DNA from: a virus
Lineage: Duplodnaviria > Caudoviricetes
Direction: 5' to 3' (one strand)
DNA: 64,000 nt
IMG/VR virus record: IMGVR_UViG_3300037851_000141
Location: 267,850-331,849 of that record
In this document: piece by piece, positions 1-64,000 of the stretch
How positions within the stretch are numbered: position 1 is the first letter of the stretch
Layout: each line of letters starts with the position of its first letter
Position numbers and translations under genes: made by a program
Notes under the pieces: generated by a model
Database searches by the model: none
What the model saw: the letters and a program-made list of their open reading frames with translations, nothing else
What the model was told of the DNA's origin: nothing

Positions 1-113
1 ATTATTGTTATCTTATTGTTCATATGTTTAATCATAACAAATAAATATAACGAACTTGAAATTTCCAAGAAATTAGATAAAATCATACAACATCAAGAAA
101 AGAAAGTTGAAAA

Positions 114-329
114 ATGAAAAGAGCAAAGAAAGATTATCTAAAATCATTCAAGGTTAGCGGATTTAAGTGGGATATTGATCCAGTTTCATTATATAAATCC
201 TGCGAAGATGAAACTGGCAATATTGAAATATCTAAAAAAGACTTAAAAAAGATATTTGATGTTGCTATATTACGAGATTGTATTTCCAAAAGAATCATTG
301 AAGACCTTAAACGTCAGATAGGCTATTGA
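114..329 (+). CDS. hypothetical protein
   Basis: ORF track; tightly coupled to the next gene. Confidence 0.5.
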   Translation: MKRAKKDYLKSFKVSGFKWDIDPVSLYKSCEDETGNIEISKKDLKKIFDVAILRDCISKRIIEDLKRQIGY

Positions 330-330
330 T

Positions 331-927
331 ATGAAATTCAAGTTTTTTGCTATTGACCAACCACTGTATGATGCTTGGCGAAAATATTTAGGAGATTTAG
401 ATTTCATTTCAGTTCATTACGAGAATATATTTAATCAACAGACGGATTGTGTAGTTTCGCCGGCCAACAGTTTTGGATATATGGATGGTGGAATAGACGC
501 ATTATATACAAGATATTTTGGTCCTAAACTCCAGCAAAGACTTCAGCAAACAATACAATGTAGTTTTCGTGGTGAATTATTAGTTGGTCAATCGATACTT
601 TTAGAAACTGGCCACGAAAAAATACCTTACATGATATCGTCACCAACAATGAGATTACCAACTAAATTGCCAAAAAATACTGAAAATCCTTATTTGGCTA
701 TGCGAGCAACATTAATAAAATTGCTACAGAATCCAGATAAAAATATATCAACGGTTAGTATTCCTGGTTTTGGTACTGGTGTCGGTGGTGTTGACCCTGT
801 ATTATGCGCTGCCCAGGTTCGTAGAGCAATTGATGATATATGGTTAGATAAGTTTACGTTTCCTACGAATTTTAATGATGCTGTATTACCATTTACGAAT
901 AGAATACCGGGAGATTATAATGACTGA
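331..927 (+). CDS. macrodomain (ADP-ribose binding/hydrolase, Appr-1-p processing family)
   Basis: DCVVSPANSFGYMDGGIDALY and IPGFGTGVGG motifs typical of macrodomains. Confidence 0.9.
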   Translation: MKFKFFAIDQPLYDAWRKYLGDLDFISVHYENIFNQQTDCVVSPANSFGYMDGGIDALYTRYFGPKLQQRLQQTIQCSFRGELLVGQSILLETGHEKIPYMISSPTMRLPTKLPKNTENPYLAMRATLIKLLQNPDKNISTVSIPGFGTGVGGVDPVLCAAQVRRAIDDIWLDKFTFPTNFNDAVLPFTNRIPGDYND

Positions 928-1162
928 ATATACATCATCCCCCACAGATTTAACAGTTCAAAGCACCAAACAGGTTATTATTGAGGATTATTACGGGATG
1001 TCAAATTTTCCCATTAAAGCGACGTTTGATTTTTCTCAAGTACCAAATGAATTACACGAAGCATTTTTGAACAGAATCTTAAACGAACATAAGGATAGGA
1101 CAGCACCAATAGTATCAAATCCTGGACTATTAGGAAGAATATTTGGAAGGAAGAAATCATGA
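920..1162 (+). CDS. hypothetical protein
   Basis: ORF track 875..1162; start moved to ATG 920 (GGAGA RBS, ATGA overlap with the macrodomain stop). Confidence 0.55.
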   Translation: MTEYTSSPTDLTVQSTKQVIIEDYYGMSNFPIKATFDFSQVPNELHEAFLNRILNEHKDRTAPIVSNPGLLGRIFGRKKS

Positions 1163-1365
1163 GTACCTTTATTTTTGTCATTGCTTATTTCGCAGCCATA
1201 ATGTCATCTCTTTTACTTATTCTTAGGATTTTAGGATTTTTGACATATAGTAAACGTGATAGGTTGTTAGATCAGATAAAAGGTATAAGATCAACATTCC
1301 CGGTATTTTGGCCGTTTGTAATATCTTTTGTTGCTTGGACTTACATCATTATCAGATCTTATTGA
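1159..1365 (+). CDS. small membrane protein
   Basis: two hydrophobic segments; ATGA coupling. Confidence 0.6.
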   Translation: MSTFIFVIAYFAAIMSSLLLILRILGFLTYSKRDRLLDQIKGIRSTFPVFWPFVISFVAWTYIIIRSY

Positions 1366-1753
1366 TTGGAGGATAACATGAAACAAATATCAGACAAACT
1401 TTACGAACAATTAGTTGATTTGTTATACAGTTTAGAGGGATGTAAAAATCGTCGTGACTTAGATTGTATTGAAGAAGCTTCGGCATATCAATATCAACAG
1501 TCTGAGTATCCCCTTTGTTTTGGTTGTAAATGTCGTTTAATGCGAGAAGAATTACAGTTATTGAAATAAATCATATGAAAACTCGCAAGCATCATAATAA
1601 TAAAGGTTTACAGCAGATTAAAACCGGAAGTGTTAAAAGAGAAATAATAAGAATTGCTAAAAAATATAAAATCCCTTATGGTCGTAGAAAAAAGTAGTTG
1701 ATTGTTGTCAAACCCCGAGTATAATCATTGCCTAAGAAATAAAGGAGTAAGTT

Positions 1754-2056
1754 ATGTTGTCGGTTAAGAATATAAAGTATGCTGACTTTTTCTTTATAGT
1801 TTGTATTTGGATTAATATAGGTGTTATGTGTTATTTAGCTTTCACAAATACTATTAAACATAATCAAAAGAATACAAAAGAAATCAAGCCTGACCTTATA
1901 GGTAAAGAGATAACAGTTTGCGGGAAACGGGGTGTTATAACAAGTACTATGGACGATGAGGTACGCATATTTTTCATAGATACAGAAACTAAAGTATGGT
2001 TGCCATTAAAAGTATGTAAATTCCAAGATAACCAAGTAGAAAAGGATACCAAATGA
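1754..2056 (+). CDS. membrane-anchored hypothetical protein
   Basis: AAGGAG RBS, upstream TTGATT-N16-TATAAT, N-terminal hydrophobic helix. Confidence 0.65.
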   Translation: MLSVKNIKYADFFFIVCIWINIGVMCYLAFTNTIKHNQKNTKEIKPDLIGKEITVCGKRGVITSTMDDEVRIFFIDTETKVWLPLKVCKFQDNQVEKDTK

Positions 2057-2505
2057 ACATCGAAGAAATCATCCACCAAATGTATAAAGATCACAATGAA
2101 TTGATGTCTTTGGCTAAAGCTGAATTTGAGCCATTACGTAAATTTATAAACACTACCAAAATAACATCAGTTCGTGGTAAAGGATTGTTTGGATTTATAT
2201 TCCAAGAGAAAAAAGTTGAAACAGTACCATTACAAATAGAATATTCATATCAGTTAGGTCAAGAAGATTCTTTTGTTAAAGTGCGAGTCATTATTCGAGA
2301 ATCATCGGTTTGTATGTACGAGAATTGTGTCAGATTTGAGGTTTTTACTTTGAAAGATTTTACATACAACGAAAAGAACCTGAAAATGTTTGTAGAAAAT
2401 ATACTTAGGTTAGTTAACGAGCGAGAACTAACTGAATATGGTAAAGCTATTTTTGATAGTGCTAAATCACAACTTAAAGAAATTCCAAGAGAGGTTGAGT
2501 CGTGA
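2053..2505 (+). CDS. hypothetical protein
   Basis: ORF track; ATGA overlap. Confidence 0.65.
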   Translation: MNIEEIIHQMYKDHNELMSLAKAEFEPLRKFINTTKITSVRGKGLFGFIFQEKKVETVPLQIEYSYQLGQEDSFVKVRVIIRESSVCMYENCVRFEVFTLKDFTYNEKNLKMFVENILRLVNERELTEYGKAIFDSAKSQLKEIPREVES

Positions 2506-2644
2506 TTGAAACTATGTCATATTGGAATATTATGAAACGTGGCAACTTCCGATTCTATTGGTTTCCTGGTGTGATTCCTGGCATCTATCGGGATTATTAT
2601 GACGGTTGGATGTTGGCGATTAACTTTGGAATATTTAGTTTAGA

Positions 2645-3764
2645 ATGGACCGGAGCATGAAACTATCTCTTTATGACAGATTCTTAAAGTTATTTGGAGT
2701 AAACATTACCTATGAGTGGTGTGTTGTCGGTTGCCTAATTGGTCGTCATAGTTGGGATTACCGTTTAGAAAAATGCCGGAATGGAACTCCTGTTATTTCT
2801 GGTGGATTTCTAAACGTTATAAAAGTCCAAACAGAAGAACATGCTAAAGAGATTTATGACGAGTTTACTGAAAAGGCTGAAAAATATAACAAAGAACAAG
2901 GATATGCGCCATGAAAAATAAACAATCGCGCCTTGTTGGAAGTATTCTCTGGTCAGAAGCAAGACCGTTTTTCTATGGCATTTATACTGGAATTACGATT
3001 GACGGAGAAAAATGTAAAATTGATTATGATTATAAGGTAAAAGCGTATACTAAATCTGGTCAAATTGGTACTGATAAGATATTATGTTGGCATTTCCGAG
3101 TTAAACATTTTGAAGCCATGTATAACGAACTTGATTTACCTTCATAACAAATAAAAAGGAAACAAAATGAGCCAAGACCTCCAAAAATTAGCCACAATCT
3201 CCTATGTCACCGACTGCGATACCGAATTATATGTTTGTGGTGAGATGACAGGTGGATTTGATGAAGAAGAACTTAAAAAATATTTAGAACGATACGAGAA
3301 GACAGGATTAGAAGATATACTATTACAACTATCCTTTATGACTCATCACGCAATAATGGCTTGGCGAAAAATACAAGACGATAAAAATATAGGAGCAACG
3401 TGTGAACAACCAACGAATTGAACTTATCATAGCCAAACTTCAACTCATGCTGACTAAACAGAATTCAACATGGGCAGATTACGATTATATTATCCAACTA
3501 CTACATCAAGACCACCGAGAAACCAGCAAGGATAAGATAATTGAAAATAATAAGTTAATTTCTGATGGACATTATACAGATTTTTGTTATCCTAAATGCG
3601 GAAGCTACATGTTTGGTTCATCATTAACTAAAGATGGTTGGATACGTCATTGTCATGGAAACGAAAAATGGAAATGTGATTACTCTGCTCCCGAATACGA
3701 AGACCACAAACACTTTAAGAAATTTGTAAAAAAAACGAAGAATTTATTGCTGATGAAATGGTGA
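2645..3764 (+). other. run of four short coupled hypothetical CDSs (2645-2914, 2911-3147, 3167-3421, 3402-3764)
   Basis: ORF track; same strand, tiling without gaps. Confidence 0.55.
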
Positions 3765-3767
3765 GCG

Positions 3768-4049
3768 ATGAGAATAATCAACAGCCGTAATCTTCCACTT
3801 AACTTCGGTAAACATCGGGACTTATCTCTAAAACAAATAGCAGATAGGTTTCCAGGATATTTCTGTTGGCTAAAACGAGATAAAGTTATTAAAATGCGAA
3901 CCAAAAAAGATCAAAATTGGTTCAATCAAAGGGCAAATACCTTAAATAAACGGACCACACTTATTAGAACAATCTTGTATGATGCTCAAGATGATTCAAT
4001 AGCAGATTATTTACAAGAAACCGCCTACAACGAACATTGGGGATATTAA
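3768..4049 (+). CDS. small protein with FGKH..L.QI...P.Y..W motif (DUF3820/ExoX C-terminal-like)
   Basis: LNFGKHRDLSLKQIADRFPGYFCWL. Confidence 0.55.
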   Translation: MRIINSRNLPLNFGKHRDLSLKQIADRFPGYFCWLKRDKVIKMRTKKDQNWFNQRANTLNKRTTLIRTILYDAQDDSIADYLQETAYNEHWGY

Positions 4050-4050
4050 G

Positions 4051-4599
4051 ATGAGATTTATATACGCCCAAAATCCACTTAATACCGAAATCTATCTTGA
4101 CGAAACAGATATCAAAATCGCTCGACTAAAGATAGAAATAGCCGACTTGGAAGATTCTATTTTCTCAGCACAATTTCATCTTGATCAACCACAATTCCGC
4201 GATCAAGAAAAAGCAAACTGGCATATAACACAACCAAAGTTATATACCGAAGAACGAGAAAAAATGTTAGATGATAGGACTAAAGAACACCTAAAATCTC
4301 TCATTGAACCTCATGTTGGTGATTGTATTTGTTTACCGTGTACCTGCGAAAAATGTTATATATCAGATATGCTTGACATTGACGAACTTGGATTCAAATC
4401 AAAAGGGTTTAACAAGCATATAGGTTATCTTATTCATCGAACCTTCCAAAATGCAGCTACTTGTTCTGAGGCAATTGAATACTTAAGTAAAAATCCTCCA
4501 AATGAAAACTGGAGCAAAAACTATCATGACAATTATCAAAAAGCACTTGACTATCTCAAAGAACATGATAAACTGTTAAGCATATGTAAAGGGGCCTAA
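4051..4599 (+). CDS. hypothetical protein with Cys cluster
   Basis: CICLPCTCEKC; ORF track. Confidence 0.65.
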   Translation: MRFIYAQNPLNTEIYLDETDIKIARLKIEIADLEDSIFSAQFHLDQPQFRDQEKANWHITQPKLYTEEREKMLDDRTKEHLKSLIEPHVGDCICLPCTCEKCYISDMLDIDELGFKSKGFNKHIGYLIHRTFQNAATCSEAIEYLSKNPPNENWSKNYHDNYQKALDYLKEHDKLLSICKGA

Positions 4600-4600
4600 C

Positions 4601-5212
4601 ATGAGCGACCTGGATTTAACTTGCGATGTTAGTAAATCTTCGTTTGGTACAACTAATTTTATAAAATATGAGATTAGAACCAATTTTCATGATGCGTTCC
4701 CTGCGATTATAATTACATATAGGTCAAACCGCGATGATGCCGCTATTCCTGAACTTGATTTATCATTTAGTAGTGGTGGAATTGAAACTCCTGAAAACTT
4801 ATATCAATGGTCTGAATTCACTCAACAAATGTCTGATGCTTGGTCACTCGCAACTAAAATAATAGAACACCATAAAATAAATACAAAACCATATATTGAA
4901 CCAGAAGAAAAATTAGACCCAGCTATAAAAAAACTCCCGCTGAAATACAAGAAAAAGTTTAGTTTATCATATGACCATCAAGCGCGAACATTAGATCCAG
5001 TTAATGGGTATATTCGGAAAACTGGCTGGACTATTGTTGGTAAAATTCATGAAGATTACTACGAATGGATAAATGACTTTGAAGCATTCCACCCAAAATA
5101 TGGAAGAGTAAAAGGAAACTTCGAATCATTAGTAGAAGCATCATCGAAGAAAGCATATGATCGGTTTGTCAAAGACCATCCATTTCACGAATGGGACTAC
5201 TACGATATATGA
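4601..5212 (+). CDS. hypothetical protein
   Basis: 203-aa ORF, tiles with neighbours. Confidence 0.65.
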   Translation: MSDLDLTCDVSKSSFGTTNFIKYEIRTNFHDAFPAIIITYRSNRDDAAIPELDLSFSSGGIETPENLYQWSEFTQQMSDAWSLATKIIEHHKINTKPYIEPEEKLDPAIKKLPLKYKKKFSLSYDHQARTLDPVNGYIRKTGWTIVGKIHEDYYEWINDFEAFHPKYGRVKGNFESLVEASSKKAYDRFVKDHPFHEWDYYDI

Positions 5213-5562
5213 AACATCAAAAAACTCCAAATGATACCAAGTTTCTAAAAGATTTTGATTCTTGGATTAAAAAGAAGATGCGTAGAAACATTGATCCATA
5301 TAATCTTGCTCTGGATGCCGTTTCTTGGGCTAAAAATTATCTCAATGCTGGTACGTGGATTAATGTAAAAGATGATTTGCCTAAAGTTGGAACCTGTGAT
5401 GGAATATACGATCACGTTCCAGTATTTGCCTATAACGGCTCAAAAGTCATACCTTGTTATTTTACTATTTACGACGAAGGTATTATGTTTATGACCGATG
5501 AAGGACTTAGAATAACGAACGTCACTCACTGGATGGCTGCCCCTAACTCACCAAAGGAATAA
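5209..5562 (+). CDS. DUF551-like phage protein
   Basis: WINVKDDLP...VTHWMAAP pattern; start moved to the ATGA overlap. Confidence 0.6.
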   Translation: MKHQKTPNDTKFLKDFDSWIKKKMRRNIDPYNLALDAVSWAKNYLNAGTWINVKDDLPKVGTCDGIYDHVPVFAYNGSKVIPCYFTIYDEGIMFMTDEGLRITNVTHWMAAPNSPKE

Positions 5563-5563
5563 C

Positions 5564-6244
5564 ATGAAAAAACTTAATGAAGACTGGTTTGACAATACAA
5601 TGAAAGATTCTATATCACAACTATCAAAAGATGTAAAAGCAAATCTTAGTAGTCTGAAAATCTTAGAATACTACCCATACGGACCAAAAAAGACATATGC
5701 CTCTTGGTTACGTTGCTCTGAAGATTTGAGTCAAGAATATATTGTACATGACCGATATTCTAAGATGACAGAAATGGAATTGGTTGTTGATATAATGTCT
5801 GAAGTGTCCAAAGCAATGTACTATACTATCATTGACAGACCTGGATTCAGTAAATACCAGACTATTCAAGCGTTTGGTATGAGTCAGATATTTAGTCGTG
5901 GAATAATTGATTGGAATAAAGAAATAACAAAAGGAAAAACTGAAGCCGAAATAATTGCTTTGGAAACGAAACATGAGAAACTGTTGCGCCGAGTTCATAG
6001 TGATTATAATGAAATACAATTTAAGCGATCATTAAAGCATTATCCAGTAAATGAAAGAAAAGCGTTAATTGAAGAACATGAGAAGGAAGAACAAAAACAT
6101 AAGGAAGCCAATCGAAAAAAGTATGGGATATATGAAGTTAAAGTCCTACCTCTTATGGGTGAAACTGGTAAGCCACTCTATACGAAACAACAACTCGCGG
6201 CCATAAATTTCATCGTAGGCATGTCTTTTGAGAATATGTGCTGA
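5564..6244 (+). CDS. hypothetical protein
   Basis: 226-aa ORF with AAGGA RBS. Confidence 0.65.
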   Translation: MKKLNEDWFDNTMKDSISQLSKDVKANLSSLKILEYYPYGPKKTYASWLRCSEDLSQEYIVHDRYSKMTEMELVVDIMSEVSKAMYYTIIDRPGFSKYQTIQAFGMSQIFSRGIIDWNKEITKGKTEAEIIALETKHEKLLRRVHSDYNEIQFKRSLKHYPVNERKALIEEHEKEEQKHKEANRKKYGIYEVKVLPLMGETGKPLYTKQQLAAINFIVGMSFENMC

Positions 6245-6728
6245 TATGGACCGAGATGACCCCGAATTAGTTAAGTATGCCGTAAACTATGTGACCTCCC
6301 ACTGTACTTGCGAAATTGAAGTCGGTATGGGATCACTCTGTCCATTTTGCCGCTCACAAATAAAATCAAGAGAACCCGAAGTTGAACCACCTAAAAGTAA
6401 ATCAGTTCCAGCTATCCAGAATATAGAAATAGTAGAAGAAGTTATAAGCCTTGTCAATGAAGTTAAATCAGGGCAAGATGTTATTTGCTTGAATTGCCAC
6501 AAAGATTCATTTAAGTTCCGAACAGGTAAATATGGTGATTTTGTATATTGTCCAACCTGTAAATGTACTATGTCAGGATCATCTGCTTTGAGAAAACTAA
6601 AAAATGATCTTTTCGGTACAACCCAACCATCAAGAATAAACTATGGTTGCGATACTGGTGGATTCCTTACTCCAGATTTAGATGATGCTGACCCGACAGA
6701 TTCTCACCATTTGATGTATGGCTCTTAA
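6228..6728 (+). CDS. zinc-ribbon protein
   Basis: CTC..CPFC, CLNC and GKYGDFVYCPTC motifs; true start may be 6246. Confidence 0.55.
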   Translation: MRICADMDRDDPELVKYAVNYVTSHCTCEIEVGMGSLCPFCRSQIKSREPEVEPPKSKSVPAIQNIEIVEEVISLVNEVKSGQDVICLNCHKDSFKFRTGKYGDFVYCPTCKCTMSGSSALRKLKNDLFGTTQPSRINYGCDTGGFLTPDLDDADPTDSHHLMYGS

Positions 6729-7002
6729 GAAAGGAATAACATGTTTCACGAAGATTATGTAAAGAACGTTAAACATATTCTTGAACTCATGAATAAATAC
6801 GAACCTTATCCAAATGACAAATCTAAAATCTTATCTCAAATAAATAGACTCGTACAAACTGAAATCCATAAAGTCCATGATGAAATAGAATCCGCTATAA
6901 AGGAATTGGAAGGCTAAACATGATTAACCTTCGCTATCTCATCAAACGCACAAAATCAATAGAAAAAATAGCACTATATCCAGGTAGAAAAAATAGAAAA
7001 GA

Positions 7003-7656
7003 TTATAATCCAGGAGCCGCGTCTGATTTACGGTCATCATAAGGCATAGTGTAATCTGGACGACTCATTCTATCTCTTTGACCGTCTTCATCATCAGAAT
7101 CATTCCAACCATTTTCATACGCCCAAGCAAGTATCGGTTCTTTTGGTTTAGGCCAAGTTTCGCTTGTTCTACGTCTTCCATCAATATAAGCTTTTATTAG
7201 TTTATATAATAGAGAATCTTCTGGTATTTTCTTTTCGAAGAAATCTCCAAGTTGATTATCAGATGGACGGAATTGTTTAGCTTGTGCGTAGAATTTCTTT
7301 TCGGTTTCAGATCCAGCACCTAATTGTGGAAGGTTGAGTGCTTCTGTCATGGCTGCTATTTCTTCTGGAGTTACATCAATCTTTTCATATGAGGCGTCAG
7401 GTAAGTTTTCGACCTTACCAAAATCATTAAGGGATTGAATGTATCCTTTATCATACGCCATACGTTCTTTTTCATTAGCAGGAGGCATATAGTTTGGATA
7501 ATCCTGTTGACCCTTTTCTTCCCAATTAGTTTTTGCTGTTGGTTGAATCTGTTTACGGTGTCTGACTGCTGCTCTTGTTAATCTTCCTTCGCCCATTATA
7601 GATTCGTTTAGTTGTTGCCAAGTCTTTTTTAGGTCTTTATATAGTTTGTCGTCCAT
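7003..7656 (-). CDS. late-expressed putative head-internal protein
   Basis: TATAAATA at 7684-7677 overlaps the track start, so start moved to MDDKLY (AAAGGA RBS); LNE candidate protease site. Confidence 0.65.
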   Translation of the reverse strand: MDDKLYKDLKKTWQQLNESIMGEGRLTRAAVRHRKQIQPTAKTNWEEKGQQDYPNYMPPANEKERMAYDKGYIQSLNDFGKVENLPDASYEKIDVTPEEIAAMTEALNLPQLGAGSETEKKFYAQAKQFRPSDNQLGDFFEKKIPEDSLLYKLIKAYIDGRRRTSETWPKPKEPILAWAYENGWNDSDDEDGQRDRMSRPDYTMPYDDRKSDAAPGL

Positions 7657-7696
7657 TTGAGTTATTCCTTTAGACATATTTATATGATTTTTGTTC

Positions 7697-7724
7697 TTGA
7701 CTCTACATAAATAGCTGATAGAAT
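7697..7724 (+). promoter_or_regulatory. sigma70-like promoter of the tRNA-Arg gene
   Basis: TTGACT-N16-TAGAAT. Confidence 0.6.
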
Positions 7725-7743
7725 ATGCGCGTTGAAAAGATAT

Positions 7744-7864
7744 ACCCGTGTAGCTCAGATGGCAGAGCGAGAGCCTTCTGCGGAGATTATAGGAATATAT
7801 TGGGTTCGAATCCCAATCTCTGCTCCAAAGCTCTAGGTCGGAGGTTCAAGTCCTCTCACGGGCG
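7744..7864 (+). tRNA. trnR-UCU: tRNA-Arg(UCU) interrupted at 36/37 by a 48-nt insert
   Basis: D stem GCTC/GAGC, anticodon stem AGAGC/GCTCT, loop CT-TCT-[insert]-AA, T arm GGAGG-TTCAAGT-CCTCT, acceptor CCCGTG/CACGGG; A1-C72 mismatch, C20, followed by CTA rather than CCA. Confidence 0.8.
7780..7827 (+). ncRNA. nested mini-tRNA (acceptor stem + small hairpin + T arm + CCA)
   Basis: GCGGAGA/TCTCTGC 7-bp stem, TATA-GGAA-TATA hairpin, TTGGG-TTCGAAT-CCCAA T arm, T-CCA end. Confidence 0.85.
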
Positions 7865-7869
7865 CTAAC

Positions 7870-7907
7870 AAATAAACCCATCAGCATAACAACTGGTGGG
7901 TTTATTT
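7870..7907 (+). terminator. intrinsic terminator after the tRNA
   Basis: AATAAACCCATCAG...CTGGTGGGTTTATT inverted repeat plus T-rich tail. Confidence 0.7.
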
Positions 7908-7920
7908 GTTATCAGAAACA

Positions 7921-7928
7921 TATAAATA
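7921..7928 (+). promoter_or_regulatory. T4-type late promoter
   Basis: TATAAATA 5 nt upstream of ATG 7934. Confidence 0.6.
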
Positions 7929-7933
7929 TCCAT

Positions 7934-8887
7934 ATGCCACAAGATGATAAAGTTTATAATCAATTAAAAGAAACCTGGAAGAACATTATTCAAGAAATGT
8001 TTATCCACGGTGATCCAAATAATAAGAATGTTATAGCGTTTAGAGATAGTATTTGGTTATTAGCGAATGATATTCCGGCATCACTTGCCAATGAGATATA
8101 TAAAAAAGTAGGAATTGATATCAAGTATAATGAAGATGCTGATTTTTTGGATTTAGCGAATGAAATAATGAATGAAAAGCCGGATGTACTTACAGGGTCT
8201 ATTAATGATAAAACCTTATTAGTTTATAGTTCAGGATCGTTTACATTAGATCCGAAGTCATCTATTCTTATCAAAAAAGTTGTACAGCATCTCAAACTCA
8301 AAAAAGTTGATTATCAGGAAATGGAAGATCAATTTACAGTTCCCAAGAAGAAAATAACTGGTCAAGTTCCAGACATAGCATATCATGGAACGTCTCTCAA
8401 TTATCTCGATAGCATTTTGAGACACGGATTAGAACCAAGAGGAAGTCAAAGCAATTACGAACAACAAGGCATTTACCACGATGATAAGATATTTTTCTCA
8501 ACTAGATTTGGAGAAGCAAGTCATCACGCAGATCATACAGCAGCATTGAAACAATCTAAACCTGTTGTTATTGAGTTTAGAATTCCAGATAAAAATCTTA
8601 TAACTCCAGATTATGACATTGATATCCAAAGTGGTGAAACGTTGTGGTCAGATACAAGAGATAGCAAATCGAAACTTACCAATCCAAAGAGTCAAAGCGC
8701 AAGTCAAGAGTTTGGAATATACGGTTATCAAGGAAAAATAATACCCCAACATTTTAGATATTTTTACATAAACTTAAGTGGGGATGAATATTCAACGCTT
8801 AAAAGCTATAAGAGATTTACATACAAACAATTACAAAAAATTATTAACAGATATGGTGACTTAGAATCTTATTTGGATTATTATTGA
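7934..8887 (+). CDS. ADP-ribosyltransferase-fold protein (HGT motif, Tpt1/KptA C-domain-like), probably virion-packaged
   Basis: AYHGTSLNYLDSILRHGLEP...IFFST...KPVVIEF; late promoter; N-terminus shared with 7003..7656. Confidence 0.65.
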   Translation: MPQDDKVYNQLKETWKNIIQEMFIHGDPNNKNVIAFRDSIWLLANDIPASLANEIYKKVGIDIKYNEDADFLDLANEIMNEKPDVLTGSINDKTLLVYSSGSFTLDPKSSILIKKVVQHLKLKKVDYQEMEDQFTVPKKKITGQVPDIAYHGTSLNYLDSILRHGLEPRGSQSNYEQQGIYHDDKIFFSTRFGEASHHADHTAALKQSKPVVIEFRIPDKNLITPDYDIDIQSGETLWSDTRDSKSKLTNPKSQSASQEFGIYGYQGKIIPQHFRYFYINLSGDEYSTLKSYKRFTYKQLQKIINRYGDLESYLDYY

Positions 8888-8948
8888 TACTTTAGTTGTT
8901 GATTTTAGATTCTGCTTGACTTTTATTTTTTGACTGTATAATGTGGTC

Positions 8949-9914
8949 ATGAACTTAGAGAATATCGGCTTTTACACTTTATCTGATGACCGGGCTAAGA
9001 ACTCGTCAGATAAGACTCCATTACATCGGTGTGAACTACTGTTAACTAAACGTTGTAATTTTAGATGTCCTTATTGTCGTGGAACTGGCCCTAAGCAAGA
9101 GGCATCATTAGAAGAAGCCCAAATGGTTGTTTCTGAGTGGGCTAAACATGGATTGAAGAATGTTAGGTTTTCTGGTGGTGAACCTACAGTTTGGCCGCAT
9201 TTGGTAGAATTGATTAAGCATACCAAGTCATTAGGTGTTGAGCGCATTGCTATTTCTTCAAACGGTAGTGCGAGTAAGGAATTATATAAAGAGTTATGTG
9301 ATTCTGGAGTAAACGATTTTTCTATTTCATTGGATGCTTGTTGTTCCTCTACTGGTGATACTATGTCTGGTGTAAAAGGTGCTTGGAATACTGTTGTCGA
9401 GAATATTAAGTATCTTTCGACCTTGACATATGTTACAGTAGGTGTCGTTCTAACTAATAATAACATTGAAGAATTGGGTAAAATCATTGAATTTGCTCAT
9501 AAACTTGGTGTTGCTGATATTAGAATCATTTCAGCGGCTCAAGTCTCAAATGATATAATTCTGAATGTTGATGTGTCTGATGATGTAAAAATGAAGCATC
9601 CTATCTTAATGTATCGTTTGAAGAACTTATCTGTTGGAAGAAATGTTCGTGGATTAAAAGAAACTGACACCCACAAATGTCCTTTGGTATTAGACGATAT
9701 GGCTGTTATGGATGGAAAACATTATCCTTGTATCATCTATATGCGTGAAGGTGGAGCCGCTATCGGTGAAGTTGGACCTAATATGCGTCAAGAGCGTTTA
9801 GATTGGTTCAATAAGACTGATACTCATAAAAATAAAATATGTAAAAATAACTGTTTGGATGTTTGTCAAGATTTCAATAACAAGTGGGAAGAGTTTCGGA
9901 AAAATCCTGCTTGA
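8949..9914 (+). CDS. radical SAM enzyme (MoaA/NirJ-like)
   Basis: CNFRCPYC, FSGGEPT, ISSNG, ISLD motifs; C-terminal Cys cluster; ATG 6 nt after TATAAT. Confidence 0.85.
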   Translation: MNLENIGFYTLSDDRAKNSSDKTPLHRCELLLTKRCNFRCPYCRGTGPKQEASLEEAQMVVSEWAKHGLKNVRFSGGEPTVWPHLVELIKHTKSLGVERIAISSNGSASKELYKELCDSGVNDFSISLDACCSSTGDTMSGVKGAWNTVVENIKYLSTLTYVTVGVVLTNNNIEELGKIIEFAHKLGVADIRIISAAQVSNDIILNVDVSDDVKMKHPILMYRLKNLSVGRNVRGLKETDTHKCPLVLDDMAVMDGKHYPCIIYMREGGAAIGEVGPNMRQERLDWFNKTDTHKNKICKNNCLDVCQDFNNKWEEFRKNPA

Positions 9915-9968
9915 CATTCAGAAAATAGTCGGTAGAATAAACGCGCACAAATAACAAAGGAATCAACC

Positions 9969-10445
9969 ATGGCTCGCATCACTCTCCGTAAGGCTCTCAA
10001 TAAAAAGAACAAACTCATTGGTCGTATCAAGGAGTTGGAAACCCATATTGCTCGTAATTTCAACAAATCTATCCAATATGTTGATGGTCAGGCTCTTTCT
10101 TGCCGTCAAATGGATATAACCAAAGAATATAAGGAACTATTTGACACCAAGAATAAGCTGGTTCTTCTCAAGTCGGCGCTGGCTAAAGCTAATGTCGGTA
10201 TCTATGAAAAGATTTATCGCATTGCCGAGTTAAAGGCTGATATTACTTGGTTGCGTGGACTGAACACAAATGCCGGTAAATCTGTAAACGAGTATGGTGA
10301 CAAGACTTACATCACCGAAAGTACTCCATTCAAATCTGCTGAAGAAGTAATGGCGATGATCAAATATGACGAAGGGTTGATTGAAACCTTCCAAGAGCAG
10401 ATTGACGAATTCAACGGTGTGACTTTTATTGAACTTGATGACTGA
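9969..10445 (+). CDS. coiled-coil hypothetical protein (possibly DIP1984-like)
   Basis: own promoter TTGACA-N16-TAGAAT, AAAGGA RBS, helical sequence; family guess from memory only. Confidence 0.7.
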   Translation: MARITLRKALNKKNKLIGRIKELETHIARNFNKSIQYVDGQALSCRQMDITKEYKELFDTKNKLVLLKSALAKANVGIYEKIYRIAELKADITWLRGLNTNAGKSVNEYGDKTYITESTPFKSAEEVMAMIKYDEGLIETFQEQIDEFNGVTFIELDD

Positions 10446-10465
10446 TTTTTGATTTTGGCAACTAT

Positions 10466-10697
10466 ATATCCGCCCAACTCTTTAGATTGTTAAATATCTA
10501 AGGAACAAAACTATAAGCCCCAAAAAGGCATATAGCGCATCTTTCCTTCGGGGAAGATTAACATACCTGGAACCGATAGTGGTAGAGCCTTGAGCTATTC
10601 TTGACTCTTACATTATCCGAACTCTTTAATCCGAAATCAAGCTTCCAGGCTCTTTTCGTTCCTTTATATTTAACGGTTTGATGGGTTGGGCGGATAT
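10466..10697 (+). ncRNA. structured RNA candidate 3' of the coiled-coil gene
   Basis: perfect 13-bp closing stem 10466-10478/10685-10697, inner stems, C(UUCG)G hairpin, G-U pairs favour the + strand. Confidence 0.65.
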
Positions 10698-10699
10698 TT

Positions 10700-11758
10700 T
10701 TATTCTATCTCTCCACCACCTAAACAAACATCATTAGCCAAGTCATAGAATACCGCATGTTGACCTGGAGCCGCAACTACAGGATCATCAGTTAAGACTT
10801 TTACAACAGAATCAGATTTGTATAACTTAGCCTTTGTACAGGTTCCACGATAACGAACTTGACAAACGACTTCCATACCATCATAAAAAGGTCCAGGGAA
10901 CAATTCATTTTTGATAGTAAAGTCATTAGTTGAAATCTTCTCAATAGTATCAACATATATTACATTATTATTGACATCTACCTTATCAACAAAGAGTGGA
11001 ATTGGAGTACCGTGTAAGCCGATTCCTTTTCTTTGGCCTTTAGTCTTTCCCCAAACGCCATTATGTTGCCCAATTACCATATTCTTATATACAATAGGTC
11101 CACGCTTTTTCTGTAATCCACCAAAGTCAAATAGGAACTCACTAATATTGCCACCAGGGACCATACACAGATCGGTAGAGTCGGGTTTAGCGGCAACATG
11201 AATCCCGATCTTATTAGCAATCTCCCTAATCTCCATTTTAGTAGAGAATCCACCTAAAGGGAAATGAATCTGTGGAATTATATCTTTAGGAATCCGATAG
11301 AGGAAGTAAGACTGGTCCTTTTTCAGATCCTTGGCCCTAGTGATAAAGAACTGATCATCTATCTCTTTCGTATTAGCATAATGTCCGGTTGCTAAATGAA
11401 CAGACCTATCACCATTTACAGCTTGGTAGAGGCTATTGATTTTAGTTGTGGCATTACAGAGGATACAAGGTGATGGAGTTAAGCCATTCTCGTAATCCTT
11501 TACCATTGGCTTTACAGTATGGTCCATAAAGGTCTGTTGAGCATCTATGACCTTAAATTGGATACCTAAGTCATTGGCAATCTTTGAAGCATCTTGAGTA
11601 GCTTTAGCATTACAACAGGATGCCGAATTGATATTTTGATTACAACGCCAAAGGACAAGATTTACTCCAATGACGTTATATCCATTACTCTTTAGTAGGT
11701 GAGCAGATACAGCAGAGTCAACGCCACCAGACAGACCAACAGCCACAGTAATAGGCAT
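10700..11758 (-). CDS. mnmA: tRNA-specific 2-thiouridylase MnmA
   Basis: SGGVDS, PSPCILCN, ATGHYA, KDQSYFL, GQRKG, VRYR, APGQHAVFY. Confidence 0.95.
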   Translation of the reverse strand: MPITVAVGLSGGVDSAVSAHLLKSNGYNVIGVNLVLWRCNQNINSASCCNAKATQDASKIANDLGIQFKVIDAQQTFMDHTVKPMVKDYENGLTPSPCILCNATTKINSLYQAVNGDRSVHLATGHYANTKEIDDQFFITRAKDLKKDQSYFLYRIPKDIIPQIHFPLGGFSTKMEIREIANKIGIHVAAKPDSTDLCMVPGGNISEFLFDFGGLQKKRGPIVYKNMVIGQHNGVWGKTKGQRKGIGLHGTPIPLFVDKVDVNNNVIYVDTIEKISTNDFTIKNELFPGPFYDGMEVVCQVRYRGTCTKAKLYKSDSVVKVLTDDPVVAAPGQHAVFYDLANDVCLGGGEIE

Positions 11759-11821
11759 GGTTATTCCTTATGGCGGGATTATAACATCAGCCAAAGGGAA
11801 GTCAAGAGTAAAGCAGAATGG

Positions 11822-12250
11822 TCAAATTAAGTCAAACTTGCCAATAGATAAAGTAAATTGGACATCATACATATCATTACCCAAAGGTTTGACTATTACA
11901 TCGTTTACTATTATCTCTTCATTCTTTACTGGAAATTGGTGAACAGCATCTTCAAACTGTTCTGGCGTGTTTAGTAGACCAGCATCACCAGTAAACCACT
12001 CTTTTACAAACTGTTCTGGCGAGGTTGTATAATACTCATCTATCATTTTAGGTGGAATGTATAGTTGACCCCTAAAAGTCATAGAACCGGAAATAAAAGT
12101 ATCCTCTCTTGTTTCACCGGGTTCTTCCTTTAGTCGGCCATTAATCCACTTTACTTTTCTTATATCTTTACTAAACCGTTGATCAGCAGCATTACTCATA
12201 TCAAGGTTTTCGAAAATCATCTTTATCTTGTCTTTTAGTGATTTACTCAT
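11822..12250 (-). CDS. late-expressed putative head-internal protein
   Basis: TATAAATA at 12281-12274; N-terminal KMIFE candidate protease site. Confidence 0.6.
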   Translation of the reverse strand: MSKSLKDKIKMIFENLDMSNAADQRFSKDIRKVKWINGRLKEEPGETREDTFISGSMTFRGQLYIPPKMIDEYYTTSPEQFVKEWFTGDAGLLNTPEQFEDAVHQFPVKNEEIIVNDVIVKPLGNDMYDVQFTLSIGKFDLI

Positions 12251-12343
12251 GGCTTTATTCCACCCTTTACTCTTATTTATATTTGTTTGCGATGAAAAAT
12301 TGAAAAAATGGGGATACAGAGCGTTCTAACACACATACAACGA

Positions 12344-12580
12344 TTAAGATTCTTTTTTGAAATCGCCTGCCTCATATAGTGCCTTTTCAAGCTGATCTAT
12401 ATCGTCTAGCTTCCAGTAATGTTGAGCCTTCTTCAGAGCCGACTTTAGTTTGTCTATTTCAGCCTGTTGATCACGTAGAACCGGAAACAATTGTAATCTT
12501 ACTTCTTGGGCGGCTCTATTGGCACGTTCATTAGCTCTTTCGACAGCAAGTCGTAATTCGTTTAGTTGTTCATCAATCAT
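12344..12580 (-). CDS. hypothetical coiled-coil protein
   Basis: ORF track; coupled to the upstream gene. Confidence 0.55.
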   Translation of the reverse strand: MIDEQLNELRLAVERANERANRAAQEVRLQLFPVLRDQQAEIDKLKSALKKAQHYWKLDDIDQLEKALYEAGDFKKES

Positions 12581-12831
12581 AGTAATCCTGCCTCTTCCGC
12601 TGCATTGAGGGCATCACAAATAAACCTCTGCTTTTCTGATGACGTACAAGCACAAAGCCATTGATCGGGACGAGGTTCACCATTGAAATCACCACAGGTT
12701 TTGGAATCAACAATTGGATAGATAGCGTCAACTTTAGGGCATTCACTATTACCGCCATTAAAGATATCGAATATCCAATCCGAATATTCTTTAGTAACAA
12801 TTCCACACCACATGTTAAATCGTTGAGCCAT
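12577..12831 (-). CDS. hypothetical protein
   Basis: ORF track. Confidence 0.5.
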   Translation of the reverse strand: MAQRFNMWCGIVTKEYSDWIFDIFNGGNSECPKVDAIYPIVDSKTCGDFNGEPRPDQWLCACTSSEKQRFICDALNAAEEAGLL

Positions 12832-12910
12832 TCCACCATCCTATTGAACAAGTGATGCAGCAGAGCCACAATAACCCTGCTGCACCCTTGTTTTGTCTTT
12901 ATTACTTGAC

Positions 12911-13318
12911 TCAGGCTTGAGCAGCAGCAGGCGCAGAGTCAGTGGTAGCAGTAGCCTCAGTGTTCTTGGCTGGACGACCGCGCTTCTTCTTTTCTCCCTG
13001 GACCTTTACGATACCAGTACGAGGCTTAGGAGCGCGAACACCAGGGATCAGAGCAACATCATAACGAACACCATCAATCTCAGCGTATGGGAATTGGCCG
13101 GATGGGTGGGTTAGCTTGATCTTACTATCCTTGGCGAATGAGCTATTACCAGCATCGACAACCGTAAACATATGATCTACGGGGGTGTCTCCGATCTTAG
13201 TAATATTCTCAGCCTCACCATAATGACGAGCCGGGAAGACGGTCAGACGAGCAGTTTCCTGTCCATCCTTCGTTCCGACAAGGTGATAGGGCTTAGACAT
13301 GATACGGACAGCAGGCAT
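12911..13318 (-). CDS. protein with C-terminal AT-hook
   Basis: KKKRGRPAK; start moved to MPAVR (AAAGGAG RBS) because the track start is the TTG of a -35 box. Confidence 0.65.
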   Translation of the reverse strand: MPAVRIMSKPYHLVGTKDGQETARLTVFPARHYGEAENITKIGDTPVDHMFTVVDAGNSSFAKDSKIKLTHPSGQFPYAEIDGVRYDVALIPGVRAPKPRTGIVKVQGEKKKRGRPAKNTEATATTDSAPAAAQA

Positions 13319-13383
13319 GGGTTCTCCTTTATGAGTAAGTAGCCTGTTTGTGAGCGAGTAGTTTACCGAAATAATTCCTAAAG

Positions 13384-14357
13384 TCAAGAGTTATTTTTAG
13401 GCCAGTCAGACATAAGAGAATTTGTTGAAGTTCCTTTTGAGAACATATTATCGTTGGTTCGTAGCACAGCACCATCTTCAGTAAAATATTCAATATGGTG
13501 TGGCTTTATAATATCAACAGCAATCGTTAAAATCTTTACTTTATTAGTAATTTGGTCATTCCACTTAGTAAGAGTTCCAATTGTTTCCTCAACATGTTTC
13601 ATTTCACTTAATATTTCGTTATGGACATCTTTTTTATGTTGTTTAATAACTTGAGTGAGATTTTCTATAGCTTCCATAATCTGTTTTTGTTGATTTTCAA
13701 TATTTTGGAGTCGTTCATTGAAATCATTATCATCAAGTCCGGTTGTCATTTGGTTATTCCTTATTGGATTTGTGTAGTGCGACCATCAATAAGATATCAC
13801 TCTGTCCAATATTGTTTTGTCATGTTTATTTCTCAGGATTGATATCAGAAATTTGTGCTTGGTGGATGTCAATATCAAACTCTGGATGTCTTGGCCGAAT
13901 AAAGTTGACAACACACTTAAGGATAGTAAACAGTTTAGAAATGTTGAAATCTCTCTTTACATTATGTTCTTGAGAGAGTCTAACCAGATGAGCCATTCGT
14001 TCCATATCTTTGACGAGCATATTCATATTGTCGGTTAGAATATTATTTTGAGTCTCTACCTTTTGAAGCCTACGATCCATTTCATCTTGGGTATACATGG
14101 GAGACTCCTTACTGCTGTTGTGCCTGGATTATACCTTGAGATTTCCAGTTGTCAAGCAGAGATTTAGCCTCTTTGTAAGTGATGTATTTGCCAGTATATG
14201 GAAGGAGTCGAGGGTTTATATGGCAACCACGAATACGATCAGCCTGCTTTAATGAACCCCAACCAGATAGTTTAGACCAGAATTTGGGTTCCTGATCATC
14301 ACTAAGGCGAGTTTCAAGTTGGCTAAATACGACATATACAGCCGGCTTATGCGACAT
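13384..14357 (-). other. three hypothetical CDSs (13384-13749, 13826-14098, 14109-14357)
   Basis: ORF track; AAGGA(G) RBSs. Confidence 0.55.
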
Positions 14358-14467
14358 GGTATAATCCTTAATTTGATGCCGCTATTATAATCGGGTTTTT
14401 AGGAAGTCAAGAAAAATAATAATCCCCCACCAGTTGACCGATGAGGGATTATCTTCTATTATCTTAA

Positions 14468-15454
14468 TCAGGCTTTAGGAAGGAATCGACCAAACTTATC
14501 TCTCTTTGGTGGATTCTTATTAGAGGTCTTACCAATGAATCGACCAAACTTATCCCGACTTGGAAGATCAGGCATTGATGGAACAAGCGGAATCTTATTT
14601 TCGTCATCCTCAATATACTGTTCAACCAAGTCATCCTCATCATATTCTTCATCTGAATCATCTTCAACATGATCAAGATAGTCATCCTCTTTACTAACCT
14701 TAACAAGAGGCTCAGAAATCAGTTTAGCAGTAGTAGGATCTTCAGAATTGATTGCTAATACCTCAAACTGGCAGCAGCGAAGTTTAGCATTGTTGTAATC
14801 GGTAGGAATAGCAACAACATCCTTGGGGTTAATCTTGACATTGAGCAGAATACGAGAGAAATTCTTAGCGTATTCAAACCCAGCAGCATGTAGACCACTG
14901 GAACAGGTATTGTTAGGATTACTATCACAATTTTCCCGTGGCATGCTGACGATACAACCAACATTATTAACCATTTGACCAGTACGAGCATCAACCAAAT
15001 CTCCATTTTCATTGCGTTGTACTGCACGATACGCAACAAAGCAACCATCATCAGTAATAGGAAGGTTGTTTTTCTCCAAGAATGCGTAAAGATCAGTTTG
15101 GGTACGAGGATCGGGGTTAGCCTTACAGTTATTCCAGAACAAAATTAGCGACTTGGCTTGTGGGAGAAAACCAGTTTCAGCAAAATCAAACAAACGAGAG
15201 CCAAGACAAGCCGGCAACTTATCTGATCCAACAAACACTTCGCCATTATCAGAAATGTTGAACAGATTAGAAACGTGCTTGCGAATATTCATAAGAGGAT
15301 CAATAATAGACAAGAAAGTATCGGGATTTGACTCATCTTGTTTAATCAATTCAACCGCCTTTTCATAAGCAGGAGTGCCAGATAGAACCGTGCGAGGATT
15401 CTTACCTGGAAACAAGAGAGTAAGAGAGGTAGCGGACTTGATGAAAGGGACCAT
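14468..15454 (-). CDS. rIIB: rIIB-like protein
   Basis: LPITDDGCFVAYRAV, TCSSGLH, VKINPKDVVAIPTDYNNAKLRCC; acidic tail and two RDKFGRF repeats. Confidence 0.9.
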   Translation of the reverse strand: MVPFIKSATSLTLLFPGKNPRTVLSGTPAYEKAVELIKQDESNPDTFLSIIDPLMNIRKHVSNLFNISDNGEVFVGSDKLPACLGSRLFDFAETGFLPQAKSLILFWNNCKANPDPRTQTDLYAFLEKNNLPITDDGCFVAYRAVQRNENGDLVDARTGQMVNNVGCIVSMPRENCDSNPNNTCSSGLHAAGFEYAKNFSRILLNVKINPKDVVAIPTDYNNAKLRCCQFEVLAINSEDPTTAKLISEPLVKVSKEDDYLDHVEDDSDEEYDEDDLVEQYIEDDENKIPLVPSMPDLPSRDKFGRFIGKTSNKNPPKRDKFGRFLPKA

Positions 15455-15505
15455 GGGATTATTCCTTTTGTTTAGGCTATAAGTATAACGTGGGTTTAGA
15501 GGAAG

Positions 15506-15718
15506 TCAACCAAAAGTTAATTCGGCTTTCGTATGATGTCCAATTTCAACCCATTCGCAGACGACAACTCGACTTAGATAGACAATAATAGGCTTTTGAC
15601 AAAATTTACATAGCATCTTATAACTACCACCACCATAGGATTCAGCATTCCAGGTAGCAACTTCAGCAAAGCAGTCTTTTTTACCGCAATGAGGGCAGCA
15701 GGATTTAGGTTTGCTCAT
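15506..15718 (-). CDS. small zinc-finger protein
   Basis: CPHC...CKFC. Confidence 0.55.
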   Translation of the reverse strand: MSKPKSCCPHCGKKDCFAEVATWNAESYGGGSYKMLCKFCQKPIIVYLSRVVVCEWVEIGHHTKAELTFG

Positions 15719-15722
15719 AGTT

Positions 15723-16730
15723 TCAGAAGTTCTTATCTAGGATGTTTACGAAGTTCTTGCGAATAAGAGTTTGTGCTTGTTCTCCGATTCGACTCTTAAT
15801 GGCTTTTTGTTCATCCTTTTCAAGAGTCTCAAAGCCGGGATTCTCTTTGAGGAAGTCTTTATGAGCATCCTGCATGAGTCCACCAAGCAACTTACCGAAA
15901 TCCTTACCAGTAATATCACCAATTTTACTGATGACATTCTTGAGACGATTTTCGGTAATGAATTGTGAGAATGAATCAAGGAGAGCAATAGCACCTTCAG
16001 ACAACTTAAGTTCCTCTTTAGGTGGCCGAGGATGCTTACTCTCTTTACTCTTTTCACTCCACTTATCATTCTTATTCTTGAGGATAACACGACTGCCACA
16101 ACCAAAGAAAAGAGGCTTGACGGGACGAAGTACAACACCCTCGCAGATATTTGGAGAGATTGGAGGTAAACCCAATTGCTCTGGAACCTTAGAATCGAAC
16201 TCATTGGGGTACTTCATGGCGTCTTCAAATGAGCCACAGAATAAGGTCTTAGCATGAAGGAATCCGAATTGAGCGTACAACTTCTCAACAGTCAAGGCAT
16301 CTAACCATTGACCATCAGCAACGATATCAAATCCATAGAAATAGTTATTTGGTCCATAGAATACACCCTTTTGTACTTTGGTTACTCCAGGGACTTTAGC
16401 GACATTAGGATGATCGTAGGAACCACCGCAAATCTCACCGTAAAGAGTCATTTCCTGGCAACCAAGATGCTTATAAAGTGATTCAATCTTATCTTTATGT
16501 GATTCAGCAACACGATTTAGACCATTGAAATTCTCGCCAGGAGCTAAGAAACAACTCCGCTTTCCAAGAATGATTTGACCATCTGGAAGCCGTTTGATTT
16601 GAGCCGAACTGCCATGTACTTTTTCCCCAACAACCCACTGTCCAGCAGAAAAGCCTAATTGGACAATCTTGTTAATGGTTTCGGTACGGTAAGCGTTTTC
16701 AATGTCAGGGAATGAGACGAAGGTAGGCAT
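15723..16730 (-). CDS. rnlB: RNA ligase, T4 Rnl2 family
   Basis: EKVHGSS (motif I), YGEICG, YGFDI, EGVVLRP, ILKNKNDKWSE. Confidence 0.9.
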   Translation of the reverse strand: MPTFVSFPDIENAYRTETINKIVQLGFSAGQWVVGEKVHGSSAQIKRLPDGQIILGKRSCFLAPGENFNGLNRVAESHKDKIESLYKHLGCQEMTLYGEICGGSYDHPNVAKVPGVTKVQKGVFYGPNNYFYGFDIVADGQWLDALTVEKLYAQFGFLHAKTLFCGSFEDAMKYPNEFDSKVPEQLGLPPISPNICEGVVLRPVKPLFFGCGSRVILKNKNDKWSEKSKESKHPRPPKEELKLSEGAIALLDSFSQFITENRLKNVISKIGDITGKDFGKLLGGLMQDAHKDFLKENPGFETLEKDEQKAIKSRIGEQAQTLIRKNFVNILDKNF

Positions 16731-16780
16731 AGTTGTTTCCTTTATTGTTCGCCAGCAATTATATCGTCAAAAATCCAAAG

Positions 16781-17110
16781 TCAAGATGTTTTTGGTTTCC
16801 GCAGTTTCTCAAGTTCAATTATTCTCTTTTCAGCATCTTTGACGGCATTTTCAATTATATATTTTTGATGTTTAATTTTTTGCTCAATAAGATCGTCAGG
16901 CAAATAATCAACCTTTTCATATTTTATTGAATAAGTTTCGGCAGAATTGACCCAAGCGAACTGCCAACATTCTTCCACGATATAATTTCGCATTTCATAA
17001 TCTTCACGGAAATCTGGCAATTCAAGATATTCTGGTTCACTTGGTCCAGCAGAAACGATAACCCAAACTTTGTACCAAGTCATTTTTTTCCTTTGTATAT
17101 CTTCCAGCAA
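16781..17110 (-). CDS. hypothetical protein
   Basis: ORF track; likely start MTWYK at 17083. Confidence 0.55.
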   Translation of the reverse strand: MLEDIQRKKMTWYKVWVIVSAGPSEPEYLELPDFREDYEMRNYIVEECWQFAWVNSAETYSIKYEKVDYLPDDLIEQKIKHQKYIIENAVKDAEKRIIELEKLRKPKTS

Positions 17111-17589
17111 GTAGCCATATCTTTACGCATCTTACAATCAGTTATCAGACCAAAACTAAGATGCTTATTGCAGCGAGTCTTATACAAGTTATTTACATCT
17201 TTACTTTGAAGACCTTGACAAGTATGTTGATATGGACAATGTAATTCTTCAATTGGAGCCGGGGTTTTGCCTTCGCGCCATTCTTTGTAATCGGCACCAA
17301 ACCTGGAGAAATGTAGAGTTTGTCCTTCTTTAGTGGTTACATCTTTAGCAGAAATACAGTATCCAGCAGCAGTTTCATATACACGTTCAACACCTTTACG
17401 AACTTTACGATTCTTGAATTTCTTAAAGGTCCGCTTAAACTCTACTTTACCAGTTCCATTACAATTCGTACAGACAACAGCAGCACCACTTCTTTCAGCC
17501 ATACCAACATAAAGTCCAGTTCCGTCGCAAGAATCACAAGCAACTTCTCCAGTTAGGGTATAGGTGGTTTCGGTTTCGGTGAGGTTCAT
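17080..17589 (-). CDS. protein with DnaJ-type CxxCxGxG zinc motifs
   Basis: CDSCDGTG and CTNCNGTG. Confidence 0.65.
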   Translation of the reverse strand: MNLTETETTYTLTGEVACDSCDGTGLYVGMAERSGAAVVCTNCNGTGKVEFKRTFKKFKNRKVRKGVERVYETAAGYCISAKDVTTKEGQTLHFSRFGADYKEWREGKTPAPIEELHCPYQHTCQGLQSKDVNNLYKTRCNKHLSFGLITDCKMRKDMATCWKIYKGKK

Positions 17590-17635
17590 TTGTTTCCTTT
17601 ATTCTGGTGAGAGTTTATCAACGGTTATTATAAAG

Positions 17636-18076
17636 TCAAGCACAAACTGTATGACAAGAGATGTCGCAACTAACAAACTCGTCAAAATAACCAAGCCAAT
17701 TAGGGTAAAATCTATTGGGCAAACCACTTATAAAAGAACGATCACCTTTATCTGTGTGGTCTATAATCTTTTTTAATCTGTTTGCGTTATCTTCTGAATC
17801 AAATATTGCGACAAATTGAACACAGCCTAATTCACGACCAAAGGTAGAACCAGTATTATAGGTGACTGAAACAAGGTAAACATTATCGCCAACTTTAGGA
17901 ACGAAATCGACTTGGATATGTTCTCTATAAGAAAATAGACTTTCATCCGATAATTTGATACCATTGACTCTTATTTCGTGTACCAAATCCGAGTGGCTAC
18001 TATATATGTTATTAGGATTATCCGGTTCGCCACCAGTTGAAGTTTTGTTATAGTCAATCCAAAGATAGTTTTCCAT
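17636..18076 (-). CDS. hypothetical protein
   Basis: ORF track. Confidence 0.6.
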   Translation of the reverse strand: MENYLWIDYNKTSTGGEPDNPNNIYSSHSDLVHEIRVNGIKLSDESLFSYREHIQVDFVPKVGDNVYLVSVTYNTGSTFGRELGCVQFVAIFDSEDNANRLKKIIDHTDKGDRSFISGLPNRFYPNWLGYFDEFVSCDISCHTVCA

Positions 18077-18079
18077 GGT

Positions 18080-20236
18080 TTACATCCTGTTAATATAGTT
18101 TATGATATGGTTATTATGTTGAGTCTGTTTATCTGATGGGTAAGTAAAGTAATCCATATCAGCCTCAAAAATAAAATGATACCTGGATTTCGCACTACTC
18201 CAAAGTTTATTAATAGTTTGGAGTTTCTGACTTACACAATTAGCTGGGGGTTGAATCTTATCTTTAGTGATTAGAGCCGCGATCCTATAGAATTCGTTAT
18301 AATCAATATGCTTGACATTCGTATTATCACGTAAATCAAGAAGTTCCATAAGCTTATACATATCGGTATTTTGGTCAATCTTATCTTTACAGTCTTTCCT
18401 TGACCAGATATTGTTGCGGAATTCGATTACTGCGGTTTTCCAAGCAATCTGTTCACTCTTATTTACAAAGTCAGAATCTTCATAGTCAATCTTATACAAC
18501 TTATCTACTTCTACAGAGAGCCGGTCGATAAAAGCGTCAAGTTTCTCAAATGACTTGACTTTATTGAGAAAGCTGGTTGGAACACCGATAAACTTAGGCG
18601 TCTTGAATGATGGATTTTGTGATTGAACATGTTTGACCATGTTATATATATTTGCCATTTGCTGATCAGAGATATTACGAGCATTCTTTCGGAGCATTTC
18701 AACAATTACAACATCTTCTTTATTGAATGTTGAGAAGTCAAAGTTTCCACCAAGCCAATAGATTCGCATGAATTCATAACCATCGACTTTAGCTTGACGT
18801 TCGTATTCTCTCTTTACTTTAGGAACATCAAGTTTACAAAGATCCACAGCATCCAAGACAGGCAGCATATCAATTACAGGAGAGTTACATTTTTTCTCAG
18901 CGAGTTCCTTAAGTGTATATGACAGGACTTGGATTGAATCAAGGTGCGGATTTTGTTGGAGCAGATAGTCAACTTTTCTCTTAGGAATGGAATCGCCGTC
19001 AGAGCAATAAGCCAACAACGTCTTTTCATGAACATGTATATCACCGGATCGCTTATACTTAGAACTATTATATTTAGGATAAACCCGAATAAAATCACCA
19101 TAATTTGTGTTAATCTCTCGACCATTTACTTGATATGCGGTATTGGTATTTTTATCAGTCCACACAACATGAGATATAACTTTAGCAAACTCAGTCAGAT
19201 TACAGACTTTTCGCCAGTGAACATTTGCCTTCCACAGAGATTCACATTCAGCTACTACATCTGATACGTCCTTTTTTACAATATCACAAATCTCAAACAG
19301 CCTATCAAGTATGGCTTTTTGAGTCTTTTCATCATATTGGAGATTTTCACGACTAAGAGCAACTGACAACTCACCAATGCCAAACTCCATAATGATATTA
19401 GCAGCAAACATATTACGAAGATTGGCTGGGAAGTTATTTAGCGAGTTGAGATTCACAATATAAGGAATCTGACCAACAAGAGCCACAACCTTATTTTGGT
19501 CATATATTACTGACTTCTTGAGGATTTGCCAATTAGTTCCCTCAAAGATAACATCATTTGTGGCATAGTCGATTGCGGAATTCTTGAGGTCAGGTCGAAC
19601 ATTCCAATATTGAGAGACTTCCACAGTATATTGATTGAAGTAATGGATATCTTCAATTTTAACAGGAACCGTGATAGTTGTGCCAGTTGATTCATTAGCT
19701 TCGCAAACCCTACGAGAACCATCAAACTCCATCAACTTATTACGACGATCTTCACCAATAATAGCAATATAGGTACGTTCAACAATCTCATTACCTTCTT
19801 GAGCCTTGGTAATGATGGTAAATGAATCAGTATATGCCCAGGGACTCTTGCTACCAATTCCAAATCCGCCAATCAGTTGCGAACCATCATCCGTGGCATG
19901 TTGACCTACTCCACGCTTAGTTGAAACTCCAAACTGAATAAAAACTTCCTTCATACGAGTAGGACTAATACCTGGACCATAATCCGTGACAGACCAATTA
20001 AGATTGAAGCGAGTAGGAATATTTACAACGATTGGCGTATTCTCTTTGCCAACTTCTTTATGAGCATCCTTGGCATTGGACATCAACTCTTGAACCAGTA
20101 CACGCTTAGGATTGCTATAAACGCTCTTACGCAGATATTCAAGAATGAGTCGAGGATCACCAATAGTAAACTCGGATTCGGTAAACTGTCCAGATGATTC
20201 GAGAACTACACCGTTGGAGTCGAGGCGCATGATCAA
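18080..20236 (-). CDS. rIIA: rIIA-like protein (N-terminal GHKL ATPase)
   Basis: QELMSNAKDAH, DYGPGIS, GGFGIGSKSPWAYTDSF, GTTITVPV. Confidence 0.9.
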   Translation of the reverse strand: MIMRLDSNGVVLESSGQFTESEFTIGDPRLILEYLRKSVYSNPKRVLVQELMSNAKDAHKEVGKENTPIVVNIPTRFNLNWSVTDYGPGISPTRMKEVFIQFGVSTKRGVGQHATDDGSQLIGGFGIGSKSPWAYTDSFTIITKAQEGNEIVERTYIAIIGEDRRNKLMEFDGSRRVCEANESTGTTITVPVKIEDIHYFNQYTVEVSQYWNVRPDLKNSAIDYATNDVIFEGTNWQILKKSVIYDQNKVVALVGQIPYIVNLNSLNNFPANLRNMFAANIIMEFGIGELSVALSRENLQYDEKTQKAILDRLFEICDIVKKDVSDVVAECESLWKANVHWRKVCNLTEFAKVISHVVWTDKNTNTAYQVNGREINTNYGDFIRVYPKYNSSKYKRSGDIHVHEKTLLAYCSDGDSIPKRKVDYLLQQNPHLDSIQVLSYTLKELAEKKCNSPVIDMLPVLDAVDLCKLDVPKVKREYERQAKVDGYEFMRIYWLGGNFDFSTFNKEDVVIVEMLRKNARNISDQQMANIYNMVKHVQSQNPSFKTPKFIGVPTSFLNKVKSFEKLDAFIDRLSVEVDKLYKIDYEDSDFVNKSEQIAWKTAVIEFRNNIWSRKDCKDKIDQNTDMYKLMELLDLRDNTNVKHIDYNEFYRIAALITKDKIQPPANCVSQKLQTINKLWSSAKSRYHFIFEADMDYFTYPSDKQTQHNNHIINYINRM

Positions 20237-20267
20237 AGCCTTTCGTTTGGTTGATGCGCTGATTATA

Positions 20268-23200
20268 TCAAACCAATGAGAGAGTCAAGCCTTTTTTAGA
20301 AAAACTGGAGATAATGTGGTCATAATAATACGATTTAGACTTATCTTTAGTATTTAGCCAATCTTGCGTCATTTCAACAAACCAAGTTGGAATATGTTTA
20401 ACATTATATTGTAATAGAGTTCTAATAACCTTTTCCAAATCGTACCAAGAACTTCCGATTTCACCTTCCATTCCGTGACGTATTCCAGTAAGAACCAAAT
20501 CTCTAATATTCTTTTGTTGGAATAGTATTTTAGCTTTATTAGGTTTCTTTACAATAAATAAAACCAAAGCATTCACTACTGCGTCAAAATCATTAGTTAT
20601 AAACTCAGATGATTTAGAAAATGATTTGAATTGGTTGTAAACGGATTGATAGTACTCGGTTTCATGATCAAGGTATTCTTTTTCCCGAGTATATTCTTTT
20701 TCATACCGTTCTAACCCTTTTTTAACATTTTCACCATTTAAGATGGGAGCAGTCAAACGTCTATATTTTTCCGATAACTTAAAACTTTGATATACTGTAT
20801 CATGTTCCATTTTTTGGACTTTAATGTGGTCAACTTTATCAGTATATTCATATATTTGTCTACTTGATGGAGGAAGCATACTCATAAAAGCAAAATTCAT
20901 CATGATTATCTCCTTGATTGGTTCAGTATATCAACAAAATTAGGAAGTCAACCGAAAAATCCAACGACACCATATAATCTCATAGAAATTTTATTTGGAT
21001 TATTCTGGTCCGTATAAATACTTTCTGGAATGTTTGAAGCATGAATCGATGGCTTAAATTCTAAAGAATCAATAGAGTTGTTTATGAAATTTGCCAAGTT
21101 TTTTGGTGCGTCTTTGAGTGTCCAGTTATCAGATTCCGGTAAATCAATAAAAATAGTCAAACAAGGTGAATCCATATAATTGCCTGGAGATTTGGTCAAC
21201 TCCATTACAGGCGATAAACATTTCAATCTTTTTATTTTTCTAACAACAACAGTTTTGATAAATTCTCCAATATCATGAGAATATTCGTCTTCTATAATAT
21301 CGGGAGGAAGATTATGATATACGGTGAATTTCATGTCGGTATTCTATCAACAAAATTAGGAAGTCAAGCACTAAAAAGGGGGTTCGTCGCCCCAAAACGT
21401 TTCTACTGGTTTCGGATTAACTGGAATAAGATTTTTACCAACTATCTTACCAGTTTCATCAAATAAGTTCATAGTTTCATTATAATCGCCAGTATATTCA
21501 ACATCACCAAAATATGTTGCTGAATGAGTTTGCTTTGTTGCGTAAACATATATTTCGTTCTTTTCTTTATCCCGCTTTATAGTATATTCACCGTTTATCA
21601 CCCAACCGTCACAATCATACGTTGGTTCTACTAATATTTGTGCTTTATTATTATGTCCCCAAACTTCTACTAACATAATGTGACTCCAGGTAAGTCTTTT
21701 ATTTCTTCCAGATTTACAAACACAACGTTAGCCATAGTGGATATAAAAGTTTTCATACTTATATCAGCACAGTTAGCGGAAATCTTCAACTGTTCATTTT
21801 CTTTTATTCCAAGATCATTGCGTAATTGTCTAATCTTGGTTACAAATTGTTGACAATAATTCATTTTTTCAATAGAGTTCATCAATCAATCCTTTTTACT
21901 TTGCCATCGGGTTTAGATTGATATACTTTTTGAGCCTGTACCATTACAACTGGACTATCGATATCAAGTTCCATAATACCAACAAGATTATTCCAAGCCT
22001 CATCAAATCTGTCTGGATAATCTTTCTTCCAATGCTTCATCCTGGTTACTAATTCTTTGATTGTAGCGAGTCGAGTTGTACTATGATTGATAACATCGTT
22101 TGCTTGCTTGAGAACATCAGAGATTTTTACTTCTGCGTAGACTGGCATTGGTTATTCCCTCACTTAATACTTTTATCATAGGCTTTTTGTAGTTTATTCC
22201 AATCACGACTTGTTTTAGAACCATTTACAAATTCCCGAATACTAAATTGTTCATTCTTAAAGTCAACCATAATCAATTCTCCATCTTCCTCAACTAAACA
22301 TTCAACGAAATCATACTTGGATAGAAAATTCAGTATATTCTTTTCCAAGGTGGTTTTAGGTTTTGATTTAAGAGATAACTTGAATAGAGATTTCATTTGT
22401 TATTCCTTATAATAGAAGACTTTAGACTTATCATTATATTCAAGACCTTATAACCATAATCCTTAATAGATAATGAGTCAGCTAATTCTAATAGGCCGTC
22501 ACGATGTTCTTCATTATGTTCAAGAGTACAACAGTAAATAGAATGATTCAGCTTACAACTAAATTCTCCACCTTTAATACCATAGGATACTGAGCGCATA
22601 AGAGTATGAACGATTTTGGTGAACAGGTCTTTTGTTTCTTCAGTGATCATTTCTTATTCCTTTTTGGTTTTAGATTCATCCGTTTAAGTATGGCATTTGT
22701 TGTATAATTCCAAACATGTTTATCTGCTGTTGGGCAGACTGACTAGTTGCCAGAAATGGCTAGTAACATTTTCACATGAGGCGCAATAAAACACCGTTGC
22801 TTCGTCATATCTTTCTCGTGTTAAATGACCACAATTCTTGCATGCCAGTTTGTAACGCTGCCCAACAAGGGCATGCACCGGAGAGCCGGGGCAGTGGTTT
22901 TCGCATTGTATCATCAAACCATGTTCTTTATATTCAAGCAAACGAATACGACGACTACCACACATAGGACCGGGTTTGAATGGATTCTTAGTCATGACTT
23001 ATTTTCTGCTTTACGCCAATCAATCCCATGTTTTTCAAGAACTGACATAAAGTATTTGTTGGACTTAAGTACAGATTCTATCTTTTCTTGTTGTCTGTTT
23101 ATAATTTCTTGAAGATCATGCCGTTCTGCTAGTTTTTCTATTTTACTGTTGACTAATTCTTGAACAGCATCATTAGTCAAAGCGCATTCTATTTGAGTGC

Positions 23201-24113
23201 ATATTCTTTTTGCCATTGAATGTATATGCTTTTTTGGTTCAATCGCTGCTTCTGGATGAAAACGAAATGTTTGTTTGATTCCACCAACAACAGCAGGCAT
23301 CAGCTTTTTGTACGTAGTGTCGAGCATGCTACTTCCTTTGGGTTGATGCGCGTATTATATACAGGAGTTTAGGAAGTCAAGTCTTTTTCTTAGATTGACG
23401 GGGCTTATAAAATTGGTTATTATAGAATTGCGTATATCCTATCGTTTTATGCCGACTACCAAGAGGACACGCTAAATCTTTAGAACGATGTACACCTTTA
23501 CGTTTTCCACAATTCGCGCATTTTCGATCCAGAAACATATTAGGATCTTCGGTATTGATGTTTTCTGATGTGGGGTCTTGTTCGTCTTTCGGTGTAACCC
23601 AATTGTTTTTATTTTTAATAGCGGCAGTAAACAGTTTAACTGCGTTTTTAAGTTCTTCTTTAGTTACTTCGTGAACTGTCCATTGCCAACCGTTATTTGA
23701 TACTTTTATAGTAACCGTTTCTCCATTTTTAGTTGGTTCAATTGTTATGTTCTTAAAGTGTGCCATTATATTTCCTTTCAGAGTACGCCAGCCCGCTTAA
23801 GTACCTCTTGTCGTGAAACTATCCTACCATAAATATTTGCTTCGTCAACTAACATTTCAAACTCTTCTTCGTTCATCCAGTTACGCATAATCATCGGCAA
23901 ATATTCTTCAAGGCACTTATGTTCAATCTCAGTCAAAGGTCGAGTTGATTCTTCAATAGGTTCAAGTACAGACGCGGATTTCATTCCTATAGATACATAC
24001 TTAGAAACCCTGTACTTTATAACATCAACTTCATCAACAATAAAACCAGACTGAATACCAGACCAATGATAAAAAGGACGCTCAACTATGGTTCCAATAG
24101 CCTTCAGAGTCAT
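20268..24113 (-). other. run of about 11 hypothetical CDSs (20268-20903, 20948-21334, 21371-21676, 21670-21885, 21882-22148, 22160-22396, 22393-22650, 22720-22995, 22992-23327, 23377-23766, 23778-24113)
   Basis: ORF track; same strand; several preceded by TTGACT-N15/16-TA(T/G)A(A/C)T cassettes. Confidence 0.6.
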
Positions 24114-24165
24114 AGTGATCCCCTTTTCTCTGGCACCATTATATCAACCAAATTATGAAGTCAAG

Positions 24166-24447
24166 TTATTCTTGTAAACTCTTTAATACAGACGGTTTAT
24201 TTACTGATCGTCTTACTAATATCCAAGATCCGTAATTATTTACTTTAACTGTATTTCGAGATATCAATTCTTTTATATTGTTTATTGCCGTTAAATGTAA
24301 ATAATGTAATGTATGCGGTGGTGACGGTTTTAGAAAACTGCGGGAGTCAATAAACATATCTTCAGTCACTAAATTTACAAATAATCCTAAGTTATATCTG
24401 ATGTTTCTATACGTCGTACCCCGTAACTGATTTATAGCAGATAACAT
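24166..24447 (-). CDS. VNK-tag family small protein
   Basis: ends SVNKPSVLKSLQE. Confidence 0.75.
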   Translation of the reverse strand: MLSAINQLRGTTYRNIRYNLGLFVNLVTEDMFIDSRSFLKPSPPHTLHYLHLTAINNIKELISRNTVKVNNYGSWILVRRSVNKPSVLKSLQE

Positions 24448-24659
24448 TATTTCAATCCTTTTAGCACAGCTTGTTTATTTACATTTTCTATTTTCCAACA
24501 AGGACCATTATTGCGGAATAAACCATTAAATGCTCTAATAACTGGAAAACCATCATTACCAACCAATGATAAAAAATCAATAATCGGTGAATAAACATAT
24601 TGAAAATCATGAACCTTAAAATATAATTCCGTTTTTTCATAAAAGTGCTTAAAACTCAT
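24447..24659 (-). CDS. VNK-tag family small protein
   Basis: ends NVNKQAVLKGLK. Confidence 0.75.
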   Translation of the reverse strand: MSFKHFYEKTELYFKVHDFQYVYSPIIDFLSLVGNDGFPVIRAFNGLFRNNGPCWKIENVNKQAVLKGLK

Positions 24660-24930
24660 TTGATGTTCCTGACAACGAGTTTAATACAGATTTCTTATTT
24701 ACTAATTGAAATTTGTTAGTTTTATGAAATATTTGTGGTGGTCGTAGTAAATTAAATAAAACCTCGTAAACCCGATATAATACTAAAATATGTCCCCTAT
24801 AAGAATCATTCAACCCAAAACTAACTCTCTCAATACGAATATCACAAAAAACACGTAAATCCTGAAAAACTTTAGGAGGTATGTTAATATTTTCAACCAC
24901 CAATCTTTTAGACTGCTTAATAATTATCAT
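24649..24930 (-). CDS. VNK-tag family small protein
   Basis: LVNKKSVLNSLS near the C-terminus. Confidence 0.75.
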   Translation of the reverse strand: MIIIKQSKRLVVENINIPPKVFQDLRVFCDIRIERVSFGLNDSYRGHILVLYRVYEVLFNLLRPPQIFHKTNKFQLVNKKSVLNSLSGTSNEF

Positions 24931-25207
24931 CTTGTAATCCTTTTAATACCGCAACTTTGTTTACTTTACTAATATCTACGCAAATAGATAATTTGGTCAA
25001 CCTTTCATCTTCAAGAGACATCATTATATTATTTTTTAGTCGAAATATTTCATTAATCTCTATATATGGTTCAGTCATATAAGAAAAGAAATAATACATT
25101 TTTAGACTTGTATTCGTAGCAGTTAACTTATATAAATCTAATACAGAAAGATAATGTAGTCCGATTTGAGCTAACTGATGTTGTGCTTGTTTTGTAAATT
25201 TAAGCAT
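24917..25207 (-). CDS. VNK-tag family small protein
   Basis: KVNKVAVLKGLQ near the C-terminus. Confidence 0.75.
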   Translation of the reverse strand: MLKFTKQAQHQLAQIGLHYLSVLDLYKLTATNTSLKMYYFFSYMTEPYIEINEIFRLKNNIMMSLEDERLTKLSICVDISKVNKVAVLKGLQDDNY

Positions 25208-25415
25208 TCAAAGACCTTATTTTGAGTTCTTTATTCAATTTATCAAGATGATCAGCAATTGTTATATAAGCAGTTCCAAGTTCTCTTATATCAACATCAG
25301 TCGCATATCCACCATCCAGGTAAACCATATGTTGATTATCCTTTGATGCTGGAAGATAATCATTAGATAGTCGAAGTTTAGCACCTATAAGATATAATGC
25401 TTCATCAATATTCAT
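25200..25415 (-). CDS. hypothetical protein
   Basis: ORF track; AAAGGA RBS. Confidence 0.55.
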   Translation of the reverse strand: MNIDEALYLIGAKLRLSNDYLPASKDNQHMVYLDGGYATDVDIRELGTAYITIADHLDKLNKELKIRSLNA

Positions 25416-25472
25416 AGTTTATCCCTTTACATCATCATAATCGAAAAATACCTAAAGTCAACTAAATTCTGC

Positions 25473-25537
25473 TAAAGTGCCTTATTTGACCTCTTATAGC
25501 CAGTTTAGAGAGTTAAAGTGCCTTATATGACCTCTTA
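25473..25537. repeat. two 24-bp direct repeats TAAAGTGCCTTATWTGACCTCTTA
   Basis: 25473-25496 and 25514-25537, one mismatch. Confidence 0.85.
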
Positions 25538-25682
25538 GGAAAACTCTTGAATTCCATTTTATCACTGTATACTGTAGCGCATGAAATGGAGATGATAAGT
25601 TTGATTCGGGTACCAGAGTCAATAAGATCATCACCATACAACGAACAACAGGCAAACCTACACTCCAAGAAAGGAGAACAAT

Positions 25683-26258
25683 ATGCCTATCTCATCCGTC
25701 CTAACCGCCGAACCCGTTGATGTCCTAAAGACTAAACGCAATCTCAATTCTCTTGAAGTTGAAATTCTTGGAAACCTCTACCTTGGTAATCCACAAAAGC
25801 CAAAGAATCGTGAAGGTGATGTTATTGTTGATGGTATGTGTGGCGAATATAAAAAGGTAGGATTGAATGGTCGAACTCTTGATACCAGCAATACCATCAA
25901 TCAAGTTCGAGCAATTAAATGTAATTTCTTGGTCATATACAGCACATATCATTGGTCATGGTTTGTTGTACCGGCTCACGTAGTTGTTCAGTTGGTAAAG
26001 GGTAAGCGCCGAGGTCAACATACCGAAATCCCTTATGAGTGTGCTACTCTTAGTCTGAAAGACGTTATAGATACGGAAGGTGTTATTGAAGTTGACAATA
26101 CCGATGCTGAAACCAAACTTCTTCCGGCAGTCCGAGCGGCTATCATCAGTAGTTCAGTGAAATCAAATAAGAAGTATATCGATTGCATGGAATTTCTATC
26201 AAAGAAAATCCAGTCTCTTAAAGAAGACTATGAGTTTATTATAGATAGTATTTTGTGA
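25683..26258 (+). CDS. putative PD-(D/E)xK endonuclease (restriction-enzyme-like)
   Basis: EGDVIVDGMCGEYK motif; directly upstream of a methyltransferase. Confidence 0.5.
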   Translation: MPISSVLTAEPVDVLKTKRNLNSLEVEILGNLYLGNPQKPKNREGDVIVDGMCGEYKKVGLNGRTLDTSNTINQVRAIKCNFLVIYSTYHWSWFVVPAHVVVQLVKGKRRGQHTEIPYECATLSLKDVIDTEGVIEVDNTDAETKLLPAVRAAIISSSVKSNKKYIDCMEFLSKKIQSLKEDYEFIIDSIL

Positions 26259-26309
26259 TGGCTTTCTGAAAATACTTTGATATAATATACATATAGATTA
26301 GGAGTTTAT

Positions 26310-27446
26310 ATGTATAAAGAAAATATCAAATCAGTAGATAGAAAAAGGAAACATGGGGAGGTTTTAACCCCATGTTTCCTCGTTAATGAAATGTTAGATA
26401 AAATACCAGAATCAGTTTGGAAAAACCCTAAACTAAAATGGATTGATAATAGTTGTGGAACAGGAAATTTTCTCATAGAAATAAAAAATCGTTTACTAAA
26501 ATACCATGCCGAACAACATATATTACAAAACATGATTTATGGTGTTGATATTCAAGAAGATAATATAAAAGAGACGAAGCAAAAACTTGGTGATACTAAT
26601 AACATTGTTTGTTTCAATAGTCTTACATTTGATTATTGGAATAACATGAAATTTGATGTTATCGTTGGAAATCCACCATATAACAATGATAAGGGAGATA
26701 AAAAAGGAAATACTTGTAATCCACTCTGGAATCTTTTTGTTGAACATGCCATAACCAAACTATTAAATGATAACGGTCTTTTGTTGTTTGTTCATCCTCC
26801 ACTTTGGCGTAAACCCGAACATAAGTTGTGGAAGCTAATGAAAAAATATCAACTTCATTTTCTAAAAATTTATAGCACAGAAGAATCATCTAAAATGTTT
26901 AATTGTTCAACAAAAGTAGATTATTATCTTTTACAGAAAAAAGACGCTTATAAAGACACTATCATTATTGACGAAAAAGGAATTAAATCTAAAATAACTG
27001 TACACGATAAACCATTTATACCAAATTTCTATATTGAAGAAGTGTATAATGTTTTCTCAGGTAAAACTGATGTTATATACGATTGTTCTTATCATCATTA
27101 TACACAGCAACATGTAAAATCTGAAAAAAATGAAGAATATAATCTACCGTGTATATATCTTGTAAACAAAAAGGGAATAAAATACTATTACTCAAATAAA
27201 AATATAGGACATTTCGGAATCCATAAAGTAATAATACCTATGGGAAGTTACATACCTATTTTAGATGAAACTGGTCAATACGGAATGTGCGAGGTTGCCT
27301 TTGCTATTCCTATAAAAGATAAAGAATATGGTGAAAGTCTTATGAAATTCCTAACATCTGATAATTTTAGAAGAATATTATCTGCCTGTAAATGGAAAAC
27401 GGTTCAATTAGATTATCGTCTGTTTAAATACTTAAATATACCTTAA
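26310..27446 (+). CDS. N6-adenine DNA methyltransferase (gamma class, Eco57I/TaqI-like)
   Basis: GEVLTP, WIDNSCGTGNF (motif I), DVIVGNPPY (motif IV). Confidence 0.9.
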   Translation: MYKENIKSVDRKRKHGEVLTPCFLVNEMLDKIPESVWKNPKLKWIDNSCGTGNFLIEIKNRLLKYHAEQHILQNMIYGVDIQEDNIKETKQKLGDTNNIVCFNSLTFDYWNNMKFDVIVGNPPYNNDKGDKKGNTCNPLWNLFVEHAITKLLNDNGLLLFVHPPLWRKPEHKLWKLMKKYQLHFLKIYSTEESSKMFNCSTKVDYYLLQKKDAYKDTIIIDEKGIKSKITVHDKPFIPNFYIEEVYNVFSGKTDVIYDCSYHHYTQQHVKSEKNEEYNLPCIYLVNKKGIKYYYSNKNIGHFGIHKVIIPMGSYIPILDETGQYGMCEVAFAIPIKDKEYGESLMKFLTSDNFRRILSACKWKTVQLDYRLFKYLNIP

Positions 27447-27505
27447 ATATTTTCTTGACTTCAAACCAATATTCTTTACAATGCTTCCATCTATAGGAGC
27501 AATAT

Positions 27506-27910
27506 ATGACTGATCTTCTACCTTGCCCTTTCTGTGGGTCTAAACGTGTTGAAGTCTTTTACGATTATGTTGAAAATAATGAAATAGGTTGTTTTAATAA
27601 TAACTGCGAATCTGCTTATGTACTTTGCCGAGAATGTGAGGCTAAAGGGCCATTAATCAAAATGTCTAATTCAAACCCACTACATAAACTAAGAATAATT
27701 GAAGCGTGGAATAACCGAAATAAACCTAAACCCAAATCCGAACCTGTATTAGATAAAAATGGTAAAATAGAAAACTTTATCATGTCATCCGGTGGCAAAC
27801 CCTTCCGTTGCTCTTGTGGTTGTAATGTCTTCCATAAACCAGATAATAAAAACTTAACCTTATATGAATGTAATTCCTGCCATACTGAATATATAGGCGA
27901 ACCAGAATGA
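27506..27910 (+). CDS. Lar-like restriction alleviation zinc protein
   Basis: LLPCPFCGS...CRECEAKGP...EAWNNR. Confidence 0.7.
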   Translation: MTDLLPCPFCGSKRVEVFYDYVENNEIGCFNNNCESAYVLCRECEAKGPLIKMSNSNPLHKLRIIEAWNNRNKPKPKSEPVLDKNGKIENFIMSSGGKPFRCSCGCNVFHKPDNKNLTLYECNSCHTEYIGEPE

Positions 27911-28143
27911 ATCCAAATATAATCCTACTAAATATCTCTGACGTTGATAAACCTAAAGATGGCGTATTCATGATACACATTGATCATTGGTGGATTGTAA
28001 AAGATAATCAAATCATGTTATATAGAGACTACGCACCACAATGTAATACTAATAAAGAAATCGCAACCAAAATTCGTGATAAGATATATCCAGATTGCGA
28101 AGTACGACAATTACCTGTTATCTACTTGGAATACCGTGATTAA
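27907..28143 (+). CDS. hypothetical protein
   Basis: ORF track; ATGA coupling. Confidence 0.55.
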   Translation: MNPNIILLNISDVDKPKDGVFMIHIDHWWIVKDNQIMLYRDYAPQCNTNKEIATKIRDKIYPDCEVRQLPVIYLEYRD

Positions 28144-28381
28144 CAAAAAATTCTCAGATGAAATCATTAACGTAAAACGCCGTATTGTTAATAAAATGAC
28201 TGTAGATGTACTTCAATGCGTCAGTACTAATGTAGCTCTATCAACCAGAATACATCATGTAAAAGCAACTGTTAAGGATTCATTTGGTTTTTACGATTTT
28301 TATGGAATTCGTACACCAGTGTATGATTACAAAAAAATCTCTAAAGTTAATAAACAATCTGTACTAAAGAGTCTAAAATGA
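28076..28381 (+). CDS. VNK-tag family small protein
   Basis: ends KVNKQSVLKSLK; true start probably downstream. Confidence 0.75.
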   Translation: MIRYIQIAKYDNYLLSTWNTVINKKFSDEIINVKRRIVNKMTVDVLQCVSTNVALSTRIHHVKATVKDSFGFYDFYGIRTPVYDYKKISKVNKQSVLKSLK

Positions 28382-28641
28382 TCAACTCTATATTCTCTGA
28401 CGACATTGTTCATATATCAAATCAAGCAAGAGAAAATGTCCTAAGTAAAATGAAGTTGGATGTATTTCATTATTTCAGTACTGACTTGTCTCTAATGACC
28501 AAAATCAATTTTATCAAATATACTATATCGGATTATTTGGGATTTTATGAGTTTTATACCGGAAGAATAAATGATGATATTTACAACAAATTCTCCAAAA
28601 TAGATAAACAATCGGTACTAAAGAGCCTAAAACATGAATAG
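28378..28641 (+). CDS. VNK-tag family small protein
   Basis: ends KIDKQSVLKSLKHE. Confidence 0.8.
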   Translation: MINSIFSDDIVHISNQARENVLSKMKLDVFHYFSTDLSLMTKINFIKYTISDYLGFYEFYTGRINDDIYNKFSKIDKQSVLKSLKHE

Positions 28642-28831
28642 CTTAAAAGAAAATGTTTCAAAATCTGTCAGTGAATCGATTAGTGACTCTGTTAGAAACC
28701 ACGTTTGGTCCTATATTTATTTTCCCGTTAGGTATTCTGTCATAATCCGAATTTCGTACGGTATTGATGATTATGTTGAATTACAATATTCTAAAGTAAA
28801 TAAAGCCTCTGTTCTAAAGAGCCTTAAATGA
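28634..28831 (+). CDS. VNK-tag family small protein (SV-repeat subtype)
   Basis: ends KVNKASVLKSLK. Confidence 0.8.
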   Translation: MNSLKENVSKSVSESISDSVRNHVWSYIYFPVRYSVIIRISYGIDDYVELQYSKVNKASVLKSLK

Positions 28832-29043
28832 AATTGAAATCCTTGAAAGATCCATTAAAGAACTCTGTTAAGCACTCTATTGAGAAATCTGTTAGCCACT
28901 ATGTTAGGTCTACTATTTGGACCGTTATTTATTTCTCTGTTATGTATTCTGGTATAGATCATGCTTGGCTATTTGTTTGTAACTCTGTTAAATCTCAAAA
29001 ACATAAAGTAAACAAATCCTCTGTTCTAAAGAGCCTTAAATGA
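28828..29043 (+). CDS. VNK-tag family small protein (SV-repeat subtype)
   Basis: ends KVNKSSVLKSLK. Confidence 0.8.
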   Translation: MKLKSLKDPLKNSVKHSIEKSVSHYVRSTIWTVIYFSVMYSGIDHAWLFVCNSVKSQKHKVNKSSVLKSLK

Positions 29044-29300
29044 GATCCAAAACCTATCATTGGCCGTCCAGAAGAAGACATTGGCGCATCATACACATAT
29101 ATAAACCTCTAAAATCAAAAGCATTCCATATAATCAAAAATAAAATTTGGGTTTACGGCCCCTATACCCAAGCTAAACATAATATCAAACCAAAGGTAGA
29201 ATCACACCTTATACGTATGAACAGAACAATCAGAACATGTATATATCAATTCCGAAAACAAGTTAATAAATCGATAGTTCTAAAAGGTCTACAAGAATGA
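29040..29300 (+). CDS. VNK-tag family small protein
   Basis: ends QVNKSIVLKGLQE. Confidence 0.8.
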   Translation: MRSKTYHWPSRRRHWRIIHIYKPLKSKAFHIIKNKIWVYGPYTQAKHNIKPKVESHLIRMNRTIRTCIYQFRKQVNKSIVLKGLQE

Positions 29301-29500
29301 AGTTAAAAATAAGAGAACACGTAAAAGAAAAAATCAGCACCATAACTGACTTGTATATCGATAACTCTCTACGCTATGTTGTGGTTGATAATGTCTGCTC
29401 TAATATATATTTTTATTGGGATAATTATGGGTTCTTACTTAAATATATTAATATGACATCCATAAATAAATCAGCAGTTCTAAAAGGTCTACAAGAATGA
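29297..29500 (+). CDS. VNK-tag family small protein
   Basis: ends SINKSAVLKGLQE. Confidence 0.8.
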   Translation: MKLKIREHVKEKISTITDLYIDNSLRYVVVDNVCSNIYFYWDNYGFLLKYINMTSINKSAVLKGLQE

Positions 29501-29742
29501 ATATAATGCCAACACACCTTTTAGATGATTTTGTTGATGTTGATATTAGATTTATCATATTTACAGAGATATATACTAAAGTCAGAAATAATATAACTCA
29601 TAGGATAAAATCAAGAATCGATGGTGAAATGTATACAATCACAGTATTCATACAAACTGAAACTGTTGAAGCATTATCAGGAAGACTTCATCACAACCTC
29701 AAACTAAACAAATCTTCCATTTTAGCGAGTTTACAAAAATGA
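29497..29742 (+). CDS. VNK-tag family small protein
   Basis: ends KLNKSSILASLQK. Confidence 0.8.
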   Translation: MNIMPTHLLDDFVDVDIRFIIFTEIYTKVRNNITHRIKSRIDGEMYTITVFIQTETVEALSGRLHHNLKLNKSSILASLQK

Positions 29743-30017
29743 ACTTTGATCTTAAAATAGACCGTAAAATCATTTTCTTCGGTATAAAACATAAACTTAA
29801 TCCTCTTGAAACTTACTATAGAACTTTATTTGATACTAAAATACAAGATAACTACCAAGACATCGCAATAGATATAATAAACAACTTGACTGAAGAAATC
29901 CAAATCCAAACCACCAGACGTAGATTCATGTCTCACGGATTTATCCAAGAGTGTTGCCAAGAAAACCAAAATAAAGTCAATAAACAATCTGTACTAAGAA
30001 GCCTAAAACATGAATAA
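29739..30017 (+). CDS. VNK-tag family small protein
   Basis: ends KVNKQSVLRSLKHE. Confidence 0.8.
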   Translation: MNFDLKIDRKIIFFGIKHKLNPLETYYRTLFDTKIQDNYQDIAIDIINNLTEEIQIQTTRRRFMSHGFIQECCQENQNKVNKQSVLRSLKHE

Positions 30018-30225
30018 CCTAAAATCAAATACGGCAAAATCTGTTAGTGAAAACGTTAGAAAATCTATTAGTGACTCAATTTATGACAATGTTAAAAAAT
30101 TTATCTATATTCCAGTATATTACTCTACGCCATTCACTATATTTTACCATAATAAAAAATCTATTAATTACAATATAAACAAACTCAATAAATCATCTGT
30201 CTTAAGAAGCCTTCAATCCATTTAA
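30010..30225 (+). CDS. VNK-tag family small protein (SV-repeat subtype)
   Basis: ends KLNKSSVLRSLQSI. Confidence 0.8.
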   Translation: MNNLKSNTAKSVSENVRKSISDSIYDNVKKFIYIPVYYSTPFTIFYHNKKSINYNINKLNKSSVLRSLQSI

Positions 30226-30480
30226 TACATCTGCCGTTACTTTATCACGTATCTTATAAAATTCTAAATAAAGATTCATAGAATAGTTCATCTCAAATCT
30301 TATTGCTTCTCTTAACATAAACTCTTTCTTATCAATTACCTTAAAATAATAATCATTTACTTCTTTACAAATACATTTTCTTACATTATCCTTAACCTTA
30401 TTTCTTACAATCATAGCAACATCACTATGATTGAACCCCTGTATAATATCCTCAGCAGACCAACGATCAACTAAAGGCAT
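30202..30480 (-). CDS. divergent VNK-tag family protein
   Basis: ends DKVTADVLNGLKAS (partial match). Confidence 0.55.
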   Translation of the reverse strand: MPLVDRWSAEDIIQGFNHSDVAMIVRNKVKDNVRKCICKEVNDYYFKVIDKKEFMLREAIRFEMNYSMNLYLEFYKIRDKVTADVLNGLKAS

Positions 30481-30557
30481 ACTCCAGTCCTTATCCTCTT
30501 ATTTTACCATCTTCCCTAAAATGTCAAGAAAAATCCACTTGCTATCAACTAATCACT

Positions 30558-30854
30558 TTGTATAATAACAGCCTAAAGGATTTTATTATGGAACACGAAA
30601 ATAAAAAAGAAAAGATAGTATTTTATCCGCGTGATATCGGTATGTGGCGTAGACGTTTTACTTTCACAGCAGATCATAATACTAAAAAAGAATTCAATAG
30701 TAAAACAGAATTCCTTGATTTCTTAAAAGAGAATGGAGTTCGATTAGACGATCCAAAATTCCCGCTTCAATTTAAGAAGACTGATAATCCAAAATATGGT
30801 TCTGTAGAGGCTATAATACAATCGACAACTATCGGCTGGATTAAAAAATATTAA
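30558..30854 (+). CDS. hypothetical protein
   Basis: ORF track; likely start MEHENK after TTGCTA-N16-TATAAT. Confidence 0.6.
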   Translation: MYNNSLKDFIMEHENKKEKIVFYPRDIGMWRRRFTFTADHNTKKEFNSKTEFLDFLKENGVRLDDPKFPLQFKKTDNPKYGSVEAIIQSTTIGWIKKY

Positions 30855-31084
30855 TACATTACAATGAAAATTCAACTCCAGTTCACACAATGGATAAACA
30901 CAAGACCACAATTCTTACCATTCATCATCCATAAAACAAATAAAATAAACCAAAAATCATGCGCCAAAGTAATACTATCAGTTTCTTATCCTAGTCAACG
31001 TCTTAATGAATCAATTAAATCAGCTTTCTCACAGCAATAACAAAATATCACAATTCTATCAACACAAAAACTATACTTGATATA

Positions 31085-31318
31085 CTAAAAACCCCTTAAA
31101 CCACTTAATACAGCTTCTTTATTAACATTCCTATAGCCATTCTTAAATGCTTCAGGTAATATAAAATAAATAGAATGTAAATATGTATTCCTTCCGTTCC
31201 GTCTTATATAACTTTCAACACCCTTCCAAACACATAACTCAACTGAATTGGCAATATCATTATCAACAATAGTCTTAGACCCGAAATATAACAATATCTT
31301 TAGAATCAAATATATCAT
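31085..31318 (-). CDS. VNK-tag family small protein
   Basis: ends NVNKEAVLSGLRGF. Confidence 0.75.
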   Translation of the reverse strand: MIYLILKILLYFGSKTIVDNDIANSVELCVWKGVESYIRRNGRNTYLHSIYFILPEAFKNGYRNVNKEAVLSGLRGF

Positions 31319-31321
31319 TAT

Positions 31322-31513
31322 TCATCCTCTTAATCCCCTTAATACCGCATCCTTGTTCACTTCCTTAATCTTATTCGGACCTTCTAATATATAACTCATA
31401 ATAGGATCACGATATGCCTTTAGACACATATCTACATCAACAATATCTAAAAAAGAATCATATACCCTAATACACATATCCTTAAAATATAACCTCTTAC
31501 TCATAATCACCAT
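31322..31513 (-). CDS. VNK-tag family small protein
   Basis: ends EVNKDAVLRGLRG. Confidence 0.75.
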   Translation of the reverse strand: MVIMSKRLYFKDMCIRVYDSFLDIVDVDMCLKAYRDPIMSYILEGPNKIKEVNKDAVLRGLRG

Positions 31514-31639
31514 CTTATCATCTACTTCATTTATGTCAAGATCCTTTATCCACTTAAAAACTTCATCCTACACCGTTTACCTTATATTTTCTGAATGGCT
31601 TATACTACTTACCCTAAATACCTTAAATAAAAATATCCA

Positions 31640-31890
31640 CTTGAAACTACTTGAAACTAATCAAAACCTCGTCAAAAATAAAAAAACCTACTTGAAACTA
31701 ATCAAAAATAAATCTCTTATATTAAAACTAATCAAAACCTCGTCAAAAATAAAAACCTATATAAAAAATAGGGTGTATCTTAGTCGCAGTTCGAACACAC
31801 GGCCGGAATTTTCATTTTCCCCAGGAATTTAACCAAGTCAAGCAATTTTTACAATTTTGGCCCGGTTTTTTAGTTTTCCCAGGAATTTAG
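31640..31890. repeat. AT-rich iteron-like repeats at a G/C-skew switch (candidate replication origin)
   Basis: AAACTAATCAAAA x3, AAACTAATCAAAACCTCGTCAAAAATAAAA x2, TTTTCCC(C)AGGAATTTA x2. Confidence 0.5.
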
Positions 31891-32002
31891 TTATTTTTTA
31901 TTCAATTGCTCAAAAAATAATCAAAAAAGAAAATATTTGACTTTTTTAAGAAGGATTTATAATGAGGATAGAGAAAAGAGAGTAGATAAGATGATTAAGG
32001 AA

Positions 32003-32176
32003 ATGAATAACCTTAAGATCAAAGCTAGCGTTTATATTAGTGTCTTGAATAGTGTTGGATATAGTGTCAGGAATAGTGTTGGATATAGTGTCAGGAATAG
32101 TGTTGGATATAGTGTCAGGAATAAACAGTATAAAGTTAACAAGGGTGCTGTATTGAGGGGGTTGAGGGATGAGTGA
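32003..32176 (+). CDS. VNK-tag family small protein with (NSVGYSVR)x3
   Basis: start moved to MNNLK (AAGGAA RBS); ends KVNKGAVLRGLRDE. Confidence 0.75.
   Translation: MNNLKIKASVYISVLNSVGYSVRNSVGYSVRNSVGYSVRNKQYKVNKGAVLRGLRDE
32047..32123 (+). repeat. 24-bp in-frame tandem repeat x3.2
   Basis: GAATAGTGTTGGATATAGTGTCAG, exact copies. Confidence 0.95.
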
Positions 32177-32420
32177 ATATGTTTATTGGTCTAATTTGAT
32201 GAATGCCTGGAACGATGTTAAGAAATTTATTAGGGAATCTGTTAAGAAATCTGTTATATACTCTGTTAAGAAATCTATTGATGTATATATTATGGAAGCT
32301 GTTGATGTGAAGGTTTGTTGGCCTGTTGATGGATCTGAAATTAAAGTTATTAGGGAATCTATTAAGGAGAGATATAAGGAAGTTAACAAAAAGAGTGTAA
32401 TAGCGAGTTTAAGAGATTGA
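32169..32420 (+). CDS. VNK-tag family small protein (SV-repeat subtype)
   Basis: ends EVNKKSVIASLRD. Confidence 0.75.
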   Translation: MSEYVYWSNLMNAWNDVKKFIRESVKKSVIYSVKKSIDVYIMEAVDVKVCWPVDGSEIKVIRESIKERYKEVNKKSVIASLRD

Positions 32421-32491
32421 GTTGTTTGTAGGGTAATTGGGTTAAAAAATTGAGTATAAAAAATTAGCGAGTTGGATTAGCGAGTTGTGTT

Positions 32492-32797
32492 TTATGATTT
32501 TAGTGAGTTTAGGATAGATTTATGATTTAAGTATTTAAGGTTATAGGATTGATGTAGGGAGGTTTGTGTATTAGATATATAGGTTGATTGGATTAAAGAT
32601 TCGCCGTCAGTATCATATATCAAAAACTCTAATTTTACATAATAGTTGTTTTTAGTATTTAGGTGTTTAAAAGATTCGTAAGATATGAGGGTAAAGCCTA
32701 TTTGATTGAAGAAATCTACAAGAGTTATTTCTGGTGGTTTATACATGGTTGATTTAAGGTTATTTGGGTATATGAATAGAGGATTTGGTTTATTCAT
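32492..32797 (-). CDS. VNK-tag family small protein
   Basis: ends YLNHKSILNSLKS. Confidence 0.7.
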   Translation of the reverse strand: MNKPNPLFIYPNNLKSTMYKPPEITLVDFFNQIGFTLISYESFKHLNTKNNYYVKLEFLIYDTDGESLIQSTYISNTQTSLHQSYNLKYLNHKSILNSLKS

Positions 32798-33022
32798 AGT
32801 AGTTATAGTTTTTTATATTGGTAGGGGGTTTGTGGGGAAAAGTATTTGACATTTAGATTTTTTATATAGTTGAGGGTGGATTTGTGGTCTATTATGAAAA
32901 GGGTGGGAGTCAATTGAAAAGATTTAGATTCCTTATTACCTACTATGAAAAGGGTTGTTGTCAAGGGGTAAAATCTTTAGAATGTGAGGGTTTAATATTA
33001 GGATAATGATTTGGTATAGGTT

Positions 33023-33259
33023 TTATGGAATATTTGTTGTAGTTGAAGAAAAAGAGGATAGGATGGATTGTTTATTTATTTTGATTAATTTTTTGTATGC
33101 GATATTTTGGATTATATTAAATAGAGTTGTATTATGATCGTCGGCAAGGGTGGCGTTTGAGAATAGGAATAAATTAAAATGTGGTATTTGGTTTATGAGG
33201 TTGAAGTAATTTTTTCTTAAGTTGTATCCTAATAATGGGTTATGATGGAAGTTATTCAT
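33023..33259 (-). CDS. VNK-tag family small protein
   Basis: KINKQSILSSF near the C-terminus. Confidence 0.7.
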   Translation of the reverse strand: MNNFHHNPLLGYNLRKNYFNLINQIPHFNLFLFSNATLADDHNTTLFNIIQNIAYKKLIKINKQSILSSFSSTTTNIP

Positions 33260-33465
33260 TTGAGACTCTTTAGGACAGATTGTTTATTTAGTTTATAGAA
33301 GCATGGGTATTGATTAAGGTGGTCAAAATTATCAATAACGGCAACAATAGCAAACCAAATGAAGTTTATACATGGTGCTGCTGATCTATCAATACGTTGA
33401 ATAGCACCAGATTTTTCAGCAGAGTACCTAACAGAACCCTTAATATTTGTTTTTAAGTTATTCAT
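33256..33465 (-). CDS. VNK-tag family small protein
   Basis: MNNLK start; ends KLNKQSVLKSLK. Confidence 0.8.
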   Translation of the reverse strand: MNNLKTNIKGSVRYSAEKSGAIQRIDRSAAPCINFIWFAIVAVIDNFDHLNQYPCFYKLNKQSVLKSLK

Positions 33466-33725
33466 AGGAAGAAGTTATCATTATCATTTGCTTGGTCTGG
33501 AGCATCGTCAATGTTATAGTTATTTCCTTCTTCTGTATTTGATGGACCTATTTGAGTGACGTTGAAACCTTGGTCTTTGAGCCAATTAGTGAAATTAGTT
33601 GGATCTACGTGACCAGTTGAATCTGTATTTAGTTCTAAGTCTTTTTGTTTTAGGGATTTAGGTACGAGTGATTCATTAATAGAACCATCGTCATTGAAGG
33701 GGTTGACCCAGGTTTCGTTATTCAT
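33462..33725 (-). CDS. acidic hypothetical protein
   Basis: ORF track; ATG 7 nt after TACAAT. Confidence 0.6.
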   Translation of the reverse strand: MNNETWVNPFNDDGSINESLVPKSLKQKDLELNTDSTGHVDPTNFTNWLKDQGFNVTQIGPSNTEEGNNYNIDDAPDQANDNDNFFL

Positions 33726-33810
33726 GGTGTCTATTGTACCTTATATTTTGGGGGAGTCAAGAGACAAAATGTGATATAGGATAGGGTGAAAGGTAGGGGT
33801 TTAGGGTATT

Positions 33811-34098
33811 TTAGTGGACAGATTGTGATATTTGTAAGCTTTTTAGTACAGCTTGTTTATTTATTTTATGTTGTTTAATATTTTCCATAAAAGGTGATAT
33901 AAAGAATAATTTGGATTCTAAACATAGTGTATCTAACTTATGAGAAAGGTTATACTCTACAAACAAATATAAACTATCTAATAATTCATATCGTTCTAAT
34001 CTAATGTAAGTATTTGGAATATTGAAACAATTTAAGATTCTATATTGAAAGGACTTATAGATTTGTTTTGGTATATACAATCTAATCCTTCCAGTCAA
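33811..34098 (-). CDS. VNK-tag family small protein
   Basis: KINKQAVLKSLQ near the C-terminus. Confidence 0.7.
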   Translation of the reverse strand: MTGRIRLYIPKQIYKSFQYRILNCFNIPNTYIRLERYELLDSLYLFVEYNLSHKLDTLCLESKLFFISPFMENIKQHKINKQAVLKSLQISQSVH

Positions 34099-35293
34099 AT
34101 TTTTGGTAGTTTAGACAGATCCACTTATTGAAACGTTCGGGATCATTGTTCTTTAGGATATCGTCTTTATATTGGAAGAAGTAAGACCAGAAGATTTTGG
34201 GTGCATGCTTTTGAACAGCCATAGCATAATCTTTTTGAGTTGAAGGCTGAAGTTCCCGTAGAGTTGCTTCCGCTTGTTGAGATTGAGTTAGAAGATTAGC
34301 GACTTTGGTTTCGAGAGATTTAGCGAATTCCTTCATAGTGTCAACGAGAACAGGAAAGATATCATCAAGAGTATGGTTGAAGAAAGAATCAATAACAACA
34401 TTACGAGTATGCTTGATATCACCCCCACCTACTGAATGGAGAGATACATAGCGGTTTGATTTGATTTTCGCAATTGGCTTATTACCTTGATAGACAACAA
34501 ACCCTTCAGAGTATTCAACACCATCTTGCTCAATGGCTTCAATACCTTTAGTGTTAACCCAATAGCGAAGATCATCAAGAGTGATAATATCCAGTTCATA
34601 AAGCATCTTCTTCCAAGGTAGACGAAGATTAGATGCTCCATTTGAAAGAAGATTAATTACTATATCATCAAGAGGATCAACATAAGTCCCGTATTCATTA
34701 TGCCTTACAGCGAGAAGCACCACTTGATTTTGAGGATACTTGGTGACAATACGGTTTTCATTACAAGCAAGTTCAAAGATATAGGTATAGTTAGTATCCA
34801 GAAAATTAGCGAGTTGAGTGTTTGAGAGTCCAATAGTCTTGAAGAATAACTCAGAGAATGAAAACTTATAATCCCCGACATTACCAGTAGGGATTGAACC
34901 AAGAGTAGAAGCTTGCCAGTTGTTGGTGATAGGATTATGATAAAGGATAATACAAGACCCATCAACCTTTTCATAAATAGCGAGTTGATTTTTGATAAGA
35001 TTGAAATCAGCTTCATTGAATATAGGACAGAACCCCTCATGCTGATTAAAGAACTTATTGAAAGGACGAGCAACATATTTCCAACCAGATTGAGACTGAT
35101 AGAGAATAGCTCCCCGACATTCAGCAGTCAAGGGTCGAACGAATTTAGCCTGTAGTTGATCATACTTGAATTGATATAACCCATTGTGAGTATTGACATT
35201 TACGCCGAATTCAGTAATAAACTTTTCCTTTATCTCATCCAGAGTAAAGGCTGAGTTGAAATACTTGTTGAGATATTCTTGAAGTTGAGACAT
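34082..35293 (-). CDS. rnlA: RNA ligase, T4 Rnl1 family
   Basis: ECRGAIL, RPFNKFFN, EKVDGS (motif I), YIFEL, EGFVV, KIKSNRY. Confidence 0.88.
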   Translation of the reverse strand: MSQLQEYLNKYFNSAFTLDEIKEKFITEFGVNVNTHNGLYQFKYDQLQAKFVRPLTAECRGAILYQSQSGWKYVARPFNKFFNQHEGFCPIFNEADFNLIKNQLAIYEKVDGSCIILYHNPITNNWQASTLGSIPTGNVGDYKFSFSELFFKTIGLSNTQLANFLDTNYTYIFELACNENRIVTKYPQNQVVLLAVRHNEYGTYVDPLDDIVINLLSNGASNLRLPWKKMLYELDIITLDDLRYWVNTKGIEAIEQDGVEYSEGFVVYQGNKPIAKIKSNRYVSLHSVGGGDIKHTRNVVIDSFFNHTLDDIFPVLVDTMKEFAKSLETKVANLLTQSQQAEATLRELQPSTQKDYAMAVQKHAPKIFWSYFFQYKDDILKNNDPERFNKWICLNYQKFDWKD

Positions 35294-35340
35294 GTGTTAT
35301 TCCTCTTATCTTGCGTATTATAGCGAGTTAAAAAAGGAAG

Positions 35341-35616
35341 TCAATGAACAATATAACCCTTGTTTGTGACCGGATATATATCTTCCAGGTATCTATGATT
35401 AGCCTGGAGTTGTATTCTTTCTTTTTCAATTTCAGCGACCTTACTATCAGCCTCAATCAAGAGACAGGTTCCGAGAGAGATACGGATGTTATTTCTTGAA
35501 CCTTGCCATCGGGAGCGTCGAGTTGCTGTAAGTCTGCCAGCGTTCCAATAATAACTATATCCTACTTAGGCACAGTTATTAGGATTATAGGTACGGTGAA
35601 TGAGTCTGGCAGCCAT
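35341..35616 (-). pseudogene. 91-codon ORF with one in-frame TAA
   Basis: GAAAGGG RBS; MAARLIHRTYNPNNCA*VGYSYYWN...YIVH; TAA at 35568-35566; final TGA inside the next -35 box. Confidence 0.6.
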
Positions 35617-35618
35617 GA

Positions 35619-35849
35619 TTAATCCCTTTCAACAATCTTATAGCGAGTTTCATCCGTGAAGTCATTTTCAGCCATGAGTTGTTTGATAGTCTTGAATTCA
35701 ATAGCACCAGAGAGAACATAATTTAGGGAACCGTAGTATTGTCCACCTATTTTAGCATCAGCATAACAGGTTCCATTCTTTTCAGTCACTAACGTATATC
35801 CCCTAATTCTCTTATTCTTATTCCTACGACGGACGATATAGGTAGTCAT
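35619..35849 (-). CDS. hypothetical protein
   Basis: start moved to MTTYIV after promoter cassette and AGGAG. Confidence 0.6.
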   Translation of the reverse strand: MTTYIVRRRNKNKRIRGYTLVTEKNGTCYADAKIGGQYYGSLNYVLSGAIEFKTIKQLMAENDFTDETRYKIVERD

Positions 35850-35945
35850 ATTGATTCTCCTTGGTTGATTATATAGCGAGTTAGAAAAGGTCAAGTGAGA
35901 TATCGGATTAAGAATACCTCACTTGACCGATGAACATTAGCGAGT

Positions 35946-36698
35946 TTAGAAGAGTCGAGTCTTGCTATTGCGCTTCTTTAACCAAGGCGAACCATGAAAC
36001 ACCAGACCGATTCGACGTATGTTAGGATTGGCGGCTGGGGCATCAGTTTCAACAGCAGACGAGTAGCGGGAATTAGCGAGTTTGGTTTGATCCACAAAGA
36101 TACGAGCATGCCGGTCAACACGCCGATCAATCAAATGGTCCTGCTTTCCACCATAAGAGAAGACATAGGTAAAGTTAGCAGGAATCAGACCCATAGCCTT
36201 CGCATTTTTCATCAGAGAAACTTGCTTGGTATAGGCATAAAACTTAACATGAGGGAGACGCAGCATAATATCACGCCACATCATAAAGTAATCCATGTTA
36301 TAGAAGTCACCGGAAGTATGACAACGAATGACTTTACAATTTCTCTTTGCCAACACTTCCTTAACCAGAGCATCAGAGAAACCAGTAGGATCGTCCATCA
36401 CCCATTGCAGATTCTTATTGTGTCGAGTCATGGCCGAGTTGAAGTTATATCCACCCTGGCAAGCAAAGCAGAATTGGACACACTTACCAGCTTGCGGACA
36501 GGTTTGAACATCACGCACAATACCATTCTCAACATAAGCACCCTTGAACCCAGGAAGATCAAAATTGTAATAGCCAGACTTTTTCATCTTGCTATTTTGC
36601 GTCAGGATTTCCTTTGGACGCATCATAACAATTTCCTTATACTTGCTCAAAGGAACACCCTTCGGAGTAGTAAAAGGCTTAAGAGGGGTCGGGGTCAT
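35946..36698 (-). CDS. Gp88-like phage protein (Cys-rich, radical-SAM-related fold)
   Basis: TCPQAGKCVQFCFA, IRCHTSGDFY, FYAYTK. Confidence 0.75.
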   Translation of the reverse strand: MTPTPLKPFTTPKGVPLSKYKEIVMMRPKEILTQNSKMKKSGYYNFDLPGFKGAYVENGIVRDVQTCPQAGKCVQFCFACQGGYNFNSAMTRHNKNLQWVMDDPTGFSDALVKEVLAKRNCKVIRCHTSGDFYNMDYFMMWRDIMLRLPHVKFYAYTKQVSLMKNAKAMGLIPANFTYVFSYGGKQDHLIDRRVDRHARIFVDQTKLANSRYSSAVETDAPAANPNIRRIGLVFHGSPWLKKRNSKTRLF

Positions 36699-36881
36699 GG
36701 CTGGTTGTCTCCCTTGTGCGGTTGATTATATAGGGGAATTGGAAGTGTCAACAGGGCAGATAAAGAGTAAAATAATAACCCTTATAACTATGTAAGTATA
36801 ATCTAATAACCTTTTCGCTTGATTGGCACAGTTTTCATGTTAGCTAAAGATAATGATCGCTAACTTGATATAATAGTTGAC

Positions 36882-37163
36882 ATGATCAAATTTCATAGTA
36901 AGTGCGAAGGCAATCGATGCTACTTCTGCGGAATTAGTAAAGATAGAAATGTAAAAGGTAAGGGAAGAAGCCTAGTGGAATTTCATCATATTATCGAAAA
37001 GAATATGGGTGGTGGAAATGAAGACTCCAACCTTGTTCCTGTTTGTTCTAATTGCCATTCCCTAATCCATGAAGGGCATATTAGAATAGATAAATGGTAC
37101 TTTTCTACTAAAGGCTGGGTCTTACATTATTGGCAAGATGAAAAGGAATATTGGGGTTCTTAA
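36882..37163 (+). CDS. HNH endonuclease
   Basis: CYFCG...EFHHI...NLVPVCSNCHSLIH. Confidence 0.85.
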   Translation: MIKFHSKCEGNRCYFCGISKDRNVKGKGRSLVEFHHIIEKNMGGGNEDSNLVPVCSNCHSLIHEGHIRIDKWYFSTKGWVLHYWQDEKEYWGS

Positions 37164-38166
37164 GTCAATTCCCAAAAACCAGAGAGAATAGTATTTTTAT
37201 CTACCTGACCACTATTCAAGAAGAAGTCCAAAGTTTGTTGAATTTGCTGATTGACTTCATAATTCCAATCAATGTTCTTAAAGAAGACTTGGGATTTAAG
37301 ATCACCACTCACCCAAGTAATCATATTGGCATCAGGGTCAGCACAGTAGTTAAATGGCACCCTAATCTTTTGGCCATCAACAACTAAAGAAACCCCCGAC
37401 ATCACCATTGTATAAGTTTGGACGTTCATATCAATGTCCGAAAAGGATACAATGGGTTGCTCTCTTACCGTGCTTCTTTCCAGTTTCCGACATCATCTTG
37501 AGCATCTTATAAGCCCAGGAATACCTAACATAATCTGATTTGATCTTGGGTTTGAGGGCATCAATAACACGTTGAATAGGAATTGCCATCAACTTATCAC
37601 CATACTTATCTTCCTCAATACAAGTGTCACCATCAGAGGCGAAAATGAAAGCGGGTGTACAGTTAGAAACATCAAAACTCAAACAACCCCCACAAAGATC
37701 CAGCCGGGCCATTTCTTGAAACCAAAAAGAGTCAGTCTTACCTTTTTCAGTAAAACCTTTTTGGCTTGTAATCTGACCAATATGTAGCCGAATCTCATAG
37801 CCCATGATTGAGTCTCCTTGTGTGTTTGATTATAAGGCTTGTTTTAGAGTGTCAAGCCTCAGTCGGTTCCTCGTCATTGGCTTCCCTAAACGCTTCCTCA
37901 ACCTGTCTCTCCAACGTATCAACATAGTCAAAGAAGGTATCAGACTGGAAAGGATAGGTAAACGTCTCACTAAACTCCGCATCCGAACCCTCAACAATAG
38001 AACCAATAGAAAAACCATTGTCATCAAACTCAATCCAAGCTCCACATTCAGTTTCACCATAAATCATCTGACCCATTTCCTTACGAGCATCACAATCAAA
38101 AGCATCAAGAAACTCAGTCTCGCTGCTAATCATGCGGTTGTCAAAGTAGTTGAGGTCACGAAGCAT
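37160..38166 (-). other. three hypothetical CDSs (37160-37429, 37431-37805, 37852-38166)
   Basis: ORF track; promoter cassettes and AAGGAG RBSs. Confidence 0.6.
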
Positions 38167-38215
38167 GGTTGTTGCTCCTTTTGTTTGGGTTGATTATATA
38201 GTCTGTTTTATAAAG

Positions 38216-38605
38216 TCAAGCCGCAGTACAAACCCAGGCATTATCCTTCAACTCATAAACACCAGCATCCTTCACATCCTCTAATGCCTCTGTCCGCTTC
38301 CAAAGAGCATTAAACTCATTACCAGATACAGGAAAATGCGTAAACCTCTTGCTCAATAACCGAATAGCAGCAAGAGAACTTAATGCCGCAACTATACACC
38401 GAACATTACCACCATTCCACTTCCAAAATAACAAACCTTCATCATTCAACTTCACTTCTTTAGTAGTTTCAACAACAGGACTCTCATTAACTAACTTGAG
38501 ATAGTCTGGATGAGATTCGACCCAAGCAGGCTTTCGACCTCTAGTACCAGTGACATAAGTATTGCCATCACTGTTGGTTATGACGATGCCTTTGGGAAGT
38601 GACAT
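38216..38605 (-). CDS. protein with one H-NS/Lsr2-like RGR DNA-binding motif
   Basis: TYVTGTRGRKPAWV; start moved to MSLPKG after the promoter cassette. Confidence 0.65.
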   Translation of the reverse strand: MSLPKGIVITNSDGNTYVTGTRGRKPAWVESHPDYLKLVNESPVVETTKEVKLNDEGLLFWKWNGGNVRCIVAALSSLAAIRLLSKRFTHFPVSGNEFNALWKRTEALEDVKDAGVYELKDNAWVCTAA

Positions 38606-38649
38606 GGTTGTTTCCTTATGCGTTGGATTATATGAGAGATTGGAGAGAG

Positions 38650-38940
38650 TCAACCTTTTCTTCCCCAACCTGCTAAACAACCAATAAGCGCACCCCAAGC
38701 AAAATAAGGAAAAATATAACTTCCAAATCCAAATATAAGTTTCCAATACCAAGGCAACTCCATAAAGATTCCACTCATGACAGGGAACGTAGATGGAGAA
38801 AATGTCAAAATACCAATAAAGATTCCAGTAGCAATAAACAAATATAATCCAAGTTTATCCAAATACGCAGATACATAAGCAAATGAAAAGTGAAGCAGTA
38901 CAAAGACCGCCCACATTGGAAGCATGTTTAATGGGTACAT
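38650..38940 (-). CDS. small membrane protein
   Basis: three hydrophobic segments. Confidence 0.6.
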   Translation of the reverse strand: MYPLNMLPMWAVFVLLHFSFAYVSAYLDKLGLYLFIATGIFIGILTFSPSTFPVMSGIFMELPWYWKLIFGFGSYIFPYFAWGALIGCLAGWGRKG

Positions 38941-39120
38941 GATCTTATTATATCTTCAGATTCAAGATGTCAATAGGTTGTTTTTAGGTTGACTTCATCT
39001 TATTTCATGTTAGATAGAAAATATGAGAGTAAAAAATAAGCCTAACCCCTTTTGAGAGTTAGGCTTATAACAACTTAGAAGCGGCGGATGAGTGAGGTTG
39101 CTTCCAGAGTTGTTCCAAGG

Positions 39121-39681
39121 TTAGACATCAACTGTAGAATCTTCGCACAGACCGATGATTTCCTCGTCTTCGTCCACTAATTCATGGTCTTGATTCATAG
39201 CCTGGAGCGGAACGTAATCAATCTGGAACCCAAGGATATGTTGGCATCGATTATGGAGGAAGGGACGAAGTTCATGCTTATTGGCCAGAGTGAGGATATT
39301 AGTTCCTACTTGAATGGCCCTTCGCTCTATCTCCTTAATCAGATTGGAGTTATACGATGCCCAATCAGCCGACACATCCCAGGTCTTCATACACGGCGGG
39401 AAGTCGATAGCGAAGGCCAGAGCCAACTTCTTGAGTTCTCCTGCCGGATTGACACTCAGAGCAATCTTATCCCAGGTCGCCGGATGATTGGGATTGTAAT
39501 GCTTCTTGCTGGACGAATTCTGAAGTTCCTGAGCAATCTGACAAACGTTAGGATAAATCGCCTTCATCCTATCCATTGCTCCTGTATTTTGGATTTCCCT
39601 TTGGGTCTTGGGGATGCTGACAACCGGGGTTTCCTCAATGGGAGTTTCGGTTGTCTGGGTTTCGTTTGCCAGATTGCTCAT
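39121..39681 (-). CDS. hypothetical protein
   Basis: AGGAG RBS; GC-richer codons. Confidence 0.65.
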   Translation of the reverse strand: MSNLANETQTTETPIEETPVVSIPKTQREIQNTGAMDRMKAIYPNVCQIAQELQNSSSKKHYNPNHPATWDKIALSVNPAGELKKLALAFAIDFPPCMKTWDVSADWASYNSNLIKEIERRAIQVGTNILTLANKHELRPFLHNRCQHILGFQIDYVPLQAMNQDHELVDEDEEIIGLCEDSTVDV

Positions 39682-39687
39682 GGTTGG

Positions 39688-39978
39688 TCACTCCTGATCT
39701 TCACGGTCGATTTGCGAACGGCCACCCTTGCGCTTCTTTGCTTCATCAGACCGGCGCTTGGCCTCGCAGACAAGATGGTTCTCATAGCCCTTCTTGCCGT
39801 TGCGCTTGCTGTCCTCATGGAATTCCTCAAAGGTCTTCCACTTGGGGGAGTAGTCGGGATTGCGCTTCTTCATCTTCGCAATCATCTTCTGGAACCGGAG
39901 CCGCTTCCGCTTCATCGTGGCATCAGTCTTGCCAGCGTTTTCTTTGCGGGGTGCAGCTTCCTGACGACGCTTGCCCAT
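39688..39978 (-). CDS. highly basic small protein
   Basis: K/R-rich; own promoter cassette. Confidence 0.65.
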   Translation of the reverse strand: MGKRRQEAAPRKENAGKTDATMKRKRLRFQKMIAKMKKRNPDYSPKWKTFEEFHEDSKRNGKKGYENHLVCEAKRRSDEAKKRKGGRSQIDREDQE

Positions 39979-40036
39979 GGTATTTTCTCCTATGGGGTTT
40001 GTTGTTGGCGTTGATTGTATGGCTTACTCGGAAGAG

Positions 40037-40630
40037 TCAAGCCTTCTTCTTGGTCGGGGTCTTGCGGGTCTTGGCGGGAGCCTCTTCGGCAGGCTTGGTA
40101 CCAGTAGCCTTCCAAGCCCAATCCACTGACACCTTCTCGCGGGTGACGGGATCGGTGATGGTTCCCTTGTACTCATGTTTGGGGATGAACCGGCCACCTT
40201 GTTCAACCAGAGTCATAGCAACCGACTTGCGGACTCGGACATGCGAACCATCGGCCTTGGCCACGCAAACCAGCTTGTCAGACGAGTAGCCGATATGCGA
40301 CTGGCGATGCTCGGGCTTGACTTGCCGAACCTTGGACACAACGACCTCATCGGAAGTCGGATCCTGGTTGAAGCTAAAGGTGCCGGTGGTCTGGTTGATG
40401 ACCGCACCCTGCTTCTCAAGGGCCAGCGCATGCCAGACATCCCGAATCTTGTTGTCGGGTTGCTTCGGCGCAGCCTTGGGGGTTTCGGGAGCAGGGGAAT
40501 TAGCCTTCTCGGCCTTGGCCCGCTTGGTAGCCTCGACTGCCGCAATATTGGCAGCCTTCCGTTCCGCCTTCTCAGCGTCACGACGAGCCTTGTTCTCGGC
40601 CCGCTTGTTGGTGTTGGTGTTCTCGGTCAT
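40037..40630 (-). CDS. Lys/Ala-rich protein (histone-H1-like termini)
   Basis: KAEKANSPAPETPKAAPK and KTRKTPTKKKA; start moved to MTENTN (AAGGAGG RBS). Confidence 0.65.
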   Translation of the reverse strand: MTENTNTNKRAENKARRDAEKAERKAANIAAVEATKRAKAEKANSPAPETPKAAPKQPDNKIRDVWHALALEKQGAVINQTTGTFSFNQDPTSDEVVVSKVRQVKPEHRQSHIGYSSDKLVCVAKADGSHVRVRKSVAMTLVEQGGRFIPKHEYKGTITDPVTREKVSVDWAWKATGTKPAEEAPAKTRKTPTKKKA

Positions 40631-40698
40631 ACCCATCCTCCTTTTGGATTCATGTGGGTGTTGGTTAGGTGGTTGATTATACAGGGCTTTTTTCTTTG

Positions 40699-41418
40699 TC
40701 AAGCCCTATTATCAGCGAGGAAGTCAAAGATAGCCTGAATGTCATCACAGATAAGTTCCGAAATATCCCAAGTCATCTCACACAGGAATGGTTCAGGTGT
40801 GATGTTCAGAATCTTATTATCAGTTTCAGGCTTGTCAAGATTCAACATCGTGAACTCAGCTTCAGTGATGTTGGCTCGGTCAACCATGGTCAAGGTGTGA
40901 TGTCGTAGCATGGTGGAAGATTATATCGGCGGTTCTTATAAGTCCAGCGTTTTTATTTTCCCGATATAGTTCAATTCCGTAATCACCTAAATACTTTTTT
41001 ATATAATCTTCAATTAGGTCATCATGTTTAGTGAGTAGGAGCGTAAGTAAAGTATGTTCATCCATGGTTTTATTCTACTATGAAAAAGGGTGAAAGCAAG
41101 GACAAAATGAAACCGCCTATCCTTTTTGGGGACAGGCGGTTTAGTTTAGATTCTGGTGGGCTTTTTATTTGGAGTGTCACAGGGTTCAGAGACGGAGGGT
41201 TTAGGAAGGATAGCCTTGGCCCGAACCGTAAGCCAACCGATTTCGATACTCATTTTAGTGAGGTCAAAAATAGTTGGAGCCTTTTCTTCTTTACGAGCCA
41301 GTTCTTTTAGTTCTCGACCAAATTCAGTTGCCTTATCCTGATCGTCAAACCTAAAGACTTCCATTTTATTTGGATTAGTCTTTATGAAACTGAGTAAGGT
41401 TCCAGTAGGGCGGGGCAT
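40699..41418 (-). other. three short hypothetical CDSs (40699-40911, 40880-41065, 41146-41418)
   Basis: ORF track; promoter cassettes. Confidence 0.5.
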
Positions 41419-41445
41419 GGTGGGTTCCTTATGCCTTGGATTATA

Positions 41446-41982
41446 TCAGCCCTGGGTGGAAGTCAACACGGAGTTTTTCTTTGCCTCAATCTCTCGGAGC
41501 CGTTCAATGCACCGATAAGTAGTATCCTCACTCATCCGCCGTTCCATGAGAGTCTCAACAGCCGCCTTCTTCCGCATCAGATCAGCATGACGATGGCTAA
41601 CCTGGGAAGCCGAACACTCACCATCGCAAGTCAGATTCTCGGGTGAAAGACCAGCATAGATATCGTTCAGAATATGAATCTCATGCTGGTACTGCTGAAT
41701 CCACCAATCATTAGGCATAGCGTTTGGATCACCCATGCCAGTTGGAACCTTACGAAGATTAGGCTTTTCATCCACGATATTCCAATCAGAGTCGATATAC
41801 TTACCATCAGCAGTCCGCATGAGAGAAGGCGGAACGTTCCACATAGTACCGACAGGACGAGAATTACGCGCCTCATCTTGACGGACTTTTGCCATAACTC
41901 GGTTGACCTTGAGGATTGTGCCTTGGGTTTGAGCGCCATTCTCGGTTCCGAAGATGACCTTGGTTCCTGGGGTGAGTCGCAT
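41446..41982 (-). CDS. conserved phage hypothetical protein (SH3-like N-terminus)
   Basis: GTILKVNRVMAKV...WNVPPSL; LSPENLTCDGE. Confidence 0.65.
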   Translation of the reverse strand: MRLTPGTKVIFGTENGAQTQGTILKVNRVMAKVRQDEARNSRPVGTMWNVPPSLMRTADGKYIDSDWNIVDEKPNLRKVPTGMGDPNAMPNDWWIQQYQHEIHILNDIYAGLSPENLTCDGECSASQVSHRHADLMRKKAAVETLMERRMSEDTTYRCIERLREIEAKKNSVLTSTQG

Positions 41983-42755
41983 GATTGGCTCCTTGTTGGG
42001 TTGGATTATACGAGGTTTTTTGGAGTGTCAACAGGCAAGATACACAGATCAGATCCAAACAATCTCATAGCATCTTCTTTATGTATTCTATTCAACTTTG
42101 TAGCACAGTAAATACAATAATACTTTTGAGTACTTTGATTATATGCTACTGCTTTACCTTTACATTCAGTCCGATTACATTCACCATTGAGTTCGCCTTT
42201 TGTGTTGCTCATGTTCTTATTATATCCTTTATTTGAGAGTGTCAAGTGCGGCAATTAGGACACTTATAGTTTTTAATATATTCCTTGATATCAATCAGAA
42301 ACTTTTTCAACCAGATTCTAAACCCCAAGAAATAGAAATACACGTAAGCATTTATCCCGTAGCTGAAAAACAAGATTATAAACAACCAGGGATGCGTATA
42401 AGAACAGTAGAGAATTGATAGGGTGAAAAAGCATAAGGTTAGTCCCTTCTTGTTCAGTACCCGATACCACACCGTCATCCAGCTTAAGAACCAGACGACA
42501 CAGAGGTTCAGATAGGGGTTTAACATGGCTTGATTGTATCTTGGGATTAGGTGATGTCAACCCCAATCAGCCTTATCATATTGCGGAAGCCCCATAACAA
42601 CAGCACGGGCAGCATCAAAAGAAACATTTTCAGGACGAAGACGCATCCGATCAAGCAGAATCTTGTTTCGAATGCTGATAAGAGTTTCGTTGCTCACGAT
42701 GAAGGCTGACATGTTTGGCTCCTTATGCTGGGATTATATGAGGAGTTTTAGACTG

Positions 42756-43250
42756 TCAATGTAAAGATTCTTGAAAGGCTGCCAGATCACCAGTAGGTAT
42801 TTCTCGCCACTTCCGATTAGTAAGATTCTTGAAATACCACTTATTATCGATAAAGCAGTAAGCCCAGTCTTGCTCAAGCGGAAACATTTTAGACACAACT
42901 GGCTTATTATCCTCACGATTATCACCACGATCCCGAATATAAGCAACTACAGTATTCCGATCAGGGGTATCAAACGTGTGCTTTTCAACCGGAACAGTAA
43001 TCCACCGCCCCTTATTAGTTTCCACATTGAACACATGCTTTTCTTGACGAGGATTCTTTGGAGGCCGAACATTCTTTTTGAGACTTGAGATTGCCCCAAG
43101 ATTGACCAGCATCTTAACTTTGGCAAGAGTCTTATAATGGTCCCGAAGAATCTTACCATTATGCGAAATATAACCATCCCAATGAGCGTAGATATAATGG
43201 AAGAGTCCGGTATTGGGATCCTGATAGCCGATGTTGGAACGGGTGGACAT
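42756..43250 (-). CDS. conserved phage hypothetical protein
   Basis: MSTRSNIG...IYAHWDGY...HY pattern. Confidence 0.7.
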   Translation of the reverse strand: MSTRSNIGYQDPNTGLFHYIYAHWDGYISHNGKILRDHYKTLAKVKMLVNLGAISSLKKNVRPPKNPRQEKHVFNVETNKGRWITVPVEKHTFDTPDRNTVVAYIRDRGDNREDNKPVVSKMFPLEQDWAYCFIDNKWYFKNLTNRKWREIPTGDLAAFQESLH

Positions 43251-43294
43251 GATTGGCTCCTTATGCCTGGGATTATATTGGTGATTTCAGACTG

Positions 43295-44016
43295 TCAACT
43301 GGCAAAATCTTCCGGCTTTACGATGTCAAAAATCAATTCACCATCAGACCAATCCCAATTGATAGAATGACAAAGAATAAAAGGCTTGCTGAAATCAGTC
43401 TTCTTATTAATTCTCTGGAAATCCTCATCAACCCGATCCAGTTCCTCTTTTATCTCACTAACATTATGAATAGTTCCAAACTGATCTACATATTCGGTAT
43501 CATTGATTTGCTCAAGATGAAAACGAGTCTTGAGTAGCACATTACGAAGTTCAGTAGGATTGCGGATTAGGTTCTTCATGCGCCCGATTATATGAGGCTT
43601 TTTAGACTGTCAACCACCTATATTTTTCTTGCTTCTCTCTCATTTCATAGTAGGTAAACTTGTGATATATAGAAAGAAATGAAACAGTTTAGCTATTCTT
43701 ATTTTGATTTGTTTATGGAATTATGATAAAAACAAATAACCCTCACCAAACTAATGATGAGGGTTATAGGGATTAGGGATTTGATTTAGACTGGTTTCTT
43801 ATCAACCCAAAGGACTTTCCAGCAGTTATTACCGGCCTTCTTTACATTGAGTTGGTGACAGAACCCTTTATCCATGAGGTCTTTACGCCAGGACTTAAGG
43901 GTTTTCCAATCATAGAAGGTGTATTCAGTTTTAGTGATTTTCATACCATCTTTAGTGAAGGTATCAATCACTTCTGCTTCCCACTTCGGATTTTCAGAGT
44001 TATCGATTGAGGTCAT
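43295..44016 (-). other. two hypothetical CDSs (43295-43579, 43786-44016)
   Basis: ORF track. Confidence 0.55.
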
Positions 44017-44028
44017 GTTGTATTCCTT

Positions 44029-44385
44029 TTATTGGATTTGAATGGTATGAATCATGGAGTCTGCGAGTTGGAATTTATGTTCAGATTGGAGTTGAGCAAA
44101 GAGAATGGGTCGCATACTAAACACCCGTTCTCTGGCTTTTTCAATAGTGGAGAACACAGCAGGAACTAGATCCATAACGATATAGACAGTAGTAAGTTGA
44201 GATTCAGCCTTTTTAAGTTGAGGATTTCGGAGTTCACAAAAATCATTCCAACTACGTATTGCCCAATCAGTATCATGACAGGTGTATGCGGAAGCTAAAC
44301 ATTTTGGGCAATGTACATAAAAACCATTTTCTATGATTATTTCAGGATCAGGGTGGCCGCAGTTATAGCAGGGACGAGCATCCAT
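44029..44385 (-). CDS. Lar-like zinc protein
   Basis: PCYNCG...HCPKC...AIRSWN; start moved to MDARP. Confidence 0.55.
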   Translation of the reverse strand: MDARPCYNCGHPDPEIIIENGFYVHCPKCLASAYTCHDTDWAIRSWNDFCELRNPQLKKAESQLTTVYIVMDLVPAVFSTIEKARERVFSMRPILFAQLQSEHKFQLADSMIHTIQIQ

Positions 44386-44425
44386 GTTGTTTCCTTTACG
44401 CCAGTGATTATACAAGAGAATGGAA

Positions 44426-44878
44426 TTAGTCAAGAAAGATTCGTTCCATCCTCTTATTTTGGGCATCAATCACATGCTCTGGAACCCGACGATCAATTGC
44501 CCTTTGACTATTGTACATTTTCGCAACACTATCTGAACAAGAAACCGACACAACCCGAACCTCATAACCATATTGCTTCGCCAGATTGATATAGAAACTG
44601 GCTTCCTTATGGGTCGTATTAGTGTTGTCCACGATGATAGCAGGTTGTCTTTGCTTCATCAGATCAGTCACCCAATCCTGATTCCACCTGTGAGCCTCAC
44701 CCAAACGCTTCTGGTCAAACTCATACTTCTCACCACCACTATTGATATACCAAAAATTGTCAGTCGAACAAATCTGACAGTTGGTTTTCAAGACAGTTTC
44801 ATAATGAGTCTTGAGTGCTTCGGCAACGAAACTCTTGCCAGACGCCGAAGAACCCTGCATGAGTACGAGAACCTTCAT
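44426..44878 (-). CDS. P-loop kinase (AAA_33 / polynucleotide 5'-kinase-like)
   Basis: GSSASGKS, STDNF, AHRWNQ, IIVDNTN. Confidence 0.8.
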   Translation of the reverse strand: MKVLVLMQGSSASGKSFVAEALKTHYETVLKTNCQICSTDNFWYINSGGEKYEFDQKRLGEAHRWNQDWVTDLMKQRQPAIIVDNTNTTHKEASFYINLAKQYGYEVRVVSVSCSDSVAKMYNSQRAIDRRVPEHVIDAQNKRMERIFLD

Positions 44879-44923
44879 ATTTGTTTCCTTATGAGTTGGA
44901 TTATATGGTCTGGTTTTAGAAAG

Positions 44924-45211
44924 TCAAATGAAAGGAATCGGATTATCTTGGACTACAGCAGACACCTTAAGGAGAGTCTTGATCGCACCCTCATTACGCA
45001 GATCAGTCATTCCATGTTGATCGGCACGCTTGGCATATTCAACTAATCCCTTGAGCAGAACCCGAACCATAGAGGCTTGAAGGGTACGATGCTCATTTAA
45101 CAAAGCAACAGCAAGCCCTTCAACAACTTCCTTTTCAGAACCCATGACATTGACCATTCTTGAGAATTGTTCAATCAGATTGCGAACTTCCTCAGTAATG
45201 TCAGGATTCAT
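44924..45211 (-). CDS. hypothetical protein
   Basis: promoter cassette; EHRTLQ motif. Confidence 0.6.
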   Translation of the reverse strand: MNPDITEEVRNLIEQFSRMVNVMGSEKEVVEGLAVALLNEHRTLQASMVRVLLKGLVEYAKRADQHGMTDLRNEGAIKTLLKVSAVVQDNPIPFI

Positions 45212-45234
45212 GTTCGTCTCCTTGTTGGGTCTGA

Positions 45235-46158
45235 TTATAGGCCGCGATTGAAGATGTCAACAAAGGTCTTCACCGAATCCGCCCAATTGTTAGACTCTCC
45301 CGTATAATCAGTCCGTCCATGACACTTGCGGAAAAGAACTGGCAAATGAGACTCGGCACCAACTTGAACGTAAAGACTGTCAGTATGAAGAGTTATCTCA
45401 CCACAGACAGCATCACCAGCAGGATTAGAACGAACATCATACTTGTCATCATCCAACTTCATCATCTTACGAGCAAACAACTTAAGGAATGTCTTTGCCT
45501 TGATATGTAGTTCCTTCTTGGCAAAATAATCTGGAGCCTTTTCCTTATATACCTTAATCGCTTCATCCACCCTGGTAGCATAAAGAGTCAGGGTATTAGC
45601 ATCAATGTCAAGTTCACCATTCTCACTAACTATAACATCATCAGCAGTAGCAGGCACATCCTTGAAAGTATAGGTCCGACCATCCTCTGTGACTGCCGCC
45701 CTAACAGTAGTAGGTTCATCAGTCTTGACAGGTTCAGTCTTTCCACTCTTATATTTGATATACTCGGGATGCTCAACTACCCAAGCAGGAGGCCGCCCCC
45801 GATTACCAAGAGTATAAGTAGCGCCCTCGGGACCAGTAAGAACAACTGGCTTGGATTCAACTACTGGAGTCGGTTCATTTTTAGCGACGTTAGTATCAGC
45901 AACTTCAGTAGACTTGGTAGAAACATAGTCAGGATGCGAAAGAACCCACTCAGGAACTCGCCCACGTTGACCAATCACATAGAGACGGTCATTAGCCTTA
46001 TCGACAATGACCTTTGAATCAGGATACTCAGACTTGGCAACTAATACCCTATACTTGAGTGATGATTCAACCCAGGCTGGAACCCGCCCACGTTGACCAG
46101 TTGTATAGGTTGCGCCATCTGGACCCTTGATTACGACACCGGCTGGAATGGTAGACAT
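45235..46158 (-). CDS. protein with three H-NS-like RGR repeats and a conserved C-terminal domain
   Basis: YTTGQRGRVPAWV, YVIGQRGRVPEWV, YTLGNRGRPPAWV; RSNPAGDAVCGEITLH. Confidence 0.7.
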   Translation of the reverse strand: MSTIPAGVVIKGPDGATYTTGQRGRVPAWVESSLKYRVLVAKSEYPDSKVIVDKANDRLYVIGQRGRVPEWVLSHPDYVSTKSTEVADTNVAKNEPTPVVESKPVVLTGPEGATYTLGNRGRPPAWVVEHPEYIKYKSGKTEPVKTDEPTTVRAAVTEDGRTYTFKDVPATADDVIVSENGELDIDANTLTLYATRVDEAIKVYKEKAPDYFAKKELHIKAKTFLKLFARKMMKLDDDKYDVRSNPAGDAVCGEITLHTDSLYVQVGAESHLPVLFRKCHGRTDYTGESNNWADSVKTFVDIFNRGL

Positions 46159-46270
46159 GATTGGACTCCTTTGTATGGCCGGATTATATGATCTGATTTA
46201 GAGAGTCAAGCACCCATTTTCCTTTTGACTTACAGTTATTTCATAGTATAGGCGAACAAGATATAAAAAT

Positions 46271-46299
46271 AAACCTAACCCCTTTTGAGGATTAGGTTT
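46271..46299 (-). terminator. intrinsic terminator closing the ncRNA island
   Basis: AAACCTAACCCC-TTTT-GAGGATTAGGTTT inverted repeat. Confidence 0.7.
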
Positions 46300-46310
46300 A
46301 TGACAGACTT

Positions 46311-46441
46311 GGAAGCAGAGGATCAGGCGAATAGTACTACCAGACACGCCTGCCGCTCGTTGCGTTGCATATAACGGGGGTTTTATTCTCAAGGAAGTTT
46401 CTTCAACATGAGAATGGTAGTTTCGTTTTTATCATGCTTCC
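46311..46441 (-). ncRNA. pseudoknotted RNA candidate, copy 1
   Basis: GGAAGCA/TGCTTCC closing stem, ATTCTCA/TGAGAAT and CAGGCG/CGCCTG hairpins, ACTACCA/TGGTAGT pseudoknot. Confidence 0.65.
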
Positions 46442-46454
46442 AAGTTGTCAATGA

Positions 46455-46600
46455 TGGTGGCCCTTGTAGGATTTGAACCTACTGCCAAGATGAATGTAGG
46501 AAGCCACTCCTTGTTTCATTCCTGGCGTCTACCTGACTTCCGCAATGGCTTTTTATCAATAGGAACTTAGTCTTGTTCCGGTTATGCGGTACTGCGGGCC
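46455..46600 (-). ncRNA. 146-nt tRNA-like RNA
   Basis: GGCCC/GGGCC-A-CCA acceptor, GTAGG-TTCAAAT-CCTAC T arm, GCG-GAAGTCAGGTAGA-CGC D-arm-like element, extra inserted domains; no canonical anticodon loop. Confidence 0.65.
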
Positions 46601-46629
46601 ATATATAGAGTTATCAAAAAACTTCAGGT

Positions 46630-46736
46630 AGTGGGCCGAGGTTTTGTCTATACCCCGGTTTCTCCTGCCAGAGCGGACAATTTGTGAAAAGATGGAGGCA
46701 GCCACCTTTTCTTTTGTCGTCCCTATAATGCCCACT
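46630..46736 (-). ncRNA. structured element with possible pseudoknot
   Basis: AGTGGGC/GCCCACT, GAAAAGGTGG/CCATCTTTTC, CCGGGGT/ACCTCGG stems; loop CTGCC complementary to GGCAG. Confidence 0.5.
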
Positions 46737-46825
46737 GTTCCTTATCAAAAAACCAGAGAAGGTTCCCCTGATTTTTTATACAACTGATGGGTATCTAATC
46801 CACCAGTTGTAAAAGAAAGGACTAG

Positions 46826-46942
46826 GGAAGCAGAGGATCAGGCGAACAGTACTACCAGACACGCCTGCCGCGAACTTTGCTTTGTATTCTCAAGGAAGTT
46901 TCTTCAACATGAGAATGGTAGTTTCGTTGTTATCTTGCTTCC
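46826..46942 (-). ncRNA. pseudoknotted RNA candidate, copy 2
   Basis: near-identical paired segments to 46311..46441 with a different linker. Confidence 0.65.
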
Positions 46943-46956
46943 TTTCGTCCTGCTGT

Positions 46957-46984
46957 ATCTTACTGGTCTTTTTTAGTTTGTCAA
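46957..46984 (-). promoter_or_regulatory. promoter of the ncRNA island
   Basis: TTGACA-N16-TAAGAT, 14 nt upstream of copy 2. Confidence 0.55.
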
Positions 46985-46992
46985 GAGCCGTT

Positions 46993-47151
46993 TCAATCGT
47001 AGTCAAGCCGCTTCTTTTTTCTACGATCCTTCCGCCGCAAGTCCTTTTTAGTAGGCTTCTTAGGAACAGAATAGCCAGGACCAGACTGCCGCTTTTGCTC
47101 AATCTCACGCTCGCGGCTGATCTTGCGGATGTCTCGGGCAATATCCTTCAT
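46993..47151 (-). CDS. 52-aa highly basic peptide (absent from the ORF track)
   Basis: promoter cassette + AAGGAA RBS + MKDIARDIRKISRERE...KKDLRRKDRRKKKRLDYD. Confidence 0.7.
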   Translation of the reverse strand: MKDIARDIRKISREREIEQKRQSGPGYSVPKKPTKKDLRRKDRRKKKRLDYD

Positions 47152-47194
47152 TTTGTTTCCTTATGCTTTGGATTATATGTCTATTTTCACAGAG

Positions 47195-47599
47195 TCAAAC
47201 GATTTTAGCCCAGCCCGCTTCCGTAGTAAAATAAAACTTGATACATCCAAACTTCTTCATCAACTCATAACAACGATTACAAGGCTTGGACAACTTAATT
47301 TCACCCTGCCTATTCAACCGTATATTGATTATCTCCCAACTCTTACGAAAATCAATAATACCTTTCAACTTGGTCAAAGCCCTAAATTCAGCATGACGAG
47401 TGGAAGGCAACGCAGTATCACGCTTACAACGATAACCAAAATAACTCGGAGGCTCACCAAAATCATTCATAGCATACCCAATAATACTATCATCCTGAAC
47501 AATAAAAGCCCAATGAAGAAACGACCCAAACGTGGTAGGATGCTTCGGCAAAGTCCTATGAGCCGTTTCCAAAGCCGAATCCAAAAGTGCTTTCTTCAT
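47195..47599 (-). CDS. zinc-dependent nucleoside/nucleotide deaminase (CDA/TadA superfamily)
   Basis: HAEFRAL and SKPCNRC (HxE...PCxxC). Confidence 0.8.
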   Translation of the reverse strand: MKKALLDSALETAHRTLPKHPTTFGSFLHWAFIVQDDSIIGYAMNDFGEPPSYFGYRCKRDTALPSTRHAEFRALTKLKGIIDFRKSWEIINIRLNRQGEIKLSKPCNRCYELMKKFGCIKFYFTTEAGWAKIV

Positions 47600-47613
47600 G
47601 GCTCACATTATAC

Positions 47614-48156
47614 CTACTTTTCCAGCGTGTCAACTTCCTTTTTCTCAATAGCTTTCTCTAACCTGTCAAGTTTCTCAAGAATAGAGTCTGTCCGTTCATT
47701 CATCTTCTTAATCGGATGCTCATACAACTTAATGTCAGGAGTCTTATTTACAAGTTCAACCTTCCTAACCGCAGACATATTAAAACCCCTATATGTTGCC
47801 TTTGGACGAGTAGTAATCTTAACAACAGTCTTCTCCCTATCCACTAAAGCATCAGTTCCAGTTAAAGTAGTCATATCATTATTGGAATCTACATAATAAA
47901 CTGCTCCACTCTCATGCTGCTCAATCGGCACGTAAATAACCTTATAGTTCTCCTGTATAGCATCATATTCGGCTGACAGATTCCCACAATGATTCATAGG
48001 AACAATAAACATCAAAGCACCTACAATAGCCAGACCTAAAAAGATTAACACAGATTTGGGAGAATCAAATGTTATCAGATTAACAATAAAACCAATACCA
48101 AATAAGAAAATAAATACTCCACCCAAAACAAAACTGATAATAGCAAGCAGTTCCAT
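47614..48156 (-). CDS. membrane protein
   Basis: two N-terminal hydrophobic helices. Confidence 0.65.
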   Translation of the reverse strand: MELLAIISFVLGGVFIFLFGIGFIVNLITFDSPKSVLIFLGLAIVGALMFIVPMNHCGNLSAEYDAIQENYKVIYVPIEQHESGAVYYVDSNNDMTTLTGTDALVDREKTVVKITTRPKATYRGFNMSAVRKVELVNKTPDIKLYEHPIKKMNERTDSILEKLDRLEKAIEKKEVDTLEK

Positions 48157-48198
48157 GATTGTACCCCTCCTTGTGGGTTGATGCGCTGATTATACTAC

Positions 48199-48570
48199 CT
48201 ATTGGAACAGAGTCAAACTATTTTTTCTAGCGTCTTCCCGTTCACAATTCATGTTCTTACTGTATATTGGCAACTTGGAAATTGAACTTACTCCATCAAT
48301 ACACTCACAATCATAGTACTTTTTTCCAATCTTCAAGAATACATGATTAGGCAAATCCTCATACTTCTTAAACATAGTATTATCTAAATCAATACAATCA
48401 ATAATAGACTTCAACTTTTTCTGAACCAATAAAGCCCATTCCTCACAATATCCACAATTTATATCCCATTCAAAATAAGGTAAAGAACGACCATCATCAA
48501 ACTTAACTGTCGATAATATCTCTTTCGTAGCCTCAACCATAGCACCACGAATGATGTCCTGCTTATTCAT
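48199..48570 (-). CDS. hypothetical protein, possible Cys-His-Asp (transglutaminase/papain-like) fold
   Basis: INCGYCEEWA...HVF...YYD. Confidence 0.5.
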   Translation of the reverse strand: MNKQDIIRGAMVEATKEILSTVKFDDGRSLPYFEWDINCGYCEEWALLVQKKLKSIIDCIDLDNTMFKKYEDLPNHVFLKIGKKYYDCECIDGVSSISKLPIYSKNMNCEREDARKNSLTLFQ

Positions 48571-48663
48571 AAAAAAGAGTATATCATTGAAAATCGGATG
48601 TCAATAGGGGGTTTTCACTTGCTTCTAAATGGGTTCATGGTAAGTAATAAAATGATAAAAACA

Positions 48664-48696
48664 AAAAGAGGCTAGGCTTTTACACCTAACCTCTTT
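48664..48696 (-). terminator. terminator after tRNA-Lys
   Basis: AAAAGAGG(C/T)TAGG...CCTAACCTCTTTT inverted repeat. Confidence 0.65.
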
Positions 48697-48700
48697 TATT

Positions 48701-49003
48701 TGGTGGGACGAGTGGGGTACGATCCCACGACCTAATGCTTCTTACAGACACCATCTTTCGATGAGCATTTCTGCTGTCTGCTTGGACTTTCTCTTAATCT
48801 TCGGCATTATCCGGTCAGATCCTCCGTGTAAAGTCTCTACACTTGCCCGATAGATATTTTACTATCTATCTGCTAGCTCGGGATTGCCATCAGCATTATC
48901 TGTTAAGGTTTCCCCGAATTAGCGGAGTTTTCAATTAGGATTTCTCCTAAAGGTTCCAATTTAGTTCAAAAGGCATTTGCTCTACCTACTGAGCTATCGT
49001 CCC
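48701..49003 (-). tRNA. trnK-UUU: tRNA-Lys(UUU) with group I intron at 36/37
   Basis: exons 49003-48968 and 48740-48701 join to a 76-nt cloverleaf: GGGACGA/TCGTCCC, GCTC/GAGC, AATGC/GCATT, CT-TTT-AA loop, encoded CCA. Confidence 0.92.
48741..48967 (-). ncRNA. group I intron (227 nt, no ORF)
   Basis: follows U36 and ends in G; P/Q/R/S-like elements AATTCGGGGAAAC, AATCCCGAGC, TAGAGACT, AGAGAAAGTCC. Confidence 0.88.
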
Positions 49004-49080
49004 ACGCTATAAAGTTGTCAATCGTCTTCGTCCTTAGTATTTTATATCATTTCCAACCGAAGTCAAGCATCTTTTTTCTA

Positions 49081-49263
49081 TCAGTCTCTCAACTTAACTT
49101 CATTATACTGGCAATAAACATCAGCACCACCACCGAGAGAAGGAATATGAACAAGGCAACCATCATCGTGAATAGAAACAACTGTACCATCAGCAGCAAT
49201 ACGACCCCAATCAGGATCATCGGCATTGACATGAACCTTAGCCCCGATTGGAATGTAGATCAT
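49081..49263 (-). CDS. hypothetical protein
   Basis: promoter cassette + AAGGAA RBS. Confidence 0.55.
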   Translation of the reverse strand: MIYIPIGAKVHVNADDPDWGRIAADGTVVSIHDDGCLVHIPSLGGGADVYCQYNEVKLRD

Positions 49264-49789
49264 GTTCTTTCCTTATGCGTCGAATTATATTGCTTGGTTC
49301 AGTTAGTCAAGAATCAGTTTTTAACAATATCAACATCCCACTCACAGGCATACTCTTGTTCAGTTTCCTCATCAACAATTCGATCAACACCGACACCATT
49401 AGCATGAGCATCCAAAATATTTTTCTTAACATCTTTCATATTGGCAAAAGTCTCAAAATCAGCATTATCAAAATATACAGTGATAGGCATGGGTTGTCTC
49501 CTTATGCGTTGGATTATATGGTCAATGAGAGGAAGTCAAGCATCAACAATATCAACATCAACGATTTCAGTGTCGATAACCTTAGCCTCATCACAAGTAA
49601 AAGTATAATCCATTTCATTTACAGCATCATGAGGATCAACGTCATCAGCAACTTCAAGAATTAGCTGAACCTGAATCTCGACCTTGACCTTGCGTGACAT
49701 GGGTTTCTCCTTGTTGGGCTTGATTATATGTCCGGTTTAAAGAAGTCAACCCACTTGACAGTCAGACTAATCCTCGTATAATCCAACCT

Positions 49790-50131
49790 ATGAAAGCCAA
49801 AGACATACAGATTACCATCATTACTGCCGGAACGGTTCTTGTCTTCGGCCTTGGTCTTTTCTCTACTGGTATCTACTACTCCAAAAAGGCTAAAGTTTGG
49901 GAAGATAAGTATAATAAATCCAATACTGAACTTGAGGCACTACGTAAAGCAACTGAAGAAAGACATTTACGATTCCAAGCAGCTAAATGCCATCAAGAAT
50001 CAATTGACCTATTAATAAAGTCAAGAGATAATTGGAAAAATCTCTATCTCCAAGAACAAAAGAAATATAACGATCTGGTAAAAACTAAAGGAAAGAGTAA
50101 TGTGAAAAACCCCAATACTCTTTCTCGATAA
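49790..50131 (+). CDS. membrane-anchored coiled-coil protein
   Basis: N-terminal TM helix; TTGACA-N16-TATAAT with ATG 7 nt later. Confidence 0.65.
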   Translation: MKAKDIQITIITAGTVLVFGLGLFSTGIYYSKKAKVWEDKYNKSNTELEALRKATEERHLRFQAAKCHQESIDLLIKSRDNWKNLYLQEQKKYNDLVKTKGKSNVKNPNTLSR

Positions 50132-50199
50132 GAGTATTTTTTCTTGACATCCAACTGTTTCATAGTAGACAATCAACCATAAAAAGACACACCATCTTG

Positions 50200-50804
50200 T
50201 TAGGACGGTGTATCTACCCAGCGCAATCCCTTATCTGTCTTCATCAGTATTTCTTCCAACATTACAGGATTCTTCTTATCAGCATTTACCCATTTCCGTA
50301 CATTACCTAAATCAATCTTGAGAAACCAAAACTTACCAAACTTATCTTGCCTCATTGAAAGAGAAGGTAAGTCTTGTAGTTCAAAGGGTTTATACTCAAG
50401 ATTAAAGCAGATGTCATTAGTATTCATATCCGAACCTTCTTGGTTGAAACAACTTGAACGATAGGACCACGCTCGAAAGTGATACCGGAAGTCTGTTGAA
50501 CAAACTTCTCATATATCAACTTATCAGCATGGTTCTTATTGCGAGCCTGGACATGAACGCATCCAATCTCGGCAACGCATGACTTGAAGGTAGGCATGGT
50601 TTAGTACCCCATAATTTCATTGATAATGGTGATCCAGTTTTTAGCAACATTTTCAGATTCAATATAAACATCTACACTATTTTCATTACCAAAATCAAAA
50701 TGAACAAACCACGATTGATTACCAGAAACATAATTAAAGTCTGCCTTAACAAAGAGGACTTTATCCAGATTAATGACATGATCCTTAATCTTGACACGGT
50801 ACAT
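50200..50804 (-). other. short hypothetical CDSs (50200-50427, ~50424-50597, 50601-50804)
   Basis: ORF track plus one <60-aa ORF read by eye. Confidence 0.5.
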
Positions 50805-50848
50805 GGTTGTCTCCTTATGCTTCGGATTATATCAACAAAAACAGGAAG

Positions 50849-51799
50849 TCAATCTTGAATATATGTCTCTATGTCTTCTGGCGTATTTCTACCATGCTTT
50901 TGACACCAACTATAAATTGTATCAAATTGTGATTGTGTTATCTTATTAGGCAACATAAAATCATGCGGAAGACATTTTCTAATTTCAGCAAACCCTCTAG
51001 GATCTTCACGATCACGAACCTTAACCCAAGTCTTCTCTATCTCCCCTTCACTAAATCCAAGACTATCAGCTAAATCAATATGCTCCATGAATCCACAACT
51101 ATAGAAATCACCATCTGGAGAAATCCATCCATTCAAACCATTTAAGTCTTTATCAATTGAAGGCTTACCAGTTGCTTTACTAATAACTGAATCAAGGGTT
51201 TTAATAGGATTTTCAATTAAAGAATTAGCTAAATTAGAACTTATACCCGCAGCGAGCATAGTATCTTTAATCCGCCTTTGCACCATGGCAGTATCTAACT
51301 TTTGTTTGGCATATTCAACTTGTTCAGGAAACCATTCAGCATACATTTCATTCGTAAATCCATCCTTAAATCCATATTTGTTTCTTCCTGTGCAACTTGA
51401 ATAACTTTGTAGCAGTGAACAAGGAACTGGAATCAAACCATAAATCGAAGGAATGTTTTCAATTACACCATTCCTCATTTCTTCAAGCGCCAACATCTTT
51501 TCTTCCCGAACTTTTAATGCCTTTTCCCTCTTCTCAATCTGTTGATCCATAGAAAGCAAAGGAATACCACAACATTCAGTAGCATTATCATCCTCAATAA
51601 CCATTTCATTAATTCCAACCAACTTCTTCTTACCCAAAATGATATCCATAATCAAATCCATCTTAAACATTGGAAAACCAGACTTCAGAATATGGATAGC
51701 CTTTGTCATTTCACCTTCAACCCACACTTGCCGAACAATATCAGTGAGATAATCGCCATGAATAGAAAACGTCAGAGGGCGCATCTTTGTAGTAGCCAT
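50849..51799 (-). CDS. hypothetical protein
   Basis: 316-aa ORF; GWISPDGDFYSC...EH motif; promoter cassette. Confidence 0.7.
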   Translation of the reverse strand: MATTKMRPLTFSIHGDYLTDIVRQVWVEGEMTKAIHILKSGFPMFKMDLIMDIILGKKKLVGINEMVIEDDNATECCGIPLLSMDQQIEKREKALKVREEKMLALEEMRNGVIENIPSIYGLIPVPCSLLQSYSSCTGRNKYGFKDGFTNEMYAEWFPEQVEYAKQKLDTAMVQRRIKDTMLAAGISSNLANSLIENPIKTLDSVISKATGKPSIDKDLNGLNGWISPDGDFYSCGFMEHIDLADSLGFSEGEIEKTWVKVRDREDPRGFAEIRKCLPHDFMLPNKITQSQFDTIYSWCQKHGRNTPEDIETYIQD

Positions 51800-51845
51800 G
51801 ATTGACCCCTTTGTTGAATCTGATTATATCAACAAAAAACGGAAG

Positions 51846-52283
51846 TCAAGTATGCCCTACAGGATGAACACCATTGTCTAAAACCTCAAAATTAAGGTCA
51901 TACTTCGCAGGCATTTCATCCCAACTCTTTAACCCAACTTCCTCATAACTCAATAAATGAAACTGACTTAACATCAAACTAATAACATCCTCAACTCCAT
52001 AATCATTCTTCCTGGGAGTCAATAACATATCCCGCTTCCAAGAAATATGATGAGTAAAAAATAACTGCTCAAAAAATGATTCCTTATCCCGAACAATAGC
52101 AAAACGATCCCAAGCCAACTTAACCCAATGAAGAATGTCACGGGGCTGAATATACTCAACATCCATCCCAACCCACTTACCAATCAAATGACGTAAATCC
52201 CGCATCCTATCATCAGAATGTCCATAATGACCCTTAGCATACCAAACAATCTGTAAAAGGTCAGGATCAAGGTTGTATGGCAT
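51846..52283 (-). CDS. hypothetical protein
   Basis: start moved to MPYNLD; WYAKGHY motif. Confidence 0.6.
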   Translation of the reverse strand: MPYNLDPDLLQIVWYAKGHYGHSDDRMRDLRHLIGKWVGMDVEYIQPRDILHWVKLAWDRFAIVRDKESFFEQLFFTHHISWKRDMLLTPRKNDYGVEDVISLMLSQFHLLSYEEVGLKSWDEMPAKYDLNFEVLDNGVHPVGHT

Positions 52284-52330
52284 GACTGGTTCCTCTTGTT
52301 GAATCTGATTATACCGACAAAAAGAGGAAG

Positions 52331-52830
52331 TCAATTGGAATAATGCGGCCATTGAACGTTAAAAGCAGGCAGCACAGGCACAGGATCCAAAAAACAATAC
52401 TCATCATAAATCTCTTGAATATCCTGGTACTTCTTCGCCACCGATAAGAGAGGTTTCACAGTCTTCGAGTAAATAGATTCATCACCAACCATTGTCCTAT
52501 ATTCACCAGCACAATAAGAAATAACAATCCACGACTTCTCCAAACCCAAAATACAAAACCGGGTGTCAGGAAGAACCATGGCTGTCTCCTTATACGCTGG
52601 ATTATATGAGGTAAAAGAGGAAGTCAATCAGATAACTTACACCCACATACCGGACAAAAATTGAAAGTAATATATCTAACATCATTGTCCACAATTTTAG
52701 AGGGAACATTAGAATCATAAGAAAGATGTCCACAATCAATGGTCAAAGATTCATCAGGAGCATTATCATTATGTTGGTACAAATGAAAACTAATATCCTT
52801 CCACTCACATCCTTCCGCATGCTTGGCCAT
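52331..52830 (-). other. two short hypothetical CDSs (52331-52579, 52624-52830)
   Basis: each behind a promoter cassette. Confidence 0.55.
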
Positions 52831-52991
52831 ATCTAACTCCTTATATCTCGAATTATACTGAATGAAAAAAGGAAGTCAATAACCAATTTTTTGACTTTAC
52901 CTAATATGAAAAATAAAAATGTCAATAGAGAAAAGAAAAACCTGGAGAGTAGTTTTTAGGCTACCCTCCAGGCTCAACTTTTCTCTTGACT

Positions 52992-54017
52992 TCAGACTCC
53001 CGCCAGTTCCAGAGCCTCAACCGTCGCTCGACTCTTGAGGTTGTCACCCGATCCGAACATGGCCGACTCAAACCGCTGGCCTTCCTCGGTCGTACCCTCG
53101 GTGCAGCGAGTTGCCCGGTAGAAGTCCACATATTCGATCACAGAATTCAAGGCGGCGAAGGCAGTTCCCTTGGTTCCAGTCTGATTGGTCGGCGCGTTCC
53201 AAATCTTCCAGAGTTCATCCAGACGCTTTTCCAGACGTTGCTCGGCAATCTTGGAAGCCTTGGCCTTGTCGGCAGTCTCCATGACCTTGAGGAAGTAGGC
53301 TCGGACATCGGCATCAGTCACCGGCTTGTCGGCCAAGAGTTCCAGAAGTTGACGGTTGGCCACAGCATCAGTCAGGCACTTGTCGTAGGCATTGATAGCA
53401 TCCTCAACAGACTTCTGCATGCCCTTGGTATGACGGATCTTATAGCCAGCATGCAGAGACTTGCCATACAACTTCCGGCGTGCAGCGAATTCAGCGGAAG
53501 CCATCTTAATGGTGTTCATACAGACCGTACGGATTGAGGTAGGGCAAACCGTCAAGTTGCACGACCCATCATGACCATTCTTGATCAGCATGTATGACAT
53601 CATTTCATCACCCTTGATTGCGTAGGTCAGGTCAGGAATCTTGGCCAGCACCCACACAACCTCACCCTTGCCCAGCCCGCCAGCGACTTCATACTGGATC
53701 TTGCGGCCCTTCACCAGAGACTCGAAGAAACTGACCATTTCATGATTCTGGAAAACGTTGTAGCCATCACCGACGATACCCAGGACGGCATTGGTATCGC
53801 TACGGACAGAAGCACGCATGTCAGGAATATCGATGTCAGTAGCACCCTTGGCGACAACCGGGACCAAATCAACCCGGTAGTCGAGTCCAGCAGCGACCAG
53901 CATTTCCTGGCCCGTTGCGGCATCACCGACACGCTTCCCAAGTTTGTGCCAGGGAGTTTCACCCCGGTAAGCGATCATTGCCTGTCCAGCGGCATTGGTT
54001 GCGAGGTTGTGAGCCAT
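52992..54017 (-). CDS. DUF932 / TIGR03299-like phage-plasmid protein
   Basis: MAHNL...AYRGETPWHKLG, NGHDGS, RTVCMNT, AALNSVIEYVD. Confidence 0.85.
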   Translation of the reverse strand: MAHNLATNAAGQAMIAYRGETPWHKLGKRVGDAATGQEMLVAAGLDYRVDLVPVVAKGATDIDIPDMRASVRSDTNAVLGIVGDGYNVFQNHEMVSFFESLVKGRKIQYEVAGGLGKGEVVWVLAKIPDLTYAIKGDEMMSYMLIKNGHDGSCNLTVCPTSIRTVCMNTIKMASAEFAARRKLYGKSLHAGYKIRHTKGMQKSVEDAINAYDKCLTDAVANRQLLELLADKPVTDADVRAYFLKVMETADKAKASKIAEQRLEKRLDELWKIWNAPTNQTGTKGTAFAALNSVIEYVDFYRATRCTEGTTEEGQRFESAMFGSGDNLKSRATVEALELAGV

Positions 54018-54118
54018 GTTCGTCTCCTTGTGCGCTTGATTATATGAGCTATTTCACAAGGTCAAGAGCAATTTCCTAATCAGCGTAATGGTTTGTATGT
54101 TAGCGTTTACTTAAAATT

Positions 54119-54520
54119 TTGTGCTTGCCCTGGACTGATTTCATGTTAGGAGAAAATACAAAATCACAGTATAATATATTAAAGGAAATGATCATGAATA
54201 TTAGAGGAATCAAAAAAATAAAACAATCATTAGAAACAATAAAAAAAGAATTAGAGAAAAAGCAAGGGCAACATGATATACACGAATATCTAACTTCCGA
54301 TTTTTTATTATATATAACCAATAATGAATATAATTCTTTAGAAAAAATAGTTGAAAACTCTGGTTTATTCAAGACTGCTAAAGAATTTAATAAAGATACA
54401 GCGATTAATAATAAAGAATTTGATAAATTTATTGCTAATATTACTAATCAAAAAGTATCATCTTTCATGAATCTTATTGAACAAAGCATGATTTACTGTT
54501 TCAAGAACCCAAGAGTATAA
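54119..54520 (+). CDS. hypothetical protein
   Basis: AT-rich ORF converging on the next gene; true start probably near 54188. Confidence 0.45.
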   Translation: MCLPWTDFMLGENTKSQYNILKEMIMNIRGIKKIKQSLETIKKELEKKQGQHDIHEYLTSDFLLYITNNEYNSLEKIVENSGLFKTAKEFNKDTAINNKEFDKFIANITNQKVSSFMNLIEQSMIYCFKNPRV

Positions 54521-55419
54521 ACCAGAGGACGCAGTCGATCAGCAAAAGCCTTGAAGGTATCAGTAAAGTCTTTGTATTGAGCAGCGAATGATTCCTTAAG
54601 TATGCCATTGCGAATCTGATACCAGCCAGCGTCAAAGGCATTAAGGTGATACTCTGGCTTAATATCATGGGCAGCTTGACGCAATGGGAATGAGAGTCTG
54701 ACCAATTCCCTAGCCTTATCCAATACCGTTTGTGCGTCTGGTGAGAGAGTAGTTGATTGAAGACGAGAGAATACAAACCTATCACCAGGGAAGGCCAAGC
54801 AATCGTTGTAAATACTGTTATTGTTATGAGTTATGGCAAGATTCTTCATTTCATCCGTAGACATAAAGAAGAAATGGTTAAGGATATTCCAAGTCTTATC
54901 CTTATAGGTGATGTTGCGGAGGCTGGATTGATTGGACTTTGACTCAAAAAGAGAGAATACCAGAGCATCATTTACAAACTGTTGATACTCTGAATGATTA
55001 ACGTCAGGAACCATATACTCATCATACCGATTAATCCAATTTGCTTCAATCAATTTACGAGCAGCAAAAACAGCAATAACACGCTCAAAATTGGAAGAAT
55101 CAATAAGTACGCCTTGCCCAGCCGAAAAAGGACTTGAGTATATTCCAACTAATTGCTGATTATATTGAACATTATTAGCATTGTTATGGATATAACCAAT
55201 AGCAGTATTCGAAAATCTACCCTTACCATCATTTTTAACATTTATTGCCGAAGTCATTTGCGGAGCATCAGTTTTTTCAATTATAGCTTTAACAGGTTCA
55301 CGAATCCAATCTGACGCCAGTTTTTCACCATCAAGATTATATATGTCTTTTTCCGCAATAGTCACGATTCGACCATCAACACCATAATCCTTGACTTTGA
55401 GCTTGAAACTGGTTGCCAT
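54493..55419 (-). CDS. C-terminal (specificity/TRD-like) half of a type IIG-like R-M enzyme
   Basis: starts 43 bp after the MTase ORF behind an inserted promoter cassette; DAGWYQIR motif. Confidence 0.6.
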   Translation of the reverse strand: MATSFKLKVKDYGVDGRIVTIAEKDIYNLDGEKLASDWIREPVKAIIEKTDAPQMTSAINVKNDGKGRFSNTAIGYIHNNANNVQYNQQLVGIYSSPFSAGQGVLIDSSNFERVIAVFAARKLIEANWINRYDEYMVPDVNHSEYQQFVNDALVFSLFESKSNQSSLRNITYKDKTWNILNHFFFMSTDEMKNLAITHNNNSIYNDCLAFPGDRFVFSRLQSTTLSPDAQTVLDKARELVRLSFPLRQAAHDIKPEYHLNAFDAGWYQIRNGILKESFAAQYKDFTDTFKAFADRLRPLVYTLGFLKQ

Positions 55420-55462
55420 GTTGTGTCCTTTATGATTTTATTATATGCCTTATTTTAGAGAG

Positions 55463-56959
55463 TCAAGCCTTGAAAATCGTAAATGCTATGCTCCAAGAAT
55501 CAGCTACATCAGCAAAATGACTTGCTTGAAACATCATACCATCAATAAACGACACATTATTTGTTAGCATTCCTCTAAAGTTTTCATAATAACTACCAGA
55601 CATAATTTTGGCATCAGTAAAGGTTGCCATCACAGAATCTTTCAGCTTATACTGGTCAACAATCTTCATAATCCGATACATGAATTGAGTATAAAGTTGT
55701 TTACAGGCATTTCCCATATTATCATCATTCATCATCTTATTTACCACAGTTTCAGTAATTCCAGCCTTATTCGTTCCATCCATATCCATATTAGCAAAAG
55801 TACCATAAGGCGGATTATTCAAGAAAACCACCTTCTTACAACTCTCTAATGCCTTCCGTAATCCCTCTGGCAATATATCCAAACCATCATTCAAGAAATC
55901 CATCTTAAACACGCAAGCACCAGAATTATAACCAGCTTCACGAATAATGTTAATGTCAGTATCCTCCAAAGTACTCAAATACAATTCCTTAAATCCAAAA
56001 TCCCGAGTTAAGTTAGCAGTACCACATGAACAATCCCAAACTACATACTCATCACGCCAATTCTCACCCAAATGCTCACTTAACATCTTATGAGCCTCGT
56101 TTACCCAATCAGCAGGAGTAAAAAAAGCACCAGTCCGCCGTCGCTTCATTTCAGTAATCAACCGATCCTTATTTGCTGTCAACTCCCGCAACTCAACAGG
56201 ATTATGAGTCTCCTTATACAGACTAAAGAAACCACCATAAGACCGCTTGTTAATCTTTACTTCACTATCCCCAACAATCAACGTACCATCTTTCTTGGGA
56301 TGCGGATAGCAGTCTTGAGGCGAAGTCAAAACCTTATAGAAAACCTCAATCATCCTATTCTCATCAATTTCCTTCTCCTTAATAACATTCTTCATCCAAT
56401 ACTCAAAGACATTAGGCAGAGTCTTGGCAGTAATAGGCAACTCCGCTTTACTCTGCCGAATCTGACGACTAAAGTAAAAGTGAACAGTCTCCCACTTGAA
56501 ATCATCATTAACATCAAACTTCATAGGATAAATGTTAGAATCCTTCATCAAGTCCGACATCAGTTGAAGATTCTTACCAGCAGAGGATGGCGCAATAGTC
56601 CAATCATAGTTGCCCCGAGCATAAGGAATCAATACAGTAGCAGAAACAACAAAACATTCATTCTTATCACCAATAAAAAGCAGATTCGGAGGCTCAACAC
56701 CTTCCTCAATAAACTTGTGAATATAACAAACAGATTGAGCAATAACTTGGAACTTCTCAACTTCAATGTTAAAGTCACAATCATGCTTGAACTCACACAG
56801 AATACGAGCCTCATCCCGAACTAAATAACCATCACACTTATATGGACTTGTAAACGACCCATCCTTATAAACGCCAGCAAGATAAGCCCGCCAAGCATTT
56901 TCAACATCCTTCTCATTAACAGCAACAGACAGATTCTTGAAGATGCTGGAACGGGCCAT
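55463..56959 (-). CDS. endonuclease-methyltransferase N-half of a type IIG-like R-M enzyme
   Basis: CDGYL...CEFK (PD-(D/E)xK-like), GAFFTP, VWDCSCGTAN (motif I), LNNPPY (motif IV). Confidence 0.8.
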   Translation of the reverse strand: MARSSIFKNLSVAVNEKDVENAWRAYLAGVYKDGSFTSPYKCDGYLVRDEARILCEFKHDCDFNIEVEKFQVIAQSVCYIHKFIEEGVEPPNLLFIGDKNECFVVSATVLIPYARGNYDWTIAPSSAGKNLQLMSDLMKDSNIYPMKFDVNDDFKWETVHFYFSRQIRQSKAELPITAKTLPNVFEYWMKNVIKEKEIDENRMIEVFYKVLTSPQDCYPHPKKDGTLIVGDSEVKINKRSYGGFFSLYKETHNPVELRELTANKDRLITEMKRRRTGAFFTPADWVNEAHKMLSEHLGENWRDEYVVWDCSCGTANLTRDFGFKELYLSTLEDTDINIIREAGYNSGACVFKMDFLNDGLDILPEGLRKALESCKKVVFLNNPPYGTFANMDMDGTNKAGITETVVNKMMNDDNMGNACKQLYTQFMYRIMKIVDQYKLKDSVMATFTDAKIMSGSYYENFRGMLTNNVSFIDGMMFQASHFADVADSWSIAFTIFKA

Positions 56960-57155
56960 AGGATGTTTCCTTTATGCCTGGATTATATCAGCTATTTATG
57001 AGAGTCAATAGGCAAGATTCTGAAACAAAACGGCGCGGCCACTACCATGAATCCATCCAGTTGTCAAATAAAAAATTTAGCGAGTTGAAAAGATGAAATA
57101 AAGATAGGCCAGGATTTGATTCCCAGCCTACCTTTGCGTTATTAGCGAGTTGGTT

Positions 57156-57917
57156 TTAGGCGGGAGCAAGGTCAGGGTGGAGAGTCTGAACCTTCACAAC
57201 CTCCTGCGGATCAAGAACCTCACCACCGATGGCCAGCGAGTTGTGATTGTCGGTCTTGAGGCTGATGGTGCGGAATTGGCAGGTACGGGTCTTGAGGGCC
57301 GAGTTGATAGCGTTATCCATGAGAACCTTGGCCCCCGAGTTGACAACCTTCCGCTCGCCCTTCTCGACATACTTTCGGCCGAGTTCTATGACAGAGAGCA
57401 TGATGCTATCGACTTGGGGGTGGCCATCGACCAGGACCGGATGCTTCAGACCGTCCTCGCCCTTTTCAGTCACCAGATGGACCTTGACGCCGAGGGCAGT
57501 ATGGACATAGCACCGATCATGGCCCTGCCGATGGGCATCGTTCCGCTCGCCATCCAGAGTCTTCTGCATCGACTCAATCATCTTGGTCACACACTCGCAA
57601 AAGAGCTTGTGCTGATCCGAAGGCAACATGGCGAGGATTTTGGCCTCCCGAATATCCAGATCGTTGAATGCCAGGGCCTTGAGGGCTTCCAGCTTTCGGT
57701 CATAGAGCCTTTCCGTGGAAAATTTGCTGATGAAGGACAGATCGATGGTCGGAACAACCTTCCAGTCCGTAGTTGGCTGGTAGCCACGGACAGTGGCGAT
57801 TCCGCCATTGTTGAGGCTGGCCAGGATGTTCAGATCGCTAGCCTGCTTGGCGGTGGCCCAAACGGGCTTGCCGTCCAAGTCAATCAGGATCCGGTCAGTG
57901 GTGAGGGGTTGAGTCAT
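57156..57917 (-). CDS. conserved phage hypothetical protein
   Basis: start moved to MTQPLT (AGGAG RBS); GC-rich codons. Confidence 0.7.
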   Translation of the reverse strand: MTQPLTTDRILIDLDGKPVWATAKQASDLNILASLNNGGIATVRGYQPTTDWKVVPTIDLSFISKFSTERLYDRKLEALKALAFNDLDIREAKILAMLPSDQHKLFCECVTKMIESMQKTLDGERNDAHRQGHDRCYVHTALGVKVHLVTEKGEDGLKHPVLVDGHPQVDSIMLSVIELGRKYVEKGERKVVNSGAKVLMDNAINSALKTRTCQFRTISLKTDNHNSLAIGGEVLDPQEVVKVQTLHPDLAPA

Positions 57918-58410
57918 GGCGTTGCTCCTAGTGGGCTTGCCTTGGGTGATGCTTGAGTATATCAGTCTGGCCTTGCCTGTCAATAGGCTTGTTCCAGGCG
58001 CTTTCTGACAGACTCATTGCTTGGTCATGCGCTTGATTATATGGAGTTTCTTGAATGGTCAAATGGATTCTTTTAGGGTGATTTAGTGCTTGCTTATCAT
58101 TGGATTCATAGTATAGGAAACAATTGATAACAAAAAGCCCCAGGATTGGATTCCCAGGGCTTTAGTGGATTCAATGGTTGATGGCTTGAACGATCCAGAT
58201 AATACCACTCACAATTGCCCCGATCATTCCAAGGCTACTGACAATCCAGCCAATCAGACCGGAACAGAAAGCCTTGCGGATGTTGATTTCCTCGCTTTTG
58301 ATGGCAAGAATCAGAATAAAGACATACCAGCCGGCCCCACAGAGGAAGATGGCTAGGAATGTCCAAAAAGCGGCTTGGGCTTGTTCGATGGTGGTCAGGG
58401 TTTATTCCTT

Positions 58411-58749
58411 TCAGACGATGGTACGGTAATGCTTGGGAAGGCGACCATCAGCATGAGCCTTTTCCGCCCAGGCTTTTGATTCAGCCAAGCCAGCGCCAGT
58501 CAGATGCCGGTAAGCCTTGATGGTATTGATGAACCAGCTAAAGCTACCATGCTGCTTGTAAGGATCTTCATCGTGCCACTTCTCAACCATATCAATAACC
58601 TTCTTCTGAATCGGAATCTCGCCCACGCCCAGCAGATGACAAACTTTGGTAGGGGAATCTTCGAGCAGTTTCAGAAGAGTATCCTGCAACTCCTTGGTAC
58701 ACATGAGGTTAATCTTCTGGCAGGCTGCGATGATGGTTGCGGTCTTCAT
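58411..58749 (-). CDS. protein with ribosomal L7/L12 C-terminal-like motif
   Basis: INTIKAYRHLTGAGLAESKAWAE resembles the IK.vR..TG.GLkEAK..VE signature. Confidence 0.6.
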   Translation of the reverse strand: MKTATIIAACQKINLMCTKELQDTLLKLLEDSPTKVCHLLGVGEIPIQKKVIDMVEKWHDEDPYKQHGSFSWFINTIKAYRHLTGAGLAESKAWAEKAHADGRLPKHYRTIV

Positions 58750-58918
58750 GGTGGTTTGTTTCCTTATGCGCTTGATTATATAAGCTATTTCAGAGAGTCA
58801 ACAGTCTTTTTCTTGTGGTATTTTATGCTTGCTTATCGTTGGATTCATAGTATAGGAAACGACTGATAACAAAAAACACTCCAACACCTTATTAGTATGA
58901 TGTTGGAGTGTTTGGATT

Positions 58919-59308
58919 TTACGCAATTGCCAGAGTCTTCTTCTTGGCCTTGGCACGTTCCTTCACAGCATGCCAACCTTCAAGCCAGGACTTATGATAT
59001 GCTCCCTGATCCTCATTTCCAAGCATCTTAACGAACTTGGCAGGACAATCGTAGTAGTAAGGTCCGCAACTGGTTTCAATGTCCTTAAAGCCGATATTAG
59101 GGTATCCTTGCTCCATCTTGCGTTCAATCAAAGTCACCATGATAAAGTGATGTCCGGTTTCCTTCACCTTCCAGACAGACCAGCAACGGGAATTGAAGGC
59201 ACGGAAGGCATGAGCAACCAATTCAACCTTTTCACAACTCTTATAGTCATTCTCCCAGGCTTGACGATTCGTAGTACCGGAAGAATGCGATTGAAAAAGC
59301 CAGCCCAT
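58919..59308 (-). CDS. DUF6927-like protein
   Basis: KDIETSCGPYYYDCP; start moved to MGWLF. Confidence 0.55.
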   Translation of the reverse strand: MGWLFQSHSSGTTNRQAWENDYKSCEKVELVAHAFRAFNSRCWSVWKVKETGHHFIMVTLIERKMEQGYPNIGFKDIETSCGPYYYDCPAKFVKMLGNEDQGAYHKSWLEGWHAVKERAKAKKKTLAIA

Positions 59309-59404
59309 GATTGTCTCCTTGTGAGAGTGATTATATATGCTATTGGAAAGAGTCAACAGCCGTTTTTCTCTTGCTTTTCTAAAATATGATATAAAATACT
59401 ACTT

Positions 59405-59596
59405 ATGAAAATTGACAATGATATTCAGTTGATTCTGGCGTGTTTCTCTGGCGAAGATGGTGGAGTTTCATTTGCTAAACTTCGTTGTCTTCTTGCTGAT
59501 TTTGAGAAGCGAGCGGAAAACGGGGATGACGCTGCTGAACAGATTTTATTAGTTGTTCATCGGTTCGCCAAGTTGATTCAGATAGCACAACAATAA
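59405..59596 (+). CDS. hypothetical protein
   Basis: ATG 7 nt after TAAAAT. Confidence 0.5.
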   Translation: MKIDNDIQLILACFSGEDGGVSFAKLRCLLADFEKRAENGDDAAEQILLVVHRFAKLIQIAQQ

Positions 59597-60048
59597 TAGT
59601 TCTTGACATTATAGGTTTTCATAATAGGCACCCAAACACATCAAAATAAAAATGAATCAACCCCACCGTTTAGAGTGAGGTTGATTCGGTCTTTAAGTTT
59701 ACTACGTCTCTTTATTAGTGCGTCTTTTCGGATTTTCACCGTTTAGTTATCAGAGTCGCATAAGGCACCTCCTGTGGTTTATGCTTATCTTGTTGAGGCT
59801 TTTATCTTATCGTCTTTTTCTTCTGTGTCAAGTGATCAATCAGAGTCCATCGTTCGCATCTTCACATATCCACACTTGGTACATTTGCGAGCTTGAATAA
59901 TACGAACAACACCCCACGATGGAGAATATGCTTCCTTAATCACAGTCCAATCCGTATAAGTATGATCGCAAAGACCAAAGAACTTACGGATGAGGCGAAT
60001 CATGTTTGTCTCCTTGTTGGGTTTGATTATATGCCAATTTTCACAGAG

Positions 60049-61220
60049 TCAATGCCGAGGTTGGTGATTCTTACATCCAAAATCAAACTTTGTCATCATC
60101 CGAACTACCAAACCAGTATCATCCGAAACCTCAACATCGATTGCCATTGGAGTTGTGGTATTATGAGGATACTTCACATCATAGTTATCAACGCCACCAC
60201 ACTCACCATATCCTTCAATTTTCCGACTCCTACGATCTTCTTCCCAAAACCGACACGATGCACAGGATTCCATAGTTATTTCCTTATGCTTCGGATTATA
60301 TCAACACAATCACGGAGTCAAGCACGACGTTTCTTCAATTCCATACCAGCATACGATATTTCATCAGCATAGTAGCCATTGTTGGGATTGTCAGGATTGG
60401 CCTTGATTGCGGCAGAAGCATCATTCATAATATACATCAATTCAGCAACAGTCTTATTCTTGAGATTCTTCTGATATTCGGCATGATTCATTGTCTTTGT
60501 TGGGTAACTCATGCTTTGTATTATATCAACCTTTTTACCATGTCAACAACGCATTTTTACCTTGACATCATAACAATTCATAGTATAGGGAAATGGGATA
60601 AACAAAAAACCCTAAACCTTTTACAGTCTATGGTTTACGTTGTTTTCACTTGTAGGACATTTTCTCAAGGAACTCATTGGTTTGCTTCACTCCAAGATCC
60701 TGCTTTTCCGCAATCTTGGTCCAATTAGCCAACAGACCGCAAGCCTCCTTCAGATCACCGCCTGCCTTTTGTTTCTCAATCAGATTCATTAGGTCAGTAG
60801 CATCAGGAAGCCATGCGGACAGAATCGGATTACCTTCATCATTTGCCATTTGAACTCGCACCATCGCTGCCTTCAACATATCAACCAAATCCTTGAAAAT
60901 AACATCATCGGGAATGTGAACCATGATTATCGCCTTGTTATGCTTCGAATTATATTCTTATTTTCACAGAGTCAAAGGAAAATCTGACGAGCATCATTCA
61001 AGAAGATTCGCAACGACTCAATCACCTTGCCCTGCTTCTTCTTCCCACACTCCAACAACCTGCCAAAAGTCACTAACAGATTACATGCTTCATACTTACG
61101 ATTCCGAAGCATCAAATCATGAGCAACAGTCTCCAAATCAGACCGAAAAGCAATCGAACCAAAATCACCAGAAGTCAGATCCGCCAGAATGTTGTCAATC
61201 CGCATGAGAGTGTTGATCAT
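60049..61220 (-). other. four short cassette-driven CDSs (60049-60273 Cys-rich, 60318-60512, 60646-60924, 60972-61220)
   Basis: each preceded by TTGAC-N15-TATAAT; upstream stops overlap the -35 box. Confidence 0.6.
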
Positions 61221-61430
61221 GGTTTGCTTCCTTATGCTTCGGATTATATCACCAAAATTTCAATGTCAACCACCTACTTTCACCTTGACTATCTCTTATT
61301 TCATGTTAGGTCTAAAATTCTCGACTTGATAAAACGGCTAATCCTCCTGGCAACACACCAAGAGGGTTAGACGCCAGAAAGGAAAGCCACGACAGACGAA
61401 TCTTATCAACCTATCCAACCAAGTCAAGCC

Positions 61431-61793
61431 TCAATACTCACTTGTCAGCATCAGCACATTATCCACAGCAAAAAACTTGATTTCACTCACAGGACAATCA
61501 GTTGCAGCATACTCCTGACGGAACAACACACCATTGTCGCCATCAGTATAGACCACCGAAGCAGTCTTATCCGCACCAACCTTGAGAGTGATAGACACAA
61601 AAGACTCATTCCGAACCTTCTTGACACTCTTGAGAACCGCCAGAATGTCAGTCACCAGCCAGCCACAGCCATTATGATTCAGAAACTTCACGCCTTCAGT
61701 GTACCGCCAGCCACCAAACAACGGCATATTGTACAAGGTGTCGCTTCCGAAAAAATGGGCCAGATCAGAAGCGGTGAAAGTGGTGGCAGGCAT
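61431..61793 (-). CDS. DUF6876-like protein
   Basis: YTEGVKFL...GWLVTDI...QEYAATDCP pattern. Confidence 0.6.
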   Translation of the reverse strand: MPATTFTASDLAHFFGSDTLYNMPLFGGWRYTEGVKFLNHNGCGWLVTDILAVLKSVKKVRNESFVSITLKVGADKTASVVYTDGDNGVLFRQEYAATDCPVSEIKFFAVDNVLMLTSEY

Positions 61794-61955
61794 GGGTATC
61801 TCCTTGTTATGACTAGATTATATCAACACTTTCACCATGTCAACAGTCTCTTTTGCTCAACATTTACTACTTGACATGGACTCTTTTCATAATAGGCAAA
61901 TAAACAATAAAAACAAAAAACCCTGGAAGTTTTTAGGCTCCCAGGGTTTCAACTT

Positions 61956-63262
61956 TCAGTCTTGATGACAGTCTGAACACACAACATCTCCATCATCGTT
62001 GCACCCGCCGCCAGCGCGGCAATCGGTGGCTGGAAACATGGACTTGATCGCAGCAGCAACGTCAGGAAGAAGATCCTTATTGCGGATGCTAATTAGATTT
62101 GCCCCCACCATCTTAATGCCACAATGCTCGCATTCATCTAGAGTCAGGAGCGTGAGACAGTCAGCATCTACACGATGAAAAAGACGATCAACTTCCGCCC
62201 TGGCCAGGAATGACCGGAGGTTGGCGATGGTGATTCCTCGAACGTACATGGGTGTCTCCTTGATGGTTCAGATTATATGGGGTTTCTTGTCCTGTCAACG
62301 GTCTTTCTCTTCTGGCCTGTATATTCAAGCAGAGGCGCGTTCTGACAATCAAAATTTTTAGCTTGATTAAGACAGGATTCATAGTATAGCAAACAACTGA
62401 TAACAAAAATCCCACCTAACCAGTCAAGATTAGGTGGGATTCTGCTTTGTTATCAGTCAGTCCAGCAATCATCATCCAGCGCAATCATAGTCATCTTAAC
62501 TTCAATCTCGCCATCTTCCGTATGCGTAGCCACAACCTTCAACCGTCCCGTCTCACAAAAATGGAGGTTATATCCCTTTCCAATCTTCTCGTCATTCCAG
62601 ACAGCCGTGCGAACCTCCCGAATCAAACCATAAACAGTATCCCGAATTTCAGCAGCAGTAGGAACACGATACTCATTCAATGCCGGACCATATGCCCACT
62701 TATAGCCAAGAACCTCAAAAATCTTGGCAGCCTTTTCAGCAAAACCCCCAACCTTCTGCTCAAGGCCAGCAAGGCGAATCAGAATGTTGTCGCGGACGGT
62801 CATGGTCATTGTCGGCTCCTTATGCCACAGATTATATCAATCCAACTCCAATGTCAAGCACCTAACGCCCATCACCTTTTCCCATTGACATCCTACAGTT
62901 TCATAATAGGCAAATACCATATAAAAAGAGACAGGAAAACCTACCCTATCTCCTTTGTTATCAGTCTCTTACATCAACTTCGCTAACTTCGACAACCAAC
63001 GCTTGCTAACTCCACTCCTATTCAATACCATACGACCATTTTGTAAAGCACTCAAACCACCAACAGAACCACCATCCGTTCCCCAAGTACTACCAGCCCG
63101 AGTCTGTGGTGCCTCATATATCAATCCACAATCAGTTTCAGCACCAACAAACCCATTACTATCACCAACCGCAAACCTCTTGGAAAGCGTCAAAATATCG
63201 CCCCTAATTTCAATCTCAACTCCATATCCTTTCGCCTTATTGAAAAACTCGCTAGGCTCCAT
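61956..63262 (-). other. three cassette-driven hypothetical CDSs (61956-62249, 62453-62809, 62969-63262)
   Basis: each has its own promoter, GGAG RBS and terminator. Confidence 0.65.
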
Positions 63263-63423
63263 GGTATCGTCTCCTTGTTATGCTTAGATTATATCAATCC
63301 AACTCCAATGTCAAGCACCCAATCTCAAAAAACTCCCACTTGACTTCCACCTAATTCATAATAGCGACTTCATAACTATAAAAAAGAGACAGGTTTCCAC
63401 CCATCCCCTTTTATCGACTTGAC

Positions 63424-63897
63424 TTACGGATCAAGACCAGCATGTATCAACTCCCAATCACTCACATCATCAGGATCACCCTTCACCGGACCCTCCCAAT
63501 CATCACCCACCATGTCAAACTCAACCTTGTATTCATCACCCATAACTTTCTCAACTTTGACATTATCAGCCTTGAATTTGTTGTAATGACCTGGAACACG
63601 ACTCAAATACTCAACACCAGCAACAGGAGCAAACTCGGGACTCTCACCAACAGTTTCAATCACAAATTGTTCAACCGACAAACACTTGTAATCCTCCAAC
63701 ATATCAACAGGAATAACAATCGTCCCACCCATACGAACCTTGCCATATGTCAACATCACAGGAAGATCCTTCCCACTATACGCATAAGGATTCTCAGTCA
63801 TTTCCGTCTCATGACCAACCTTCTCCAAAATCTTAACAATCTTCATATCAAAAATTGCCTTAATCGCCTTATTTTCAACTTTTTTCGTGTATCCCAT
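63424..63897 (-). CDS. hypothetical protein
   Basis: promoter cassette + AGGAG RBS. Confidence 0.65.
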   Translation of the reverse strand: MGYTKKVENKAIKAIFDMKIVKILEKVGHETEMTENPYAYSGKDLPVMLTYGKVRMGGTIVIPVDMLEDYKCLSVEQFVIETVGESPEFAPVAGVEYLSRVPGHYNKFKADNVKVEKVMGDEYKVEFDMVGDDWEGPVKGDPDDVSDWELIHAGLDP

Positions 63898-64000
63898 AGC
63901 TATCTCCTATGTCCTAGATTATATCAACCACCCAACAGAGTCAATAACCAACTTTCCTCTTGATCTGGACTCTTTTCATAGTATAGACTCAAAAAAAAAA

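Follow-up and report, generated by a model that had tools for sequence, protein, structure and literature searches.

A tRNA-shaped, CCA-ended insert in the anticodon loop of a jumbo-phage tRNA-Arg(UCU) gene, its relatives in other large phages and a proposed route of splicing

Protein-dependent splicing of tRNA is regarded as an archaeal and eukaryal trait, and the only tRNA introns known in bacterial systems are, to our knowledge, self-splicing. The closest described counterparts of the locus reported here come from very large phages. Devoto et al. (2019; PMC6784885) described 'enigmatic' tRNA introns in Lak megaphages, which "may encode a tRNA", and in a 2026 survey of jumbo phages (PMC13037316) it was suggested that such introns 'could encode another tRNA'. 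The Lak introns in Table S6 of PMC6784885 are 79–141 nt long, carry a hairpin and an A-rich leader of about 30 nt before the inner tRNA, and have no CCA at their 3' end. Neither paper gives a mechanism, states a junction rule or describes copies that stand free or have minihelix or microhelix form, and a full-text literature search found no mechanism, no junction rule and no minihelix or microhelix forms. The locus described here presents this megaphage-intron problem, unexplained since 2019, in its simplest version: an insert with the form of an RNase P-type substrate, both ends of which coincide with the predicted splice sites.

The window analysed here makes up the final 64 kb of an IMG/VR virus record of 331,849 bp, which derives from freshwater metagenome data. 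The phage is a jumbo phage of T4-like type: it has genes for RIIA and topoisomerase II and a DNA polymerase with about 31% identity to the polymerases of KVP40-type phages. A first-pass annotation, made from the letters of the window alone, had claimed a tRNA nested inside another tRNA at 7744–7864, with the inner element at 7780–7827. All of the features it described are present at these positions (Table 1).

Table 1. Positions and supporting evidence of the features discussed in the text (numbering of the 64-kb window)
Feature	Position	Strand	Evidence or detail
Sigma-70-like promoter of the tRNA cassette	7697–7724	+	TTGACT, 16-nt spacer, TG-TAGAAT
tRNA-Arg(UCU), 5' exon (positions 1–36)	7744–7779	+	Last loop bases CUUCU; Rfam alignment, ARAGORN on excised form
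tRNA-shaped intervening sequence (mini-tRNA), 48 nt	7780–7827	+	Sequence, folds, family covariation, compensatory changes in orthologue
Insert, acceptor stem, 7 bp	7780–7786 / 7817–7823	+	GCGGAGA / TCTCTGC, G3-U70 included
Insert, D-like hairpin in linker	7788–7799	+	TATA-GGAA-TATA
Insert, T arm	7800–7816	+	TTGGG / TTCGAAT / CCCAA; T stem 7800–7804 and 7812–7816, T loop 7805–7811
Insert, discriminator U, then CCA	7824, 7825–7827	+
tRNA-Arg(UCU), 3' exon (positions 37–73)	7828–7864	+	Rfam alignment, ARAGORN
15-bp hairpin, likely cassette terminator	7870–7907	+	Sequence; conserved in L338
Rnl2-like RNA ligase, alternative sealing enzyme	15723–16730	-	PF09414 76.4 bits; phrog_548 4.6e-69
Rnl1-like ATP-dependent RNA ligase, putative sealing enzyme	34082–35293	-	PF09511 54.5 bits; phrog_562 8.6e-48
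tRNA-Lys(UUU) with 227-nt group I intron at 36/37	48701–49003	-	ARAGORN
tRNA-Gln(UUG)			46-nt insert at 34/35
tRNA-Thr(UGU)			45-nt insert at 35/36
tRNA-Gly(UCC)			35-nt insert at 36/37

The Rfam tRNA model (RF00005) spans 7744–7864 end to end with 48.8 bits (gathering score, 29), aligning model positions 1–71 with a 51-nt insertion in the anticodon loop. When 7780–7827 was removed, CTTCT was joined directly to AA and ARAGORN typed the excised form as tRNA-Arg(UCU). Two of the reservations about the outer tRNA that the first-pass annotation had raised were confirmed: bases 1 and 72 form an A1-C72 mismatch, and CCA is not encoded, the 3' exon ending with the discriminator G at 7864. The promoter of the cassette matches 10 of 12 consensus positions, has an extended -10 element and is about 88% conserved at the orthologous locus of another phage (L338). 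The hairpin downstream gave Rfam hairpin-type matches on both strands; it was overlooked by a simple terminator scan because no run of T follows it. The region 7744–7864 is best explained as a tRNA-Arg(UCU) gene of the phage, predicted to be functional, that has a promoter and a terminator to itself and is interrupted at 36/37. ARAGORN with default settings called no tRNA at all in the 64-kb window; with its intron search, it called the Arg gene Trp, and the Gln, Thr and Gly genes of Table 1 became Pro, Ile and SeC, respectively.

As predicted from its sequence, the insert retains no more than the 'top half' of a tRNA, with a 7-bp acceptor stem on a 5-bp T stem, a canonical T loop and UCCA. 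In the short linker, TTATAGGAATATA, the GG probably mimics G18-G19 of the D loop, forming the elbow. The minimum-free-energy fold of the whole precursor is exactly the nested architecture, with z-scores (-1.6 and -1.9) that are unremarkable, as is usual for tRNAs. An element with the T loop, a 5/5 T stem, a 7/7 acceptor stem and NCCA occurs once in the window, and none was found in 300 simulated first-order Markov sequences of 64 kb. The geometry of a minihelix substrate of RNase P is also present (7 + 5 bp, TTCGAAT loop, UCCA, and U at 7779, that is, at position -1).

The insert resembles the Lak introns in being an intervening sequence of the anticodon loop, in a very large phage, with a tRNA-like element inside; on our reading of Table S6, the 3' splice site of the Lak introns likewise coincides with, or adjoins, the 3' end of the inner element. 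It differs from them in consisting of the inner element only, starting with acceptor base 1 and ending with UCCA. With the archaeal and eukaryal tRNA introns, which depend on a splicing endonuclease and on RtcB or Trl1, it would share the dependence on proteins, the location in the anticodon loop and the order of cutting and then ligating. However, the cut sites flank a 12-bp helix of the intron and not a 4-bp exon–intron helix; they lie at 34/35 to 36/37 and not at 37/38; the phage has no RtcB and no splicing endonuclease (PF01974, positive controls being detected); and the proposed ends are 3'-OH and 5'-phosphate. A bulge-helix-bulge intron, with two 3-nt bulges and a 4-bp helix, was considered and rejected on the wrong fold geometry and the absence of PF01974.

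Group I introns, found in tRNA anticodon loops of bacteria and phages, occupy the same 36/37 position as the insert, and one is present in this genome. The first-pass annotation had placed such an intron at this site of the tRNA-Lys gene, and the Rfam search agrees, with an Intron_gpI match at 48761–48979 on the minus strand (49.1 bits against a cut-off of 50, E = 2e-11). A group I-sized intron was also seen at 36/37 of another phage tRNA-Arg(UCU), in L152. These two cases give some reason to ask whether the insert could itself be a self-splicing or self-cleaving ribozyme, a reading that we regard as very improbable. The insert lacks a ribozyme core and is 5–10 times smaller than group I introns, at only 48 nt, some of its relatives being as short as 22 nt; its sole conserved features are those of tRNA. 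Searched by itself against Rfam it matched no family, and the region 7700–7920 matched no Rfam ribozyme or intron family, RF00028 included, at E up to 10.

Because the source genome comes from one metagenomic assembly, an artefact of assembly was weighed as well. That the insert is a chimera is extremely improbable: four such inserts occur within the one genome, and identical or homologous nested genes are present in independent assemblies of other samples (G006, G007 and L263, and L338 from another run). In addition, 100% of the sampled 31-mers of 7003–8887 were found in an independent Logan assembly.

A tRNA scan of the whole record gave 25 matches, four of which were 106–121 nt long. These four are the Arg gene and the interrupted Gln, Thr and Gly genes. 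The Arg, Gln and Thr inserts have in common AUAGGAA after the 5' acceptor strand and a canonical T arm; the Gly insert has a 6-bp stem enclosing an inner hairpin and then ACCA. NCCA ends three of the four inserts, and the Thr insert ends AA. CCA is encoded in 8 of the 25 tRNA genes of the genome and in none of the four outer tRNAs with tRNA-shaped inserts. The interrupted genes are the only tRNAs of the genome for Gln, Thr, Gly and Lys and its only reader of AGA. The main codons of the phage for Arg, Gln and Lys are AGA, CAA and AAA; AGA makes up 42% of its Arg codons and CAA 82% of its Gln codons.

Relatives of these inner elements, for which we use the term minis, were found in other phages. 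A motif scan for AUAGGAA-type minis in IMG/VR, metagenome and genome collections returned few true members. The tRNA-Gln of a 113-kb phage fragment, G006, holds a homologous mini, identical in G007 and L263. The two Gln minis are homologous at different sites, 34/35 in our genome and 35/36 in G006, and between the two phages the mini is 76% identical and the exons 58%. In G006, tRNA-Asn also carries a mini, of 45 nt, and tRNA-Arg(UCU) and tRNA-Pro(UGG) carry microhelices of 22 nt that lack a T arm (a 7- or 6-bp stem, a small loop and GCCA). Free-standing AUAGGAA-type minis are present in L143, in L239/L116, where the mini lies 5 nt after the phage tmRNA, and in the L081/L248 group; a covariance model search added two more in L248, giving three copies there in all.

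A further comparison is with the orthologous locus in L338, which was reached via homologues of the neighbouring protein. Its flanks, with promoter and terminator, are 88% identical to those of the window, the exons 53% and the mini 60%. The locus holds a different tRNA-Arg(UCU), interrupted at the same 36/37 site by a 52-nt mini (GGTTTCT...AGAAACC-G-CCA). Compared with the window, six of the seven acceptor-stem pairs have changed on both strands, and the L338 mini nonetheless has a 7-bp acceptor stem, a T arm and GCCA.

The first-pass annotation had proposed a search of phage genomes for further nested inserts, and a related search gave further cases. We scanned IMG/VR independently of the motif for two T loops 29–34 nt apart with CCA between them and analysed 124 listed matches. 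Among these were at least 22 CCA-ended nested elements (21 unique) of 44–75 nt with 7/7 acceptor stems, all in anticodon loops, at 34/35 (n = 8), 35/36 (n = 8) or 36/37 (n = 6). The outer tRNAs of these listed cases were Lys, Ile, Asn, Gly, Gln, Glu, Leu and Thr, mostly on contigs of 100–240 kb. Of the nested elements whose discovery did not depend on CCA, nine of ten end in NCCA. No clean inner acceptor stem could be seen in a 115-nt insert of a Gly-like tRNA in G006 or in the Lys insert of L283. In L402 the inner element is itself a genuine tRNA-Gly(UCC), with 78% identity to tRNA-Gly genes known from cultured phages, so that the inner elements of the class range from 22-nt microhelices to a complete tRNA-Gly. 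A blastn search of 50,697 phage records, with our locus and four further nested genes as queries, matched only the tRNA-Gly genes related to the L402 inner element, and five relatives of the phage polymerase that were scanned, of seven found in IMG/VR, had no tRNAs. Judged from these comparisons, the insert is a member of a widespread class of tRNA-shaped inserts in large phages.

A simple rule describes the junctions. Excision from base 1 of the inner element through its CCA leaves a 7-nt anticodon loop with U33, a purine at 37 and an anticodon that suits the tRNA body. The rule holds for four tRNAs of this genome, for the orthologous locus of the relative and for more than 25 other phage tRNAs; it yields Arg UCU, Gln UUG, Thr UGU and Gly UCC in our phage, and Gln, Asn, Arg and Pro in G006. 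Neighbouring excision offsets gave inconsistent anticodons, and in both Gln genes, in which the minis lie one base apart, the loop CUUUGGA was restored solely by the junction rule. The claim of the first-pass annotation that the ends of the insert are splice sites at 36/37 is borne out to this extent, and the rule is general in the relatives. Since the loops left by exact excision are kept although the site of insertion varies, selection appears to act on excision at the inner element's own ends.

It could also be that no splicing takes place, the mini-tRNA being the real product and the outer tRNA either a scaffold or a gene disabled by a selfish element, the halves of which are discarded. 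The free-standing minis of L143, L239 (5 nt after tmRNA) and L248 (three copies) agree with this, as does the Gln mini, which is better conserved between the two phages than the exons around it. Nevertheless, every outer tRNA has kept a canonical cloverleaf, and exact excision gives a perfect 7-nt loop with U33 and purine 37 in more than 30 cases at three sites. The loop was also kept in L338, in spite of the divergence of exons and mini, and in our phage the genes that would have been given up are its sole Gln, Thr, Gly and Lys tRNAs and its reader of AGA. We consider the absence of splicing quite unlikely.

To evaluate the inner structure, covariation was examined in homologues, as the first-pass annotation had suggested, and it was strong. 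Because MAFFT mis-registers minis with 2–3-nt spacers, a covariance-model alignment and a hand-curated table were used. Among 14 minis, some of them chosen for complementarity and all aligned to a model fitted to the structure, 97% of the stem cells were paired, compared with 53% after shuffling and 35–46% after sliding; the covariation score was 1.198 against 0.269 for shuffled alignments, none of 500 shuffles reaching 1.198, and 11 of 12 stem pairs showed compensatory change. The copies from our own genome, G006-Asn, L248b and L338 had been found by routes other than complementarity. In the model alignment the row of the window is shifted by two bases, which explains some of the unpaired cells, and in the curated table of nine minis 107 of 108 stem cells were paired. 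The TATA-GGAA-TATA hairpin pointed out in the first-pass annotation covaries with GTAG...CTAC in L338, but it is not family-wide: the linker feature common to the family is A(U/A)AGGAA, carrying GG.

The first-pass annotation had further drawn attention to a G3-U70 wobble in the insert and suggested a decoy for AlaRS. The wobble is present, but the decoy idea found no support. G3-U70 is combined with U73 and not A73, it is absent in L338 and in most paralogues, and the acceptor stems vary freely. Because G3-U70 is not conserved, we do not regard the insert as an AlaRS mimic.

For the removal of the insert, the best model in our view, and one that we hold to be moderately likely, is a cut by RNase P at the 5' side, a cut by an endonuclease after CCA at the 3' side and sealing by a phage ATP-dependent RNA ligase. 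What the analysis shows is the anatomy of the insert, its conservation and covariation, the junction rule and the set of enzymes encoded; each catalytic step is our inference. The insert would be recognised within the precursor as a pre-tRNA, and RNase P would cut at its first base, leaving a 3'-OH on the 5' exon. An endonuclease, of the RNase Z/BN or the RNase E type, would cut directly after CCA and leave a 5'-phosphate on the 3' exon. The exon halves would stay paired, like those of a tRNA nicked by an anticodon nuclease, and be sealed by the Rnl1-like (or Rnl2-like) ligase; the outer tRNA would then be completed by the CCA-adding enzyme of the phage. A free 48-nt mini-tRNA would be released, as a by-product or as a second product.

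This model is favoured by the position of the 5' junction at base 1 of an acceptor helix combined with NCCA, by the 3' junction directly after CCA and by the Rnl ligases. An acceptor-like helix followed by NCCA, with the cut at base 1, is the defining geometry of bacterial RNase P substrates, and 3'-OH and 5'-phosphate are the ends that ATP-dependent ligases need. U at -1, a preference of bacterial RNase P, was found in 19 of the 22 listed cases from the IMG/VR scan, an excess that is partly due to the U-rich anticodons. RNase Z of many bacteria, on the other hand, is inhibited and not redirected by a CCA that the gene encodes. Cutting in one step right after an encoded CCA is known from RNase Z of Thermotoga maritima and from RNase E of Escherichia coli on proline tRNAs (PMC7479834).

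The first-pass annotation had invoked phage Rnl1 and Rnl2 ligases, and genes for both an Rnl1-like and an Rnl2-like enzyme were identified. The phage also encodes a CCA-adding enzyme and a kinase. No metallo-beta-lactamase/RNase Z homologue was found in the phage, and the Rfam search of the genome revealed no RNase P RNA and no RNA family above its cut-off except tRNAs, so host enzymes must be assumed for the cuts. Among the other phages with nested tRNAs, RtcB was absent from 24 of 24 records, and Rnl1 or PF09414 scored above the cut-off in 10 of the 13 records with a completeness of 79% or more, the other three being sub-threshold. This ligase content fits a 3'-OH/5'-phosphate chemistry, although, as ATP-dependent RNA ligases are common in jumbo phages (PMC7824862), the presence of a ligase is weak evidence.

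Some of the inserts raise difficulties for the proposed 3' cut. RNase Z normally needs a T arm, and the 22-nt microhelices, which have none, are awkward for it. The Thr insert, ending AA, indicates that CCA is not the only determinant of the 3' site. Both observations speak for an alternative in which a specialised endonuclease, of phage or host, recognises the tRNA-like shape of the insert and acts without RNase P or RNase Z, leaving a 2',3'-cyclic phosphate and a 5'-OH that are healed by kinase and phosphatase and sealed by Rnl1, in the style of T4 Pnkp/Rnl1 or of yeast Trl1/Tpt1. The phage does encode an AAA_33 kinase (at about 44441–44869, minus strand), and a segment of polynucleotide-kinase/HAD-like type occurs in another of its proteins. 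Moreover, the gene adjoining the tRNA, 7934–8887, has a predicted ADP-ribosyltransferase fold (AF2 pLDDT 85.8) with weak Tpt1/KptA matches among others, and its homologues also stand beside tRNA genes in other phages. On the other side, no candidate endonuclease was found in the phage, which lacks PF01974, and such an enzyme would offer no reason for the constant placement of the 5' junction at the first base of an acceptor-like helix before NCCA. We consider this route unlikely, and return to cleavage by RNase P and an after-CCA endonuclease as the preferred explanation.

The product of 7934–8887 was examined as a possible Tpt1/KptA and rejected. PF01885 gave 19.9 bits (cut-off, 26), and Foldseek ranked pertussis- and cholera-type ADP-ribosyltransferases first and Tpt1 lower, with TM 0.16–0.25; the protein is a better match to these transferases and to DarT1 than to Tpt1. 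The signature of Tpt1 is an R-H-R-R tetrad, unlike the conserved residues of this product, HGT...Y...E. Since the ADP-ribosyltransferase fold comes with no preference for Tpt1, it gives no solid support to a 2'-phosphate pathway. Contigs of three DNA runs cover only parts of this gene.

The last step of the favoured model would be identical to that of tRNA repair by the T4 PrrC/Pnkp/Rnl1 system, in which Rnl1 seals a nick in the anticodon loop. In T4 infection, however, the nick is damage done by a host anticodon nuclease and needs healing, whereas here it would be programmed by excision of the insert and healing would be unnecessary. The Lak introns, with an extension of about 30 nt on the 5' side and no CCA, suggest that one mechanism may not cover the whole class. 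Tentatively, and with less confidence than we place in the mechanism for our locus, 'tRNA-shaped introns' may be regarded as a distinct class in which the splice sites are the maturation sites of the embedded element, excision relies on universal end-processing and joining on a phage ligase. Descriptive precedent for such introns exists; the minimal CCA-ended form, the junction rule and the breadth of occurrence make a new splicing pathway a testable proposal. As the insert is a bare RNase P-type substrate ending in CCA, the mechanism could be tested directly with three purified enzymes.

If the proposal is correct, a new pathway would be added to those of tRNA splicing, and the retention of RNA ligases and CCA-adding enzymes by large phages would be partly explained, with Rnl1 and Rnl2 gaining a constitutive role beyond the repair of nuclease damage. 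One gene would give rise to an outer tRNA and to an inner tRNA or mini-tRNA. As long as the precursor is interrupted, it could keep the tRNAs of the phage out of reach of the host's anticodon nucleases, and the interruption could tie the supply of tRNA to the expression of the ligase. It would also follow that standard annotation misses or mis-types many phage tRNA genes. In practical terms, the inserts would be natural minimal substrates of RNase P and RNase Z and would offer a compact way of expressing two small RNAs from one gene.

The minis that are released or free-standing could punctuate RNA processing, or they could decoy toxins that act on acceptor ends. Embedded tRNA-like folds that RNase P and RNase Z cut out, setting free a small tRNA-like RNA, are known from mascRNA of MALAT1 and from the tRNA punctuation of mitochondria, although in those cases the pieces on either side are not joined again to give a functional RNA. 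We also noticed that the free-standing intergenic minis of L248 resemble tRNA punctuation.

At 36/37, the tRNA-Lys(UUU) gene of the same phage (window 48701-49003, minus strand) harbours a group I intron of 227 nt, which scores 49.1 bits against the Intron_gpI model, slightly below the cut-off of 50. Two distinct intron types thus occupy one tRNA position in a single phage. In another phage (139 kb), a tRNA-Arg(UCU) gene (L152:5651-5946, minus strand) is interrupted at 36/37 by a 220-nt intron, whose size is that of a group I intron.

The tRNA-Arg(UCU) cassette was compared with the orthologous locus L338 of another phage. The flanks containing the promoter and terminator (window 7690-7743 and 7865-7933; L338:1150-1407) are 88% identical, whereas the exons they enclose are only 53% and the mini-tRNAs only 60% identical. 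This pattern of conserved flanks around a diverged tRNA looks like cassette replacement or very rapid tRNA evolution.

Other inserts were seen elsewhere. A complete, CCA-ended tRNA-Gly(UCC) lies inside the anticodon loop of tRNA-Asn(GUU), at 35/36 (L402:2118-2277, plus strand); the phage genome concerned is 139 kb long and has terminal repeats. A Gly-like tRNA (L199, minus strand; G006 84692-84879) has a 115-nt insert in which neither a clear inner acceptor stem nor a clear CCA was found, possibly a further intron type.

Mini-tRNAs also occur as free-standing elements. Three, all CCA-ended, were found in a freshwater phage contig (L248), each intergenic and about 20 nt upstream of a start codon, a placement that may be likened to RNase P/Z 'punctuation' of mRNA. 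Another (L239:11067-11115, plus strand) lies 5 nt 3' of a phage-encoded tmRNA gene. The mini-tRNA at L143:961-1007 (minus strand) is followed, just 3' and before the next gene, by three tandem copies of a motif of about 24 nt, CGAGGA-N-TAAACCTGGCTAAAAAT.

Genes for tRNA modification and repair are abundant in the phage of the window. In several phage contigs that are unrelated to one another, members of an ADP-ribosyltransferase-fold family (phrog_11974; conserved HGT...Y...E) directly adjoin tRNA genes. A gap of 51 nt separates the end of a 536-aa transposase-like protein from the interrupted tRNA-Gln downstream.

Coordinates of free-standing mini-tRNAs and of genes close to tRNA genes
Feature	Location	Strand	Context
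Mini-tRNA	L248:10554-10593	+	
Mini-tRNA	L248:10801-10845	+	
Mini-tRNA	L248:12344-12391	+	
ADP-ribosyltransferase-fold (phrog_11974)	window 7934-8887	+	beside tRNA
ADP-ribosyltransferase-fold (phrog_11974)	L464:487-1512		beside tRNA genes
ADP-ribosyltransferase-fold (phrog_11974)	L339:3001-4005		beside tRNA genes
Radical-SAM enzyme	window 8943-9914	+	next to tRNA cassette
MnmA-type tRNA 2-thiouridylase	window 10700-11758	-	next to tRNA cassette
Transposase-like protein (phrog_506 / phrog_12300)	L037:1346-2956 (genome 181346-182956)	+	

A weak covariance-model match (E = 0.56) at window 46455-46486 (minus strand) consists of a lone T arm followed by AAGGGCC-ACCA; its 5' partner strand was not obvious. 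Finally, tRNA-like genes with a CTACGAA loop (anticodon ACG), lacking a normal D arm and having a long, GG-containing, NCCA-ended variable region, recur in phages (L094, L120, L155, L056, L098, L167, L403 and L439).

What the first reader, a model, noticed from the sequence alone, without database searches (positions are those of the whole stretch)
9969..10697. Coiled-coil gene followed immediately by a ~230-nt highly structured RNA
Seen: 20 nt after the stop codon a perfect 13-bp stem opens (ATATCCGCCCAAC 10466-10478 with GTTGGGCGGATAT 10685-10697). It continues through a G-U-rich helix, GTTAAATAT/ATATTTAAC and AAGGAAC/GTTCCTT, and encloses a CTATA/TATAG arm, an ATCTTTCC-UUCG-GGGAAGAT hairpin and a CCTGGAA/TTCCAGG arm with a twice-repeated ACTCTT...ATCCGAA loop motif. 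The G-U pairs and C(UUCG)G loop indicate the + strand, co-transcribed from the gene's own promoter. This is far more than a terminator. Inference: a protein-RNA pair (RNP scaffold, toxin-antitoxin or autoregulatory element) that I cannot assign to a known family.
Basis: partly seen in the sequence, partly recalled or inferred. Interest (0 to 1): 0.72.

Follow-up and report, generated by a model that had tools for sequence, protein, structure and literature searches.

The report
Unknown protein gene with partner RNA
Right behind a small helical protein gene of unknown function (a distant DIP1984/DUF6847 relative), this 332-kb freshwater phage has a 232-base folded RNA; the same gene-plus-RNA pair recurs in about a hundred phage and bacterial loci and matches no catalogued RNA family, so it is probably an undescribed protein-RNA particle.

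Summary
Bases 10466-10697 (+) fold into a closed multi-branched structure (-90.6 kcal/mol, z -9.9). Nothing in Rfam 15 matches.

The 158-aa gene is a distant member of the uncharacterised DIP1984/DUF6847 family (PDB 3KDQ). It is predicted with high confidence as a helical alpha/beta protein, and a homodimer test passed.

In about 100 homologous loci, from phages, metagenomes, Verrucomicrobiota, Lentisphaerota and Armatimonadota, the gene is almost always followed on the same strand by a 150-330-nt non-coding stretch. This stretch has:
- a long closing stem;
- strand-specific A-rich words;
- a 7-nt periodic array in its 3' half, which the window RNA also shows.

Covariation is strong in 28 Opitutaceae copies (16 pairs with compensatory changes). 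It is also visible between the window and its two close relatives.

One third of 60 scanned phage and metagenome loci lie in co-oriented tRNA arrays. In Opitutaceae the order is sigma factor, protein, RNA, RtcB RNA ligase.

Best reading: an undescribed protein-RNA particle, possibly working like Ro60-Y RNA in RNA repair or counter-defence. Binding and function are inferred, not shown.

The window RNA cannot be aligned to the distant copies. Its link to them rests on synteny, architecture and periodicity.

This scan has already noted the same pair on at least eight other genomes. No paper describing it was found.

The parts
9911..9938 (+). sigma-70-like promoter (TTGACA, 16 nt, TAGAAT) upstream of the protein gene
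   Evidence: 11 of 12 consensus positions. A similar TTGACT box precedes the homologue in L004. This is a consensus match only; transcription has not been shown.
9969..10445 (+). 158-aa gene, a distant DIP1984/DUF6847-family protein (three long helices plus beta elements; a predicted homodimer)
   Evidence: 899 representative clusters at E<=1e-3; 19 of 64 homologues hit Pfam PF20935 (best 1e-9); the window protein itself hits nothing; the family profile hits PDB 3kdq at E 0.0085; pLDDT 96.3; the best fold match is 3kdq (TM 0.59/0.61); homodimer score 0.57 against a best control of 0.01.
10466..10697 (+). 232-nt structured non-coding RNA (whole element, P1 to P1')
   Evidence: MFE -90.6, z -9.9; no Rfam match; homologous RNA follows the homologues with 95% and 59% protein identity (nhmmer E 9e-37 and 3e-19).
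10466..10497 (+). 5' strands of closing helices P1 (10466-10480) and P1b (10482-10497). They pair with 10666-10697.
   Evidence: The 5' arm of P1 is identical in L004 and L007. In L007, two A-to-G changes in P1b would give G-U pairs on the + strand only, if the 3' arm is unchanged; that arm is not on the contig.
10511..10535 (+). hairpin P3 (CUAUA arm with inner GCC/GGC stem and CCAAAAA loop)
   Evidence: L004 has UCC/GGA where the window has GCC/GGC, a compensatory G-C to U-A change.
10539..10558 (+). hairpin P4 with C(UUCG)G tetraloop
   Evidence: L007 (95% protein identity) and L004 have different stem sequences but keep the hairpin and the UUCG loop.
10566..10649 (+). third domain, closed by CCUGGAA/UUCCAGG. 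It holds the GAUAGUGGUAGAG motif (10575-10587), which pairs with CUCUUACAUUAUC.
   Evidence: A GAYR-N2-3-GWYR motif is present in 33 of 77 homologous downstream regions against 26 of 154 controls.
10617..10651 (+). 7-nt periodic array (CCGAACU CUUUAAU CCGAAAU CAAGCUU CCAGGCU). It includes the 14-nt spaced AUCCGAA repeat.
   Evidence: in the window, autocorrelation peaks at lag 7 (0.43); units found in phase with the family heptad Y-A-A-R-A-Y-U, but with a weak score of 5.6 (95th percentile of coding controls 8.5); repeat D2.
10698..10704 (+). U-run (TTTTTAT) directly after P1: terminator-like 3' end
   Evidence: Read directly. Many homologous loci also have a T-run after the closing stem. The simple terminator scan does not list it, because the 'loop' of this hairpin is 200 nt.

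Best explanation
The stretch is one copy of a widespread, apparently undescribed two-part module. It consists of a gene for a small dimeric helical protein of the DIP1984/DUF6847 family and, directly behind it on the same strand, a gene for a roughly 200-nt structured RNA.

In the window the unit most likely works as follows:
1. It is transcribed from the sigma-70-like promoter at 9911-9938.
2. It runs through the 158-aa ORF and ends at the 15-bp P1 helix followed by a U-run.
3. This leaves a 232-nt RNA made of a long closing rod (P1, P1b, P2), two small hairpins (P3, P4) and a third domain that carries a GAUA-type motif and an array with 7-nt periodicity.

Inferred, not shown: several copies of the protein (dimers) bind the periodic single-stranded array, and the structured 5' part and closing rod act as scaffold and protect the ends, giving a stable RNP.

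Inferred from context only: the particle acts on damaged or processed RNA (tRNA maintenance, RNA repair or counter-defence). It would work like Ro60 with Y RNA without being related to it.
For: The structure is real: (z -9.9).

The protein family.

The pair is conserved:
- Homologous RNA follows the two closest homologues. L008 (36% protein identity) has a same-order architecture followed by a tRNA.
- In 45 viral, 49 metagenomic and 24 genomic loci, nearly every homologue is followed by a 170-590-nt ORF-free gap.
- A closing stem of at least 10 bp occurs in 54 of 77 downstream regions against 21 of 77 coding controls.
- The enriched hexamers are strand-specific: AAAACT occurs 72 times against 8 for its reverse complement.
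- Periodicity at lags 7, 14 and 21: lag 7 is the strongest in 42 of 77 RNAs against 0 of 77 controls, and it is also the strongest in the window.
- A heptad matrix scores above the 95th percentile of coding controls in 60 of 77 RNAs.

Covariation. In 28 Opitutaceae copies, 95.8% of cells are paired and 16 pairs have changes on both sides. No shuffle of 500 reaches this, and slid controls reach at most 48% paired. P3 and P4 change in a compensatory way between the window, L007 and L004.

Cross-clade signal. A covariance model built from the Opitutaceae copies finds full-length matches at the expected place and strand in a metagenomic locus, a viral locus and a Victivallales locus (E 7e-4 to 0.04). 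It also finds its heptad region in 14 further loci.

Dimer. Score 0.57 against a best control of 0.01. The three runs agree in at least 95% of contacts and the partner pLDDT is at least 86. The mark was reached by 20 of 30 proteins solved as pairs of one chain and by 1 of 23 solved as single chains. A relative with four chains per crystal (3KDQ) exists, so this pass may come from memory of that structure.

Context:
- tRNA genes lie on the same strand within the flanks of 20 of 60 loci.
- 23 Opitutaceae loci have a sigma-70-family factor upstream and RtcB starting 15-30 nt after the RNA.
- Phage neighbours include RNA ligase, Apyc1, NAPRTase, nicotinamidase-like and IMPDH-like genes.
- In the window, the neighbours are an intron-bearing tRNA, an ADP-ribosyltransferase-fold gene, a radical-SAM gene and an MnmA-like gene.
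Against: - No transcript, processing or binding data exist for any copy.
- The window RNA cannot be aligned to the distant copies. The Opitutaceae model gives it 0.8 bits, and nhmmer finds only L007 and L004. Its heptad score (5.6) is below the control threshold of 8.5. Membership of one RNA family therefore rests on synteny with a homologous gene, shared architecture and the 7-nt period.
- P1 of the window type has no covariation data, because both close relatives are cut off by contig ends.
- The protein has no recognised RNA-binding domain. Some of its most conserved residues (for example N31, K68, N75 and E87) lie in the predicted dimer interface rather than on an obvious RNA-binding face.
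- Gene neighbours differ widely between phage loci, and no phage locus has RtcB within the flanks. The RNA-repair link therefore comes mainly from one bacterial family plus the tRNA arrays.
- The heptad matrix was trained on the same RNAs that it scores.
Confidence: 0.5

Rival explanations
1. Decoy or sponge. The RNA, with or without its protein, soaks up a host factor: a defence RNase, a tRNA-directed nuclease, or a general RNA-binding protein that recognises A-rich single strands. The repeated 7-nt units would be the bait, as the GGA motifs of CsrB/RsmZ are for CsrA.
For: There is a periodic array of short single-stranded units. Phage copies lie among tRNA arrays and counter-defence-type genes such as Apyc1, NAD salvage genes and RNA ligase.
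Against: The strict linkage to one protein gene across phages and bacteria argues that the partner is encoded next door, not by the host. Chromosomal copies in Opitutaceae lie in an operon with RtcB and their own sigma factor, which does not fit an anti-host weapon. No candidate host factor is known.
Confidence: 0.2
2. Cis-acting 3' element of the upstream mRNA. On this reading it is a large terminator and stabiliser that blocks 3' exonucleases, an operator through which the protein controls its own mRNA, or an attenuator that gates read-through into the next gene (RtcB, tRNAs).
For: P1 is followed by a U-run in the window and in many loci. In Opitutaceae, RtcB starts 15-30 nt after the RNA, and in L008 a tRNA starts 4 nt after it, so read-through would matter there.
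Against: In the window the next gene is convergent, so nothing downstream can be regulated. A 200-nt element with conserved internal hairpins, a conserved unpaired periodic array and compensatory changes in inner helices is much more than end protection needs. Known autoregulatory operators sit at the 5' end of the message.
Confidence: 0.15
3. Toxin-antitoxin pair with an RNA antitoxin (type III-like). The protein would be harmful and the adjacent RNA would neutralise it.
For: There is a tight protein gene plus RNA gene pair on mobile elements. Relatives on Acinetobacter plasmids carry the old name 'septicolysin' (papers listed). The RNA contains short repeats.
Against: PADLOC and Pfam find no toxin family. 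The order is protein then RNA, with 7-nt units, whereas type III systems have 34-36-nt repeats upstream of an endoribonuclease toxin. The fold (3KDQ-like helical dimer) is unlike ToxN/AbiQ. The operon with RtcB and a sigma factor is not TA-like.
Confidence: 0.07
4. Nothing specific: a chance cluster of inverted repeats, or an ordinary bidirectional terminator between convergent genes.
For: The element lies between the 3' ends of two convergent genes, and it ends in a GC-rich stem followed by a T-run.
Against: z = -9.9 with 0 of 200 shuffles folding as well. The element is conserved with compensatory changes behind homologues of the upstream gene only. The same arrangement is seen in about 100 loci whatever the downstream gene.
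Confidence: 0.03

Closest known systems
Ro60 (Rsr) with bacterial Y RNAs (YrlA/YrlB), as in the Salmonella rsr-yrlBA-rtcBA operon (PMC4201824, PMC7790460)
   Same: A protein gene is followed directly by one or more structured RNAs of about 100-200 nt whose 5' and 3' ends form a long stem. Both occur in bacteria and in phages. Both lie upstream of RtcB in an RNA-repair operon with a dedicated transcription regulator; in 23 Opitutaceae loci the order is sigma factor, protein, RNA, RtcB. A few distant variants of the RNA carry T-arm-like hairpins (read).
   Different: No TROVE/Ro60 protein is present. The partner is a 3KDQ-like helical dimer. Rfam, which would report described Y RNA families, gives no match. 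The window RNA has no tRNA-like domain. The 7-nt periodic array has no counterpart in Y RNAs.
Periodic protein-binding RNA arrays: TRAP sites (11 G/UAG triplets) and CsrB/RsmZ (many GGA motifs for CsrA). This comparison rests on my own knowledge of these systems.
   Same: A short motif is repeated at regular spacing in an otherwise structured RNA. This suggests several identical protein subunits bound side by side.
   Different: The unit is 7 nt (Y-A-A-R-A-Y-U) with 4-8 copies. The presumed binding protein is encoded next to the RNA and is unrelated to TRAP or CsrA. Binding has not been shown.
DIP1984 family / Pfam DUF6847 (PDB 3KDQ, Corynebacterium diphtheriae; formerly annotated 'septicolysin')
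   Same: The length (about 150 aa) and the order of secondary-structure elements agree. The profile matches over the whole length, and 3KDQ is the best and only convincing fold match.
   Different: The window protein itself scores below every Pfam, NCBIfam and PHROG threshold. It has only 12-14% identity to 3KDQ in the structural alignment. No function is known for the family, and no paper found mentions an associated RNA.
GOLLD and ROOL: large ornate RNAs often found next to tRNA genes in phages (PMC12286853)
   Same: Both are phage-borne structured RNAs of unknown function that often lie in tRNA arrays.
   Different: GOLLD and ROOL are three to four times larger, form RNA-only multimers, and have no fixed partner gene. 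Rfam models for them do not match here.

Membership tests
DIP1984 / DUF6847 protein family (PF20935, NF038048) | Significant match to the family profile | tested here: inconclusive
   The window protein has no Pfam or NCBIfam hit. However, 19 of 64 of its homologues hit PF20935 (best 1e-9), several hit NF038048 weakly, and the profile of the homologues hits the 3kdq sequence at E 0.0085 over the full length.
DIP1984 / DUF6847 protein family (PF20935, NF038048) | Same fold as the solved member 3KDQ | tested here: met
   The AlphaFold model has pLDDT 96.3. In Foldseek the top two hits are 3kdq chains (TM 0.59/0.61, probability 1.00), and nothing else is comparable. Atlas look-alike clusters carry PF20935.
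Ro60-Y RNA system | TROVE-domain Ro60/Rsr protein encoded beside the RNA | tested here: not met
   Pfam scans of the window neighbours and of 146 flanking ORFs from related loci show no TROVE domain.
Ro60-Y RNA system | RNA matches a described Y RNA family | tested here: not met
   Rfam 15 gives no hit at E<=10 on the region, and no hit at gathering score on the window or on 20 related loci.
Ro60-Y RNA system | Placed in an RNA-repair operon with RtcB | tested here: inconclusive
   Met in 23 Opitutaceae loci. Not met in the window or in any phage locus within the flanks examined.
Type III toxin-antitoxin (ToxIN-like) | Endoribonuclease toxin of the ToxN/AbiQ family, preceded by tandem repeats of about 34-36 nt | tested here: not met
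   No PADLOC or Pfam toxin hit. The RNA lies downstream of the gene. Repeats have a 7-nt period, with one pair spaced 14 nt apart.
Intrinsic terminator | Short GC-rich hairpin with a small loop, followed by a U-run | tested here: inconclusive
   The P1 stem followed by TTTTTAT is present. However, the 'loop' is 200 nt of conserved structure, and the terminator scan does not call it.
Riboswitch or other cis-regulatory leader | Lies in the 5' leader of a co-oriented regulated gene | tested here: not met
   In the window the next gene (10700-11758) is on the opposite strand. Downstream genes differ between loci.
The DIP1984-associated heptad RNA (provisional family defined in this scan) | Directly downstream of and co-oriented with a DIP1984-like gene; closing stem; 7-nt periodic array in the 3' half | tested here: met
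   The RNA starts 20 nt after the stop codon. The closing rod comprises 15, 16 and 7 bp. Autocorrelation at lag 7 is 0.43, the maximum in the window.
The DIP1984-associated heptad RNA (provisional family defined in this scan) | Detectable sequence and structure homology to other members | tested here: not met
   The Opitutaceae covariance model gives 0.8 bits. nhmmer finds only L007 and L004. The heptad matrix score of 5.6 is below the control threshold of 8.5.

The most novel reading that the evidence does not exclude
DIP1984/DUF6847 proteins and their trailing heptad-array RNAs form a previously unrecognised, ancient class of ribonucleoprotein particle. It is shared by several bacterial phyla and many large phages. 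Protein dimers would coat a 7-nt periodic RNA track held by a structured scaffold, and the particle would serve in the response to RNA damage: partnering RtcB in bacteria and supporting the tRNA pool against host nucleases in phages.
Probability: 0.35. Interest if true: 0.85.

Novelty: categorically new. Interest (0 to 1): 0.75.

Why it matters
- It would give a first functional handle on a protein family with hundreds of clusters and a crystal structure solved in 2009 but no known role.
- It would add a new structured RNA class with a dedicated protein partner. Few such classes (Ro-Y RNA, SRP, tmRNA-SmpB, 6S, CsrB) are known in bacteria.
- Its position in phage tRNA arrays, and next to RtcB in Verrucomicrobiota, suggests an unexplored branch of RNA repair or of the conflict between phages and hosts over tRNA.
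- The 7-nt periodic track is a directly testable binding code.

Tried and rejected
- Rfam, at gathering score and at E<=10, on the window and on 20 related loci: only tRNAs.
- T4 stable RNAs rnaC and rnaD: read and found unlike this RNA.
- blastn and tblastn against 50,697 phage records: no DNA match, and only two weak protein hits in uncultured huge phages.
- PHROGs: no family for the protein.
- Phage T5: no homologue.
- Searches of viral contigs with the single protein and with MnmA: nothing.
- DNA-pattern scans for more window-type RNAs: only chance matches, some inside coding regions.
- No paralogue of the RNA elsewhere in the 332-kb genome.
- A hairpin with a YYAAAAR loop as a family hallmark: rejected, 4 of 77 against 8 of 154 controls.
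- The Opitutaceae covariance model does not recognise the window RNA.
- Public sequencing runs: no RNA holder listed. The only full holder is a freshwater metagenome that may be the source of this DNA.
- The first genome-contig scan with the phage-type alignment found nothing.
- Burroughs and Aravind 2016 on RNA repair systems is not held in the library.
- Literature searches for DUF6847, DIP1984, 3KDQ and septicolysin found only plasmid annotations, with nothing on function or an RNA.

Full report
**Source.** The window is the last 64 kb of a 332-kb, roughly 92% complete IMG/VR phage record. The only run that holds the whole stretch is a freshwater metagenome, which may be the source of the DNA.

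**Observation.** The sequence shows the 158-codon ORF 9969-10445 ending in TGA. Twenty bases later come the 13 bases that pair perfectly with 10685-10697.

RNAfold of 10460-10705 (+) gives -90.6 kcal/mol, against -49.8 +/- 4.1 for dinucleotide shuffles (z -9.9, 0 of 200 as good). The centroid is nearly identical to the MFE structure. The helices are:
- P1: 10466-10480 with 10683-10697
- P1b: 10482-10497 with 10666-10681
- P2: 10500-10506 with 10658-10664
- hairpin P3: 10511-10535
- hairpin P4 with a C(UUCG)G loop: 10539-10558
- a third domain closed by 10566-10572 with 10643-10649

The repeat finder confirms the arms and the AUCCGAA units spaced 14 nt apart. The minus strand folds worse and has a poor centroid.

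**Known RNA families.** None matches. Rfam 15 finds only one tRNA in the whole window, nothing at E<=10 in the region, and only tRNAs in 20 related loci. The RNA is single-copy in the genome.

**The protein.**
- Pfam, PHROGs, NCBIfam and PADLOC give nothing for the window protein itself.
- An exhaustive phmmer search finds 899 representative clusters at E<=1e-3, nearly all 140-165 aa long.
- Of 64 aligned homologues, 19 hit Pfam DUF6847 (PF20935, best 1e-9), and some hit NCBIfam DIP1984_fam weakly.
- The family profile matches the 3KDQ (DIP1984) sequence over its full length at E 0.0085.
- The AlphaFold model (pLDDT 96.3) has three long helices with small beta elements. Its only convincing PDB match is 3KDQ (TM about 0.6). 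Atlas look-alike clusters are mostly viral, and some carry PF20935.
- A homodimer test passed. The score was 0.57 against a best control of 0.01; the runs agree in at least 95% of contacts; the partner pLDDT is at least 86. The mark was reached by 20 of 30 proteins solved as pairs of one chain and by 1 of 23 solved as single chains. Because 3KDQ was solved with four chains, this pass may reflect memory of that structure.
- No paper in the library says anything about the function of DUF6847, DIP1984 or 'septicolysin'.

**Close relatives of the RNA.**
- The homologue with 95% protein identity (L007) and the one with 59% (L004) are each followed by clearly homologous RNA (nhmmer E 9e-37 and 3e-19). 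Both contigs end inside the RNA.
- Junctions and the GAUA and CUCUUA motifs are almost invariant, while the helices change in a compensatory way. P3 has GCC/GGC in the window and UCC/GGA in L004. The P4 stem differs at several positions in L007 and L004 but keeps the hairpin and the UUCG loop. This is the pattern expected of a functional RNA read from the + strand.
- L008 (36% protein identity) has a closed RNA of about 235 nt with the same order of elements, followed 4 nt later by a tRNA-Gly gene.

**The wider family.** I collected 45 viral loci, 49 metagenomic loci and 24 loci from bacterial genomes. The bacterial ones are mainly Opitutaceae and other Verrucomicrobiota, plus Victivallales/Lentisphaerae and Armatimonadetes.
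- Nearly every gene is followed by an ORF-free gap of 170-590 nt. Reading these gaps shows a recurring plan: a closing stem that starts 0-40 nt after the stop codon, one or two hairpins, often a GAUA-N2-GAYA motif, then an A-rich stretch of short repeats, and often a T-run.
- An uninterrupted long-range stem of at least 10 bp occurs in 54 of 77 non-redundant downstream regions, against 21 of 77 coding controls. z<=-3 occurs in 37 against 11.
- The enriched hexamers are strongly strand-specific: AAAACT 72 against 8 for the reverse complement, and AAACTC 38 against 3.
- The 3' halves show 7-nt periodicity. Mean autocorrelation is 0.358 at lag 7 and 0.331 at lag 14, against 0.243 and 0.247 in coding controls. 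Lag 7 is the maximum in 42 of 77 RNAs and in 0 of 77 controls.
- The heptad consensus is Y-A-A-R-A-Y-U. Sixty of 77 RNAs exceed the 95th percentile of coding controls, but the matrix was trained on these same RNAs.
- The window RNA shares the period (lag 7 = 0.43, its maximum). Its units (CCGAACU, CUUUAAU, CCGAAAU, CAAGCUU) fit the consensus only at the ends, and its score is below the control threshold.

**Covariation.** In 28 Opitutaceae RNAs aligned by MAFFT (A8), a structure of 42 pairs has 95.8% of cells paired and 16 pairs with changes on both sides. None of 500 column shuffles reaches this, and slid controls reach at most 48% paired. P1 alone has 8 covarying pairs.

A covariance model built from this set finds full-length matches at the expected position and strand in L060, L025 and L123 (E 7e-4, 0.027 and 0.038). 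It also matches its heptad region in 14 other loci, all on the + strand just behind the gene. It does not recognise the window RNA (0.8 bits). The claim that the window RNA belongs to the same family as the distant copies therefore rests on four things: the homologous partner gene, position, architecture and periodicity. It does not rest on alignment.

**Context.**
- tRNA genes lie on the same strand within the flanks of 20 of 60 loci, often as arrays.
- In Opitutaceae the order is a sigma-70-family factor, sometimes one more gene, then the DIP1984-like gene, the RNA, and RtcB starting 15-30 nt later. This holds in 23 loci.
- Phage neighbours are heterogeneous. They include IMPDH/GMP-reductase-like genes (5), nicotinamidase-like genes (4), NAPRTase, RNA ligase, Apyc1 and others.
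- In the window the unit is preceded by a tRNA with a 51-nt insert, an ADP-ribosyltransferase-fold gene (PARP and Tpt1 hits below threshold) and a radical-SAM gene. It is met head-on by an MnmA-like tRNA thiolase gene.
- The only constant is the gene-RNA pair.

**Mechanism.**
- Shown: the fold, its conservation, the strand, the link to the upstream gene and the periodic array.
- Supported by a consensus match only: transcription from the TTGACA-16-TAGAAT box at 9911-9938 (11 of 12 positions), and termination at P1 plus the U-run.
- Inferred: protein dimers bind the heptad track to give an RNP. The particle acts in RNA repair, tRNA maintenance or counter-defence, working like Ro60 with Y RNA, which precede RtcB in the Salmonella rsr-yrlBA-rtcBA operon (PMC4201824, PMC7790460).
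- It is not a member of that system. There is no TROVE protein and no Y RNA match.
- Rivals are a decoy or sponge for a host factor, a cis-acting 3' element, and an RNA-antitoxin pair. Each is less consistent with the strict gene linkage, with the convergent downstream gene in the window, or with the RtcB operon.

**Earlier notes of this scan.** After I had reached this reading, a look-up showed that the scan has already reported the DIP1984-plus-trailing-RNA pair on at least eight other genomes: bacteria, an archaeon, a candidate-phyla bacterium, a T5-like phage and an Acinetobacter plasmid. These are AI notes and not independent evidence. One of them prompted the periodicity test, which I then ran myself. 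Phage T5 itself has no homologue.

**Verdict.** This is a real, conserved and uncatalogued structured RNA, tied to a protein family of unknown function. The finding is the phage, window-type variant of a module that appears to be undescribed in the literature searched.

Noticed in passing
window 7744-7864 (+): Rfam tRNA match (48.8 bits) with a 51-nt insertion in the anticodon-loop region. ARAGORN does not call it. It is a candidate intron-bearing or otherwise interrupted phage tRNA, and it sits next to an ADP-ribosyltransferase-fold gene with a weak Tpt1 (RNA 2'-phosphotransferase) hit.
   Followed up: partly
window 7934-8887 (+): 317-aa protein with weak PARP-catalytic and Tpt1/KptA hits, both below Pfam thresholds (E 5e-4 and 8e-4), and a match to phrog_11974 of unknown function. 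The same gene order (this gene, the radical-SAM gene, the DIP1984-like gene) is kept in L007.
   Followed up: no
window 8943-9914 (+): 323-aa radical-SAM protein. Its best PADLOC hits are prokaryotic viperin models (pVip, 1.9e-16). It is a phage-encoded viperin-like or other radical-SAM enzyme directly upstream of the module.
   Followed up: no
window 10700-11758 (-): Phage-encoded MnmA-like tRNA 2-thiouridylase with all three Pfam domains (2.7e-62). Its stop codon lies 3 nt from the 3' end of the RNA on the other strand.
   Followed up: no
L111 1621-4756 (Geminisphaera colitermitum TAV2) and 22 other Opitutaceae loci: A conserved operon: sigma-70-family factor, DIP1984-like gene, structured RNA, 510-aa RtcB. 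Some genomes carry two copies (L106/L107 and L111/L115).
   Followed up: partly
L008 5282-5357; L016 610-684: ARAGORN calls tRNAs with a CUA anticodon (labelled tRNA-Pyl, that is, amber-reading) in two phage tRNA arrays that also hold the module. This may indicate stop-codon suppression or recoding in these phages.
   Followed up: no
L031, L040, L046, L089, L102 (just after the RNA): In one phage subgroup the gene after the RNA is IMP dehydrogenase/GMP reductase-like (Pfam IMPDH, best 2.2e-36). Its start codon lies close behind the closing stem.
   Followed up: no
window 10449-10458 with 10631-10640; 10473-10484 with 10617-10628: The 10 nt just after the stop codon are 90% complementary to part of the heptad array, which allows an alternative pairing or a pseudoknot. 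There is also a 12-nt direct repeat (CCCAACTCTTTA and CCGAACTCTTTA), one copy in P1/P1b and one in the array.
   Followed up: no
L013, L035, L036, L073, L076, L101 (downstream RNAs): Some distant variants of the RNA contain hairpins with T-loop-like GTTCGAWTC sequences that are not called as tRNAs (read). The window RNA has none.
   Followed up: no

Follow-up and report, generated by a model that had tools for sequence, protein, structure and literature searches.

The window analysed here, a stretch of 64,000 nucleotides, carries between positions 24166 and 34098 clusters of small genes on both strands, the products of which have divergent bodies and share one 11-residue motif close to the C-terminus (the tag). 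The strict tag pattern, [VIL][NDT][KH]x[SAPIV][VI][LI]x[SG][LF][KQRS], was matched 21 times in the window, always inside this interval; each match lies 0-7 residues upstream of a stop codon and is preceded by a frame that is open for 54-115 residues. Over the whole genome the pattern gave 23 matches, compared with 0, 0, 0, 1 and 0 in five shuffled genomes, which confirms the common C-terminal tag on small divergent proteins proposed in an earlier sequence-only reading of this DNA. An HMM of the tag, suggested in that reading, was built from the last 33 residues and used to search the complete set of 4731 stop-to-stop ORFs in the genome. It separated 28 members in the 331,849-bp phage record (E <= 8.5e-6) from the next match (E 0.34) by a clean gap; 21 of them lie within the stretch and 7 upstream of the window. 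The estimate of about 22 members thus corresponds to 21 clear ones in the stretch and one degenerate candidate (30202-30480, minus strand). The genes and promoters of the region are as follows.

24166..24447, minus strand: tagged gene, last in its operon, ending in VNKPSVLKSLQE; pattern and HMM
24447..24659, minus strand: tagged gene ending in VNKQAVLKGLK; pattern and HMM
24649..24930, minus strand: tagged gene ending in VNKKSVLNSLSGTSNEF; pattern and HMM
24917..25207, minus strand: tagged gene ending in VNKVAVLKGLQDDNY; pattern and HMM
25434..25461, minus strand: early-type promoter TTGACT-N16-TATGAT (consensus match), preceding the minus-strand operon 25415-24166
27455..27482, plus strand: early-type promoter preceding the operon of Lar (27506-27910), a 78-aa gene and ten tagged genes (to 30225)
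28136..28381, plus strand: tagged gene of subfamily B ending in VNKQSVLKSLK; start uncertain (GTG 28076, 28136 or ATG 28196)
28378..28641, plus strand: tagged gene of subfamily B ending in IDKQSVLKSLKHE; HMM
28634..28831, plus strand: tagged gene of subfamily C ending in VNKASVLKSLK; HMM; modelled with AlphaFold2
28828..29043, plus strand: tagged gene of subfamily C ending in VNKSSVLKSLK; HMM
29040..29300, plus strand: tagged gene with a very basic body (pI 11.2) ending in VNKSIVLKGLQE; HMM
29297..29500, plus strand: tagged gene ending in INKSAVLKGLQE; HMM
29497..29742, plus strand: tagged gene ending in LNKSSILASLQK; orthologue in L009, dN/dS 0.35
29739..30017, plus strand: tagged gene ending in VNKQSVLRSLKHE; orthologue in L009, dN/dS 0.39
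30010..30225, plus strand: tagged gene of subfamily C ending in LNKSSVLRSLQSI; missing from L009
30202..30480, minus strand: candidate degenerate member ending in KVTADVLNGLKAS; own early promoter 30527-30501; missed by the HMM
31085..31318, minus strand: tagged gene ending in VNKEAVLSGLRGF; pattern and HMM
31322..31513, minus strand: tagged gene ending in VNKDAVLRGLRG; promoter-like site 31539-31512
31937..31963, plus strand: early-type promoter TTGACT-N15-TATAAT, 93% conserved in the relative L011
31991..32176, plus strand: tagged gene with an SVGYSVRN-repeat body ending in VNKGAVLRGLRDE; orthologue in L011
32169..32420, plus strand: tagged gene ending in VNKKSVIASLRD; counterpart in L011
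32492..32797, minus strand: tagged gene ending in LNHKSILNSLKS; tag identical in L011, body dN 0.52
33023..33259, minus strand: tagged gene ending in INKQSILSSFSSTTTNIP; pattern and HMM
33256..33465, minus strand: tagged gene of subfamily C ending in LNKQSVLKSLK; HMM
33733..33760, minus strand: early-type promoter preceding an untagged acidic 87-aa gene (33462-33725) and two tagged genes
33811..34098, minus strand: tagged gene, start uncertain, ending in INKQAVLKSLQISQSVH; immediately downstream of RNA ligase 1 (34082-35293)

The phage is a freshwater jumbo phage with a genome of 332 kb. The promoter consensus TTGAC[TA]-N15-17-TAnn[AT]T was matched 70 times in the window and 119 times in the genome, mostly in its last 90 kb, and downstream of most of the matches come a Shine-Dalgarno run of the AAGGAG type and an ATG. 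Every tagged cluster is preceded by a host-type early promoter of this kind, and no T4-type late promoter (TATAAATA) was found in the 24-34 kb region. As far as consensus matches can assign promoters, the tagged genes are probably transcribed early, by host RNA polymerase. The first gene of the ten-gene tagged operon encodes the anti-restriction protein Lar, and an orphan Eco57I-like N6 methylase is encoded just upstream, which places the tagged genes in an anti-defence neighbourhood.

The bodies of the tagged proteins are ~45 to 140 residues long (total protein length ~60 to 155 residues) and, as had been noticed, rich in basic residues: the pI is 8-11 in 24 of the 28 members, and aromatic residues make up 7-19%. 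The claim that they have little similarity elsewhere was borne out in part. An hhalign comparison of the bodies of the two largest subfamilies, A and C, returned a probability of 0.1%, which supports the view that the constant tag is carried by bodies with no detectable relationship, but similarity is detectable within each of the subfamilies A, B and C, and a weak amphipathic helix, with hydrophobic residues at positions -19, -15, -11, -7 and -3, precedes the tag. The AlphaFold2 model of the 28634..28831 product (pTM 0.49) has a long helix, a break at V55-N56 and a short helix at 57-64; being essentially one long helix, it says little about the fold. No match to the tagged proteins was found among Pfam, PHROGs or PDB families, in agreement with the statement that no described family resembles them. 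Among ~15 billion proteins, and in profile searches of 1.84 billion representatives and of 5.8 billion clusters, no members were found outside this phage and contigs from two further sequencing runs. Tag positions 5 and 9 co-vary (S/S in 20, A/G in 10 and H/V in 4 of 37 tags), which could reflect several partners or merely the shared descent of tag types.

Close relatives differ by the insertion, deletion or exchange of whole body-plus-tag cassettes, the junctions of which lie in or at the tag. Directly after the tag of its 29497..29742 orthologue, L009 has an inserted tagged gene of 155 aa that comes with promoters of its own, and halfway through the tag of its 29739..30017 orthologue the sequence changes to the 3' end of the tag of the following gene. 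The 30010..30225 gene itself is absent there, the crossover falling inside tags, and the gene at the position of 30202..30480 has a different body and the same GLKAS end. Similarly, L011 has an extra cassette ahead of its 31991..32176 orthologue, and its counterpart of 32169..32420 retains the tag on a body that has no DNA match. In genes at the same position, bodies have been replaced by others that show no DNA match, yet the tag DNA remains 82-98% identical, as would be expected of a portable module more than of slow drift. The tag DNA serves as a homology patch at which cassettes recombine.

The constancy of the tag could in principle reflect constraints on DNA or RNA, such as those on the initiation region of the next gene or on a recombination site, with the peptide as a by-product. 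The chaining of most genes by ATGA overlaps, as originally described, was found in its exact 4-nt form at 7 of the 14 tabulated junctions, the others being overlaps of 1-14 nt or a 3-nt gap. At most of these junctions, read by eye, tag codons 7-9, encoding L-K-[S/G], provide a purine run (AAAGAG, AAAAGG, AAGGA or GAGGG) ~7-11 nt before the next start, in line with the suggestion that tag DNA doubles as the ribosome-binding site of the next gene. Moreover, cassette junctions fall in tags, and in two phages the LDSLK codons also spell out a -35 box. However, among 378 paralogue pairs the tag shows saturation at synonymous sites (pS 0.72) but constraint at replacement sites (pN 0.30), whereas the 11 codons upstream have a similar pS (0.67) and a pN of 0.63. 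Codon positions 1 and 2 are conserved in the tag and position 3 much less so, and serine is written as both TCN and AGY, which confirms that synonymous codons differ freely. The motif is also kept in seven operon-final tags that have no coupled downstream gene, indicating that the tag is not merely a ribosome-binding site. Among orthologues, tag dN is 0 in 3 of 6 pairs, the bodies of which have a dN of 0.02-0.93. The constancy of the tag is selected at the protein level. The codon data largely refute a constraint on DNA or RNA, which we consider the least probable of the readings weighed here, and the Shine-Dalgarno-like run that the tag codons supply to an overlapping next gene is a side effect, as is the use of tag DNA in cassette recombination. 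Adjacent tags are, nevertheless, more alike in DNA (72% vs 60% identity), so gene conversion or recent duplication contributes to the apparent constancy.

We tentatively favour, as an explanation with somewhat less than an even chance of being correct, a C-terminal docking helix that is portable and ties a diversifying arsenal of early proteins to one shared partner. The tagged proteins form a lineage-restricted multigene family of small, mostly basic proteins, whose genes are probably read early by host RNA polymerase, and each consists of a fast-changing, often unrelated body and one constant C-terminal module. We infer that this module runs from the weakly conserved amphipathic helix through a sharp turn into a short basic helix. 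The V-N-K-x-[S/A]-V segment would start the last helix, with Asn as the N-cap, Ser in a capping box and V1-V6 as a hydrophobic staple, and V/I6, L7 and L10 would form its face, with Lys or Arg on either side. This helix may act as a common interaction handle that brings the diversifying early proteins to one putative shared partner, and their role would lie in host takeover or anti-defence. With its 8-10 residues, of which three have hydrophobic side chains, the helix offers a small interface, which counts against docking.

An unlikely alternative is that the tag has no address function, and that all members descend from one ancestral small protein whose C-terminal hairpin is an unchangeable part of the fold or of self-association, the rest having drifted. 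The clear internal similarity of the body subfamilies, the weak helix pattern reaching 20 residues upstream of the tag, and the tandem arrays with their more similar adjacent tags, suggestive of duplication, agree with it. It does not readily account for lengths from ~60 to 155 residues, for subfamily bodies that lack profile similarity to each other, or for bodies swapped without a DNA match beside conserved tag DNA. Somewhat less likely still, the tag may be a recognition element for the phage's own C39-like peptidase, which would bind the helix and then cut or mature the tagged proteins. The only such gene in the genome (259848-260510 in genome coordinates, 220 aa) scored above the Pfam threshold of 24 bits for Peptidase_C39_2 (26.3 bits, E 1.3e-5) and just short of the one for Peptidase_C39; its Gln-x5-Cys and His motifs are kept in a 62%-identical homologue. 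It sits in an operon with five tagged genes, and the layout (promoter, tagged gene, peptidase, tagged gene, next promoter) is identical in L016. By analogy, the C39 peptidases that process bacteriocins bind their hypervariable precursors by a leader helix that is constant. The phage peptidase is a candidate partner of the tag. But neither Gly-Gly nor another conserved cleavage site adjoins the tag, which is C-terminal and not an N-terminal leader, the enzyme is free-standing, without an ABC transporter, and its structure model has a pLDDT of 32. Five of the six tagged clusters lack it, so its link to the tag may be no more than synteny.

The other readings have less in their favour. Substrates of ClpXP and FtsH are known to carry C-terminal degrons, and the position of the shared motif and the early expression signals would suit a degradation or timing signal through which a host or phage protease clears early proteins together later in infection. 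This is improbable: 0-7 varied residues follow the motif, whereas known C-terminal degrons require a fixed free end, and the motif encodes a well-capped helix, not a floppy tail, and does not resemble ssrA-type ends. We give even less credence to a weak membrane-targeting amphipathic helix comparable to the C-terminal helices of MinD or FtsA. The tag has the general form of one, being a short amphipathic helix that is basic (mean net charge +2.3) and placed at the extreme C-terminus, but its mean hydrophobic moment (0.36) and mean hydrophobicity (0.19) are both low for lipid-binding helices, its hydrophobic residues are only Val and Leu, and the near-invariant Asn-Lys would be left unexplained. 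The packaging or injection signal listed in the sequence-only reading is disfavoured and, as a capsid-targeting role, slightly more doubtful again: the host-type early promoters at every cluster and the lack of a late promoter nearby argue against it, the tag is C-terminal, and no prohead-protease-type cleavage motif was seen. It draws on the analogy to T4 internal proteins, a diverse set of small basic proteins that counter restriction and have only a short capsid-targeting sequence in common (PMC3012670).

Those T4 proteins (IPI, IPII, IPIII and their polymorphic relatives), whose bodies are thought to be counter-defence tools, resemble the tagged family in being small, basic and highly diverse and in sharing only a constant address of ~10 residues (PMC3012670). 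In T4, however, the address is N-terminal, serves capsid packaging and is cut off by the prohead protease, whereas here the motif is C-terminal, present in 28 copies, associated with early host-type promoters and without an evident cleavage site. The PeSL cassettes of T4-type hyperplastic regions are likewise orphan early genes gained, lost or swapped by recombination at short conserved linkers, in a region dense in strong sigma-70-type promoters (PMC2839356, PMC4122927). Yet PeSLs are intergenic promoter-plus-stem-loop elements, while here the linker is a coding motif that closes each gene on its 3' side, and overlaps between most of the genes leave no intergenic DNA. Bacteriocin/RiPP loci with double-glycine leaders and C39 peptidases also combine tandem small genes, whose products have a constant helical segment and are otherwise hypervariable, with a C39-family peptidase encoded in one operon with them. 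In the phage, by contrast, the constant segment is C-terminal and lacks Gly-Gly, the peptidase is free-standing instead of part of an ABC exporter, the setting is intracellular, during infection, and processing is only proposed. In the poxvirus ankyrin-repeat family, variable bodies carry a constant C-terminal PRANC/F-box-like module that docks onto a host hub. These proteins are unlike the tagged ones in sequence and size, their module is far larger and their biology is that of eukaryotic ubiquitin ligases, but they too belong to a viral multigene family and join variable bodies to one constant C-terminal module.

A strict regular expression for the shared 11-residue C-terminal motif (the tag), [VIL][NDT][KH]x[SAPIV][VI][LI]x[SG][LF][KQRS], matched 21 times in the window. 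All of these matches were located within 24166-34098, were followed by a stop codon 0-7 residues later, and lay in reading frames open for 54-115 residues upstream of the motif. In the whole genome the expression matched 23 times, as compared with 0, 0, 0, 1, and 0 matches in five mononucleotide shuffles. When the genome's 4731 stop-to-stop frames were all searched with a profile built from the last 33 residues, 28 members were retrieved (E <= 8.5e-6, 24-46 bits), all of them with the match at the C-terminus, and the next match appeared at an E of 0.34. The members fall into six clusters, and seven of them are encoded 6-21 kb upstream of the window. The sequence-only reading had reported about 22 small proteins with one C-terminal tag in this stretch; the tag and 21 clear members in the window stand, while the twenty-second gene (30202-30480, minus strand) has only a degenerate, tag-like end. 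Clearly, the shared-tag observation is statistically clean.

The tag is conserved at the level of protein and not of DNA, as had been proposed. In 34 tags, the information is concentrated in codon positions 1 and 2, with far less in position 3, and the tag Ser is encoded by TCN as well as AGY codons. Over 378 paralogue pairs, pS and pN were 0.72 and 0.30 in the tag, and 0.67 and 0.63 in the upstream codons. Thus, the synonymous sites of the tag are saturated to the same degree as those of the unrelated upstream codons, and replacement changes in the tag are below those in the body, a comparison which had been named as a test. Whole-gene dN/dS values of 0.14, 0.35, and 0.39 for the three orthologue pairs that could be aligned with a close relative (contigs L009, L011, and L012 of run SRR33452761) support the translation of the tagged genes. 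The claim that tag DNA also supplies the purine-rich ribosome-binding site of the next gene was borne out as well: at most of 14 junctions, the L-K-[S/G] codons yield AAAGAG, AAAAGG, AAGGA, or GAGGG about 7-11 nt ahead of the next start. Additionally, Ser at tag position 9 is mostly encoded by AGY where the stop codon comes close behind. Judging from these junctions, the ribosome-binding role is real, but a by-product. In support of that, the motif is kept in seven operon-final tags with no coupled downstream gene, located where genes converge or in front of a new promoter, which indicates that ribosome binding is not its main cause. We consider it extremely improbable that the constancy of the tag reflects a constraint on DNA.

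The members range from 61 to 101 residues in length (one in a relative has 155), with a pI of 8-11 in 24 of 28 and an aromatic content of 7-19%. Their bodies, upstream of the tag, could be divided into subfamily A (four to five upstream members), subfamily B (two), subfamily C (six or more, with an N-terminal periodic helix xSVxxSVx), and singletons. The profile–profile comparison of A and C bodies gave a probability of 0.1%. Hydrophobic residues occupy positions -19, -15, -11, -7, and -3 upstream of the tag, and Lys is at -1 in 62%. The AlphaFold2 model of the member 28634-28831, made with the family alignment, consists of a long helix, a Val-Asn break, and a short helix KASVLKSL (pLDDT 92, pTM 0.49). 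By general helix-capping rules, V-N-K-x-S-V would be a helix start, with Asn as the N-cap, Ser at N3 forming the capping box, and Val at N' and Val at N4 forming a hydrophobic staple. Tag positions 5 and 9, which are one turn apart, co-vary (S/S 20, A/G 10, H/V 4, and five mixed, of 37), which may reflect the fit to a partner or merely tag lineages.

No transmembrane-like segment is present in any of the 28 members. The calculated hydrophobic moments were weak, which speaks against the tag as a membrane helix; we regard this function of the tag as very improbable. Ten members had no match in Pfam and PHROGs, including no HTH family in Pfam at E <= 1, and the family profile had no PDB sequence match below E 3. 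The tag as an HTH recognition helix was rejected: the ESM Atlas lead for one member, a Tc1/IS630-type HTH at 0.84-0.88, was under the 0.9 bar and was not reproduced by two others. The spacing of the upstream hydrophobic residues presumably does not fit the canonical 20-residue HTH either. A sliding-clamp-binding tail was dropped, as the motif is devoid of the aromatic or Gln residues that known clamp-binding peptides carry, and so was nascent-peptide stalling at the stop codon, as the variable tails of 0-7 residues make a fixed distance to the ribosome active site unlikely.

The window is the final 64 kb of a 331,849-bp IMG/VR virus record (35% G+C, CheckV completeness 92%), and its promoter consensus matches suggest that it is an early region. 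The one DNA run found to contain the stretch is a freshwater metagenome, its probable source. The early-type sequence TTGAC[TA]-N15-17-TAnn[AT]T has 70 matches in the window and 119 in the genome, most of them in the final 90 kb. Downstream of most sites there is an AAGGAG-type Shine-Dalgarno run and then ATG. The sites ahead of every tagged cluster and the neighbours of the tagged stretch are as follows.

Early-type promoter sites (consensus matches) and neighbouring genes
25461, minus strand, early-type promoter site
27455, plus strand, early-type promoter site
30527, minus strand, early-type promoter site
31539, minus strand, early-type promoter site
31937, plus strand, early-type promoter site
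33760, minus strand, early-type promoter site
26310-27446, Eco57I-like N6 methylase
27506-27910, Lar restriction-alleviation protein
34082-35293, minus strand, RNA ligase 1
Rnl2-type ligase
MnmA-like tRNA enzyme

The presence of such sites ahead of every cluster, and the lack of the T4-type late box TATAAATA in 24-34 kb, both based on consensus searches, argue against the tag as a packaging signal. Nor was any N-terminal conservation found across the tagged family. We see hardly any likelihood of a packaging role.

A very regular promoter with a leader, TTGAC[TA]-N15-16-TATAAT, about 7 nt, and CATAAGGAG..ATG, recurs over the whole window and is densest at 36-64 kb. It often serves one small gene each, whereas the tagged island has long overlapping operons. 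The island is also lower in G+C content (29-32% versus 40-47%). The G/C skew changes its sign from -0.37 at 30-32 kb to +0.50 at 32-34 kb. Terminator-like hairpins were rarer in 23.5-35.5 kb than in shuffles, with a single one detected.

The neighbouring genes are typical of the auxiliary set of large T4-like phages. The ten-gene plus-strand tagged array shares one promoter with the Lar gene that heads it, which makes the neighbourhood one of anti-restriction. Directly upstream of the Eco57I-like methylase, between tagged clusters, is a gene of a 191-aa protein without a family match (the two span 25683-27446); the two may be an orphan methylase and its partner, or a small pair akin to a restriction-modification system. 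The divergent promoter region between the 25683 gene and the minus-strand tagged operon contains two copies, 41 nt apart, of a 24-nt direct repeat (TAAAGTGCCTTAT[T/A]TGACCTCTTA; 25473-25537), which could be an operator. The 420 nt that separate divergent tagged operons contain iteron-like direct repeats (31625-31890; 34-36 nt units with TTGAAACTAATCAAAA) and a second repeat pair, GGCC.GG..TTT..TTTTCCC.AGGAATTTA.

A very acidic untagged protein of 87 aa (33462-33725, minus strand) is encoded by the first gene of an operon with two tagged genes, and its end, ..DNDNFFL, resembles the acidic tails of single-strand-binding proteins. An SSB-like tail (..EDLPF) is also present in the protein of L010:22-540, L010 being a stretch of this genome from upstream of the window. 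Another acidic protein, of 89 aa (37160-37429, minus strand), has a tag-like end ..VDKNTILSGFWELT, kept as ..LDKNTILYGFWELT in the relative L018; the family HMM gives it no score, and it may be a distant cousin of the tagged family or a coincidence. In the early region at L010:10462-14877 (genome about 254.5-258.9 kb), inspection of the sequence and Pfam marks in relatives point to an NAD salvage set of isochorismatase/nicotinamidase-like, Nudix-like, large NAD synthetase-like, and NAMPT-like genes, with NADAR and RlaP genes nearby in relatives. This set could be a counter-measure against NAD-depleting defences.

In comparison with close relatives, five differences in structure were seen, and every one of them had an end point located in or at a tag. 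L009 carries, directly after the tag of its 29497-29742 orthologue, an inserted 155-aa tagged gene that has divergent promoters of its own. The L009 orthologue of 29739-30017 matches the window to ..CTAAGAAGCCT, beyond which it reads as the 3' tag end of the next window gene. That gene is itself missing from L009, indicating a crossover within tags; the following convergent minus-strand gene has a different body and the same GLKAS end. In L011, a promoter and leader 93% identical to those of the window are followed by a body with no DNA match, tag DNA of 97.6% identity, and then the true orthologue, which indicates an extra body-plus-tag cassette. The third L011 gene has kept the tag, with a body that has no DNA match.

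The HMM search beyond this phage that the sequence-only reading had called for found the family only in this genome and in contigs of runs SRR33452761 and ERR14790927 (profile searches of 5.8 billion clusters and 1.84 billion representatives). No tags were present in the 15 kb seen of a phage with a 49%-identical RNA ligase. Among cultured phages, there was no DNA match to the island and no tblastn match to one member protein, and none of their proteins exceeds about 30% identity to the RNA ligase. In IMG/VR, the degenerate tag pattern had three matches, all internal and due to chance, and no related sequence was retrieved with the neighbouring RNA ligase as the query. Three matches to a 12-residue tag pattern in JGI metagenome contigs were also rejected as chance, two being internal to a longer frame and one being in a contig without coherent genes.

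A candidate partner of the tag is encoded upstream of the window. The 220-aa gene at genome 259848-260510 (L010:15848-16510, plus strand) matched Peptidase_C39_2 with 26.3 bits versus the Pfam cut-off of 24, and sits within an early operon that also contains five tagged genes. A 62%-identical homologue in the relative L016 (L016:9819-10466) has kept the Gln-x5-Cys and His motifs, and the operon order is the same in both phages, with the peptidase between one tagged gene behind the promoter and the tagged gene(s) ahead of the next promoter. The -35 box of that next early promoter lies in both within the L-D-S-L-K codons of the last tag (L010:17462-17489, L016:10788-10815), a tag with Asp in place of the usual Lys. 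The peptidase had no match in a PDB sequence search and PHROGs, and its AlphaFold2 model (pLDDT 32) had no usable fold. Small hypervariable precursors are recognised by C39 peptidases through a constant helix, so that the idea of the peptidase as a partner is specific and testable. The co-encoding with tagged genes, in a layout kept in L016, supports the tag as a handle for this enzyme. However, the conserved segment is C-terminal with no conserved Gly-Gly beside it, the protein is free-standing among small tagged genes with no exporter, and five of the six tagged clusters lack the peptidase. Such a handle is rather unlikely.

The reading we favour, tentatively and at close to an even chance, is that the tag is a portable C-terminal interaction helix on diversifying early proteins, probably host-directed or anti-defence ones. 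That it is a conserved core of the structure with no role as an address is unlikely, though worth keeping in mind, and that it is a degron is improbable. The interaction helix could be extended to an address read by one dedicated reader, the C39-like peptidase or a host hub, with recombination at tag DNA as the plug-in mechanism, a proposal that we regard as speculative. Such an address would let the phage plug any newly acquired or evolved body into the same early pathway, be it activation, delivery, localisation, or timed removal. Orphan early genes make up a large share of jumbo-phage genomes, and here 28 of them carry one short, clearly selected terminal helix at which relatives swap cassettes. 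If the helix is a common handle, a single tag-peptide pull-down could reveal the hub of the whole phage arsenal, the tag could be used as a tool to route foreign proteins the same way, and phages would have a route to gene-cassette exchange without intergenic linkers. If it is merely the conserved core of drifting paralogues, the family is just another lineage-specific expansion and of modest interest.

With 28 members in six clusters of one lineage and an early-promoter-rich region, the tagged family has the defining features of jumbo-phage small-protein multigene families, whose many diverged paralogues stand in tandem arrays in the early, non-structural part of the genome, within one phage lineage. 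It is a lineage-specific expansion of this known kind. What is new is that a very short modular tag sits on unrelated bodies and is used as a recombination joint, and that a link to a C39-like peptidase has been conserved. In double-glycine systems, a C39-family peptidase is likewise encoded with the precursor genes. However, their precursors have an N-terminal leader ending with Gly-Gly (or GA/GS) at the cleavage site, which the tagged family lacks, and their peptidase is fused to or paired with an ABC exporter, in contrast to the free-standing one here. The address of T4 internal proteins is N-terminal and is cut off by the prohead protease after (L/I)-x-E, whereas our motif lies 0-7 residues from the C-terminus in 28 of 28 members; T4 internal proteins are also expressed late, with head genes, while the tagged genes have early-type sites by consensus. 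PeSL-mediated shuffling in T4-type hyperplastic regions (PMC2839356) is alike in turnover, and its end points in a conserved linker have an analogue in L009 and L011, where the tag acts as the linker. Nevertheless, PeSL cassettes are joined by an intergenic early promoter and a GC-rich stem-loop, whereas most of the tagged genes overlap one another by 1-14 nt, leaving no DNA in between, and the linker is coding. Should the portable-address reading be true, the tag would correspond to the T4 capsid-targeting sequence, but in the early phase and at the C-terminus, and the tagged genes would form an integron-like cassette system with a coding motif as the linker.

Follow-up and report, generated by a model that had tools for sequence, protein, structure and literature searches.

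We identify a duplicated non-coding element, here called E, at the two ends of a structured-RNA operon in a T4-like phage. Comparison with related contigs indicates that E is an optional cassette, exchanged horizontally between phages. New here is the presence/absence polymorphism of each E copy. The reading we favour, at about even probability, is that E is an accessory, independently folding structured-RNA module of a stable-RNA operon, shuffled between phages. If E acts as RNA, it constitutes a new phage ncRNA family and implies that RNA domains are shuffled horizontally like genes; if E is selfish, it is a rare miniature mobile element confined to a phage ncRNA operon. Near-isogenic phages with zero, one or two E copies provide a natural experiment on phage stable RNAs.

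The window, meaning the whole 64,000-nt stretch analysed, is the final 64 kb of a 331,849-bp IMG/VR virus record (a 332-kb jumbo phage), identified as T4-like by rIIA, RNA ligase 1, QueC and 22 tRNA genes. The non-coding operon lies on the minus strand between a basic-protein gene (46993–47151) and a 307-aa gene (45235–46158). In the searchable collections only four contigs bear this operon (the window, L008, L013 and L015), a thin sample, plus a few 151-nt contigs; the three further operon contigs were reached through flanking proteins, L013 and L015 by way of a 134-aa neighbour. In the order of transcription, the features in the window are:

46993–47151, minus strand: gene for a 52-aa, very basic protein, immediately upstream of the operon promoter
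46957–46984, minus strand: sigma-70-type promoter, TTGACA-16-TAAGAT, 10 of 12 consensus matches (consensus scan); kept in L008, L013 and L015
46818–46951, minus strand: 5′ copy of E (copy 2), core GGAAGCA...UGCUUCC at 46942–46826, 117 nt
46780–46810, minus strand: hairpin A, ACAACUGGUGG...CCAUCAGUUGU
46622–46741, minus strand: central domain of ~120 nt, closed by AGUGGGC/GCCCACU; conserved in four of four operons
46455–46600, minus strand: tRNA-like RNA, 146 nt, with a 5–6-bp acceptor, T arm GUAGG-UUCAAAU-CCUAC and an encoded ACCA end
46451–46454 (left) and 46303–46300 (right), minus strand: TCAT direct repeat flanking the 3′ copy, read from the sequence
46301–46450, minus strand: 3′ copy of E (copy 1), core 46441–46311, 131 nt, with a longer linker
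46269–46301, minus strand: intrinsic terminator, 14-pair stem plus T run (consensus scan); kept in L008, L013 and L015

From promoter to terminator, the unit holds, as far as its sequence comparisons indicate, only structured RNAs, with covariation in the tRNA-like RNA and in domain X, a domain of relatives described below. The tRNA-like RNA, positioned between the two E copies and found in every relative, has 28 consensus pairs across the four operons, eight of them with compensatory changes. Together with five compensatory pairs in X, these changes establish the locus as a genuine structured-RNA operon, and frame-breaking indels in L008 fall within the region's only ORFs. A sequence-only reading of this DNA had proposed such a non-coding operon of structured RNAs, and the compensatory changes agree with it; the promoter it placed before copy 2 and the terminator it placed after copy 1 were both recovered by consensus scan, at 46984–46957 and 46301–46269. 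The transcript should start, by prediction, at ~46951–46949, on the 5′ strand of the helix that frames the 5′ E copy. ARAGORN calls the tRNA-like RNA neither tRNA nor tmRNA. The central domain is flanked by a 12-nt direct repeat, GUUUUUUGAUAA (46753–46742 and 46622–46611), and is ~96% identical to that of L008 and 59–81% identical to those of L013 and L015; it has no Rfam match. In L008 hairpin A survives one-sided changes and forms the transcript's 5′ end; it is homologous to a longer A-domain in L013 (0 of 300 shuffles score as high). The 52-aa basic protein gene is the sole neighbour retained in all four operon-bearing contigs and is near-identical among them by eye; its product shows 87% identity to its cluster representative and no further homologue in two protein libraries with 5.8 and 1.84 billion entries. 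The motif GAAAC occurs six times in the operon against 0.96 expected, an excess that stems partly from the duplication and is not counted as evidence.

E is built from two direct-repeat blocks, one of 61 nt (46381–46441 and 46882–46942, 95% identical) and one of 46 nt (46311–46356 and 46826–46871, 98% identical), separated by a linker whose length and sequence differ from copy to copy. The core measures 117–131 nt, or 134–150 nt including the closing helix. BLAST and nhmmer recover only these two copies in the 331,849-bp genome, 500 nt apart in one operon, and both window copies, as well as a third full copy in L015, are oriented as transcription. All three carry GGAAGCA/UGCUUCC, AUUCUCA/UGAGAAU (with inner GAAG-AAA-CUUC), CAGGCG/CGCCUG, and ACUACC with the loop GGUAGU. 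The earlier description of two copies that keep these paired segments around a variable linker thus stands after repeat search, alignment and the discovery of the L015 copy, as does its placement of copy 1, whose GGAAGCA begins 13 nt past the CCA of the tRNA-like RNA (46457–46455). Outside the core the copies part: copy 2 is framed by AGGAC-GAAA...CUA-GUCCU (46951–46947 and 46822–46818), copy 1 by the outer helix UGAC-A-ACUUGGAAGCA...UGCUUCCAAGU-CU-GUCA (UGAC-A-ACUU...AAGU-CU-GUCA).

The proposed fold comprises 37 pairs. In the three-copy alignment 98% of the 110 pair cells are standard, against 29–45% when the 3′ partners are slid. Fold z-scores against shuffles are −5.15 for copy 1, −4.47 for the L015 copy and −1.6 to −2.05 for copy 2. 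The minimum free energy fold nests ACUACC:GGUAGU as a helix instead of forming a pseudoknot between it and the CAGGCG hairpin. Across the three full copies, which are ~96% identical, all 33 core pairs are invariant; as no core pair varies, the structure, including the pseudoknot, is without covariation support. Nor does E contain G-U pairs that would tell an RNA strand from DNA hairpins. The differences between copies (four substitutions and the linker replacement) all lie outside the proposed pairs, the four substitutions falling within the 34 unpaired of 100 non-linker columns (p ~0.01, our own count). Such avoidance of pairs in the alignment hints at structural constraint, short of covariation. 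Within E the two hairpins share no relationship, unlike the similar subterminal hairpins expected at both ends of IS200/IS605 non-autonomous elements. Homology between E and hairpin A is not significant (57–62 of 300 shuffles score as high), and its resemblance to the L013 A-domain is marginal (2–19 of 300).

Contigs from four metagenome runs (X2, X3, X4 and X5) were compared with the window over 45200–47700. L008, a 7810-nt contig from run X2, matches 45200–47688 at about 91–97% identity per aligned piece (92–99% in the compared segments, ~95% over the operon), skips 46302–46454 and 46814–46955, that is, both E copies with ~10 nt on each side, and retains the promoter, hairpin A, the central domain, the tRNA-like RNA (145 of 146 nt identical) and the terminator. 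A contig of run X4 lacks the 5′ block, 46814–46955. In run X5 the 3′ block, 46300–46450, is missing, with the joint at 46299/46451 and four letters fitting both sides, and in a contig of run X3 the 3′ E copy is present and joined to the tRNA-like RNA. Across these contigs, each E copy is a presence/absence polymorphism that the operon can dispense with. The block absent from relatives at the 5′ site is 142 nt (46955–46814), and, as the junctions show, E enters or leaves as a precise block delimited by the base of its closing helix. The earlier view that E brackets the operon therefore holds for this phage, which has a copy at each end; the arrangement is not fixed, as relatives carry the operon without one or both copies. 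The copies are not to be read as essential operon architecture, whichever explanation of E holds.

More distant relatives place this polymorphism in a longer history. In L013, whose flanking protein is 86% identical, the 3′ site is empty and a ~90-nt domain, X, occupies the 5′ site; L015, whose flanking protein is 65% identical, combines X at the 5′ site with E at the 3′ site. When the window is compared with L015, identity is 95.7–96.5% over the E core, 68–77% over the tRNA-like RNA, 59–75% over the central domain and 72–86% over the flanking genes. A core ~96% identical within an operon background of 59–77% shows that E is much younger than its surroundings in at least one of the phages and has moved horizontally. 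A second contig of run X2 (8124 nt) carries, beside the same terminator, a diverged E 3′ end (AGCAACCUCACUCAUCCGCCGCUUCUAAGU), roughly 65% identical, as a 30-nt loose end, which indicates that the E family has depth at the 3′ site. These comparisons support the description of E as a non-coding cassette that is optional and passes horizontally between phages.

The two sites differ in how E is inserted. At the 3′ site the inserted unit is the E core plus its outer helix, bounded by the TCAT direct repeat. Empty 3′ sites hold a single TCAT, as in CCACCA-TCAT-AAACC (X5) and ...ATC-TCAT-AAACC (L013), and the L015 3′ copy shares the flanks of copy 1 (CCACCA-TCAT-UGACAACUUGGAAGCA...UGCUUCCAAGUUCG-UCAU-AA). 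The inverted repeat that closes the 3′ insertion, ACTTGGAAGCA/TGCTTCCAAGT, is perfect over 11 bp in both the window and L015; extended (TGACA-ACTTGGAAGCA versus TGACAGACTTGGAAGCA) it matches at 16 of 17 positions. TCAT stands on both sides of the 3′ copy and is not repeated at the 5′ site; it constitutes one independent observation, which microhomology-mediated deletion also fits. The 5′ copy shares only the 7-bp GGAAGCA/TGCTTCC with the ends of the 3′ copy, and its outer helix differs. Here the E core alone sits within AGGAC-GAAA...CUA-GUCCU, a frame that encloses X in L015 without a letter's difference: both copy 2 and that X domain contain GCAGGACGAAAGGAAG...TCCCTAGTCCTTT, and the interior alone differs. 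X itself occurs nowhere else in the phage genome; between L013 and L015 its two hairpins are kept by the five compensatory pairs, and its loops UUGACGAC and AGUCAUAAAA are conserved. On these alignments, the 5′ E copy is a domain swap that preserves the closing helix and leaves the RNA foldable. At its 5′ site E borders on the promoter, and at its 3′ site on a composite of terminator and promoter.

We favour an accessory RNA module, in a stable-RNA operon of the type that the T4 tRNA/RNAC/RNAD cluster represents, because E is optional, has exact boundaries, spread horizontally in recent time, keeps a single orientation, occurs only at the operon ends and takes part in a domain swap. E would be co-transcribed with the operon, with the 5′ copy forming a base-paired 5′ end of the primary transcript. 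Maturation of the CCA end of the tRNA-like RNA would free the 3′ copy together with the terminator hairpin. The E RNA may then act as a stable protein- or RNA-binding domain, either as a decoy or sponge or by protecting transcript ends; of these, a protein sponge, also suggested earlier, or an RNA sponge is a possible role. Movement would proceed by recombination between co-infecting T4-type phages and would need no dedicated transposase; the 5′ site offers microhomology (GGAAG/TCC), and at the 3′ site E would insert at TCAT. A bolder extension, which we regard as improbable, is that the operon ends are docking sites for traded hairpin-closed RNA modules (E, X and the L013 A-domain), each with a different binding specificity, for example for the 52-aa protein or Ro60. 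Together the modules would make up an RNA-effector system, modular and shuffled horizontally, in which one type might be a Y RNA whose effector domains can be swapped.

The main rival, to which we give clearly less weight, holds that E is MITE-like non-autonomous selfish DNA, comparable to Correia or ERIC elements, lodged in the rare permissive non-coding spots of a densely coding genome, with a fold that is a by-product of inverted repeats or palindromes and with no phage function. With two exceptions, the domain swap and the restricted location, the facts that favour the accessory module suit such an element as well; a selfish element would equally be expected to be dispensable, to have spread recently and to carry terminal inverted repeats with a 4-nt repeat on its flanks. 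It would explain why E is present or absent at both sites even between phages ~97–98% identical, why it is ~96% identical across deeply diverged phages, why it has terminal inverted repeats and two copies in one genome, and why the 3′ copies of both the window and L015 lie between two TCATs where empty sites have one. MITEs do occur, rarely, in phage genomes (PMC11602168). Like Correia and ERIC MITEs and the viral MITEs of that report, E is 100–150 bp long and non-coding, is polymorphic for presence and recurs almost unchanged in diverged genomes; its 3′ copy also resembles them in terminal inverted repeats that would fold into a hairpin on transcription and in short direct repeats on either side. 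Unlike MITEs, it is not dispersed: it occupies two sites in one operon in one orientation, the 332-kb genome holds no third copy, and no parent IS or bacterial copies were found. Two exact E 21-mers have no match in 185,579 GTDB bacterial and archaeal species (one genome each) or in IMG/VR, and the first has none in JGI metagenome contigs either. Around the 5′ copy there is neither the outer inverted repeat nor any flanking repeat, and its core alone is set in the closing helix of X, an arrangement that a transposase acting on fixed ends would not yield. The 4-nt repeat at the 3′ site can likewise be left by microhomology-mediated hairpin deletion. No parent element or matching transposase for E was found: four TnpB-like genes are present, one of which has a serine recombinase as its partner (IS607-type), and the phage genome has no Y1 (Y1_Tnp), DDE (DDE_Tnp_1) or rve transposase. 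A TnpB/omega-RNA, IS200/IS605 or IS607 origin was considered and rejected, as the ends of the TnpB genes are unlike E and whole-genome nhmmer returns the two copies only.

Other RNA identities fare less well. That E, or the 5′ module formed by the AGGAC...GUCCU frame and its insert, is a Y-RNA-like partner of a phage Ro60, with paired ends binding Ro and X or E as the exchangeable effector, is in our judgement quite improbable. The phage does encode a Ro60-type protein (581 aa; TROVE 39.7 bits, vWA_Ro60 45.7 bits) and, in its tRNA cluster, a YrlA-like RNA (RF02553; 47.6 bits against a gathering score of 69, E-value 8.5e-8). In size E resembles a Y RNA, and a long stem forms between its paired ends; like the 80–130-nt YrlA and YrlB RNAs of Ro60/Rsr it is modular, with a GNCGAANG-like motif in the frame of the 5′ copy. 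That motif, GACGAAAG in the frames of copy 2 and of the L015 X domain, near the transcript 5′ end, fits GNCGAAN0-1G, which has been proposed for Rsr recognition (PMC4201824). It is a weak match to an 8-nt degenerate motif, however; neither the E core (AACGAAAC) nor the frame of copy 1, the 3′ copy, contains it, and in L013 it is degenerate (GACGAGUU). Unlike known Y RNAs, which are encoded beside the Ro60 gene, the operon lies ~124 kb from it, and E has no T-arm or D-arm module of the tRNA-like kind. No covariance-model match to YrlA or Y_RNA appears in 45800–47400 at E-values up to 10, nor in relatives, although the same search finds the YrlA-like RNA elsewhere. A self-cleaving ribozyme, suggested earlier, or another signal for trimming the operon transcript would suit the placement of E at the extreme 5′ and 3′ transcript ends and its compact, possibly pseudoknotted fold. 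We consider it very unlikely: no Rfam 15 ribozyme (hammerhead, twister, pistol, hatchet or HDV-like) matches at E-values up to 10 or at gathering score, CUGAUCC in E is unlike the CUGANGA hammerhead core, and E-less relatives keep the same operon, so E is unneeded for operon maturation. Least credible, to the point of near dismissal, is a tmRNA-like coding piece or small-peptide gene (D[KN]NETTILMLKKLP, or MLKKLP). The short frame ending in D[KN]NETTILMLKKLP and a stop inside a hairpin was noted earlier in both window copies and is indeed present there and in the third copy, and a CCA-bearing tRNA-like RNA lies 13 nt upstream of copy 1. Its conservation, however, follows from the ~96% nucleotide identity; neither a start nor a ribosome-binding site is conserved for the frame, and copy 2 lacks the ATG of the alternative frame. 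The comparison with a tmRNA tag region, offered at the time as speculation, does not survive: neither ARAGORN, in standard or permuted mode over the window and the whole genome, nor Rfam finds a tmRNA, and the acceptor of the tRNA-like RNA has C3:G70 rather than the alanine identity pair G3:U70. tmRNA tags have hydrophobic ...LAA-type tails, which the ...LKKLP ending does not resemble.

Database searches leave E without a named family, in keeping with the original description of an unclassified RNA. Over 45800–47400, E matches no Rfam 15 family at gathering score or at E-values up to 10. The operon and E alone, compared by blastn with 50,697 phage records, give only one 26-nt chance match. Exact and degenerate E patterns have no true match in viral, metagenome and genome contigs; eight pattern-matched loci were rejected as chance matches by eye and nhmmer. 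An anchor pattern for the tRNA-like RNA has no match, and a looser T-arm/acceptor pattern returns only prophage-border tRNA-Met/Ile(CAU) genes (more than 120), none with E.

Among known phage RNAs, the nearest parallel to E as an accessory module is with T4 RNAC and RNAD, small structured RNAs (119–139 nt) co-transcribed with tRNA-type genes in a T4-type phage, whose biological roles are unknown (PMC3014915). RNAC and the 146-nt RNA of the window both end in a T-arm-like hairpin. E itself has no T arm and, in the blastn comparison above, no sequence similarity to RNAC or RNAD, which are not known as duplicated optional cassettes. The 3′ copy further recalls tRNA 3′ external transcribed spacers such as 3′ETS-leuZ, which act as sRNA sponges and are released by tRNA maturation. 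It too lies between a tRNA-type 3′ end and a terminator. Unlike 3′ETS-leuZ, E has no identified target complementarity and also occurs at the transcript 5′ end.

The movement of E has its closest counterpart in the modules that T4-type phages shuffle at promoter and terminator motifs, the PeSL cassettes (PMC2839356, PMC4122927). In both cases small modules are inserted, deleted or replaced between close T4-type phages and are bounded by early promoters or stem-loop terminators. PeSLs are recombination motifs whose cargo is normally a protein gene, whereas the cargo of E is a non-coding structured domain, and one E boundary is the CCA end of a tRNA-like RNA. L008, which lacks both E copies, has a PeSL-like gene cassette inserted directly beside the operon.

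The minus-strand structured-RNA operon of the window includes a tRNA-like RNA and a central domain of ~120 nt closed by the helix AGUGGGC/GCCCACU.

46455-46600 (-): tRNA-like RNA, with T arm and acceptor 3' strand GGUUCAAAUCCnnCAAGGGyCAC
46611-46622 and 46742-46753: perfect 12-nt direct repeat GUUUUUUGAUAA (RNA sense), on both flanks of the central domain

We propose that the tRNA-like RNA may be derived from a Met/Ile(CAU)-type tRNA. A bacterial tRNA that occurs at >120 prophage borders, called Met(CAU) by ARAGORN, has an identical T arm and acceptor 3' strand. In the more distant relative L013, the encoded end of the tRNA-like RNA is CUA, not CCA. The 12-nt repeat may mark a processing site, or it may be a remnant of another inserted module.

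The 5' site of the operon is occupied in two relatives, L013 and L015, by an alternative structured RNA, domain X, and L013 carries a longer domain at the position of hairpin A.

L015:2956-3046 and L013:3021-3108: domain X, ~90 nt
L013:3115-3195: longer domain at the hairpin A position

Five compensatory pairs between L013 and L015 maintain the two hairpins of domain X, and its conserved loops, UUGACGAC and AGUCAUAAAA, could kiss through UGAC:GUCA. Domain X has no Rfam family and was not found in the genome of the window phage. The longer L013 domain has CUUGG, AAGAUAAC, and CCUGCUGCCCUUCCAAGU in common with the ends of E, the repeated ~120-nt element of the window operon. This resemblance is marginal, since 2-19 of 300 shuffles reached the same score, and shared ancestry of E and hairpin A is therefore no more than a lead.

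Protein-coding genes lie on both sides of the operon.

46993-47151 (-): very basic 52-aa protein (MKDIARDIRKISREREIEQKRQSGPGYSVPKK...), directly upstream of the operon promoter
45235-46158 (-): 307-aa protein, downstream of the operon
L008:1840-2160, versus window 46150-46215: extra 66-aa gene in the ~95%-identical relative L008

In all four contigs (window, L008, L013, and L015), the gene for the 52-aa protein adjoins the promoter. The protein is better conserved than its neighbours and has no further homologue in the protein libraries searched; it is a candidate to bind the RNAs of the operon. The 307-aa protein, which has no Pfam match, contains three copies of the motif G(Q/N)RGR(V/P)P(A/E)WV, likewise present in its 339-aa L015 homologue. 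This motif resembles the RGR motif with which H-NS/Lsr2-type proteins bind DNA. The 66-aa gene, which has a copy of the early-promoter cassette (CTTGACTC...ATAATCC) on either side, is a PeSL-style modular insertion adjoining the operon.

Elsewhere, the phage record (G000:C1) encodes further RNA-related and mobile components.

G000:C1:188950-190695 (= L004:616-2361), outside the window: Ro60/Rsr orthologue
G000:C1:180460-180587 (= L005:8461-8588), outside the window: YrlA-like RNA
Window 7744-7864, L005:11008-11124, and L006:7792-7908: three insert-bearing tRNA genes
G000:C1:38505-39695, 181325-182956, 199027-200367, 239237-240466, and 240559-240939, outside the window: four TnpB-like ORFs (Cas12f1-like_TNB domain)

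The 581-aa Ro60/Rsr orthologue has TROVE and vWA_Ro60 domains, and a YggL-like gene lies immediately upstream. The YrlA-like RNA, within the tRNA cluster, matches RF02553 over its full length but scores 47.6 bits, short of the 69-bit gathering score. The insert-bearing tRNA genes (117-121 nt) carry in the anticodon-loop region a ~45-nt insert that begins UAUAGGAA and includes a T-arm-like hairpin of its own, such as GGGUUCGAAUCCCAA; ARAGORN missed the window gene and reports only a 77-nt tRNA-Ser for that of L006. Two of the four TnpB-like ORFs are located within the tRNA cluster, and one immediately follows the gene for a 212-aa serine recombinase, with which it forms an IS607-type pair.
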